A DNA stretch of 63,489 bases, filler included, from Folioceros fuciformis (taxonomy: Eukaryota): assembly GCA_049999805.1 (NCBI GenBank). It is 6 parts of 5 records of this genome, joined end to end, with 100 filler letters (N's around TTAATTAATTAA, not from the genome) between each part and the next. Parts side by side here need not be neighbours in the genome. Positions count along the whole stretch, not along the records: positions 1 to 9,090 come from JBNGIO010004587.1; 5 more parts are not named here. One strand, written 5' to 3'. Of this stretch, positions 1 through 63,489 are shown piece after piece. Under the pieces are notes generated by a model, which ran no database searches, was not told where the DNA came from, and saw nothing but the letters and a program-made list of their open reading frames with translations. The stretch's first letter is position 1, and every line of letters begins with the position of its first letter. A program made the position numbers and the translations under genes.

Positions 1-2
1 AG

Positions 3-287
3 GGCAGGAGAGAGGAAGAGCAGAACAACAGAGGCGTGAGTGAGGGAGCAGAGAGCGCCAAGGCCAGTGCCAGGGCCGCAGAAGTTCCTCGCAACGAAAA
101 TGAACTGGTGGAAGACGATTTCAGGTCTGCAGGGGGCAGGGCTGCCGACGAAGATGATGCTGCAGGTGGTGGTGAGGGGAAGGGGGTGATCGGAAGGCCT
201 CTCCTTATGACGGGGATTGTTCTGGGAGTGTCTGCAATTGTAGGCGTCGTCTTTAGCGTCGCTCGCCGCAGGAAGGAAGCTTACTAG
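3..287 (+). CDS. 3' end of an unknown protein with a C-terminal transmembrane tail anchor (partial, runs off the window start)
   Basis: The frame is open from base 3. An acidic/Ala-Gly-rich segment is followed by a hydrophobic helix (LLMTGIVLGVSAIVGVVFSVA), a basic tail RRRKEAY and TAG. Confidence 0.55.
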   Translation, partial: GRREEEQNNRGVSEGAESAKASARAAEVPRNENELVEDDFRSAGGRAADEDDAAGGGEGKGVIGRPLLMTGIVLGVSAIVGVVFSVARRRKEAY

Positions 288-1257
288 CTTGCAAGCAACT
301 GGCTGCTCCAAACCTTGAGAGCTCTCTTGGTTTTCAGCTTTATGTTCCACAGTTATTTGTAAAAAATATCCGTTAACGTGTACTATTGCATCACAACAGC
401 TAAGATATGGTGTGCACTTCCTCTACTAAGACCTCGAGATTGTAAACACTTCCTCCCATTGTCTGGAACTCTCCATTGAAAGGCATGTCGGCGAGACTAA
501 GTCTTTCACTGAGGCAAAGCAAAATAATGTGACGGGAGAGTCCACGCCTTCCACTCTTGCCAACTTGTACTGCCACATGGACGTGATATAATTCAGAGAT
601 GCATCAGCTTAAAGTTCAAGCACAGTTACGAGTGCTGCACAGTAGCAAATGTGAATCGTGGAAGTAGGTGATGGAAACTCCAATCGCTAGAAATGTGAGC
701 CGAGGCAGCAGGAGTGTTCCACAAAGTTCAGTTATATGTCTCGTGCTTTGTCTGGCACTTCATTTAAGGTAGGCAGCGTGGCGCTCTGTCCCAGACTTCC
801 TTCGCCCACTCCTCCGCTGCTTTGTGTGGTTTCCTCTTCCCGCTTTGGATCCGATCACCCTGTCAAGCTGCATCATCCCAACAAAGTTTGGGGATACCTG
901 GATCGCACACATGGGTGACATGTCGTTAACCAACAAAACTATTCAGAACCGTACCAGGCAATAGCGCTGGCGCGGTATCAGGACCATGACAACCGGAGCT
1001 AGCGGTGGCATCAGACTGGAAAGCGTATCACTCAGTTGAGCAGAAGTGAGGGGCAGACACGGTTGTGCAAGTTTAGGGACATTGACAAGCATTAGTATTC
1101 CAAGCCAGTTTAACTGGACAGCCACAGGCTAGGCATGCGTATGCTCATGGGTGAGTGGACAGTGGTTGTCGAATTCAAATCAGTGGTTCTCAGAAGGATG
1201 GGTTGCTAGTGGCCCACCTGACATGACTTCAGATCCTCCACAGCATTACTATTCTGT

Positions 1258-2515
1258 TCAGTCTCCAACATAACGAGGAGGGCTGGGCCAACGGATATGG
1301 TCCTGTTGATCTTCCTCTTCGGTGAAATCTCGGTCTCCATCGATCTCAACTTGTAGGGCGATAGCTGTGGACGGCAGCTCCCACGACTCTCGCCGCTGCC
1401 AGTCTATGTCCGCATGGTGCAAACCAGGTCGAGGTTCGTCGGCAGGCGCAGGGAGATTATTGTGTATTGCATGTTGTCTCGCCAGTGCCGCAGACAGAGC
1501 CTCTTGGGCCGCAGAATCATCCCACAGCCGGATGCGTTCCCTCTTTTGTCTGGTTAAAAACGGTGTCCCTGTGTCGTCGTCCCGGGTCGTGCCAACCTGA
1601 TGCACTGCAGAGAATGGCAACCCAACTATATCCGCAGTAAGTTAAATCTCAATGCATTGCCAACAAATGCATCGTCAACCGAGACAGCCTGTATCCAACG
1701 AATCCACTTAACGCGGCCCTGCCTTATTCGGTCGCTTGCAAAAAACACAGCACAGGAACGCACCGACATGGCTTGGACGCCTGACAGGAGGATCTATATC
1801 CATATCCGCATCCGCATCCGGAGAAGTTGAGCAATTCTTAGACAAGAGTCTCGTCATTTCGCCGTCCTCGCTGCCCGACACAGTCACACACCCCTTGAGT
1901 ACCACACTCAACGCGCCAACGGGACCGCCGGCTCAATTCACACTTCAAATACAAGCAAAGACGAATCAAACGCATCAGCATCCATTAGCTCGTAAGATTA
2001 GGCGATTCGCGATTCGAAATCGGGTCATGGCCAGCATGAACGGTAGAGCAGACGAGGAGAGCACGCGTGAGGCACACTCCGAATCCCCACCGGTAAGAGG
2101 AAATGTACCAGGAGGAAGGGCCTCTACGGTGATTGCAACTAGGCGGGGATAGCGTGCCAACAGGCCAAGTGTCGTGTTCACGATCCAGCCCAATTTGGCT
2201 GGAGGCAAGAATTGATGGATTCAGGCAATTCCGTAGAGGCGGACAGCTGACTTCCCCCAGTGAGCGCGAGCGGCCAGGGATCGGGATCGAAGCCGCCGTG
2301 AGTTGGGATGGATAAGTGCGACGGGTAGAGATCACTTGCGGAACGATTCCTTCCTCCTTGGGCAATTCGTTGGACATCCTCCTCCTCTTTGGGCATAGTT
2401 GTGCGCCTGCTTCCCTTCTCTTCGATTCTCTTGCCCCCGCTTCTTCAGAATCTCTTGCAATCATCGTCGGTGGCGCTGGCTGGCTTGTGATGTTGTTCTG
2501 TTGGCCATCTGACAT
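1258..2515 (-). CDS. Uncharacterised plant 'WDDS-IDW' family protein, paralogue A (multi-exon, exon limits approximate, possibly truncated)
   Basis: Exon ~1258-1597 reads WDDSAAQEALSAALARQHAI...PRPGLHHADIDWQRRE, matching paralogue B. The upstream exon motif NPSILASSQIGLDRE matches NPAILEARTTGVDRE of paralogue B, also at DNA level. Confidence 0.55.
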
Positions 2516-3629
2516 TCGAGCTTCCAGCCGTGTCGCTGTTATATATTCGCAACAGCTGGTCACCGTGGCCTCACGGCTTCCCTGGCGCGACTCGGATCGT
2601 CTCCTAACGGGCCTCACCGGTCCAACCCAAACGCACGCTTAACTTTGAATTAATTTCAGCGTATTAATCATTTTATTTTATTTTATTTTGGTAGATAATA
2701 AATCTTAATTTTGTTATGTTTTGTTTGCCTCTTCGTTCTTAAGTTGCGTGCTAATAATCTTAGGTTTACTATACTTGATTTTGACAAAGTTTACGAATTA
2801 ATGTCATATTATCTGGACCTAAAGTGGATATGCTATGTATTTAATGGTTACAATAATAATGTAATAATGAAGTATATATTTTATATAATAAATTTTATAT
2901 TCTGTATAATAATATTCAATCATATTACTTTATGTTTAACATATGTATAAAGGTTTATTATTTATTCGAGCAATATATCAACTTAGGTTATATGTTAAGT
3001 TTCACATTGATGATTGTACTATTTAAAAAGTTTCTACTCAAGATATTGTTGCTTTAGGCCAACCATTTGGAAGATTATATAAGTTAGATTGTAAGTATTG
3101 TACACTAGCAGTATTATAACAATAATTATGGCAATTCCACTTCGGTCATGTGTACTTAGGAAAAGATGATGGAAGTGTTCTTTTACTATAGATTTTATGT
3201 CCCTCCCTTACACAATTATTTCCTTTATTCTGATTATATTTTTTTTAAATATGGACAAAAGATCTTTTCTATTCATCTTAACACAATTTGGCATCAACCA
3301 CTATAACTACCACTATATTGGTAGTGGTAACTAGACCCTTTCTTCTTTGGACCATGATATTTCAAGTGCTTTTGGTAGCCATGGAGTTAGCCCTTGTATC
3401 TCAATCATACTTTACCTACCTACTTCCCAGGTAATTGGTTATTCTATCTTATTTTTCTAAAATAAATAGTCCATAAATTAAAACTCACAATTGGGTTCCA
3501 TATTTGATATTTTTATACCTCCTTCAAGGGTTTTCATGTTTGGTTTCTTTCAAATAAGTAAAATCCTAAACCCTTAATAATACTGAAATTTTTTAAATAA
3601 TATTCTGATAATCTCACACTAGTCAGCAA

Positions 3630-3766
3630 CTTAAGTTATTGAGTACAAACAATGCAGCTTAACTGATTGAGTACAAACAATGCGACTTAAGCTATTGAGT
3701 ACAAACAATGTGACTTAAGTTATTGAGTACAAACAATGTAGCTTAAGTGATTGAGTACAAACAATG
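3630..3766. repeat. 28-bp tandem minisatellite, about 5 copies (CTTAAGTTATTGAGTACAAACAATGCAG-like)
   Basis: Units start at 3630, 3658, 3686, 3714 and 3742 with no unique spacers. Confidence 0.9.
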
Positions 3767-5690
3767 GTGGTGAAAATATCAAAAGTTGGGAGCAATTGGT
3801 AATAATTATGGAGATCACCTAAAATCTCAATGTGTGAAAAAAAAATATAGGATGAAAAAACGAAAACTAGATTACTAAGAGCATTATCATTAGGAACATT
3901 GTCATAATGAAAGCAGGTTTCTCATAATGGAAGCAGGTTCTAAAATCTCAATTGATGTCGGTAGTAAAGAAGAAAATTGATAAAACATGATAATAATTTC
4001 ACAATTTTGTAGGTAGGTCAAGAGTTATATATCACATAACTAGATAGTTTAAGAGTTATGTAACACATAACAAGTTCGCATGGACTTTTCAAATATAGCG
4101 ACTATAGCAGCTACCACTTGGTGCGCATACTACATCAACTTGACAACCTTGGCTGCCTTCAACTCCGAAAAAGAATGCAGCATAGTCAAAGAAAAAACAA
4201 CAAAGTCAAAACGAGAAAACAAGAGCAGCAAAGTTTAANNNNNNNNNNNNNNNNNNNNNNNNNNNNNNNNNNNNNNNNNNNNNNNNNNNNNNNNNNNNNN
4301 NNNNNNNNNNNNNNNNNNNNNNNNNNNNNNNNNNNNNNGCAAAGTTTAAAAAAGCAAAAACGAAAAAAAGAAGAAAAAAGGGGCGCAGAAACAAGAAAGT
4401 CAAATGTGGTACGGCGGGGTTACAAGAAAGTCAAATGTGGTACGGCGGGGTTACGAGGCAGCTGGTTTCGGGAATCTAGCTGCAGATGCCCTAAACCCGT
4501 GGGAGCTTATGAAAGGCCGCTTGCCTGCAACAACCTCAAGGCTCAGCTCATCAAGGAGTCGAAGGCAACTATGAGCGTCATAGGGGCATTGCTTTTCTTG
4601 TTTAGCATTTCCTGGTAGAGGAAGTGGTCTCTTTTGGTAGAGGTACTGAAGAGGTCACAGCCTCCTCCGAATCCGGAGACTATAGGAGTATGTACATGTT
4701 ATGGACGATCCCAACATCATTCTCTGAATCCAAAGAAAATCAGAGAATGACATTTAGTTCGACATACACCATGCGTGCTATTAGTGGTCGTTCACAATAG
4801 CCAAAACAGGAGCTGCAAGGTTGTTAACAGTATGCCATACACCCACCTGTCGCGCACGAGCATATCCCGGTCTAGCCTCCCTACAACGGTCACATGTCTA
4901 TCGTGAGAAGATTGGACCATTGCCTCCCCAGTGCGACTGTGTCCCTGGCATACACTTGTCCGCGGTTGAAACGCAGGCATGCATTTTATCCCGGGCTGAC
5001 AGAGCAAACGTCTTTTTTGCTCTTCAACCCACACTGGTAACCAGGGTCCCGTTCCACATCGCTCATTACTGCCCACCGCCAATGCCGGAACTGCCCATAC
5101 CTGGGGGGAGGGGAGGAAAATTGTTGGACGACAATCCGCTTTGCTGTCACCAGGCCCCGGAGTACATAGAGATGCAGGTGTTGCATAGACCACTTCATGA
5201 ATCTATTTCTGCTGTGTAAAATTGTACACGCGGGAAAGATGATAGCACAGTCTGCTCACAAGTCTCAACCCCAAAGTTGGCAGAACAAAGAATTTGTAGA
5301 CTCAATACTCGACTCAATGGGATCAATCAGTCCCAACATCATCGTCGTTCATCGCAACTCCATGTCAATCAGTATCAGTACTTTATCAGTAATTTGTAAT
5401 GAATGCACACCACAGTCGCTTCCCCTAACCTGTTCGCCAGAGTACTATGTAGTAGTAGGATAGGCTCCATGTGATCGTAGATGACAATAAGAAAGCCTTG
5501 ATGTTACCCGAAGCCAGACCTCAGGCATGACTGCTTGTAGCTCCTCTGCGAGGCCCTTTGCCACTAAAATAGGCCGTCCCACTGTGCTTGTATACGAAAC
5601 ATGGCAATACTGACATCAAGTGATGCTGATGCTGAGCAAAGTGCATCCCATGGCATAAACAGCTCTCAACCGCACCATCACCAGCTAAGA

Positions 5691-7612
5691 TTAGGAGTGA
5701 ACTCCTCGGCTATGAGTGATATTGGCGACAGGCTGCCACTTCTGCTTGCAGACCTTGCAAGACCGAGCTTTCGCCTTCCCCCGATCCCGAACATCACTGC
5801 CATTATGCCTGTTGGTCTTTCGTCTACTCCTCCGCTGCTCGCCATGAAAATTCCCTTCCCAAGGGGAGTGTGGAGCTTCATATCTGCAGCCACCTGAAAA
5901 GCATAAGACACGTTAGCGTCCGCAACAAAGGTACGAAACAGACGGGAAAGCAGCACAATTGCCAGAAGGATGAACGGTGCACCACCTACGTGATAAGCCT
6001 TGAGAACTACGATCTGTCCAGGCTCCAACGGTACTAGGAGGTGAGGATTTCTCCACGGGAACATCACCCCAGCCAGTAGGAACAATAAGTGTATCACCCA
6101 ACCCAGAAGTAACATGAGGCGCATAACCCCACCCAGTAGTAACATGAGGTGCATCAGCCCACGCAGTGGGAACATGAGGTGCATCAGCCCACGCAGTGGG
6201 AACATGAGGTGCTTCAGCCCATCCAGTGGGAACATGAGGTGCTTCACCCCACCCATTGGCAACATGAGGTGCTTCACCCCACCCATTGGCAACATGAGGT
6301 GCTTCCCCCCAACCAGTAGCAACATGAGGTGCTTCGCCCCAACCAGTAGCAACATGAGGTGCTTCGCCCCAACCAGTAGCAACATGAGGTGGATCACCCC
6401 AGAGCACAGGTGACCCCTGGAGAAGACCCTCAGTTTTGAACTCCTGACTTCGGTCATAAGCACGAAACTCGTAGCTACGATGGCGAGCATCCTGGTTCTT
6501 CCACTTGCCGTAGCTGTTGCCACCAGTGCTGTTACGCCGCTTTTCCTCCATGGCAGCTAAGCTATCAGCCGACTCCGGCACATCCAATATCTCTCGCTGC
6601 TCCCAGTCGATGTGCGCCAGGTACATACCAGGCCTAGGTAAAAAGGAACGCCAATGAAGACCCTGCTCCATGGCCCGCTGTCTCGTCTCTGCTAAAGCCA
6701 GCGCCTCCAAGGCCCCAGAATCATCCCACTGCATTATGTTTTCAAAGTCCTCATAGGACGTGTCCCTCTGGTAGCTGATGGAGGGAATGTCCCAGTCGAC
6801 AGCCGAGGCCCCTGCATGCGCAGGAAAATGTGAAATGCGTTCCGCCACCACACATGCATGCATCACACAAGAGTGGTTGGCAAAGGAAAGAGCACCTACC
6901 GACTTGACGCGCCTCCCAGGGGTCCCTGCATGCATCAAAATCTGCCCTGTGCCTCATTTCTGTGCCTGCGTTGCCTGCGAAGCGAAAGCCCTTACACTAC
7001 CGCACTCAACCCGCCGTCACTAAAACCAATTGTCTGTCCAATTGCCGCTTGAATCGCAAGCGGTGCGCCGCAGACAGTTTTGCAACCTGAAAGACACAGG
7101 AAAACAGCAGAAGGACAAGCGTCATGAGCTCCAAATAACCGACCGACCGCACACCAAATCGTTTCCACCATTCAATCAAGCATAACCTGGGAGCATTCCT
7201 CACAGGAGGCGGAGCGTGAGGAGAGGCAAGCATAGATACCAGGAAGAAGCGTAATTGTGGCAATTCCACCACAGGCCGTAATCGCCTCCGCCACCTCCCT
7301 CAATTCACGATCCACGCCAGTTGTGCGGGCCTCAAGAATGGCCGGATTGCGGCGGCGGGTGGCAATTGCGTAGCTGGGGTTCGGCACGAGGGAGGAGGNN
7401 NNNNNNNNNNNNNNNNNNNNNNNNNNNNNNNNNNNNNNNNNNNNNNNNNNNNNNNNNNNNNNNNNNNNNNNNNNNNNNNNNNNNNNNNNNNNNNNNNNGG
7501 GGAAGGAGATGGCGGAGAGCTGGGGTTGTGGCAGGGAGCGGCGAGCGGAGAGGCTGCAAAATGCAGGACACGGAGCGGCGGCCGGCAGAAATGCCCGGGC
7601 CGTCTTTGGCAT
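5691..7612 (-). CDS. Uncharacterised plant 'WDDS-IDW' family protein, paralogue B, with C-terminal GW/WG decapeptide repeats
   Basis: The main exon (~5990-6811) encodes WDDSGALEALALAETRQRA...LPRPGMYLAHIDWEQRE followed by (xTGWGEAPHV)n. Predicted intron 5894-5989 (GTAGGT...TTTCAG) joins a final exon 5691-5893 ending in TAA. 5' exons and the start are uncertain because of the N gap at 7399-7498. Confidence 0.7.
6050..6410 (-). repeat. 30-bp coding tandem repeat, about 12 units, encoding [AP][TN]GWGEAPHV
   Basis: AACATGAGGTGC... recurs with a 30-bp period on the + strand and is in frame in ORF 5913..6938. Confidence 0.95.
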
Positions 7613-8950
7613 TCGAGGCGCGCGGGAGCCAAGGGGAAGAGCGATGAGAGGAACTCCTACCATCCAGGCTGTTGAGATGCCAGCCTTATATACTCACGCC
7701 AGACACGGCTGAAAATGGGGGAGAGATCCAGATCCCGGAACTGGAGCCGGCCAGCGGCGGCAGCTACGTTTGGGCCAGGAAAGGAAAGCGTAAACTATTC
7801 TGGCGCTGCGGTGTCTTTCAAACGCACGGTGTGCTGTGTTGTGGAGTGGCGCGGTGTGATGTGGTGCGCTGTGCTGTGCTGTGCTGTGTTCCGTCGTTCA
7901 TCCTTCCGTTTAGTAATCTGCTCTCTCCTCTATCTATCCTTCAATAAAGTATTATGAGATCGTGAAACACATATATGTACAGTACTAGAGAGTTCAAACA
8001 TTAGCATCAATATTATATCCAACGCAATATGAGATACAAGATGCACAAGACTTGTTAAAGGTGCTTGGTTTCGATCATTTGGGGGAATGAAAAAAATTAA
8101 GCTACATATTGAGGTATGATGCTATCTTCTTACTTGACTTGTCTTTCTCTAGTTAATTGGGATTAGGTTTAATTTATATCGTCAGCTGTTGTGGGATTGA
8201 TGCCTAATTAACTGTCATAAAATAAAAAGAAATTAGAGCAGTAATAATCTCACATAAAAGAAATGACATACCACCAGGTAATCAAACAAAAAGTAAAATT
8301 AATCTAGATTCATTAAGATTTTTCTGTATAGTGTTGTAAAATAATCACCACTCCTATTAATGGGCAATGGTGTAAAATAATTAATTGAAACTAGGCTCAT
8401 CTTAGCGAGCTTGGTTGCATTGTTCTAATGAACTCATGTTTTGAGTCCACTTAGTTCTCCTTTTGCATTGGATTATAATATTATTTATTATTTTAATTTA
8501 ATAATATATTTTAAGAAATTCTCTCACAAGAAAAAGAAGCTCCCTCCTGTATGTACAAACACAGGTAACACATACGTTCCTTCAAAAGATCGCGAGGGGG
8601 AAAAAGAAGGACCAGAATGTGCCTCCGTTGGCAAGAATGATTCCGTTACATGGATGTTACATGTCTGTATGTACAGTGCACCTCCATTCCATCCGTCCGT
8701 CCGGATTTGAAAGCCAAAGCCAGCAGAACCGTACGCCGTAATCTCGCTGACAATGAGTGGGGCCCGCCATCAAGAAAGCACCTTGCGGCAAGGCGAAGGC
8801 CTTGGACGAGGCACCCAGTTCATGATCCCATCCGGTTTACAGTTCGCTCTGCACTGATTGCCAATGCACTGCCCCCTGCACGGCACAACGCCATTTGACT
8901 TTATATCGTTTTCTATTCACTCTACTCAACCCGCAGAAGCAGCCACGCAG

Positions 8951-9050
8951 GCCAAGGAGACGCGCTGTCATTGAAGCCAAGGAGACGCGCTGCCATTGAA
9001 GCCCAGGAGACGCGCTGCCATTGAAGTCCAGGAGACGCGCTGTTATCAAA
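8951..9050. repeat. 25-bp tandem repeat x4 (GCCAAGGAGACGCGCTGCCATTGAA)
   Basis: Directly visible near the scaffold end. Confidence 0.9.
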
Positions 9051-9090
9051 GAGACGAGACCCAGATTTTCTCGCCAGGCAGAGATGGAGG

Positions 9091-9190
9091 NNNNNNNNNN
9101 NNNNNNNNNNNNNNNNNNNNNNNNNNNNNNNNNNTTAATTAATTAANNNNNNNNNNNNNNNNNNNNNNNNNNNNNNNNNNNNNNNNNNNN
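9091..9190. other. Artificial scaffold-joining linker (N44-TTAATTAATTAA-N44)
   Basis: An all-frame stop spacer embedded in Ns; the same structure occurs five times. Confidence 0.97.
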
Positions 9191-10419
9191 AACTCGACGA
9201 CAGTGTGGGAACCGGGAGAGTTGCTGAAATCTGCCATATTCACGGGTCCAGACTTGCTTCAGGGCGGAGTGAAAGTTCAGAGCTGGCATCCTGGCCTACA
9301 GATGAAGAAGTCAGGGACGACGTTACAACGATGTCAAGCTTTCCAGCGCTCTACTAACCGAGAATGTCACCGCTGTACCAGGGACCTTCACCGTCCACCC
9401 AATCTTGGTAGAAGAAGTTGTTGGGCGGTAACCTCCATCCGTAATCGTATCCCACGGGCACTTCCCTTGCCTGAATGTTCGCCAGGAAGTGACCAAGCGA
9501 GGAAGCCAAAGCCAGGATCTGGAGCAGCCATTGTTGCGTAGCACTTGTTCTGGGCCTCAAAGTTGCACACTCTCCACACTTCACCATTTGGATTGCGAGT
9601 ACAAACCAAGCTCACGCGTCGAGCCTGGATATGCTGGCTGGCTTGCAGTAGAGGATGTCTGTGTGCTGCGAATGCGCTTGCTCTTATTTTGTGCTAACAG
9701 CTCCACCTGATACACGATGTATTTTTAGTGTGCAAACTCATCTATGTTTGGTGAAAACCTTACCCACTTGGCATCCTGCCAGTTGTCGCCTGCTATGGAG
9801 CATGTCGTTCCGTAGCACCTACGAGGCAGCCAGCCCTATCCACGAGGAAGGATTTTTTAATAGGGTAGCAATAGATATGTTCCATTCATGCACCCACTGG
9901 AAATGCAGATACACTTCCAGTGGGTTTGAGAAGAACATAATGCACTTCCCACAGCTTGTAGAGCGTGATGTATCCAGGGACGGGCTCTTGCTGTTTGCTG
10001 AACCTTTTCGGCTGGTCTGGTGGTACGCAAAGTTCTCACAAAATGACGTGGATTTCTTGAGGACAGATGAACTGTAGATCTGATCAATTTTGGTATGTGG
10101 CTGTCGTCCCTGAAACAGTCGCGGGGTACTTGAATAGCATCTCGTCTCTGCAATAATCTTCGCCTAAACAGCGCAGCCTATGAGAGCAGGTGTCAATGTT
10201 TGGGGGAAGGAGAATCCTGTGCTGCAAAAATCTCAAGATTTGCAGCACTGGGCAAGTAAAACATCTTTCGGAGAATGGCATGTAAAGCGCCCATCTTTCT
10301 GAGATGTTCATACTTGCAAATCTGAATTGCTTAATCCTACTCTCAATTGCTTAGGAAATTGTTGGGTTGCCCTCATATCTTGCCTCTCTGATGACAAAGT
10401 GCTGAGCTGTGGCAGTGGT

Positions 10420-12580
10420 TCAGACAGTGGTAATAAGAGCAGCTTCTTCCTCAGCTGCGAGATCTGCGGTAGTCGCAACTGTTTTGTACGTGTACCTGCG
10501 GGCAAAGAATATGAAGAAAGATAGGTTGATGGCGCTCAATCCTGCCAGAAGCCAGTAGAAGTAGTCTAAGTGGCATCTGTTCAGGTTGTTCACGATCCAG
10601 GGGACTTGGCTGCCTCTGCCCGTAATGCTGTTGGTGACTGTGATGATGAAGCTGCTGAGGAAGGATCCGAACCCGGTGATGCTGAGGCAAAAGGCAGTGC
10701 CCAGACTGCGCATATGGTCTGGGGCTTGGTCGTAGAAGAATTCCAGCTGACCGACGATGGTGAGGGAGTCCGCAATTCCTCCGACCACGTATTGCGGGAT
10801 TAGCCAGAAGATGCTCATAGGGAGGAAGTCGTCGGGTCGGTCTAGCATGTCATTCTCGGTTGCTACTTTGAGGCGCCTGATCTCTGTTGCCGCAGCAAGT
10901 GCCATGGATATGATTGCCAGAAACATGCCAGCTCCCATGCGTTGGAGTTGGGAGAGTCCGCGGGGGTTGTTGGTGAACTTGCGGAATATGGGAATGAGGA
11001 ATTTGCCATACATGAAGGTTGTGATCATCAGGGCAAGACAGTTGAATAAGGTGAAGGAGGCAGCAGGGATGGTGAAGTTCGGGCCTAACCGCCCGTCCAG
11101 AGTACTAGCTTGGCGGGTGAAGAAGGTGAGAGTTTGGGCATAGACCGTCTGGAACAACAAGTTGGTTGCCCAGATTGGAATCATTCTGACGAACAGTTTG
11201 ATCTCCTCCACCTGGGTCAGGGTGCTCAGCCGCCAGCGACTGATAGTCTCATCCTTGTTGTCTAACCTACTGGTGCCATCAGGTTCGATGGCGGCCTTGT
11301 CAAGGGATCTACAACACAGAAGAGCAATGTGTGCTCGGGGTGTGAGTGAGCGATGATGCGCACTACTGACGACGACAGCTTCCACAGACATCTGAGGTTG
11401 GGAGGGTGATGAAATGAACTTCACCTCAATGAGTCTGTGTGTCGTAATTTTCTTCTGCCAGCGTCGACATAACTTTGTGTAGGCTCCTCGTGCAGCAAGG
11501 ACACGTTGGATGGAAGTGGAACTCTCCACTTCGATATGGCAGCAACGATGACCTGAGCAAATTGGGTGAGAGGACTTCCTTGTGGCAACTTGTGCCTGTA
11601 GAGAGGAGTGCCTGCCAGGAATGATAGTATCGCGAGTCCCATGCCGGCTGTTACTAAGCCATAGCCCCAGCCCCAGCCAACGTTGTCCTGGATGTACACA
11701 ACGACAGTTACAGAGAACAGAACACCAGCTGCTATGCCGCAGTACCACAAGTGGAAGAAGGAGTACTTGTTTGCCTTCTCTTCCTCGTGATCTTCGTCGA
11801 ATTGGTCTGCCCCAAGTGAGCAGACACAGGGCTTGATGCCTCCTGTTCCGACGGTAATCATGTACAGGGAAAAGTAGAAGACTGCAAATTGCCACGTCGA
11901 AGCTCTTGGACAAGGAGACGATAAGTGAGCACATTGAGGTGGCTTCAAAGATGGCAGTGATACAGCGACGGTCAACATGATTCCTCCCTGAAACAGAAGA
12001 TTTTAAGCTATGGTCAGAGCAGTGGACCTTACACTACGGACAGAAGAATGCAGATTTGAAGACATGCAAAGGCGTGATGTTCACCAGTAAGTGAGCGATC
12101 GAGCCGGCAATGACAGTCCAGTAACGGCCCCAGTAGGTATCGGCGATGAAGCCGCCTAACAGGGGGGTGAAGAAAGCAACCCCACTCCAGTAATTCACAT
12201 GTTTGGCGGACTCATCAAGCCCCTCGTGCAGCTCTTCCGCCAGGTATGTAACCAAGTTCGAGGCAAACCCGTAGAATGCAATTCGTTCTGCTACTTCCAT
12301 ACCTGTGAGACAGATTTCTTGTCAATCACTGTTCTCAATGTTTAATCTTACAAACATGAAAAGCTACTGGCCATGCATGTCAGTTGCGGAAAAGCATGGG
12401 TGTGTGCCAAGGCTTACTGAACAGGGGAAAGCATGCCTTCCATCCTCCTGTCGTCACTCTCCTGACAGGGCTACCATGGAGGTCCACTGACCCATCTGCT
12501 ACCACCTCATCAGACTCAGAATGGAGCAACCTATCCTTCAATCTGCCCTCCCCTCCATGCTTGACCTCATCCCGAGTCAT
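10420..12580 (-). CDS. NRT1/PTR family (NPF) transporter, copy 1 (4 exons)
   Basis: Motifs DGSVDLHG..TGGWKAC, EVAERIAFYG (ExxER), GTGGIKPCVCSLGADQFDE, TQVEEIK, IFWLIPQY, GQLEFFYDQAPDHMRS, LDYFYWLL; three GT-AG introns. Confidence 0.95.
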
Positions 12581-13075
12581 CGTTTTGAGGAAGTGAGGAA
12601 AGAAATCACCTATCAAACCAGTCACTGCCCACCCCCCCTTCCCCACAGCCACGGTATTCAGCTATCCAGAATTTTATCCCCCTTCACGGAAGACCGACCG
12701 CAGCAGCCTGTCTGCCCAACCAACATAGCTTTGATAGTCTCCTGCACAAGGTCCACAAGAATGAGCAGACAGACCCGCTCATCTTTCATCCTCATAGGTC
12801 CCTTAACAGGAAACAGAGGGGCATCTTAGATTCCACGCCTCATGGCACCTTCTAATATATTCTGCGTAATTGGGCGTCCAGCCATGACAGCCGGCAGAGG
12901 TAGAAGCTTGACACTCGTCGCCCGTTTTTGCACCCAGCAACTAACGTGAGAACCAATGGGTTTACCGACACATCACTCGCCTCCTCTTAACACCTTATCA
13001 AGTGCCTCTCCGTTAGGACCGGAAATAATTGCCTACCGGATTTCGACACCTATCTGACACGACTAACGACACTCA

Positions 13076-15194
13076 CTAGTTGAGTTCATTAACATCACGT
13101 CTAGTCTCATTAGCATGATACGTGTCACTAGCGTCGTCTTGTACTCGCGTTACGGTTTTCTTGTATCTGTAAACCCGAGCCAAGAGGAGGAAGACGAGGA
13201 AGTCGGCAGAGCAAAGAGCGGCCAGGAGCCAGAAGAACTTATCGAGACGTGAGTCGTGAATGCTGACACCAATCCAGCGGTGGTGACCGGCTCGACCGGT
13301 TACCCGGTTGGTGAGCGTGACGATGCCCGAAGCGAGGAACATGCCCACCCCGACGCTGGTGCAGTGGAAGGCGGTACCCAAGCTCCGCATGTGGTCGGGC
13401 GCCTGGCCGTAGAAGAATTCCATCTCGCCGACCGATCCGAGCGCCTCCGCTACCCCAACCAGCACGTACTGAGGGACCAGCCAGAAAACGGAAATGGGCG
13501 AGGAAGCGGACCGCCTTCTCCGTTCCACCACGGCCGCACAGACGTGGCACGAAACGGCAACCACCTTTCCGACTCCGATTCGTTGGAGTGATGTGAGGCC
13601 CCGGGGGTTCCCGGTCATCCACCGAGCGACCGGCGCCACCGACCGGTCGTAGAGCGCGCAGGTTGCGAACACCGCGATCGAGACGAAGATGTTGGTGTTG
13701 GCGGGCTGCAGGGAGACGTTCTTCCACACGTGACGATCCATGGCGCTGGCCTGCTTGGTGAAGAGCGACAGAGCCTGCCCGATGCTGGCCTGGAAGATGA
13801 GCTGGGCCAGCCATATGGGCACCATCCCCACGAAGAGCTTCACCTCCTCGACCTCCGAGACGGTCGCCAGAGTCCATGGCCCGGCGGGCGTGCTGGGATC
13901 CACGGCAGCGGCCTTGTCTAAAAACCTGCATTCAGATGCAGGTTCCAGCTGTGTCAGTGGAGTGCAGGGTCACATGTTTGTTGAGAAGGGTTTGCGCAGT
14001 GGTCCCCAAGGAAATTTAAGGAGCACAAGGGGCAGGACTGCGGAACTATCGTGCCTGAAGGATTGGCTGTGGGGCATGCGGCGTCGGCCGGGGATTGGGT
14101 CCGGGAGCTCGTGGAGGAGGGTCTTGTTGGTGGGGACCTGGACGTGGAGCTTGGAGAGGGCAGCAATGAGGACTCGGGCGACCTGGGTCACCGGGCTGCC
14201 GATGGGCGGCTGGTAGCGGTACAAGGGGCTCCCGCTGAGGTAGAGGGCCGCGGCCACCCCCAGGCCCGCGGCGGGGATGCCGAAGCCCCAGGCCCAGTTC
14301 ACCCTCTCCTGAATATAGACGATGACGGTGACGGAGAAGATGGCGCCCGTGGCGATGGCAGTGTACCAGTAGTTGAAGAAGGATCGCTTCTGGTGAGCCT
14401 CTTGCGGGTCCTCCTCGTCAAACTGGTCCGCGCCGAGGCTCGAGATGTTGGGTCGCATCCCGCCTGCGCCGATAGCGACGATGTAGAGGGCGGCGTAGAA
14501 GATGAGCATCTGCCCGGACGATGCCTTGGCGCAGGGCTCTTGGAAGGGGCTCGCGCACGGGGGTGGCTTCAGTCGGTCCAGGGATGCTGTGAGCGTTAGC
14601 AGGACGTAGCCCTGCCATGGTCAGAAGGTCAGACCCTGCTCGTCACCGGAGAATGAGCGCGGAGTAGTTCAGACGCCCACCGTCAAGTAAAATACGAGGA
14701 AGAGGTTGACGGTGGGGAATCGGCCCAAATAGGCGTCAGCTACAAAGGCTCCGATGAAGGCAGTGATGTACGCGGTTCCCGACCAGTTGTTCACATTCTG
14801 CACGGCAGCGTTGAGGCTTTGGTGCAGCACTTCTGTGAGGTACATCACCAGATTTGCGGCAATGCCATAGAATGCCATTCTCTCCATTACTTCGTATGCT
14901 GTGGGTCGTCAGGAATCCATTCAACACATCACTGCATGCTCAGCACGCCTTGACCACTTCAAGCATGCAATATTGTGCTAGACAGTCCTGCAATGCAGCT
15001 ACCAACAGCCGACAGGGCACTCCTCGGAGCCCTGTCCAGAATTCATGGAATACGATGTTACCGAAGATAAACGAGCAGCCTTTCCAGCCTCCCGTCCTGG
15101 ACTTGACGGCAGGTTTGCCATGGAGATCCAATGTCCCATTGGCGGTGGTGCCGTTGTGCCAAGCCTCCTCCTCGACATTCCCCGGGATGGTCAT
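13076..15194 (-). CDS. NRT1/PTR family (NPF) transporter, copy 2 (4 exons; third intron appears to be GC-AG)
   Basis: Motifs GTLDLHGKP..TGGWKGC, EVMERMAFYG, GAGGMRPNISSLGADQFDE, EVEEVK, VFWLVPQY, MEFFYGQAPDHMRS. Confidence 0.93.
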
Positions 15195-16219
15195 TTCTGG
15201 CGTGCTTCAAACGAGGAGCCTTCCTCCACTCTCACCAGCTCCGGATCCGACCACAGCTTTCTGGGGCCGGCCAAGGGGCCAGATGAAGGGAGTCCATGGC
15301 ACTCGAGCAAGTGACAAAGGTGGGCAGCCAAGAAACCGGTGGTCCATCATGCTCGTACCCCATTTCGATCAATGGACATTTTCAAGGCCTGAACAACACA
15401 TTGCAAGCACAAAGAGANNNNNNNNNNAATGGACATTTTCAAGGCCTGAACAACACATTGCAAGCACAAAGAGAGCTGGTGGCCCCACACTGCAACTACC
15501 CCCCTTTCGGACTCTCTAGCTTGACCAAAGGCTTATTTCCGAGATCAAGCTCCACACTCAAGAGTTATTTTTCCTCTTGCGGACGAGAAAACGCTCATGC
15601 AATGAAGACATTTGCTGTTTTGATTCTTGGAGCATGACTTATTTCCGGTATGCAGTGCGGTACGGTTCTCGACAACATGTCCATAGCTGGATATGTGAAG
15701 TGTGGTCCTGGCCAGCTCCCAACCAACTCGCCCTCGTGTTTTAGGATCAAGACTTGGAACGTGCGTGAAGGAGGCCAAGATTTGGGCACAGGCATTTGAC
15801 TGCTATGTGGAATACTACGACCTGATCATGTGGAAGGCCAGCTGCTCATGTTTGCCTTTCAGGCTGCTACGAGACACTACAGACCACTATCGATGGCAAA
15901 ATCTTGCCCGCAGCTGACCAAAGATGGTGCTGTGTGTCATCCTCCTGCACAATTCTTCGTCATCGGTATATAACTGAATAGGGGTGTGCTTCTGTTTGGT
16001 GTACTGACCTCAAATCAATAGGCTTGGACGATCTCGTCAGTTCAAAGGCTTGAGTCCCAGAAGCTGAATGTGGGAAACGGGCACAACTAACTTATCCAGT
16101 TGGGCAGAAATCATTTTTGTCTTCAGGCGGGGCATATAGATGTGCTATTAAATTGCCTTCAGCTTTTGGGCAACTTCCTTCATCCATGGCTGCTGGAGAC
16201 TGAAGATAACATGAGTGAC

Positions 16220-18429
16220 TCAAGGCAGAATTGGCTTCAGCTCAACGGCTTGTACCGCAGTATCTTTGTCTTCATCCTTTACCACAGAGCTCTCCACTTT
16301 CTTGTACTCGTACCTGTGTGCGACGAACAAGAAGAGAAGGAAGTCCAGTCCCGTGAGGGTGGCAATGAGCCAGTAGTAGCTTTGCACCTTCGACCTGTTG
16401 AGGTTGTTGTTGAGGATCCAAGGCTGCCGCCCTCCCCGACCTGTGTACTTGTTGGTGGTCTTCAGCAATGCGGTGCTCAGGTAGCTGCCCACACCCAGAA
16501 TGCTAAGGTACGCAGCACTCCCGACACTTTTCATGTGGTCCGGGGCCTGGTCGTAAAAGAACTCCATCTGGGCGACGATGCAAAATGCGTCGGCCACTCC
16601 CCCTATGACGTACTGCGGCAGCAACCAGAAGATGCTGATAGGAATTGTCTTGAAGGGATGGTCCAGCAGGCCATGGTCCTCGGCTGCCTTGTGCCGTTTG
16701 CCTTCCACCAAGGCTGCCACTATCATGCTCACAAAGATTAGGAAGATTCCAATCCCCATCCTAGTAAGCAGGGTGATGCCCCGTGGGTTTCCGGTGAACC
16801 TGCGCGTCACAGGCACCAGCACCCGGTCATACAGTGGAACTGCAGTGACGATGGATATGGCGGAGAAGAACTGGAAGGATGCCGGAGGGATCTTGAAGGA
16901 GCCCAGTCTCGTGTCCATGCTAGCTCCCTGCTTGGTGAAGAACGTGGTGGCTTGGGAGAGGACTATCTGGAACATTAGGTTGGTTGCCCAGATGGGAAAC
17001 ATGCCCACGAAGAGCTTGCACTCCTCGACTTCCGTGACCGTGCAGAGCTTCCATGGGCTCGCCCTGCCGGGTTGGACAGTGCCGTCGATAGCTGCTGCCC
17101 TGTCTAGAAACCTGGTCGGACACCAACCGCAAGCAACACGATTCTGATTAGCATCGGCAAGCGAAGGACTTGTGCAGGGAACAATGATAGTTCGTGCAAC
17201 TTTGAACTTTTCCTTAGCAACCTGAAGTTCTCGGAGTGAAGCATCTGCCGCCTGCCTGGATCTGAAGACTTCCTTTCCGGAGACTCGTACAGCAAATCGA
17301 TGTTTCGAAGCTTCCAGTTCCTCAAGGAGGCTACTATGACCCGAGCGAACTGTGTGAGAGGGCTGCCAGTAGGCGGCTTGTGGCGGTAGTACGGAGTACC
17401 CACAAAGAAGACTATGAGAGAAACAACCAGGAGGACAGCAGGAATCCCGAATCCCCATCCCCACCCCACGTCGTCCTCAATGTAGACGAGGATGGTGGTG
17501 GAGAAGACGACTCCGATTCCCACTGCCATGTACCACCAGGTAAAGAAGGATTTTTTCTTGACATCCTCCTTTGGATCCTCCTCATCGAACTGGTCCGCTC
17601 CCAGAGTCACCACACACGGCTTCATTCCCCCCGTCCCCAGCGACAGCACGTAGAGGGCGACGTAGAAGAATCGAAGCTGCCTAGGAGATGCCTCGATGCA
17701 GTTAGGGGGCGCCACGCAGGCTGGCGGCCTGAGAGAAGGCACGGACGCAGCCACCGTCAGCATCACAGAGCCCTGCCAAAAAACAGGAGTAACAGCCTTA
17801 AGCAAGGACTGGACGTGCAAGCCTGAGAGTGATCAGCAGAAGCCTCAGGTCGGGCAGAAAATGACCGCAACGTAGAAGACGGAGAAGACTGTGATCGTCC
17901 AATACCGCCCCAGCAGGGCATCGGCAACAAAAGCTCCCAGGATGGGAGTCAAAAACACAGTTCCTGACCAGTTGTTCACGTTGGAGATCGCCGTGGGCGT
18001 GGACTGGTGCAGCACCCCCGTCAAATAGGTGATTAAATTCACCACTACCCCGTAAGATGCCACCCGCTCTGCCACCTCGTTTCCTGCATCACGTTATTCA
18101 AACCCACCCACAACCGTCAGCTCAACAACGTCAACGCCAGGCCGGCCATGCTCGATTCTTTCCTCTCAGCTTGCTTTCATCTCAAGACCATAGAGCTACA
18201 GACCGAAGATGAAGGCGCAGGCCCTCCATCCTCCAGTCTCGTCCCTGTTCACCGGCTTCCCGAACAGGTTGACGGTGCCATCGAGTGTGACTTCCCGATG
18301 CTTAGACCCCTCCCCGTTCCCCACACGCAGTTCCTCAGGATCCTTGCCCACTTTCAGCACCGTGTCTCCTGCGCTCTCCATCGCCGGAGTCACCTTCAAC
18401 TCTGCAGGTCCGTCTTCCACGCATCTCAT
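16220..18429 (-). CDS. NRT1/PTR family (NPF) transporter, copy 3 (4 exons)
   Basis: Motifs DGTVNLFGKP..TGGWRAC, EVAERVASYG, GTGGMKPCVVTLGADQFDE, EVEECK, IFWLLPQY, MEFFYDQAPDHMKS. Confidence 0.95.
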
Positions 18430-19474
18430 CCTGTATGCTCCGCGCCCAGCCTTCCGGCGCAGCTCACGGGGACTCCACCACGTGCTTTCCCTTTACCAGA
18501 ACCTGCAGAAAAGCAACAGAAAGCAGAAAGCAATCCAGCTGCGCTCATCTCTTATCAGCTACTGTATGTGCACAACGTCAGAGGTGGAGGCAAAGGCAAA
18601 AGCCAGATGTACCACACCGACCATCGAATCTAGCTGACGCACCTATCGGACGATGAGGACAGAGACAATGCAGTGCCGTTTTCCGCCCGCGTCACCATCC
18701 CAGGTGAAGATCCGAGTCGTGGAAGGTGGATTCGAGGTGGCGCGGGGGCACGCAGCCTGAGGATGATTGTGGTGGGCATGCATCAAGTCTTGAGCGTGTG
18801 ACGATCTACTACTGGGACTGGAGTCCCGGCTCAGTCGGAGACGGCTTTATTCAATCCATGTCTCCGGTTCCCAAGCTCCAAGGCCACGGATATTGCTTTT
18901 GGCCACGGCTACCCGGTCATATCCTATGTCAGTGCACATCATCACTGGCTGGCACTGGCTGCGCGCAGCAATTGCCGCCCACACCAGTCTACAGCTCTGA
19001 CACCATTTTAATCTCCCTTTCTATGCCTCAATACTGGGAACTCTCAATTTTATATTTTATAAAATCTCACGGTTGGAATCGGCGCATGTATTTGTGTGTG
19101 GGCGTTTCTATTTCGGGCGATGGCGTTTTCAATGCATTGCACGCGTCTGCTCCTTTCTGCGCCAGGCACCCATGAAGTCTCTCTGCCACATTCCGCGAGG
19201 GATTATTTTAATTTTTGTATAGTGATGGTTGACTTTTAAATATCTTAGAGTATAGGTACGGTACAAGATTAAGATATCGAGTCCGCCGAAAACCTCTAAC
19301 AATTATGTTCTTTACAGCTTAAAGTATGCAAGAATCTAGTTTTCTTTCTATCACAAATCCCACTGGACATTAAATATAGAAGCAGCCTGATAATTAAGAC
19401 GCATAGTCCTGGGCGTTTGGAATACCCCATCGTGGGACACCACCCACGATGCCACGTACCCACCTGTTTAGGGT

Positions 19475-19574
19475 NNNNNNNNNNNNNNNNNNNNNNNNNN
19501 NNNNNNNNNNNNNNNNNNTTAATTAATTAANNNNNNNNNNNNNNNNNNNNNNNNNNNNNNNNNNNNNNNNNNNN
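19475..19574. other. Artificial scaffold-joining linker
   Basis: N44-TTAATTAATTAA-N44. Confidence 0.97.
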
Positions 19575-21989
19575 TCTCGACTCAGCAGAAGGCTATCTTG
19601 ATGATCTGTTTTGTGATGTTTTATCTTAAGATATCTGAAAGTATATCAATGCTTTGTTTTGTCATGTGTCAAGTCCAAGTTGCTAAACATGGAGCATAGG
19701 TGGTGGAAATTACCCTTTAAAGTTTGAATTTATCGCAAAACCCAATTTTTGTGAACAAAACCAAACTATTTGAAACACTTTTCCTCATGGTCCACCATAA
19801 TCTGGTGTTTTGGCACTTGGCAGAGCAGCTTGTGCTGCACACACAATCTCTTCTCAGAGAATAGAGCAAGAGCTAGCGGTGGAGGGTGAGCTTCAGGTCT
19901 TGTCATGGGCTCTTCGTGGCAAAATTCACCTCTCAATTCCATGATGTTATGCAGCTGTTAGCAGCAACTGAGTAATTACAAACTGAAACTGGCATCCCCT
20001 CTTTTTACTGATTGTAGAACGTCTACTACAATTTTTGGCCTTACATCTAGAGCAATAAAAGACCGTGCTGATGTAGCTTTTCCACGATGATCTATTAGCC
20101 CATGTTGACATTGATAAGTAGTGATGTTACTGCCTTGAGTAGGTTTAGCATGATACTTCCTTTCTTCCTTCACAGCCCAATGATGCACCCTACAAAATGA
20201 GTTAGGGAAGCAAGAATTTTCTTGCTCACCAACAAGAAAATCAAGAACCCGGTTATCTGGAATATAACCATGCTTCACTTCCGATTGGGAAAGCTTTCTT
20301 TGATGAACAACAGCAAGCCAAATCAAATCTTCCTTGCAAAACGTGCATGGCTTAGGATTTTGCACTTGAAATGTGACAATAGATCCGCCATTTTGGATCC
20401 ACTTGCACAATGTTGTAAACGTTTATTGGGCAAGACACCTTCGGTCATAGCCATGCAACCAGGACGTCACATGATTAGACGACTGAACAATCACGCTAGC
20501 GTCCTCAAATGTGTTGGTCTTGCAAAGTGGAATCATGTCGATGTGAACTACTTGTAATGGAGCTTATTCCTTGTAATGATAGGACTTTGCCACACATTCA
20601 ACACACTCAATGTGCCCGTGTTACTGAGCACGATGCTGGATAAAGAAACAAGCAGGCCATGTTGCTCACCACGAATAGAGAGCTCTTCGTTAGGAAGGGA
20701 TAGACAAGCCTGGTCGGCAGATCGCAACAGCAAGTAGATCACACGTGTGGTACAACGTTAAACTTCACACGTTAAACTTCGGTGACGAATAGGCGACATG
20801 CAACATAGTAGCCTACCACTCAATAGAAAGTAAGTTATGGAGTAGTGGTGAAATTTCTGAAGAACACATAGGATTCTATCCTTATGAAATTTAAAGGATG
20901 GACTTCTTGTCTAAGTGCCATAGTTCTTATACTTGAGCAAAAGCTTTTGTCATTCCAATTTCGGTGGTGAAACACTAGATTTGCACAATAAAAAATAATA
21001 AAAAAGGTGATTGACTAACTCACTAAATGCATAGCTTTTATGTGAACTATGTGCACATGAATGGTGAAAGATTTTTATTCTACCCCTTCATAATATTCTT
21101 GCAAAGTAGAACCTATACCATTGGCCATTTATGCCGTTGGTTTCCACATTATTTCACACATATATCTAAATGGAACAGAAATGGTTACCAGCCCACCACC
21201 ACACTAAGTTATTTTCTTATTGGCAAGGAGCTCATTTCAAAACTACCAAAAAAACAAGTGGCCCAACGGCAATTAGTTAATCATACGTAGCCTCAGCCTA
21301 ATAGCGATTTGAGATCAATAAGGATGAAGAATCCACCATCTCCTACCCTAAATGGCTAATTATTATATGTTCACAAGTAAATAAACCGTCTTCCATAGTT
21401 TATGTTACAACATACCATATGGAATACAATTTATGAGACCAATCTTATTTTAATGGGAATAATTATGTGTATGTCTATGTATTGAAAACCAACAAAGCTC
21501 CTAACCTGGTGTTGCAAAAACTACATACTCAATTGCTTATACCTGCATTCGTAACATTTTAGTAAAATACAGAAGGTTTTGCTAATTTTGCCAAGCTCGT
21601 TGCAAAATAGGTGAAACCCCACAAGAAAGCATTTGAAACTCACTTAATAACTCATACCCAAATTTATAATATTTTAGTAAAATAAAAAGGGTTTTGCTAA
21701 TTTTACTAGCTTACTTGTTGGGAAAAGTAGTGAAACTCCTCAAGAAAGCATTTGATGTAACATATTCTAAGTTCATGTTATTCTGCCATAACAAAACTAT
21801 AATTTCACTAGCCTCTATGTGCCTTTTAAATTATGAAGATCTTTTACCTAAGTTTGACACCGATGTCACAAACTTAATGCTCCTCAAGCTAATTCTTCTT
21901 AGCCACTTTATTAGTTTATACTTACCATGTTGTGGAGTCTTCCAGCTTCAAGATTATAAGGTGTGGACGAGTGAGTATGGTATCTCCAC

Positions 21990-22110
21990 CAGACACCCCA
22001 CTCACGCTTACTGTGATCACATCAATCCCATGATCGTTTTAAGCTTTTCGGGAATTGCTCCCTTGAGCCTAATGGTCAGCTATACCTGAACTACATCTAT
22101 CAACCATCTA
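21990..22110 (+). repeat. Dispersed repeat fragment homologous to 60040-60155
   Basis: CACATCAATCCCATGATCGTT...GGAATTGCTCCC...TGGTCAGCTA versus CACATCAATCCCACGGTCGTT...GGAATCGCTCCC...TGGTCAGCTA on another scaffold. Confidence 0.7.
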
Positions 22111-23289
22111 CGATAATTGACACTCCCAATCATATGTTTCCCAATCCAACAACACTCAACTTCTCATAAGTTGAATCACCTCCACGATGACTAACACTTA
22201 GCACATCATAACATTGAACAAACAATTTCCTCTTCAAGCTTACAGAGTTATGGATCATAACTTTCTTCTATTTGTATGTTAACAAACCATCTCTCGGTTT
22301 GAACTTGCTTTCTTTCTCTACCACCCCATTCATCCTGTCCTACACTTTAGGATCTTGTAGATAAGCTTGTTTTATCTCTTTGTGAGTATTCATAGGTTCA
22401 ATCACAATTGCCATTGCGTTCAATTCTTGACTATGCTGGCGACTCAGTGCATGTGCAACCTTGTTCTCCTTTCCAAGCTTATAGTTTCCAGTCATATCAT
22501 ACATAGCTAGAAAATCTCGGCATCTAGCCTATCTCGGGTTCAACTTCAATTGATTTCATATCATATGAATGCAACTTCCTTGACTCAAAAGCTAACGACT
22601 TTTGGTTTTACATCAAAACTCCACCTATAGCTCATTTAAGGCATCACAAACCATACAGGAGAGAAGCTTACTTGTTCTTCAACTCGAGGAGCTCCTCCCT
22701 TCGTTGGAGGGATTTTCTTGCTATTATCCTACATCCCTATACAAGGTGAAAAGGTCCCCTTTGTAGGTTGGCCCTCTGTAGGTTATATGTTCCCTATTGC
22801 TCCCTCTTTAGGTAGATTGTCTATGTGGGTACGTAGGTTCCTTTTCCCAACTTGGACTCCTCTACTCGGGGTGCAACCTCCTGTCTCTCTTGATGTGTGC
22901 TCTTTTCAACCCAAGATTGCTTCTTGGGTTTCCAATCCAAACTTTTTGGATTCTTTTGAAAATATGATGGTAAGAGCACAGTCGCCAAGGCTTCGCGGTC
23001 GTCATTATGTGGCCCAAGATATCGTCGCCTCACTTGCGCCACTAGTTCCTTGTCATGGGTAAGGAGACATTAGTGTAGGTGGATATGTTGGGATCAACTC
23101 ACCGAAGGTTGCAACTCTATTGTGCCAAATCCATGCCATCCAAGCCTACAACCTAATCGCCACCATCACACCTACTCTTGGTAGATATCCTTTTCAATAT
23201 CCACAATCCCTACGTTTAGTTGTAAGTCAAGGTTTTCTTTATGATAGACATGGAGCCACGTCATGCACCCGAGCACATCTGCGGCTCCC

Positions 23290-24285
23290 AGCTATAGTAA
23301 CCGAGTAGGTAACGCCTGCATCTCCTCCCCTTTCGGCATCCAGTGATAGAAGGTGTTCTCCACCTTCTTCCGCATGATTACACAAATTTTCACCTGTGTG
23401 ATGGTTGCGTCAACAAGCCTCGGGAAGAAATCTTCTTGGATTCGGCGAGCCCATCGCTGCGTTGCCAAGTTTGCTCTTCAAGGCTTTTTCTGGACTCCTT
23501 GAAACCTCAGTAGGGGCTCAGACTGGGTCTTCACTGAGCTGACACTCCTGCCTTCTGGAAGGAAGTAAGGTTGTCTACTCTTACACCGAAACGAGGAGGC
23601 TTGCTTTTGTCGAAAAAACGGGAGTCCACATGTGGGACCTCAACCACCCGTCCGATTATTTCCAGCATCCTATTGATCAGTGGAATAAGCTGTACCAGCA
23701 AGTGAGGCAACCACACCCAAACAAAGTGCCTCTTGATCTGGGAATGCATGATTGTGCTTCCGAGAGACCATGCCTCGACCATCACTAGGGTTGAGCCTTT
23801 GAAGGGCAGTGTTGTTTGCAAGAGTGCAAGGGCCCCAACAGCTTCATCACATTTAACCTGAAACGAGCATCCTCTTTCAGGAAGACATAAGCGGGGGGAC
23901 ACCCTATGACCAGAGTAACCCATTCCTCCAGCTTGCCTACAGAAGGTGGCCCTCTAGCAGAAAGCTGCCCCACCATTGAGCTACCCGACAGCCTAGTCTC
24001 CTCTTGCTGAAAAAATCGTTCCTCGGTAAGGATGTCTGCCAAAGGACTAAGTTGAATGCCGGCCTCCTCATTGCCGAAGCCGAGACAGATTCCATATTTG
24101 TGCCCTCATTTGACCTCCCATGAGCGGTGTCATTCTCGAGAATCCATACCTGAGCCTCCTTCCTAGGCACTGCTTTCTTCCGCCTAAGCTCATTCGGATT
24201 AGTTGCTTTCTCTCCCCCGTTAGGCTTCCGTCCATTCTGCACGCTTGAGCACATACCGGCCACTTCGGCCCATGTGTGGATTGTT
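23290..24285 (-). mobile_element. Degenerate L1-type LINE ORF1 (DUF4283/RRM-like) remnant
   Basis: Frameshifted peptides MVGQLSARGPPSVGKLEEWV... and VEAWSL...FVWVWLPHL...IIGRVVEV...PRFGVRVD are typical of plant LINE ORF1. Confidence 0.6.
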
Positions 24286-24370
24286 GGTACGATGGAAGCA
24301 ATGAGCCCCCCCTCGTCCCCGACCCTAAACCCTAAACCCTAAACCCTGAGCTCATTGCTTCCATCGTACC
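24286..24370. repeat. Perfect 21-bp inverted repeat enclosing interstitial telomeric (CCCTAAA)3
   Basis: Arms GGTACGATGGAAGCAATGAGC (24286-24306) and GCTCATTGCTTCCATCGTACC (24350-24370); CCCTAAA x3 at 24323-24343. Confidence 0.92.
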
Positions 24371-25722
24371 GTCACCACTTCTGTCAATCCATGTCTTGCA
24401 CACCGCACACCGCTCTTCGTCCTTCAATCTCCACACTCCCTACCTTTAGTTGTAAGTCAAGGTTTTCCTTGTGATAGACATGGAGCCATGCACCCAAGCA
24501 CACACTTGGAATTAGTACGAAATGTATGAGCTCGGATCACTAGCATCCTCTAATACCACCGTCTATAGGTAACTTCCGTTCACAAATACTTTCCCTACAT
24601 AGATGCTGCCTCCTATATCAACGCCCACCCTAAGTAGGTACAGCTTCTTTGTAGGTAGTCATCCCAAGTAGTTCCTTCTTTTCCCAACACAATACTACCT
24701 TATTCTACTACCACACACATAATCGACCAAAACAAAACTAAACAAAGCCAAAAACTTTACTAACTACTGACTACCTATTGCAGTTTTGCCAAAAACTCAC
24801 TTTCCACATAAGAGAGCACTACGTGAAAGGAAAAACTCCTTAACCGATTTGCATATCTAAGGAACCAAGTTGCTCATGGACCACACCCATGGGTATGGGA
24901 TGCCACAATGGGGTTGTTGGTGGTGTTGTGCTCCTCATGCATCCACAAGCCTTAGGTTGAAAATGGATGTGACCTGGCTAAGTGGAAGTCTAGCAAAAAA
25001 AATCAAAGTTGTCTCAAGCAAGAAGGAAGCCGATGGTGAATTTGTCTATAATTTTAAACATAGAGTTGAGAAAATTTCTAATTGTGGTGGTGTGCATGTG
25101 GAGAATTTGCCTATAATTGTAAACATGAGTTGGGTAGATAAATGATTGTGATGATCTTTAGGCGGAGGAGGGTATGCTGTACTAAGATTGCTGGCAATTG
25201 TGGGGTAAATCGTACTTTTATTTGTGGGAAATCACCATGTAGTACTAAGTAGTAATCCCTGGTTGGTTCAAATTGAATGGAGTCAAACTAGGCTAGCTTA
25301 TACAAGGGACACCCTTATTTCTAACAAAACTCCTACCTTAATAAAAGATTGGAGCTCACCTGCACGTGCTGAATAATAAAGACTCTTAGTCCTGCCTTTG
25401 AAGCTACTAAAGACTGATCTTCTGTATTATAATTCTTTATTATTTAAGCTGCCTTGGAAGATTAGTCTTGGAAGGAGAGTCTTGGTAGCTTCGGCGCAAG
25501 CAGCCTTGGAAGGAGGGTGGGCTTGACGTAATAATATATTTTTATATTTATTAAAAATTATATACATTTTCCATTGAAATAGAAATAGTTTAAAATCTTA
25601 AAACTATTTACAAAAAGAAAAGAAATGGTGTAAGCGGCTATGTGAAGGAAACCTTGGAAAATTGAAACCATAGGAAATTGCATGAAAAGGAGAAATTGGC
25701 CTTGGAAGGCTTCCCAAGAAGT

Positions 25723-27693
25723 CTAAAGATGAAGGTCGAGATCCAAATCTTCCGATGTATTTGCACACTCTTTGCAAGGACCAATTTCTTCTTTGACCTC
25801 AATCCTCCTCCGCCATGCCAATCGCCTCCTCTTCCCGTCGTCGCGAGGGGAATGGGAGGGCGAGGAGTGATCATGTTCCGAATGGGAACAGGAACAGGTA
25901 GTCGCCTCTTTTTCATGCTGGGTAGCAGGGGGTCCAGCAGCATCGTGGCCGTGAGGCTGGAGGTGTGACGAGAGATTTGGATGAGGACGGGCCTCGCCGG
26001 CTGTTACTGTTGCTGCCGCTGGCCAGTCCGAGCTGTCGCGATTCCTGAAGTAGTAATTGACCAGTATCTCCCTTCTCTGACCTGAAGAGCATCCTGACGG
26101 GCTAAAGGGTGAGTTTCTCCTGCCTGCACCTGCACCTGCACCCGCACCCGCACCCGCACCCGACGTGGAGGAGGAGGATGGAGATGGACGCGGGGAGGAA
26201 AGCGGGGAGTTGGGAGAGTAAGGGTAGTTGGACGTCGACTGGGGTGCGGGTCTTGAGTTTGCATCACCGTCGTCAGACACCTTGGTGGGATGATCTACCG
26301 GTGCTTTGAACTCAGGCGGGGATCTGAAATGATCTGCCCGTGGGTATGAGTGCGACTGGGGAGGTAAGTAAGAGAGATCGGAGTTCCCCGGAGCAAGGGG
26401 AATGTGAGAGGGGAGGGACAGGCTGGTTAGGCAAGACTGCCCCGGCCCCTGGAGCTGAGACGGATGAGACTGGGGAAAAGTGTGTGACTCGGGAAAGGGA
26501 TAGAAGTTCACAGACGCTGGGAGGTGAGAGAAGGGAAGAGGATGGGGAAAGGAGTTTTTGTCTCCGTGAGGCTGGGTGCTCATCGGAGCCGCTGCATTCG
26601 TGTTTGCGTAAAACACGTTGCTAGGGATGGGAGCCTGGGAAGGAATCGGAGAGGGAACTTGATACACCCAGAAATGCGGGGTCGACGCTGCCGCTGTGCC
26701 AGAGGAGCCTGGCGGCTGGAGACTGTTGGCGCCACGGACATTTGCAACTGCCACACAAGAGATGGACCCGGCTCCCAGTCCGGAAGGTTGAATATCCGGC
26801 ATTGATAGTTGTCGGAGCTTAAGTTGGTTAGCTTGTTGGTTGGCTCGCTCTCGAGCTCGCTCTCGATCCTTTCTGTGAATATTCATGTGGCCTCCCAGTG
26901 CCTGTGCTGTACGAAATTCTCTTTCACAGAAGCTACAATTGTAGAATTTTGGAGGCCATTGATGCGTTGTGCCGCTGCTGGATTGTAAATCCTCCGCAAA
27001 TGCACGAGCTTCCCAGGCGTCTTCCAAGGCTGCCTGCGCTGCTGCAGCCGTGAGAATTCTAGAAGAATAGGCGGCAGGCGCTGCTGGAGGTGGCACAATT
27101 TCGGAAAGGGTGGGAGGCACTGCTGCTGTCTCTGAAATTCTTGTCATACAACTTATAACACTCGCTTGCGGATGGATGATGACGGACGATGAGCATTCTT
27201 CAGCCTCCCTCCTATCCTTCCCCAGTTCATTTTCGTTCCTGTTGTTTCCGCCTTTCATCCTCTTATTCCAGGCTTCATCTTCGTACATCCTACTTCCGTC
27301 TTTTAAGCCTTCTTCATCCCCTTCATCCTCCTCCCTTCTCTGCATGAACTGCTTCGAGTGCTTCAAACCTTGCTTGTCCTCCTCGTTCCTCTGCTTCAAA
27401 CCTTGCTCGTCCTCCTCGTTCCTATGCTTCAAACCTTGCTTGTCCTCCTCGTTCCTATACTTCAAACCTTGCTTGTGCTCTTCCTTCCTATGCTTCAACC
27501 CTTGCTTGTCCTCCCCGTCCCTGCTATGCTTGAACCCTTGGTTCACCTCCCCTTCATCCTCCTCCCTCTTATGCTTGAACCCTTGCTTGACCTCTTCATC
27601 CACCTCGCTCCAGCTATGCTTCACTTCTTCGTGCTCACCTTTCACATCTCGAAAGTCCATACGGGTGTCACCTTTCACACCTCGAAAATCCAT
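25723..27693 (-). CDS. Single C2H2 (QALGGH) zinc-finger repressor with C-terminal EAR motif, SUPERMAN/ZFP-like, intronless
   Basis: [27 protein letters not shown]; ends EDLDLDLHL-stop; 656-aa uninterrupted ORF. Confidence 0.9.
27345..27620 (-). repeat. ~33-bp coding tandem repeat ([11 protein letters not shown]-like) in the zinc-finger N-terminus
   Basis: TGCTTCAAACCTTGCTTGTCCTCCTCGTTCC recurs on the + strand. Confidence 0.85.
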
Positions 27694-29322
27694 ACCTGTA
27701 TGGACGAGACCTCAAAGCGAAATGACAGTAGTTCTGTGTGTCACTGAGCACACCAACTACTCTCTACACAGAAACTGCTGCCATCTCGTTGAGCTCGCAA
27801 GCCAGCTAACTTTCCTAGCAGCGTAGACATAAGGCGCTGGCTTTGTGCCTGGTCCAGGAGAGTTGAGGCCGGCCCAAAGATCCAACTGCGCCCTGGTTTC
27901 TTCAGAGGAAGCGGCCTTGCACGTCCTGTCTGTCTGTATCCCCGTATCCCCAGCCTTGCAAAGCAGGGTGCTGCTTTACGATTAAACGACACACAGCCTC
28001 ACACCAGAAACGAGCCAGACGTGGGGAGCAAGTTTTGACACTGAAGGATCCTTTGCTCGGCTATATCTTGTCACGAGACCTACCGATTTCACTACATGTT
28101 GTTAAAATGACAGACGGCCGCATCTATCGGGCCCACCCTGCAACCTCGTTCAAGTCGTTACGTCGTGACTCAGAAGATCACACTTGCTTCCAATTCTACA
28201 GTGACATGCAAGGCCAAGCCCTCTTTCAACTGGGGCAACTGTGTTTGTGCCACTATTTAGTCTAGCTTACATACGTGCTGAGGAAGGTGATCATCAACCC
28301 CAGGTTGGATATTTGTTGTCTCTTGCTACTATGGTAGGTGTCTGCTGCTTTCTGCTTTGCCGACCGACGCTTGCAACTTGACTGCCCCTGTAATTCCCCT
28401 TGTTGAACGTCTCGTCGTTTCTTCCAGAAAGTTCTCGTTTTAGACTGGAGAATACCAAAACCATCGTCCCGTCGCTTACTATCATGAGAATGGTACGAGC
28501 TATGCTCTGTGACTGACACGCCACAAGTATGAAACGAAAACAAGGACCATGCCACTTTGGCAACACCGTCAATGCATTCGGCTGAAACACAAGAAAGTTC
28601 TATCCTTGCTGCATACTTCCCCTTCTGGCATGTCGGATTCGTTCCTGGCGAGCAACGAAAGCATTCCGCCTGCAATCCCGTCTGGTATCCCAGTCGCCTA
28701 CGTTTTTTCCGCCCGGTGCCCAGCTGACAAGAATCTGGCCACGAGTGCACAGTACCGGCTTGGCCCTGACGAAACGACACTCTCCGTCTACAACTCCAAC
28801 GTCTTCACTCAACGCTTTCAACACAGATACATTCAGTGAACAGACACCTTCTGCCGGCTGTGGGAATCTAAGAGCTTGGCCTTGCTGGGTGTCTGCTTCC
28901 GGAGATCTGAGTCCCTCGCTCCCTGGCCCCATTGACTCACCAGCCCACAAGCTCGCAAATAGTGCTATGACAACTGACATATTCACCCCACGTGCCGCTC
29001 TTCATCTTCGATGAAAAAGAGGAGGAGGAGAATTTCATTAAAGTTAACTGAGACGGATTTCCGCCGTGGGGCACCACAGCAAGACGACTCAACGCCACTA
29101 ATTCATCCCCTTCATCCCCACCAGACAAAGCCGACACGACACAGGGCAAGACAAAGATAGCTCTGGAAGCAACTAACCTCTCCTTCGTAAGTCTTCTATT
29201 GCGATGGTGCAACATGATCGTTCAGTTGTTTATGAAGGCTCGAAGAATCCTAAGCCCAGGTAGGTATTCTCAACTATTCAATCACTGGCAGCACAAACAA
29301 GTTTTCCTACATTACGTTCCCA

Positions 29323-29530
29323 CGAGGACAAGTTCCGATCCTCTGTTAACAGGAGAACAACTTCCGATTGCTGGTTGACGGACGACTACCGTTCCTGAAT
29401 TGGCAGGAGGACGCCTTCCGTTCCTGGGTACTGGGGGGACTTCTCCCGTTCCTCCGTTGTCAGCATCACCACCTCCGACTTCCGATCCTGTGTTGTCAGG
29501 AGGACCACTTCCGGTCCTGTGTTGTCACGA
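29323..29530. repeat. Degenerate ~29-bp tandem repeat, about 7 units (AGGAGGACCACTTCCGxTCCTGTGTTGTC consensus)
   Basis: The GGAC..CTTCCG.TCCT core recurs at ~25-36-bp spacing. Confidence 0.7.
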
Positions 29531-29771
29531 CTACGAGAACGAGCATGTGATCACCAATGAGCTGCAGGCAAGACTACGAGGAATATGCCCGTGTGAACGT
29601 GTGGATTTTTGGTGCACTACACACTGGCCTTCGACACCTAAGTGCAGCCTAGTGCTTCAAGCATCTCCCTCTCCTAGTGGGACGTTCGTTCTCTAGGGGC
29701 ACACGACAAAGCAGTCAATAGTGAAGATTGGATATTTGGAACGTGCCTCCAAACACTGGGATTGTGGGTGG

Positions 29772-30465
29772 CTACGCATGAGCTTCTATGTACTGATCTA
29801 CGTCAGCCCTGACAGCGCTTAGGGGCCCTTCCGATGTGATACGCAGTTTGTCATCGTTGATGGTCACAAGCACTTTGGCCTGGAAAGCATTGGCATAGGC
29901 ATTCGGGTTGCAAACCAGCTCAAAGTAGACTCCATCCTCGTTGGTGTCTCGGAATTCGAGACTCTGCCATCGTTGCGGCCTGGTTGCCTTCTCCTTCTCC
30001 TTGAAGGTGACCAGCAAGTTTGTGATGGAGGCGCTCAGACCCTTAGCTGTCTCCACCGAGAAGGGCAAAGTGAGCGAGGTCTCGCCAAAATGGAAGGTGA
30101 TGGGCACCTTGACTGCATGAAGACAGAAACATGCATCCTTGACTTCAGTAAGTTAGCAACACACTCCAGAGCAATCGCCGAGATTATCCTCTCCACCGCA
30201 CATCCTTCGAAATTGCTATTAAACCTGATTGGCTGGCTCGACCCCCCTCTCCATTGACGGCAACACGGGCCACCCCGCTTGCTCGCTGCTGTCGACCACG
30301 GGTACACCTGCAGGCGGAGCTCGGAGCAGGTGGTGCTGAGAAAAATACCCGGTCAGGCACCGGGTTGTTGCTCCAGCGCGTTGCCAATCGCAGTCGATTT
30401 CCAGGCAACGCTCCTCCTTTGAAAGGAATCACATCCACGAACGCCGCCACTTGAGCAAGCGCCAT
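29772..30465 (-). CDS. Small putative plastid-targeted protein resembling a conserved cyanobacterial hypothetical protein (2 exons: 30225-30465, 29772-30112)
   Basis: Exon 1 is transit-peptide-like (Ala/Arg/Ser-rich). GT-AG intron 30113-30224 keeps the frame. The mature part contains FELVCNPNAYANAFQAKVLVTINDDKLRITSEGPL...DVDQY. Confidence 0.8.
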
Positions 30466-30758
30466 GATGAAAAATGTAAGAGCTCTCCTCTCAGGCTCGG
30501 GGTGTTGATCTTCGAAGACTGCCTAAACCCTAGACTGGCAAATGAACTTCCATCTTAGAATCCGAGACGTACCGACGAAGCTAGGAGGAACACAACTACT
30601 CCACGAAGATGGGCAGTTCAGCCATGTCCCTGTCCCTGGATCGTAGTGCAGGATTGCTCACATGCTTGTACTTTTATTTATCGAGGGATAAAATCGATAC
30701 ACATTTGTGACAAAGATTTCCCCTTCAAGACCACGGACACCGTAGACAAGGGCAAAAA

Positions 30759-32649
30759 TCAAAAGGCGATCTCCTTATCACTGCTTCCCGATGCATCAGA
30801 CTCGCCTAGAATCAGGTCGTCATCGGAATCAACGGCATTGACATAGTCGTAGTAGGCTCCCACCTGCAAGAGTTGGCAAGCCCGAGCTCGGGCTGAGGAC
30901 AGTCAAGGGTATATACCATCAAACAGTCGTTCCAAATGCACTTCCAGTGTCATGAGATCGATCATTTCTACCTTCGGCCGGGGGTGAACAGCTTCAAAGA
31001 CATGAAAGTTTGGAATGGAATAGTCTGGTGGCTCCAACACAATGTACGCCCCCTTATTGTTGTAGCGGTGTTTGGTTGCCTACACCAGAACCACTCAAGA
31101 ACCAGTTACAACACCTTGCAACGAGACTGGACACCTTTCAGTTTGATGTGAAGTTACCTGAAACTGCGGATAATCAGGTGCACTGAAGAGAGTGACAAGC
31201 TTTCCCGCCTTCACAACATGATCAATAGTATAACCTTTATCCATCGCTGCCATATCAGAACGCTTGTCCCGTGCATCTGGGCCTTCATGTGACCTGACTA
31301 TCAGCTGCAAACAAGCACACAAAAACGTAAGGGACGTGAAGGTTCAGTCCGTGACTAATGCAACCTCTTGAGAAAGACAGGAAGGACTAGGAAGCGCAAA
31401 CACCGACCCACCTTCAGGTTATTTTTCTCCAGGAACTCCTGTGTGCAGTCTGGGCCAAAAAGAAGGCCTATACCACGAGCAGAATTGTGCGTGAGACCGT
31501 CCACGTTGGAAGGATCCGACCACAACACGTCTCCTGGAATGGGGTTCGATCCAGAATGCGAGGGATCCATAACCCCTCGCCTAGCATTAGCCAAGTCATG
31601 CAGGTTCCCCAATTTTAGAACCTTGTCTGATGTGTCCCTGCGACTGGTTCTCCTACCTGGTTTTGCACCTTTTTTCTTTTTCACAGCAGCAGGCTCACTG
31701 CATCGGAACAAACCCCCATGAGCCATGAACACATCCCCTGCCACCAAGGCAGCTAAGGGATGACCATGAAAGCAGCCCAACAACTTGTGATACAAATGCT
31801 TTGCATTAGACCCGTATTTTGCGATTACCTCCTGCTCAAATCCATATGCACTTGTACAGTACTTGGTCTCATGGTTACCCCTCAGCAGGAAGACTGCGTG
31901 GGGAAGCAGTATCTGTTACAGCAAAGGCACAAATCTTCCAGTTCAGCGCACAACATCTCAGCATCCAGCTTGGAACAAATGGCAAGCGGTGAGCACCAGC
32001 TACATCAGGCTCAGCAACTTCACACCCAGTTGAATGCAACATTTCCCATACACGGCACAGCAGTTTGGGGCGAGCCCTGAACAAAATTGGCAGCAGCAAC
32101 AAAAACTCTTCACAGATCATGACATGCTACGATGTTGGTCATCCCATCATCATGGTCAGGAAATCACGTCCATTCGCCAGAGCTGGATTGCACCCATGGG
32201 GATACCTTCCAGGCAAGGAGCACAAGATAGGTTTCCAAGCCCCAGGCCCCTCGATCGACATAATCTCCATTGAATATAAACACACGATCATCTGCAGGGA
32301 AACCGGCAACCTCCAGCAGGTGTAATACATCGTGGAGCTGGCCATGAACATCCCCGACCAGCACCACGCTAGGTGCTAGGCCCTCCAGCCTCAACTCCAG
32401 GCAGTTGGGCTCGTGGTGCATGATCTTGGACGCTGTGGCAATCAAGGCATCTGCTACAGGCAGCGGCAAAACATCCGGCAGCTGGGACGGCTGCAGGTTG
32501 CGGGACGCATGCTCCAGAGTTGCAGCGAGGTGGTCTACCCATTCCCTGGTGATAGCTCCTCCCTGAGGCCACTCTAGGGCGGCAGACGGCGATGCGGCAG
32601 AAACCTCTCCTCCTCCCTCCACGGGTGGATCATCGTCGTCGTCCGCCAT
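30759..32649 (-). CDS. PP7: Serine/threonine protein phosphatase 7 (PPP family)
   Basis: GDVHGQ, FNGDYVDRGAWGLE, LRGNHE, HGGLFR, DVLWSDP, RSHEGPDAR and the PP7-type FSAPDYPQFQ; last exon ends KEIAF-TGA. Confidence 0.93.
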
Positions 32650-33390
32650 GGCTGTGACTCCAAGATGCCCACAAACCCCAACAGCATTCCGTGGCAAGCT
32701 TCAATTCTTGAGGACCTTTCGAGGTGGAGAAACGCTGGACGCCCAACTCTCTAGTCCCAGATTCCGCACAAGGACCAAGAACAGCACTGCCTGTGATTCA
32801 GAGTTCGAGGGCCACACTGTAATCATGCACACTGCATTCCGCCAAGAGACTGCCCTCTAATCGGGTGTCCCACGAGGGCCACTCACAACGGTAGTCTTTT
32901 CAACTCAGGTATTCAAAACTCATCCGCCACTGCGTCGTCTTCTTGCCTGCCTTCTGACGTTCTGACTAGTCAAGGGGTGCATCATCGGCCACGTGCCAAG
33001 TGGAGGTGGGCGGGCGTGAACCGTCTCCCTTGCTCGTTTTATCCTGCACAATACAGAAGCACGCAGCTGGCAGTACTGTCGATGGCCCGGGCACGCGGAA
33101 GATTTTGGGTTTAGGGAGTTTCCATTTCAGCGAGATTTGGAAAACTTCGCGTTCAGTTCCTCCCATCGTCAAGCATTTGTCCGCCTTGGATGACAGCGGA
33201 TTAGAGCTGGTTGGTGAATGAATGCTCTGCTTCCGGGTTTAACGAGACTGTGAACTGATGTCGATGCATGACCTCCTTTCTTGTGAGGACATGAGCATAG
33301 TCGATACTGGCACAGAACGCTCACATTGCCAAGACCAGCTCGAACTTGCTATACAGTCCGGCACAGAAGCGTCTGCTTCCAAGCTTCTAA

Positions 33391-33543
33391 ACTGGACTTG
33401 CCCGAGCTAGTGGGCTGGACTTGTCTAAGCTATTAGACTGGACTTGCCCAAGCTGGTAGTCTAGACTTGCCCAAGTTGGTAGACTGGACTTTCCCAAGCT
33501 CTTTGGACTGGACGTGTCGAAACTGGTAGACCGGACTTGCCCA
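33391..33543. repeat. ~22-bp degenerate tandem repeat (ACTGGACTTGCCCAAGCTGGTAG-like), about 7 units
   Basis: Directly visible recurrence of CTGGACTTGCCCAAG. Confidence 0.85.
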
Positions 33544-34155
33544 TGTGCTCATGAGTGCGAAGGCCATTCCAACATCTGTGTTCCGCAGGAGGCAAGACCT
33601 CAGCAAACGCTGCTGAAGTCGGTTCAATTGTGCTCCCGAGATAGGCAACTTCAGGCTCGGTGAAGACATTGCATTGCGTGCAAAGAGCGACCACAGCAGT
33701 ACCGATTCCGTATCCAGTCGCCCACAACCGACGTTCGCTCACACCCATGGTCCTTAAGCTTGTTGTCATGCAATCAGGACAAGTGTGCACGTCCCTGCGG
33801 ATGTTTTGATGCTCTATCCACCACCCATGCTTCGTACCAGGTGGGCAGGTGGGGGTAGCGTCTTCTTCCCACAAATCCTGCCAAGAGGGGGGAGACAGCC
33901 TTTGGCTAGAGGACGATTTCTGACAGATGGAATCCATGTAACTTGGAACTCTCGTTTCTTGTCTTGACACATGGTTTCCGCATCCGCAATCAGCCCTCAC
34001 ATCTCCCAAAATCAGGAGATGTCAGGAGCTATAAACTAGGGGAAGGATCTTTTTGTGCATGCATTACCCACCTAGCATAACTTACAGCCCTGACACGTAC
34101 CTGGCTCCAGATGCTCCATAATTTTGTATGAGGAAGAAACATCTGGAGCTGGAAA

Positions 34156-35391
34156 ATGCCTACACCTGACTATCTTAGTTCATATAATGGCGATGGAACT
34201 TCACATCAGCATATTAGCACACTGGATGCTTCGTCCACTACCCGTTCAGGATACGAAACCCCCACACCTTACGATCCAGGAAATTCTATAGTAGTAGCTC
34301 CCAAAGTCGAAAGAAAGCCCTCCAATTTTTGTCACGGTGGAAAACCTCCTCATTATGGATTTGTGAGCACTCAGATTGTTGGTGTCTTACAAGGCCTTAT
34401 TGAAAGACTTGAGCTGTTAGAAGTTTTACCTCTTGGTGATACCTCTCAAGAGCCATGCATATTTTTTGAGCCGGAGAATGAGATAGAACAAGATGCAAGG
34501 CTCTATTTGACGAATTTGTTGCATGATGCCAATCACATGCATACCTTGATTCAGCGTAAATCCAAAATTTCAAAGTTCTCTGTAGAAACTAATTGGCTAA
34601 AGAATGTATTTGAAAAGACACTAAGTGAGATATTAGAAAGTGGGACATTTGAGACCTTGCTAGATACATGTGAAGCACAAGAGGATAAGGAGAAGTTGAC
34701 GCCATGCCAAATTCAACATGAGAAACACCTCCTTGCTGAGATGGTTATGCTCAATGATCAAAGGGTAATAGAAGATGAGATGGAAGCTAAAGCTGAAAAG
34801 GAAAGGAAGGTTGCATTTGCAAATCTTGAAAGAGAGTTGAAGAGAGTCAAAAAAGCTGGAAAAATGGCTCTGAATTACAAAATAGAACGAGTAGTTGCTG
34901 AATCCGACTATGCTAGAAGAGTTAGGTGTAAGATTGTAGAGGACTTGATGAGAAAGGTGGACCAACTAGAGGAGGATCTTGAGGATGAGAAGAAAGTTAG
35001 TGAATTTGTAAAGGAATATTTAAAAAGGCAAAATATGGATTTAAGGGAGGAAGCTATTGAGCTTGCACAAGATCATGATATGGATTTGCAGCAATTAGAT
35101 GTAATGCTAAAAAGAATGAAGGACAAGAAATGGGATCGAGAACAACTTCTAGCAAAACTAGAACCCAAATACCTAACCCACTCCAGCGAATCCCAAGCCA
35201 AGGCTGTTGCAAGAGAGGAACAATTACTACTACAAATCGCTAATAGAGGTGTGGAAGAACAACGAAGCAAAGCGTCTTTGAAAATACAGAAGATATGGCG
35301 AGGTCGTCAGGCTAGGGTGTTTGTCAAAAAGGAGAAAAAGAAGTTAAAGAAGAAACTAGAAAAGGAAGGGAAAAACAAAAAGAAGAAATAG
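34156..35391 (+). CDS. DRC9: Dynein regulatory complex subunit 9 (IQCG-like) coiled-coil IQ protein, intronless
   Basis: 411-aa coiled coil with TLSEILESGTFETLL, a C-terminal IQ motif (KIQKIWRGRQAR) and a Lys-rich tail. Architecture and motifs are recalled as matching IQCG/DRC9; DRC10 is the alternative. Confidence 0.75.
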   Translation: MPTPDYLSSYNGDGTSHQHISTLDASSTTRSGYETPTPYDPGNSIVVAPKVERKPSNFCHGGKPPHYGFVSTQIVGVLQGLIERLELLEVLPLGDTSQEPCIFFEPENEIEQDARLYLTNLLHDANHMHTLIQRKSKISKFSVETNWLKNVFEKTLSEILESGTFETLLDTCEAQEDKEKLTPCQIQHEKHLLAEMVMLNDQRVIEDEMEAKAEKERKVAFANLERELKRVKKAGKMALNYKIERVVAESDYARRVRCKIVEDLMRKVDQLEEDLEDEKKVSEFVKEYLKRQNMDLREEAIELAQDHDMDLQQLDVMLKRMKDKKWDREQLLAKLEPKYLTHSSESQAKAVAREEQLLLQIANRGVEEQRSKASLKIQKIWRGRQARVFVKKEKKKLKKKLEKEGKNKKKK

Positions 35392-37708
35392 GGCTAGCCT
35401 GGGCAAGCGTTCTAGAGCTAGCTAGGGCTAGGAATCCGGCTAGGGCTAGGAATCCGGCTAGGTCTAGGGTTAGGGCAAGCGAGCACTATAAAGTAGTGAC
35501 TTCGTTCACAAACTTAGGTGGTGCTGTGATGCATATGCTATTCTGCGTCTAGAAGTTGTGCCAGTGTCAGTTGCCGCCGGCTTTCTGCTAAATGAGCGCC
35601 GCGGAAAGTCTGCTGCGGAGTTTGCTCTGCATTGTTCTCAGACTCAGATAGCGTGATGAGTTTTCCGTCCGGCCGGTCATGTTTGTGTCCTATTGCTTTC
35701 TATTCTGGTTCGATGTCAGTTTGCGAGCTGGGCTACGGTTGTCGACTCCTACCGACTAGGCCAGTGATGAGATACAGTTGTCATGCACCACACTGATCCC
35801 GTGCTGATACTGACCATAAAATATTTCTGAGGCTTGCAAGTAGGAAGTAGTCTTTGTGGGGTTTCAGGTCGTTCTTGCTGCCTTCTGGCTCAGGTTAACT
35901 TGTACTGGGCTCAGCTCTGATGATTATGTGATTATTAGCTCTATCTGATTATCTGTGAAGATATAAATGGATCGACTAAATGAAGAGACTGACCTTAAGC
36001 CTCGTCCTACACTTTCCTCGCCTTGTGTGTTTCTACACTTTCCTCGCCTAGTGTTCCCACCCTTGAGAGGCGTAGTAAGTAGGAAGTAGTAAGTAGGAAG
36101 CAGGGCCTGCTGATGCTGGACTTGTTTCCCATGTCATGTGCATTGGTGGATACGCTGGACTTTCTGATGATTAAGGTTATTAGCTCTACCTGATCATTCG
36201 TGAAGATATTTTCTTCGTGTATGAAGAGAGTGACCAGGTGCCCATCTCGTATTCCTTTCCCTCCATGTCGCAGGGTTTGTATTTTCTCGCTTTTCTATTT
36301 TGGCGTGACGTGCTTGTCCTGGGCCCCTCTCTAATGATGAAGGTTATTAGTTTGTCCGATCTTCGTTGACGATAAACAACGTGAACGTGAAGAGAGTGCC
36401 CAGCAACAAGTTGTGGTTTTTTCAGGTCTCTGATTGTCGAATTGGTTTTGGAATGTGGTAGCCCTGTTATGTTTTGATGTTTTGCACCACTCCAATGCCT
36501 AGGAAGCTGCGTGAAAAGCTGTCGTTGGTGTGGCTTAACTACTTCTAGTGTTGGGGTTCTCCTGCCATCAGCCAGGCATGTACTGAGCTGCTTACAAGTG
36601 AAACAAATCAAATTCTTAGTACTTCTAATCCACCTCCGGACCGACTTTGCTCCCCTACCACCGTGGAGCTTACATTGAGCCCAAAATTAATTCGTTAGAG
36701 ATGGAATGTCTGTGTAGAAATGTCCCATTCTGTGTACTGATCACGACAGGTTATAGATTGTACGCTGCACGTTCTAATGCGAGAAGCGGACATTGAAAAC
36801 AATGCCATGTGCAGGAAGCGAAGATCATGTGAGTTGCAGAAAAAGATGATATGAGAATGAGAAACTGAAGAGAATGTGAAAAGTAGAAAGAAAGTACAGC
36901 GCTTGTTCCCCTCACCTGGATAAATCCGCCTCGATCGTTAAAGTCAAGAATGTTGCTACGATTTCCTACCGAAATACTTCTACGATTTGGATATAATCTC
37001 CTTAAGAAACAAATTGAGTCATAACGGTGTCCATGGCAACTCTAACCTAACTGTAACTGGTTGTCCACGTCACCTGAACCGACATCGCGTAACGCATGCT
37101 ACCGACACGCTTCTGAAACGGAACGACATGTTGGCTAGAAGGCTTCGCACGTGGAGGAGCGTGACGAAGGTGAGGTCTCCATCGCTGAACGCTTCAGCGA
37201 TGCGTAACGGAACGGCTTGATGACCAACGAACCACACCAGCTAACATCACACTGGCCATGTCGGAAGCAGGCAATCCTTTTGTTCCATTCGGAGCTACAG
37301 ACACTCATTCCATTCTTGCCAAACCTCTGGCACTTTTGGCGCGCATTTCTGTGCGGCGCTGCCATCCTGATCTGCGGTTTCGTGGTGTCGCGTCTTCGCT
37401 TGCAAGGCAAGCTCCTTGTATTCCTTCTGCTTCGGGGTTGAATAGATCAAATGAAGACGTAAGCTTCCTGATTGCGAAAATTTGCCTTGCGTGTTCTTTC
37501 ATTTTCACAAGGGTGGTAGCTGCAGAGCTCTGTATTTTAGATGAGGAGATCGCACGTGTGGAAACGCCACGCCTGTGAAGCTTTTGGTCCTGCTTTCCTC
37601 CTGCAATTTTGTCAGCTCGTGTTGACGAGTTGTACCATAATGTGCTGCTCATGTGACTCTGCTTGTTGTTAGGTAGACCGTCGTTTGAAACTGGACGTCA
37701 GTAGAACA

Positions 37709-48554: not shown

Positions 48555-50105
48555 TCACAGAATCGGCTCATCTTCCCTCATTGGGTGCACGATCCCAGCT
48601 GGGGCGGTCTGGATTTCCGAATTATTTGTGGAACTCGGTTCGTTGCCTCCTCTCAGGCTAAGGATGCTAGCGTCTTGAAGCATGGCCAGGACTTCGGTCA
48701 TGGAAGGCCTTACCGTTTGAGCCTCCTCCAGACAAGCCATAGCCACCTGACATAGATGCAAGCATGCGTTTGAGAATGAGCGGAACGAGATCAAAACAAC
48801 CCGTTTCCAGCGATATGGAGCTGGTAACAGCGAACGAGGACGGAAAGGATTCTGACCTTAGCAACAGCGATGACGGATACCGCGTTCTGCTCTGTGCACA
48901 CCTGGGGATCCGCGATCTCTTGAACCCTCCCGCTGGCGATGAGCGGGATTGCCCTGGCTGCAAGGCTTTGTTGCTCACCAGGCAGATCCGGATCGAAGGG
49001 CTTCCTGGAAGTGACCAGTTCTAGCAACACGACGCCGAAGCTATACACGTCTGAATGCTCACTGGGCAAGCCGTCGGGGTTTGCTGGATCTGCGTAGCCC
49101 AAGGTGCCCTTGGGAGAGGGGAAGCCCAAGCCTGCAACCTTGGCGTTGAAGTTCTCGTCCAACAGGATGTTTGAAGACTTGACATCGCCGTGGTGGATGG
49201 GAGGAGTCACTTGGACGTGGAGACGCTCCAAAGCCTCTGCTACTTGGACGGCGATGCGGAGCCTCGTGTTCCAGTCTAGCTCCCCAGGGCTTTCCACAGA
49301 GAGGTGGTGCTCCAGGCTCCCGTTATGAAGATACTCCCATACCAGGAAACGATCCTGCTGGGGGCTGATGCAGTATCCCAGCAGCCTGACAAGACCTCGA
49401 TGGCTCAGGTTTGAGACCATGGAGACATATTGAAGGAAGCGACCCTGATCATCTTCTACGTCCTGGTTGATGGTTCTGGTCCTGTTGATGGCAACAACCG
49501 TGCCATTTTCCAGCACACCCCGCATCACTTCCCCAGCACTCCCTTGCCGTATCAGGTTGGTGGGAGAGAAGAAGTCTGTTGCCTGCTCGAGCTCTGGGTA
49601 GGTGAAAGGTACCGCCTCGGTCTTCTGCGCTTGGGGGAGCACATCCAGGTCTCTCGCCTTGGACTTCTGTTTTCGGTACTTCTTTCGGTAGATGTAAAGG
49701 ATGGCGATGCACATCACAATAGCTATTATGGGGAGAGTAACACCCAATGGCACTGCACTTAACAAGGCAAGGTGATTCAGGGCCTACATCCTGAGATCGA
49801 GACATCGATCCATGTGCACTTGTCATGGAATTTATAGGTTTGTGCATACAGGAGGAGAAGGGTAGGCAGGAATGAGTACCTCCCAACGCCTTAGACTTTC
49901 CCTTTTTCTTCGACTTCTTCGAGTTTTTCGACTTCGACTTCTTCGATTTTTTGGATGTTGGTGGTGCACTCTTCTTCGGAGAAGCACCAGAGGAAGACCG
50001 GCTAAACAGTGACCATTGCAGACTTGGAGGAGGAAACGATGGGGAAGTTGAGTAGGATGTCGTTGGAGGTGGTGGATATTGAGAAGGATCTGCACAGTGT
50101 TGCCA
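48555..50105 (-). CDS. Receptor-like kinase (probable pseudokinase) with a Pro/Ser/Lys-rich juxtamembrane ectodomain; 5' end beyond the scaffold
   Basis: TM helix VTLPIIAIVMCIAILYIY + RKKYRK; FTYPELEQATDFF, LVRLLGYC, HHGDVKSSNILLD, GTLGYADP, SDVYSFGVVLLEL; last exon VAMAC...RPSMTEV. Confidence 0.9.
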
Positions 50106-50205
50106 NNNNNNNNNNNNNNNNNNNNNNNNNNNNNNNNNNNNNNNNNNNNTTAATTAATTAANNNNNNNNNNNNNNNNNNNNNNNNNNNNNNNNNNNNNNN
50201 NNNNN
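50106..50205. other. Artificial scaffold-joining linker
   Basis: N44-TTAATTAATTAA-N44. Confidence 0.97.
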
Positions 50206-50785
50206 ATGCGAGGACAAAGCATATTGATATTCAACATCACTTTGTGCGCGAGAAGGTGAAGCTATTGGAGGTTGCCTTTGAGTATTGCCAAACGGAGGAA
50301 ATGGCTGCAGACTTTTTAACCAAGGCAGTCAGCAAGTTCAAGTTTGAGAAATGCAAAGGATTGCTTGGATTGAAGCAAACTCAAGTGCGCTGAGTGGGAG
50401 TGTTAAGAGTGATTAGTGCTGAGAGTAATTAGTGATAATCCAGCTTATTGAGTTTGCTTAATTAGTATGCTAAGAGTGATTAGCATTTAGGGTGTTTTAG
50501 GGTTGGGAGCATTTATCCCATATTTGGCATGAAATAAGAGTGCCACCCTTAGGTCCATAAAAGGAGGAATGAACCAACCTAGTTTGTGTGGTCTAACCCC
50601 CACCCTTGTTACTTGTATTATGCTGTTTTTTTTAGAGCTTTTGAGTTCCCCTATTTATTTTGTTTTAGAGCCTTGTTTAAGCGCTCGTAATTTGAGATTC
50701 TGCATCTTGGTTTTCTAACCTAGTTCTAACGCTATCCAAGCATGCTGGGGACTTCATCTCACATGCCGGGGACTTCATCTCAACA
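50206..50785 (+). mobile_element. Ty1/Copia 3' end: RNase H C-terminus, polypurine tract and 3' LTR (50401-50785)
   Basis: ARTKHIDIQHHFVREKV...MAADFLTKA with stop at 50391-50393; GAGTGGGAG PPT immediately before TGTT; LTR ends ...CTCAACA. Confidence 0.92.
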
Positions 50786-51140
50786 CTTCTCCATAAACCT
50801 GAGCCCCAACTCCTGTACTACTCTGCATGCTTTTATTTTTCAATGGTCCATGTTGGGCCATTGCACAGTGGGAATTACTGTCTTTGTCGAAGCCACCATC
50901 CCCTACCTAACTCCAGATCAGGTCCTCTTCGACGCCCGTCCCCTTCTCTGTTGCTTGCTCTCCCTCCCCTGCCTAGGCCGTTTGCGCTTCCTAGTTACTT
51001 TTTAGGCTGGTGCTTCTCTAGGTCCTACCTTCAGGTTTCGGCCTTACCCCAATGTCAAGACCCGAGGACTTGCTATTAGTAAAAAGAAAGGAAGAAAAAC
51101 AATGTCGAGGAATGAAGCTGCCATGAACCAAGGAAACTTT

Positions 51141-51538
51141 TGTTAATCATGATTAATGTTGAGATTAATTAGTACTAATCCAGCTTATTGAGTTTGTACT
51201 AATTAGTGGTAAGAGTGATTAAGGTTATGATTAATATATATATATAGCTTATTAGACTTTGTTATGTTAGGCAAAAAGGTATTGTAGGGTTTGGGGTCAT
51301 TTATCCCATATTGGGCACCAAATGAGAGTGCCACCCATAGGTCCATAAAAGAAGGGATGAACCCACCTAGTATTTGTAGTCTAACTCCCTCTTCACTTGT
51401 ATTGTGTTGTTTTTGTAATTCTCCTTTTATTTGAGTTTAAGAGCCTTGTTATAGTGCTCTTATTTTTGGGATTATGCATCTTGCTTCAACTAACTTGTTT
51501 TAACCTCTTTTGAGAATGGCGGGGGTGACATCTCAACA
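51141..51538 (+). mobile_element. Related Copia solo LTR with imperfect 5-bp TSD; its 3' end is tandemly duplicated to ~51630
   Basis: TGTT...CTCAACA termini; shares AATCCAGCTTATTGAGTTTG, ATTTATCCCATATT and GAGTGCCACCC..AGGTCCATAAAA with the 50401 LTR; flanks ACTTT/ACTTC. Confidence 0.8.
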
Positions 51539-51952
51539 ACTTCTAGGTATAATCTTGCTTCAACTAACTTTTTTTAACCTCTTTTGAGAATGGCGGGGGT
51601 GACATCTCAACAACTTCTAGGTATAATCTTGGTATAAAAGGAGCCGCTCGAACAGTACTCAGTCACTCTATTGATCAAAGCCCAAAAAAACTACCAAGAC
51701 TGTGTCACCCGACCAAAGCCCAAAAAAACTACCAAGACCGTGTCACCCGACTGTTTCAAGGGAAGTTTCAGTACCCGCAACCTTCCACAACACACTCACA
51801 CCTCGTGAAGCCATCGATGGACCTCACAGTAAGGGGCAAACTCTTGCTAAAGCTTCTACCCAACATGAATGGTAGAGAACAAAATAGAGCTCCCTCTATA
51901 GGTTCTGTGGAAATGGTCTTCGAGGGATGCAGCTGAGAAGACAACTGAACCA

Positions 51953-52430
51953 TTGCAACTGCCTAATGAAACGTATCTTGAAGAGGCACTGCTGAGGGAA
52001 CTCCTATGGAGGGACATGTACATTGGCAACTACCGCCAACCCATACAACAACAACAAGCAATGTACCACGTGAACAAAGATGTTTATGAGATAAGAAAGG
52101 GAATGTTCATTGCAACACCATGCTGCACAAATACACACAATTGGCCTTTCTACATAGGGTAAGTGGAGGAAGTGCAAATACAAGGTGCTAGGCCAAGCTT
52201 GCTCATCCATTGGTTCCAAATTGAACATACAAATGCATTTGAAGGGAAATATGTAAAAGAATTCATTGTGAGGAGCAATAGTAGGAAGGACAATGGAAGG
52301 GCAAGACACCCCAAAATGTTCAGGAGCTATTTATGGATGTTTTCCTCTAGTACTATTTCAACTTGACAACAAGAAAGCATTTATACGCCGCTGATAAAAA
52401 GGGGATTCCCAACAAACTCCATGAGTTGTG
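51953..52430 (+). pseudogene. Interrupted ORF resembling the C-terminal part of DNA-transposon-associated proteins
   Basis: One reading frame continues across an in-frame TAA: EIRKGMFIATP...WPFYIG*VEEV...LLIHWF...FEGKY. It lies in TE-rich context; the family assignment is tentative. Confidence 0.4.
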
Positions 52431-52596
52431 TGGGATGATAGAAACCCCAAGTGACCCTAGGATGAAAGATAGTGATGATGAGTAAGGGTAGATGCCTGTG
52501 GGCAGAGGCATCCACGTGCCCCTATGTAGGTTGCCATAAAAGTGTAGGGGGTCAAATGGGTTGGCATGCCATTTTGGGAAAAGCATTGGCATTGAT

Positions 52597-52715
52597 CTTG
52601 AGCTTGGGAAGGCAGTGGTCCTTGAGCTTGGGAAGGTGGCAGTCCTTGAGCTTGGCAAGGCGGTGGTCCTTGAGCTCGGGAAGGTGGGCAGTCCTTGACC
52701 TTGGGAAGGCAGTGG
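52597..52715. repeat. 24-bp tandem repeat, about 5 copies (CTTGAGCTTGGGAAGGCAGTGGTC)
   Basis: Directly visible. Confidence 0.88.
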
Positions 52716-54563
52716 TGCCCTCTGGCAGTGTTTGGAGAGGTACATGCCGTAGGCGAGGTTTGTGTTCCGCTAAACCCTTAAGCGATGCATAAGATAGGGG
52801 ACAATAGATAACCACATTGTAAGGAGTACACAAAAACAATGGACATTATCTATCAACCTATGTAATGTCTTTTGTGATCCCATGACAGAAACCTGTCCAC
52901 ATTATTTATAGTTGTGTAGTGTGTTTCGTGAGCAATTGACTCTAGCACATGTTCCTGGTACTGTACATCTCGCAATCTGTACATCCATCTTAAGCATGCA
53001 AGTTGGGCGGTGGAAGGCGTAGGCTGGCCGACACCTTCTAGCGCGCGCGCCGCTTGCATGTTGAAGATGGGTATACAAAATGTGGGTGTGTAATAACAAG
53101 GGGCCCTACGAAAGTGGAATGCTAGATGTGAACAAGGGGTGTGTCTCCCCACTTTTGGACCCAGACATAGGTTGTTCAATAGGGATTTGCAAGATAAGGG
53201 AAAACAACGATGAAGACATTGGCCAGGATGGTGTATGCCATGGGTACAAAACTACACCTTTTAGGCATGTTACTAGAGTGTCACACCATTTCTAGGATAC
53301 AATCCCCTATTATATAACACTTGGCTACAGCCCAATGTCCATGGTTGAACAACAATTTTCCAGAGTATGGGCCTCAAAGCGGGGATTGCAACGCATGTGC
53401 AGGACCAATCCGAGTTTCTTGAGGCATTTAGGCTCTTGGGCTTGATTTAGCCCCTTGCAGCTTTGTCGGGTTACAGACCAGAAGGGCAAAGTGTGACAAC
53501 ATGAATTCTAGGGTCCTCCTATAAGGTAAGGTTTCTAGCAACTATCTTGCCGTCAGCATAAATGAATGTCAGGCCCAAAAATAATCATCGGAGTGGCACT
53601 CTGGTGACCTGCCGGACTTGTTTCCAGAGTAAGTAGAATATACATCTTTTTGAATAAAGGGCTATTTCCGACAACTACCCGAGTTCTTTAGAGTAGAAGA
53701 CATGCCAAACCCCCGAGCGGCCATAGTGCGAATGGATTAACAATTGGGACGATCTATTCAAGATCCAGTGTACCTGTCGTCATGCAAGAGGGGAGGCGTA
53801 ACCATTCCTGGACAGTTGCACTCATACTAGAGCCATCGAGCATAAGTTTTTACGTTGGCTTACGCTCATCGCTACGCCCCGACTCCCTCCTCTCCCTCCC
53901 ACCACTCTGGAAGCCTGAGACCCATTCCAATGCTCTCATACCCCTTTGTCTTTCCGCTTCCTCCACTCCGTCTTCCTACCCACTTCATCCTTCTTTGCTT
54001 CTCGTTCCAGACAGCGATTTTACTCCTTCGTTGCTTTTTTTTCGGCGCTCTCCTTCTTCCTCCTTTTCCATCTCCCAAAGCTCCTCCTCCATGGTGCTAG
54101 GACAATTACTTGAGGCCGGCAACACTTGGAAACTCAATGAGGAGCAAATACAAATGCGCTCCTACCCCAAATTTGCGCCTTGGATAGCAACAGTAGGCGA
54201 TCTCATGGAATAGTGGGAGCTCGGGTTTTTCAGTTCCTTTGGGGCATCAACTCAATGGTGATTGTTTGAGAATTCACCCGGACCCTATTGCGTTGCTCCT
54301 AGAGCAAGCAAGTGTCCTCCAAAATCAGGGACAACCCCACATTTCTGGACCATCTAGATGATGCGGGAGATTTACCCACGCCCAATGGAGGAATGCAGAG
54401 GGCTTTATCTCAACTCCCAATGAAACAAGGATCTAGTAAAGGAGGCAATATTAGCTCTCTAACAACGGACTCCAACAAGACCACCCACAAGTGGCTGATT
54501 CATGATATCGTGGACTTGAGAATCAGAGGAGTGGCCCGGCTCATTGTTAACTGGCTGCTGGTA

Positions 54564-54810
54564 TGTGAACCACCAAAGTTTGGGGTAGTGGTTTGTTTTT
54601 GTTAAAAAAGGGTTAATAGTGGTTTGATTTGGTTTTGTTTTGTTTTTCTATTTATTTTCCCTAATTTTCTTTATTTTCTGGTTATTTTTTTATGTTTTTC
54701 CTTGTGCTAATTAGGTTAATTGATTTGGATTGGTTTGGTTATTAGAGTGGGTATAGGTTTGGTCCAAGGCATGGAAAAGTTTAGGTTTTGTACTGTATCA
54801 TAGGGTTGGG
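54564..54810 (+). mobile_element. 5' terminus of an LTR-like repeat beginning TGTGAACC (homologous to 57380-57625 reverse strand)
   Basis: TGTGAACC[AT]CCAAAGTTTGGGGTAG... and GTGCTAATTAGGTTAATTGA...GAGTGGGTATAGGTTTGGTCC are shared; homology starts sharply at TG. Confidence 0.75.
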
Positions 54811-55219
54811 AAGGTTTGAATTTAGGTTTGGTCTTTGGCTTGGTAATAAGGTTGACTTAAGTTAGATAGTATTATATAATTAAATAATATTAAATAAGAA
54901 AACAAATAAATAGTTGTTTGAACTATTTGCCTGAGAGTGGGAATATGGGGATGGCAAGGATATGGTGGGGATATGTCAGGGTCTGGCAGGGTCTGGCTGG
55001 CAAGGTTGTATTATTGAGTGATCAGCCATGAGGGTTGCATCCTGGCTAGGGCAGAAACACGGCCCAATCCCATCCTCCATTCCTTCATTCTTCTCCATTT
55101 TCCTCTTGTCCCGTTTCCTCTGTCATGACTTAGAAAGTTTGTTAGAGTTTTGTATCTATGAGAACTTTTTGTGCAGGTCGCAACTGCGAAAGCTGTTTGC
55201 TTGGGACAAATACGCTAGC

Positions 55220-56145
55220 ATAAAGGGTAAATCCCTTACGTTTTGACTAAAGAGACAGTTCGCAAGCAAAAGTTCTCGCGAAGGAATGGTTGAAGAGTAG
55301 GGTTTTTGATGGTTAACTTTGTAGACAGTTGATAACGGTTTGGAAATGACCATTCAGGTGGTTAGCACGGTATGTTGTAGGTATATAGTGATGGAGAAAG
55401 AATGATCGAATATTCTTTTGATAGTTCGCTTAGAAAGCTTGATGAGCGGTGATGCACTTAGTGTTTTTGCAATGAGCAATTGTAACCAAGAAGCTTGTAG
55501 CAGACTGAACAATTGAATCAAAGGTTCTGTGTTGTCAATCAGCGTTTGCACACGTTAGAGAATAGGAAAGCGTTGCAATGGCATGACACGGNNNNNNNNN
55601 NNNNNNNNNNNNNNNNNNNNNNNNNNNNNNNNNNNNNNNNNNNNNNNNNNNNNNNNNNNNNNNNNNNNNNNNNNNNNNNNNNNNNNNNNNNCAGAAAGGG
55701 GTAATCCCTTACGTTTTGACTAAAGAGACAATTGGCAAGCAAAAGTTCTCGCAGAGGAACGGTTGAAGAGTAGGGTTTTTGTTGGTTAACTTTGTAGACA
55801 GTTGATAACGACTTGAAAATCACCATTCAAGTGGTTGGTAACGGTATGTTGTAGGTATATAGTGATGAAGAAAGAATCATCGAACATTCTTTTGATAGTT
55901 CGCTTAGAAAGCTTGATGAGCGGTGACGTGCTTAGTGTTTTTGCAATGAGCGATTGTAACCAAGAAGCTTGTAGCAAACTGAACAATTAAATCAAAGGTT
56001 CCGTGTTGTCAATCAGCATTTGCACACGTTAGAGAATAGGAAAGCGTTGCAATGGCATGACAGGAAGCATCATTGGACTGATATCTTTNNNNNNNNNNAA
56101 GCGTTGCAATGGCATGACAGGAAGCATCATTGGACTGATATCTTT
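55220..56145. repeat. ~360-bp diverged tandem duplication straddling a 100-N gap
   Basis: 55220-55590 and 55697-56060 are colinear with scattered substitutions. Confidence 0.85.
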
Positions 56146-56663
56146 AAACTTGTCACTATCAAAAGAATTATTTCGACTCTTGAATGTTGGAAGTTAAGCG
56201 TGTGCATGGATTTCTCATGTTTTGAGAACAAAGAGTTCTCTTAAGAAAAGAGTGCCTAGGTGAGAGTGTCGTGGCGGTGTTGCAAAGTGCTGTTTAGGTT
56301 ACCTTGTCAGTTTTGTGATTGAATGGATGACCTTGTTGAAGTTTGAAGGATGCTTGGAGAATTTGAGAACGTGATTGAGGGGAAAGGCTAGGCAATGGGT
56401 AGGTTAGGGAGATTGCAAAGAGTGTTAGTGAAGCAAGCGTTGCTGGAAAGTTCTATTTGGGGTGGAGAGATTGCTAAGGTCAGGATGTGTCGAGTTGGGT
56501 ATGAGCATAGTTTTCTTTCATCTTGTTGAAAGATGAAGAGAGAGGGGGTTTGTGCCGTGGTACTGGAGAGGGAATTTAAGACGATGGAGCGTGAGGTAGC
56601 GAGTAAGGAGTAGAGGAGGAATTTCGTGGCGGTGATTAGAGTTCACTGCCTCCTCAGTGCAAT

Positions 56664-57210
56664 TTGTTGCAGACACATAGATTTTCCAGGGAGGAGCTGT
56701 GTAGGCTGCGAGAGGAGACAAAACGAGAGGTGGAGGAACTCTCGGCAGAGATTGTTGAGCGGACTGCAGAAAAAGTCAGGCTTGCAGCATTGCTAAAGGG
56801 CTTGCAAGCGAGAGAAGTGGAGAAAAAACGTCAGCTCGAGGAGATTGTCTCCACAGAGCTACTATCAGAAGGTGGAGCGACCTCCATCTTCAGCACCCTC
56901 AAAGATAGACAACTAGATGTTGCCTGCGAGGTTATAGCGAGACAATACCAGCAACTCAAGAAGAACGAGTCGCCACAGGTGAAGAGCGGAGTGGGGAACA
57001 AACGAAAGGCTTCGGAGGGGCCTAGGCGAATCGAGGACTACCACGAGAGGGACCTGCCTAGGAGGAGCTCAAGCTATCAGGCTGGGAGAGGAAGAGCATA
57101 CCAAAGGGGCTACGCCAGATGGAAGGTTGGTGAGGGTGCGGTGACTAGAGACCTTCCTGTGAGAAGGTCCAAAAGACTTAAGCTAGAGAAGTTTGCATCA
57201 GAAGTTGCAG
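56664..57210 (+). CDS. Charged coiled-coil ORF, probably a retroelement accessory or gag-proximal ORF (truncated)
   Basis: About 180-aa open frame with heptad-rich EELCRLREETKREVEEL..., downstream of an LTR-like repeat; no recognised domain. Confidence 0.3.
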
Positions 57211-57310
57211 NNNNNNNNNNNNNNNNNNNNNNNNNNNNNNNNNNNNNNNNNNNNTTAATTAATTAANNNNNNNNNNNNNNNNNNNNNNNNNNNNNNNNNN
57301 NNNNNNNNNN
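57211..57310. other. Artificial scaffold-joining linker
   Basis: N44-TTAATTAATTAA-N44. Confidence 0.97.
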
Positions 57311-57625
57311 ATTTAATATTATTATATTATTATTTAATCATTAATGTTATATATCTTTAATTAATATTAAACTAATCACCCAACCCTATGGCCTGGTACC
57401 GAACCTAAACCTTCCCAGGTCCGGGACCAAACCTATACCCACTCTTATAACCAAACCAACTATTTCCTGGTCAATTAACCTAATTAGCACAAAGAAAAAT
57501 AGGAAAAATGACCAGAAAATCAAGGAAAATTAGGGAAAATAAGTTGAAAAAGAAAACCAAACCATACCACTTTTAACCCTTTTTCAACCAAAACAACCTA
57601 CTACCCCAAACTTTGGAGGTTCACA
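57311..57625 (-). mobile_element. LTR-like element terminus inserted into the Copia integrase region
   Basis: Reverse complement of 54564-54810; the Copia reading ...WTGKEPHVSH breaks exactly at TGTGAACC. Confidence 0.75.
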
Positions 57626-59557
57626 ATGGGAAACATGAGGTTCCTTTCCAGTCCATCATCGCTCACAAGGTGTGACAATACCTAACTCCTTTGTTGGTAA
57701 GCAATTTTGTACATAATTTGCAGCACACAAAGCTTATGCCCAATAACCTCTCGTTAGTCCAGCAAAAGACAAGCTAGATAGAGTTGCTTCTTGTAAAGTC
57801 CTGTTCTTTCTCTCAGCAAATGCATTCTGAGTAGGTGTGTAGGAAATTGTGAATTGATGCTGGACTCCCTCTGAAGGACAAAAATGGTGGAATGCTGCGC
57901 TAGTATACTCACCGCCGTTATCAGTCCTCAAAATGCGTACCTTGGCGCCAGTGAGTCGTTGAGCAAAGAGAACATAATGTTGAAAAGTCGAGAGGGCTTC
58001 ACTCTTATGATGAAGAACATATACAGTGCAGTAACAGCTCCACTCATTGATAAAGGTTATGAAATAGGCGGCACCACCAAAAGATACTGTTGACATAGGT
58101 CCACAAATGTTGCTATGGATGGTATGCAATAAACTTATGGCTCTAGAAAGGTGTTTATCCTTATAAGGCTGAGAAACGTCTTTGTTGGTCTGATAGGCGA
58201 CACAAAAAGCATGATCATCAAAAGAAAAAGACAAGGGTTCTCTAAAGACACCGTTTTTAATGAGAGGAGACAGCTTATGAAAGTTGACATGACCTAGTCT
58301 GCAATGCCAAAGTTGCATTGGTGTCAGATGAGGACTAGTTGCTACATAAGCTGACACCGAAGGGATGAAGCTTCTAACATCCAACAAATACAAGTCATGG
58401 TAGGGGATTCCAGAGAAAATTTCTGAACAGTTGCCTAGCTGTGAAATAGAGCTCCTTGTGTGATTAAAACACACTCTACAAGCATGTTCTTGTGATAACT
58501 TAAGTACTGACATAAGATTCTTAGTCATGGATGGTACAAAAAGGACGCTTGATAGAGTAAGAGTAGACTTATCTAGAAGCTGAACCATGATTGAACCTGT
58601 CCCTTTGATAGCTGAACCATTGTCATCACCAAGCAAAACGAACTATCTGTCATTAGAAGCTGATTTGAAAGTAAAAAAGAAAGACTTATAAAAAAAAATA
58701 TGGCTAGTTGCTCCTAAATCTAAGAACCACATATCAGTTTGTATCTATATGGATGAAAGACAAACAGCAAGAATGGTAGGTAATTTGACAGTCGAGGTAG
58801 GCTTGGTGGAAGCAACATTTGACTCGGGAGGGCCATCCCTCCTCGGCTCACCAGACTTCTTTTTCCTACAGTCGTGCTCATAATGACCTAGAATCTTACA
58901 CCAATTGTAGCTAAAAGTCTTACGCTGCAAATAAGGCTGTCTTAGTGTGGTTGGCAAGCCTCTGCTTCTACCACGCCATGAGCCCCTGCCCTTAGCTGTG
59001 AAGAGTACTTTGCTACTATTAGGATTTTGTCCCTTATGTCTAGTCAGGGCTCTTGGGCGCTCTTCTCCAAGGAGTGCACTAAACACGTCCTCGAGTGATA
59101 TGTTGGGCACACCTCCACCTGCAAGTTGTTGAGCTGAGTCTATCTTAGCATGTTGAGCGCTGATAAAATAAAAGTAAGCCTCCGGTAGTGATGCTAGAAA
59201 GGTAGTTGTTGCCTGGACTTCTGTTAGGACAGTCCCACAATATGCAAGGTCAGCACATGCAGTCCTGAACTTGTTAATGTAGGACTCCATTGAATCCCCA
59301 TCCTTCATCCGGAGATAGAATAAACCTTGGAAAGAATGAACCAAAGAGGCTGAGCTCTTGCCCTTATATATGGTTGTAAAATTTCTCCACACAACTATAG
59401 AGGTTACGGCATTCAGAGTGTAAGGCATCATTGTCCTATCCAAAGATGCAATGATGATGGAACATGCACGCCTATCCTTCCACTTCCAAGCTAGGACATT
59501 GTCAACATTTGTTGGAGTTGGCACTGGTGATTGCTCAGAACCATCGACAACTCCCAT
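57626..59557 (-). mobile_element. Degenerate Ty1/Copia gag-protease-integrase
   Basis: UBN2-type gag (W..KDRRA, LRMKDGDSMESYI, FLASLPEAY), decayed zinc knuckle, WFLDLGATSH, LWHCRLGHVNF, rve (LRTDNGGEY, YTPTQNAFAERKNRTL); contains stops and frameshifts. Confidence 0.93.
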
Positions 59558-60206
59558 NNNNNNNNNNNNNNNNNNNNNNNNNNNNNNNNNNNNNNNNNNN
59601 NNNNNNNNNNNNNNNNNNNNNNNNNNNNNNNNNNNNNNNNNNNNNNNNNNNNNNNNNGCTGTGTTGTCCAAAGTGTGGATTGCCGATTAAACTTGATGAT
59701 ATTGTACCAATAGCTTCGGCAAATTGATAAAACCCTTGCTCCTGTCGCCTCTCAAGAGAAGGTGATTGCTGAAGGACTTCATCCTCGATGCTGGTTCTGA
59801 CCCTTTCTTGTTGTTGAAACTCACGGGTCGGAGTAACAATCCCAGCGTCGTTGAAATCTAAATCATCATCATCATCAGGCTCGGATTGCATCCTTGCAAA
59901 CAATCACTTAAATGCAGCAGCATGAGCTCGGAGGTAAAAATAACTCCTTTTTAGTCCATCCTGACTCAAGCGCTTTGTGGATCACATAGGTTTGATGCAG
60001 CTTGTTGATCATATTGTGGGCAAGCAGGTGGGGTACCCCTACAAGGCACCCGCTCACATGTATCATGGCCACATCAATCCCACGGTCGTTGTAGGCTTCC
60101 CTGGAATCGCTCCCCTCTAAGCCTGGTCAGCTACTGTGGACTCCACATGCTGAACAGACCCCTGGGAAATGATGGGTTCTCTTTTTTTTTTGGATTTGTG
60201 AGTGAG

Positions 60207-62105
60207 TGTTGTAGAGGAAAGGTTAAAAGATTCGGTTACATTAGAGTTAGATCAGAGTTAAGGTTAGGATTAGGTCGGACTTAGGTTTAGGGTTTTGACG
60301 AGTGGACGGTTCTGTCTAAGGTGTGCTGACTTGGTTAGGCAGTGACAGGGGTTCCGGGCCAAGGGAGTATAAGAGGCCAGGCCTGTTATTGAGCGGGGAG
60401 GTTTTTTTTGGTGAGAGCTCCCTTGACCTTGTGTGTAGGCTGCTGGGTTAGAGGGTTAATCCAGTGTGCAGATGCACCTCAGCCTTGATTCCCCATGCCA
60501 CTAGGGGAATGTAGCGGCTCCCAAAATTGCTGAGATCTGCGTGGCCGTATCCGCAAGGGCTAACCTTTCTTGCATGCTGGTTGGGGTACCTTGACGTCCC
60601 TAAGGGGTTTCCAAGGCGACGGATTGCAGGGCTGTGAGCCAAGGAGGCTATGCAGCTTGGGTCTGCACNNNNNNNNNNNNNNNNNNNNNNNNNNNNNNNN
60701 NNNNNNNNNNNNNNNNNNNNNNNNNNNNNNNNNNNNNNNNNNNNNNNNNNNNNNNNNNNNNNNNNNNNAGTGTGGAGTTGGTGTGTTGAGGTGAGGAGCT
60801 TAGGTGCTAAAGTTCTCAATCAGCTGCTGAGGTGGCTAGTATTTAGGGCTAAGAGTGGAGGCTAAGGCTAGGGCTGGGACCTCCTCTCAATTGCTCAGGC
60901 GGCTGATACTTGGAGCTATAAGTGGGAGCTGAAGATGATGCTGGAGTTCTCATTCAGCTGGAGCTGTGGTTGGTGTTGAAGACAGGGCTAAGGATTCTGA
61001 CTTTTTTTGCTGTAGTGAAGCTAGGGCTAGGAGCCGGCTGATAGATAGGGTTAGATTAGGGCAGTATGGGAAGATTGTAGAAACCTTGACACTAGTTCAC
61101 TCCCTTGGGAGCGAATCATAGTGCTGCAACGATAATAAGGGAAAGTGTGGCCCTTTGGTGGTTCCTGGGTGCAAGAAACCACTCCACACATTTTGGCACC
61201 ATTGCCAGGGAGTGAAATTGCTGTTAGAGAGGATTGACCTAGATAGGGGACTGTACAAAGGAATGTGGCAGGGTTGATGGTGGCCCCACATAGGAGCTAA
61301 AGATTTCAACTCTAGCTTTGAAGGGGGAGCTCAAGCTCAAGCAAGGAGGCAGCAGCAAGTATTGGAGCGTGAGCAAAGAGCAGTGGAGAGGGAGCTGAGG
61401 CAGGCACAATCAGGGCATACACTAGCGAGGAGGAGGAGAGGGGCAAGCAACTAGCAGATCTTGGGGGAATCAATCACGTTGGAACAAGACCCTCAACTTT
61501 CAGCTATTGGGGGGAAGCCTAATTCAGGGCAACCTAATCTAAGTTTGCTCCTTGGTCTTCATCCTGGACTGGTGCAGGTGATTAGGAGTGTAGGGGCTGA
61601 AGGATTCAGCAACATCAGCCCAACTCCAGTTGCTGGAGCTGCTAGATCCGCAACTGCAGTGGTGAGTGCAAGCACCATAGCGGCCCCAGCTGTTGCAATG
61701 TCCACCAAGCAGCTGTACCCCTTGTATGGGGAGAAGAAGGGGAATGAGGACCCGAATGAATTTGTGGAGAGGTTTGAGCAGCTGACCCTTGCTAACCAGG
61801 AATCAGCGGATGCACAGCACATCCAATTGTTCTATGGTGTACTGCGTGGAGGGCCTGCCAAGTGGTATAGGAGGGAGTACCTCAAGGCCGGCACATTTCC
61901 AGCAACTTTTGATGTGTTGAAGAGGGCCTTTTGTGAGCGGTTCAGGGGGATAGACGTAGAGGGCTACGTGCTGTCCAAGCTAGAGGCCTTGAGGAGGAGG
62001 AGGAAGGAGACCTTGCAGGCCTATGTGGAGAGGTTCCACAACCTACGGGATCGCTGTGGACCTCATTCAGACTTACAAGCCATTAGGTGGTTCATTGGTG
62101 GCAGG
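60207..62105 (+). mobile_element. Ty3/Gypsy 5' LTR (~60207-61190), PBS and truncated gag
   Basis: LTR ends ...CACACA, followed by TTT and the PBS; gag EDPNEFVERFEQ...LRGGPAKWY...FDVLKRAFCERF...ETLQAYVERF...WFIGG. LTR start is approximate. Confidence 0.85.
61194..61211 (+). promoter_or_regulatory. Primer-binding site TGGCACCATTGCCAGGGA (Athila/Tat-like)
   Basis: Starts with TGG 3 nt after the LTR-terminal CA; resembles the TGGCGCCGTTGCCGGGGA consensus with G>A changes. Confidence 0.7.
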
Positions 62106-62690
62106 TTCAAATGGCATCGAAGAAGTTGCAAGGCAGTAAGTGAGATTGGATTTGGGATGCCCGTCTGGCTTGGACTTATAGTGCCTCCAGTCATGCACCT
62201 TGTAGAGATCAATTTTTCCAGCAGTAGATCGTGGTGTGGTTTCCCTAGGAGGCATCACTAATTTTGTACGTTTCTTCCTTTGTTTCAAGCTAGCTAGAGT
62301 ATCAAACATCCCAACAGAAAAATCATCAGACTGAACACCAAGATCTCCAAATATCAACACCGGCTGCTGCTCCTCGCTTGTGGTAGGTCATGCAGGAGTC
62401 GGATTGCCAGGCATTTGAGGAATGGTTGTTGAAGTTGACTATACAGTAACTTGTGGGGCAGCTGGAGGTGGAGGTGCGGATCCAACAGGGGCTGTATAGA
62501 CGTTCTCCTCCTCAACTTCATCAGCATCCTCATCGGAACTACTCAGTGCTCCCACTGAATGGGGTCCTTCAACTCCCTCAACAAAGATAACAACACGAGA
62601 ATGGGTAATGCGCCGTGTGTTTCGGTCAATGACTGTGTATCCTTTGATACCGTCGGTACAGCTGTGGAGGCAAAACCCCGGGCACTGATT
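62105..62690 (-). mobile_element. Copia post-integrase (SH3-like) and linker fragment
   Basis: DGIKGYTVIDRNTRRITHSRVVIFVE resembles the KGYR.YD...R....SRDV.F.E motif; the linker ends at ...MPFEP where RT normally begins. Confidence 0.7.
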
Positions 62691-63280
62691 GCCGACGGGT
62701 TCCACCTTTAGTGGCCACACTTATCCCACTATCGTTGAGACATTGGGTTTCGTTCCCACGAAGGAGCGATGGGGTTCCTTGCTGCTGTGGATGGAGGGTC
62801 GGACTTGATCAACTCGATGATGGATTCGAGGGCTCCCCTCCAGCTCCGATCGGGCGTAGGACAGGCCTCGCTGTCCGGCGGTCAGCTGCACCTATCTCGG
62901 TGCCCACAAACTCACTCCAGTCACTACAACGACTCTAACCTCTCAGATCTGCAAAAAAAAAAAAAAAAAAAACTCACTCTCTCACTCCAGCACCAACACC
63001 GGCAACTACCAGCAACCAGCAACGACACCACTGCCTTCTACACTTCCCTACTGACTCCTCCTACCCGGCAAGAGTCACTAGACTAACCCCAAACAAAAGG
63101 AAGAAGGGAACACACTCCCCTCTTGGATATCTCCCCCCTACAACCTTACCAGACGCCATGAGACATGGCCGGCCTACAACACTTGAACAAGTAAGGAACA
63201 AGAGTGGACAGGTCGAGAGAAAGACACACCCCTTTACAATCAAGAGCTAGGGGCAAGCCCCTTCACCCTGGTCATCACAC

Positions 63281-63444
63281 CTTGTGATCCTACTAGACAC
63301 TATACAACCGGCAACACGCTGCCCGCGATCCTACCAGACACTGTACGGCCGGCAACACGCTGCCTGCGATCCTACCAGACACTGTACAGGCGGCAACACA
63401 CGGCTTGCGACCCTACCAGACGTTGCACAGCCGGCAACACACTG
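63281..63444. repeat. 41-bp tandem repeat x4 (GCGATCCTACCAGACACTGTAC..CCGGCAACACGCTGCCT)
   Basis: The GATCCTA core occurs at 63286, 63327, 63368 and 63409. Confidence 0.9.
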
Positions 63445-63489
63445 CAGGTCCTAAACCAAGCAGGGACAGACCACAAGAGCTCATGAAGA

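Follow-up and report, generated by a model that had tools for sequence, protein, structure and literature searches.

A spliced Folioceros fuciformis gene of the WGRP1/AT5G03990-like family carries an amplified GW motif and encodes a candidate Argonaute ligand

The stretch of Folioceros fuciformis DNA analysed here as a whole (the window; 63,489 nt, assembly GCA_049999805.1) carries on its minus strand an expressed gene of a little-studied family that has already been flagged as candidate Argonaute-binding, and the gene is unusual only in the eleven-fold amplification of one motif. We tentatively propose, with a confidence slightly short of even for the reading as a whole, that the locus is an intact spliced gene, that its 360-residue product belongs to the WG/GW-rich family of WGRP1 and AT5G03990, and that the tail of this protein may be a multivalent ligand of Argonaute PIWI domains. 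The gene structure and its transcription are shown by contigs taken as RNA-derived, while Argonaute binding by the protein and any role in silencing are plausible, judging from the comparisons below.

Contigs of sequencing run X3 skip three segments that run from GT to AG on the minus strand (CT..AC on the plus strand), with 0 mismatches, and skipping of these segments was found in no contig of the DNA runs X1 and X2. The label of X3, 'RNA?', is a guess; we treated this run as RNA-derived because its contigs carry the three GT..AG joints and the contigs of the DNA runs do not. The DNA runs gave no cover at about 6420–6629, and run X4, available in a small share, gave no aligned contig. The spliced form holds a single ORF of 360 codons, from the ATG at 6957 to a TAA at 5693–5691, distributed over three coding exons. 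The features of the locus are as follows.

7240–7398, minus strand: X3-covered part of exon 1, 5' leader (X3 contig, 7238–7390 aligned); no ATG
7087–7239, minus strand: intron 1, 153 nt, GT..AG (GTATCT..TTTCAG), within the 5' leader; X3-only joint 7084/7238, cut +2
6900–7086, minus strand: exon 2, with leader 7086–6958, ATG 6957–6955 and the first 19 1/3 codons (MRHRADFDACRDPWEARQV-); X3 contigs, spliced ORF
6812–6899, minus strand: intron 2, 88 nt, GT..AG (GTAGGT..ATGCAG); X3-only joint 6810/6899, cut +1
5990–6811, minus strand: exon 3, with conserved module, linker, repeat array and ancestral motif; X3 contigs, ORF
6534–6761, minus strand: conserved family module, predicted as a helix, a helix with WDDSGA..EA, an extended LPRPGMYLAHIDW stretch and a helix; HMMER, ORF-B residues about 37–112
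6063–6392, minus strand: eleven in-frame 30-nt units, (A/P)PHV-x-T/N-G/A-W-G/A-E/D; TRF, with a single copy in the relative P0139 at the matching place and the family GWG columns aligning here
5894–5989, minus strand: intron 3, 96 nt, GT..AG (GTAGGT..TTTCAG); X3-only joint 5891/5988, cut +2
5691–5893, minus strand: coding part of exon 4, with the basic C-terminal region, KQKWQPVANI (5747–5718) and TAA 5693–5691; X3 contigs, ORF
5300–5690, minus strand: 3' untranslated part; X3 contig, extending about 875 nt past 5300
1258–1641, minus strand: second, diverged module copy without GW array, about 4.5 kb downstream; tblastn E 3e-9, BLASTP 41% identity over 73 residues, E 2e-14

An earlier sequence-only reading had placed this gene at 5691–7612. 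Its end coordinate coincides with the stop codon at 5693–5691, and a spliced transcript with three introns was recovered from the X3 ('RNA?') contigs, but the start was misplaced: after splicing, the frame from the ATG at 7612 ends at TAA 6993–6991 in exon 2, and the GW protein starts at ATG 6957; a single ORF from 7612 is rejected on this ground. The same reading depends on the repeat exon being transcribed and translated in the GW frame. X3 contigs, from the same run as the spliced form, do cover the exon. We assign it to the GW frame on the strength of the conserved motifs on either side, N-terminal and C-terminal, which share this frame. The 'PWEA' of exon 2 aligns with 'FWEA' at the N-terminus of P0139, and the whole ORF matches this relative with a BLASTP E of 1e-37 over residues 14–359, N- and C-terminal motifs included.

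It is very improbable, in our judgment, that the long ORF is untranslated and the transcript non-coding, a decaying pseudogene or the carrier of the upstream ORF from ATG 7612. The X3-covered leader runs into an N gap (7399–7498) that adjoins the exon 1 part and into which an X3 contig reaches by 19 nt, so the 5' limit given above is provisional; an upstream frame beginning at ATG 7663 or 7612 would cross this gap to TAA 6993–6991, 33 nt before ATG 6957. However, no stop interrupts the ORF in any of its three exons, and the motifs that mark the family at the N-terminus, in the module and at the C-terminus all lie in its frame. GC content by codon position is coding-like in head and module (0.59/0.46/0.64, as in other genes of the window), and the upstream frame gives flat values, 0.61/0.58/0.55 and 0.68/0.71/0.65. 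The contig-covered part of the leader, 288 nt, contains no ATG, a count also reached by 78 of 5,000 shuffles. For the upstream ORF no Pfam match was obtained, and its 52-residue piece gave no usable match in the ESM Atlas; with every frame free of stops in the GC-rich exon 1, we do not regard this ORF as special. A bicistronic arrangement, with the upstream ORF as a real protein, was also considered and judged unlikely on the same flat codon-position GC, three open frames and lack of matches, the sequence across the N gap not being given.

The module with the pattern WDDS..EA..PRP..IDW lies directly upstream of the array, with the Trp codon of WDDS at 6728–6726 and that of IDW at 6605–6603. 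An exhaustive HMMER search with this module returned 17 proteins at E ≤ 1e-3, six of them at E ≤ 1e-10 (best E 2.8e-17), and in further protein searches 206 of 847 and 169 of 441 candidates matched. Four module columns (W28, D30, S31 and W69) were invariant in alignments of 17 and of 114 sequences. One protein, P0005, scored E 1.2e-16 over 8 stretches and was left out of all family counts; it is a tandem-repeat protein of 596 residues without WDDS and IDW. A word-index protein search with residues 40–190 of the unspliced ORF gave 512 candidates, none at E ≤ 1e-3. Named matches come from lycophytes, ferns, gymnosperms and angiosperms, and by these matches the family dates back at least to the lycophytes. 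The sequence-only reading had likened the core to a family of unknown function that is widespread among plants, a suggestion that is borne out.

No Pfam family was found at E ≤ 1 for the window protein, and none for its exon pieces, P0208 or P0139; among 17 family members scanned, none had a match at E ≤ 0.01. A sequence-profile search of the PDB gave no match at E ≤ 1, and Foldseek with the module model gave none at E ≤ 0.001 (best E 7). AlphaFold2 predicted the module with a pLDDT of 68–94 and helices at 17–26, 31–48 and 81–92 (P0002 numbering); the pTM was 0.36, for a small model. In the ESM Atlas, P0208 retrieved only unnamed streptophyte clusters. The module bears a resemblance to the Gemin2-binding helix of SMN (WDD-T/S-x-L..A), but at the thresholds just given neither the Pfam SMN models nor the PDB or Foldseek gave a match.

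The sequence P0208 is AT5G03990 of Arabidopsis ('FK506-binding-like protein', NP_568132.1, Q93XY4), tied by name and chromosome, and the name 'FKBP-like (AT5G03990)' is also used in PMC7835529. Karlowski et al. (2010, NAR 38:4231, PMC2910046) predicted 20 WG/GW proteins to bind Argonaute, and their Table 2 gives AT5G03990 a dos score of 35.08 and annotates it as similar to At3g51940 (WGRP1). In the same study the WG/GW domain of WGRP1 (residues 258–396) pulled down AGO4 but not AGO1 in vitro. The putative kinship of WGRP1 and AT5G03990 rests on this annotation string and on a matching description, in which an N-terminal module (about 120 residues) precedes a WG/GW tail; the primer-encoded start of WGRP1, M-G-K-W-N, resembles the family starts MGSW, MGDW and MSNW. 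In the full-text literature, WGRP1 is named in one paper and AT5G03990 and AT3G51940 in three each; these contained no in vivo silencing phenotype, and the 2010 paper is the only functional study among them. The window protein had been presented as a candidate new Argonaute-hook protein, perhaps of an undescribed pathway; with its Arabidopsis relative already in print as a predicted WG/GW binder (PMC2910046), 'new' and 'undescribed' are not supported.

We assessed the tails of 174 out of 189 representatives, namely those that show the module pattern and whose tail reaches 80 residues or more. Their median Trp content is 5.3%, at least three GW/WG dipeptides occur in 165 of them, and their composition favours G, N, D, S and E. 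In total, 1208 GW/WG were counted, compared with a mean of 402 in 200 shuffles (sd 17.9, max 446), a three-fold enrichment. Lycophyte-to-angiosperm relatives keep the Trp-rich GW/WG tails that the sequence-only reading had proposed to look for in orthologues. A signature motif that we defined from the family alignment, [CSTAL]-G-W-G-[DE], is present in 133 of the 174 representatives, in the context F-S-C-T-G-W-G-D-A-E-E and at a median of 44 residues after the module; in the 114 aligned sequences, conservation of its G-W-G columns is 90% or higher. The tail of the window protein comprises 271 residues, with 5.5% Trp and 16 GW/WG (family median 6). AlphaFold2 over residues 110–273 of the exon-3 product gave a pLDDT of 38–55 with no helix or strand, and the models show the Trp-rich tail as predicted intrinsically disordered. 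At the level of sequence comparison, both the family-wide enrichment in GW/WG and the amplification of the signature motif in this copy are evident.

Tandem Repeats Finder (TRF) detected one array at 6062–6401, coding on the minus strand, with a period of 30, 11.3 copies, 89% matches and a score of 393. In the frame of ORF 5913–6953 the units are ATGWGE (three), ANGWGE (two), PTAWAD (two), and PTGWAE, TTGWGY, TSGLGD and PTGWGD (one each), so that GWG occurs 7 times within 11 units; in TSGLGD the Trp codon has changed to TTG (Leu). The array of decapeptides described by the sequence-only reading is therefore real, and the listed units do follow the WDDS..IDW module, in 11 copies and not about 12. 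The copy number comes from the window assembly alone, no contig of a sequencing run spanning the whole array. The last unit (TLIVPTGWGD), together with VPVEK..AWTD, is the ancestral single copy, and the array arose by recent tandem duplication of a 30-bp unit, which amplified the signature motif of the family. This duplication places the tryptophans at an exact spacing of 10 residues.

With several units sharing one and the same DNA sequence, we consider the array young, and conservation within it therefore says little about selection on Trp. It had been claimed that Trp is kept while other positions drift. Trp is present in 10 of 11 units, but P-H-V is retained just as often (10 of 11). Synonymous differences are only slightly in excess in the coding frame (14/40 vs 6/40 in the other two frames). 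Evidence that Trp is important comes from the family comparison and not from the array. Conceivably, the array expanded recently and neutrally, in the manner of a microsatellite, within a tolerant disordered region, the module and one ancestral motif being sufficient and the ten extra units adding nothing. Units up to 100% identical in DNA (89% overall), a 30-nt period that preserves the frame whatever the copy number, a single motif copy in the closest relative (P0139) and the Trp already lost from one unit all agree with this, as does the GC3 of the array (0.25, vs 0.53–0.82 in neighbouring genes), which is repeat-driven and not codon-optimised. Nevertheless, the frame is open through all 11 units, and the array-matching X3 contigs come from the same run as the spliced form; we hold a neutral expansion to be unlikely. 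Such an expansion is compatible with either an Argonaute or a non-Argonaute reading of the ancestral motif.

Reiterated WG/GW motifs in disordered tails bind Argonaute proteins, as in the NRPE1 CTD, SPT5L/KTF1 and GW182. To score the tail of the window protein, we re-implemented the Karlowski dos method with a threshold of 6.99 half-bits and dec 8.6; the re-implementation is close but not exact, since P0208 gave 31.34 vs the published 35.08. The array domain (residues 157–218) scored 3.78, below the threshold (3-residue seed 6.8), so that a GW-domain predictor did not recognise the array as a hook platform. The only segment above the threshold was the one after the array (residues 266–291, 26 residues), with a dos of 9.2. 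The array stays below the threshold because its units are rich in His, Val and Pro (9.1% His, 10% Val, 13.6% Pro), and one array unit sums to -0.30 half-bits. In the plant hook matrix H (-3.3), V (-2.4) and E (-1.3) are penalised (PMC2910046).

Two further points count against Argonaute as the partner: the AGO4 pull-down was done with a paralogue from another species, of which a distal WG/GW region and not the signature motif was used, and the array, besides being unlike canonical plant platforms in composition, is young and perhaps yet unshaped by selection. The tryptophans might not be for Argonaute at all; the GWG motif and the W-rich tail might serve a different partner, or work as aromatic 'stickers' that promote condensates, and the paralogue's pull-down might reflect a generic property of GW-rich peptides. 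The fixed place and context of the signature motif look like a specific docking motif and not like a generic hook platform, the array falls below the hook threshold, and in the full-text literature no silencing phenotype in vivo was found for any member of the family. A 2025 preprint cautions that Trp-dependent association on its own says little for pocket binding, since condensation, too, is driven by aromatic residues of disordered regions (10.1101/2025.10.18.683247, section 24). Pure stickiness is argued against by the pull-down of AGO4 but not AGO1 (PMC2910046). The three-fold GW/WG enrichment over composition in family tails likewise counts against a non-Argonaute reading, as does a Trp with an acidic patch after it, which agrees with the criteria for pocket ligands (10.1101/2025.10.18.683247, section 13). 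On balance we see a non-Argonaute function as somewhat unlikely, and continue with the Argonaute-ligand reading as our tentative preference.

The protein consists of a short N-terminal module of two to three helices and an extended 'LP.P..Y...IDW' stretch, a disordered Trp-rich tail and a basic C-terminal end closing with the conserved W-Q-P-V-A-N-I motif. In the Argonaute-ligand reading, the module might dock the protein to a partner, the tail would present its tryptophans as multivalent ligands for the Trp pockets of Argonaute PIWI domains, and the amplified array would raise valency. A more far-reaching proposal, which we regard as speculative and rather improbable, is that the module and the near-invariant GWG-acidic motif define a dedicated Argonaute adaptor from lycophytes to angiosperms. 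The copy described here might be its high-valency form, with eleven tryptophans at exact 10-residue spacing that could cluster several Argonautes or compete endogenously with other GW proteins for their pockets. A parallel to such a competitor is offered by viral GW-mimic suppressors, which occupy Argonaute pockets.

The only functional datum on the family is one in vitro AGO4 pull-down of 2010 (WGRP1), and the family is without a Pfam model, a solved or confidently predicted fold match or, in the literature searched, a phenotype. Added here are its depth, at least to the lycophytes, a near-invariant GWG-acidic motif whose distance from the module is fixed, and the three-fold GW/WG enrichment. 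Together these points narrow the target for mutagenesis beyond 'a W-rich tail', and the copy in the window amounts to a natural valency experiment, with 11 motif copies vs 1 in the closest relative. To specialists this will be no surprise, the Argonaute link being in print and the array failing the published composition score.

The closest sequence, P0139/P0004, shares 53% identity in the module, the N-terminal 'WEA..GWD.P' and the C-terminal 'KQQWQPVANI'; its Gln-rich tail is longer (433 residues), and it carries a single 'IRATGWGDVAVDK..VWAD' where the window protein has eleven units. With AT5G03990 the module is 32% identical over 72 residues (E 4e-9), including W-D-D-S and I/V-D-W. In both proteins, neither of which has a Pfam model, the module is followed by a WG/GW-rich disordered tail with G-W-G-(T-G-W-G)-D-A-E just past the module. 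N, D, G and S are favoured in the AT5G03990 tail, and A, P, H and V in the array; ahead of the module, AT5G03990 has about 75 residues as compared with 47 here, and here the motif is amplified eleven-fold. NRPE1, SPT5L/KTF1 and GW182/TNRC6 likewise have tandem-built GW/WG in a disordered region with recurrent Trp (SPT5L carries 45 highly conserved repeats; PMC2910046, section 19); the window protein, a candidate binder, has no polymerase, KOW or silencing domain and an unrelated module. Canonical hooks have small, hydrophilic or charged flanks depleted in H, V, L, I, M, Y and C, to which the array does not conform. The GW motifs of SGS3 and SDE3 act through AGO1 pockets (10.1101/2025.10.18.683247); these proteins are unrelated to the family, and in the array the acidic patch is reduced to one Glu/Asp per unit, but the disordered Trp beside a conserved acidic patch in SGS3 and SDE3 has its likeness in the GWG-D-A-E-E of the family.

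On the minus strand at 5913-6953, a long open frame encodes the conserved module (...FENIMQWDDSGALEALALAETRQRAMEQGLHWRSFLPRPGMYLAHIDW...) and then a run of decapeptides; we refer to this locus as the GW gene. Its structure was compared with three sequencing runs under a common species label, two of DNA type (X1, X2) and one marked 'RNA?' by guess (X3), each covering most of the stretch. Contigs of X3 matched 5300-7390 with 0 differences and skipped three segments, each CT..AC on the plus strand (GT..AG on the minus strand):

7239-7087, minus strand, intron 1, 153 nt, X3 joint
6899-6812, minus strand, intron 2, 88 nt, X3 joint
5989-5894, minus strand, intron 3, 96 nt, X3 joint

None of the three joints was present in any X1 or X2 contig over 5300-7390. 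We take the X3 joints as spliced RNA, the RNA label of the run itself being a guess; X3 pieces also covered the array region. With the exons joined by coordinates, the frame from ATG 7612, proposed as the start by the sequence-only reading, stops within exon 2, at TAA 6993-6991. The start of the GW protein is instead ATG 6957-6955, 33 nt past that stop, and its frame continues through exons 2, 3, and 4 to TAA 5693-5691 (360 residues). This start is supported by the exon 2 residues PWEA, which align with the N-terminus of P0139, the closest relative, and by the 288 nt of X3-covered leader, which hold no ATG (shuffled mean 3.75; zero in 78 of 5000 shuffles). The GW gene is genuine, spliced, and intact, and a non-coding reading of the locus is highly improbable. 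The X3 contig with exon 4 extends about 875 nt past 5300 on the minus strand, and an X2 DNA contig begins at the same offset; the extension would be an unusually long 3' untranslated region or else part of a transcript that overlaps the gene.

The frame upstream is unlikely to be a gene. The GC-rich exon 1 is open in all three frames, and GC by codon position is flat in the upstream frame (0.61/0.58/0.55) compared to the module (0.59/0.46/0.64), which resembles other genes of the window. The frame had no match in Pfam or Atlas, and its reading assumes continuity over the N gap at 7399-7498. Two ATGs (7663 and 7612; region 7399-7693, minus strand) lie on the far 5' side of this gap, their membership in the mRNA being putative; if unbroken through the gap, the frame from them terminates at TAA 6993-6991, which leaves 33 nt to the real start. 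Near 7690 on the minus strand is a TATA-like 'tatataagg'.

Tandem Repeats Finder reported a single array at 6062-6401 (period 30, 11.3 copies, 89% matches, 0 indels, score 393). Cut in frame, it yields 11 units at 6392-6063 on the minus strand, which confirms the decapeptides previously listed from the sequence:

ATGWGE, three units
ANGWGE, two units
PTGWAE, one unit
PTAWAD, two units
TTGWGY, one unit
TSGLGD, one unit
PTGWGD, one unit

(A/P)PHV stands ahead of all units but the last, which follows TLIV. Tryptophan had been described as kept while other positions drift. It is indeed kept in 10 of 11 units (TGG to TTG in one), but P-H-V is no less constant (10 of 11). At the DNA level, units 2-3, 4-5, and 7-8 differ little or not at all. 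The array is young, and tryptophan is therefore not singled out by conservation within it.

The GW protein has no Pfam model, and a word-index protein search gave no family match. With the 142-residue module as query, HMMER run exhaustively against 1.84 billion representatives recovered 17 proteins at E<=1e-3, six of them at E<=1e-10. After setting aside P0005, an odd tandem-repeat protein, columns W28, D30, S31, and W69 were invariant in the other 16. P0005 is a 596-residue public protein of ~37-residue units that resemble the module's second helix and PRPG stretch (E 1.2e-16, 8 stretches), without WDDS or IDW. The names, which could be assigned to some of the members, were:

Lycophytes: Selaginella, Diphasiastrum
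Ferns: Ceratopteris, Adiantum, Psilotum
Gymnosperms: Welwitschia, Cryptomeria
Angiosperms: Nymphaea, Tetracentron, Tasmannia

No bryophyte or alga was among the names recovered from these general searches. Seeding with Nymphaea and papaya members gave 206 of 847 and 169 of 441 candidates; almost all carry the label 'uncharacterized', and no precomputed Pfam domain appeared among the 120 matches listed per search. The suggestion that the core belongs to a widespread plant family of unknown function was correct, and the GW protein almost certainly belongs to a known, barely studied family.

P0139 (433 residues) aligns with the GW protein over its full length (E 1e-37). Both share the N-terminal 'WEA..(G/D)WD.P..(F/Y)EDF..IMQWDDSG' and the C-terminal 'KQ(Q/K)WQPVANI'; P0139 has one 'ATGWGDVAVDK..VWAD', whereas the GW protein has eleven units and then 'PTGWGDVPVEK..AWTD'. 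The P0139 motifs on either side of the array fix the reading frame there, and its single motif shows that the array arose by amplifying a motif already present. A functionally neutral expansion is a main rival to a functional array; it would fit either an Argonaute or a non-Argonaute role of the protein, and we consider it unlikely.

A second, diverged module copy lies at 1258-1641 on the same (minus) strand, with 41% identity to the GW gene over 73 residues. It has the lineage-specific 'PRPG' in common with the GW gene, its frame stops 45 codons past I-D-W, and it has no array; the ORF also lacks a Met. Near 1604 there is a 'ctctgcag' that resembles an acceptor. The copy would be a tandem paralogue or else a pseudogene. 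Other features of the window were:

10420-17832, minus strand, a row of ORFs with transporter sequence, presumably of NPF/NRT1-PTR type, which looks like a tandem gene cluster
25723-27711, minus strand, an ORF with a single C2H2-type zinc-finger motif and N-terminal repeat units
44883-47324, plus strand, a long ORF of many ~22-residue tandem units 'VEDIVYxPSHKRNSARVRPGRE' with short N gaps between; its start 'LLVLDLNGLLL' we take to be like an FCP1/NIF-type phosphatase
57734-59686, minus strand, a retrotransposon with Copia-like gag and integrase ORFs, adjoining N gaps

Tail statistics were collected from 174 of the 189 fetched representatives, those in which the module pattern is followed by 80 or more tail residues. 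Median tryptophan content was 5.3% (range 1.1-8.6), and at least three GW/WG occurred in 165 tails; the total of 1208 compares with a shuffled mean of 402 (sd 17.9, max 446; 200 shuffles), although the sequences are related and the counts are therefore not independent events. [CSTAL]-G-W-G was found within 130 residues of the module in 133 tails. The signature motif has the consensus F-S-C-T-G-W-G-D-A-E-E, a median of 44 residues past I-D-W (164 of 209 sequences, not de-duplicated), and in two alignments of 114 sequences the conservation of its G, W, and G columns reaches 90% or more, equal to the module. The pattern spans orthologues ranging from lycophytes to eudicots. Given the family alignment, AlphaFold2 predicted for the module a pair of helices, then an extended stretch and one more helix (pLDDT 68-94); the entire tail had pLDDT 38-55 without secondary structure, as expected of a disordered region. 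No relatives of the module were found in the PDB by sequence or by Foldseek.

Several properties favor an Argonaute hook: the tail is predicted to be disordered, tryptophan neighbors in the array (T-G-W-G-E) are small or acidic, and the 10-residue spacing is about the smallest reported for two tryptophans reaching two pockets of one Argonaute. The WG/GW domain score (dos), re-implemented from Table 1 of PMC2910046 (dec 8.6), gave 31.34 for the Arabidopsis member P0208 against 35.08 published there. With this re-implementation, 132 of 134 family members scored at least 6.99 half-bits, the threshold, and 30 of 134 at least 30. The array falls short on this predictor, with 3.78 for its domain and -0.30 half-bits for one unit; a score of 9.2 was reached only by the 26 residues after the array. 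The low score is due to composition, as the array holds 17% Ala, 14% Pro, 10% Val, and 9% His, while G, N, D, S, and E abound in family tails. That this copy binds Argonaute is putative, and we put it at somewhat under even chances.

Criteria for pocket ligands in the 2025 preprint 10.1101/2025.10.18.683247 are a conserved tryptophan in a disordered region and a conserved acidic patch, and the family signature has both. The preprint also cautions that tryptophan-dependent association can come from condensation. That the GWG motif and tail serve a non-Argonaute role is the other main rival; we think it less likely than not, though likelier than a neutral expansion. The reading we rank highest, at slightly under even chances as a whole, is that the module would be a docking unit for a partner, the disordered tail would present tryptophans to Argonaute pockets, and the signature motif has been amplified eleven-fold at the GW gene in recent time.

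P0208 (NP_568132.1/Q93XY4, chromosome 5) is annotated 'FK506-binding-like protein', and appears as 'FKBP-like (AT5G03990)' in PMC7835529; compared directly with the module of the GW protein, it gave E 4e-9. A full-text literature search for WGRP1, AT5G03990, and AT3G51940 by those names turned up 1, 3, and 3 papers, respectively, and no functional follow-up; the family is uncharacterised in vivo. Karlowski et al. (2010; PMC2910046) list AT5G03990 in their Table 2 as a predicted WG/GW Argonaute binder similar to At3g51940. They renamed At3g51940 WGRP1, with ~120 conserved N-terminal residues and a WG/GW-rich C-terminus, and its residues 258-396 pulled down AGO4 but not AGO1. WGRP1 very likely has the same module. 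On the basis of the 2010 work, a 2026 paper (PMC13082862) termed At5G03990 an 'Argonaute binding protein'. The idea of an Argonaute hook is thus sound, but it is not new, being already in print for these Arabidopsis relatives.
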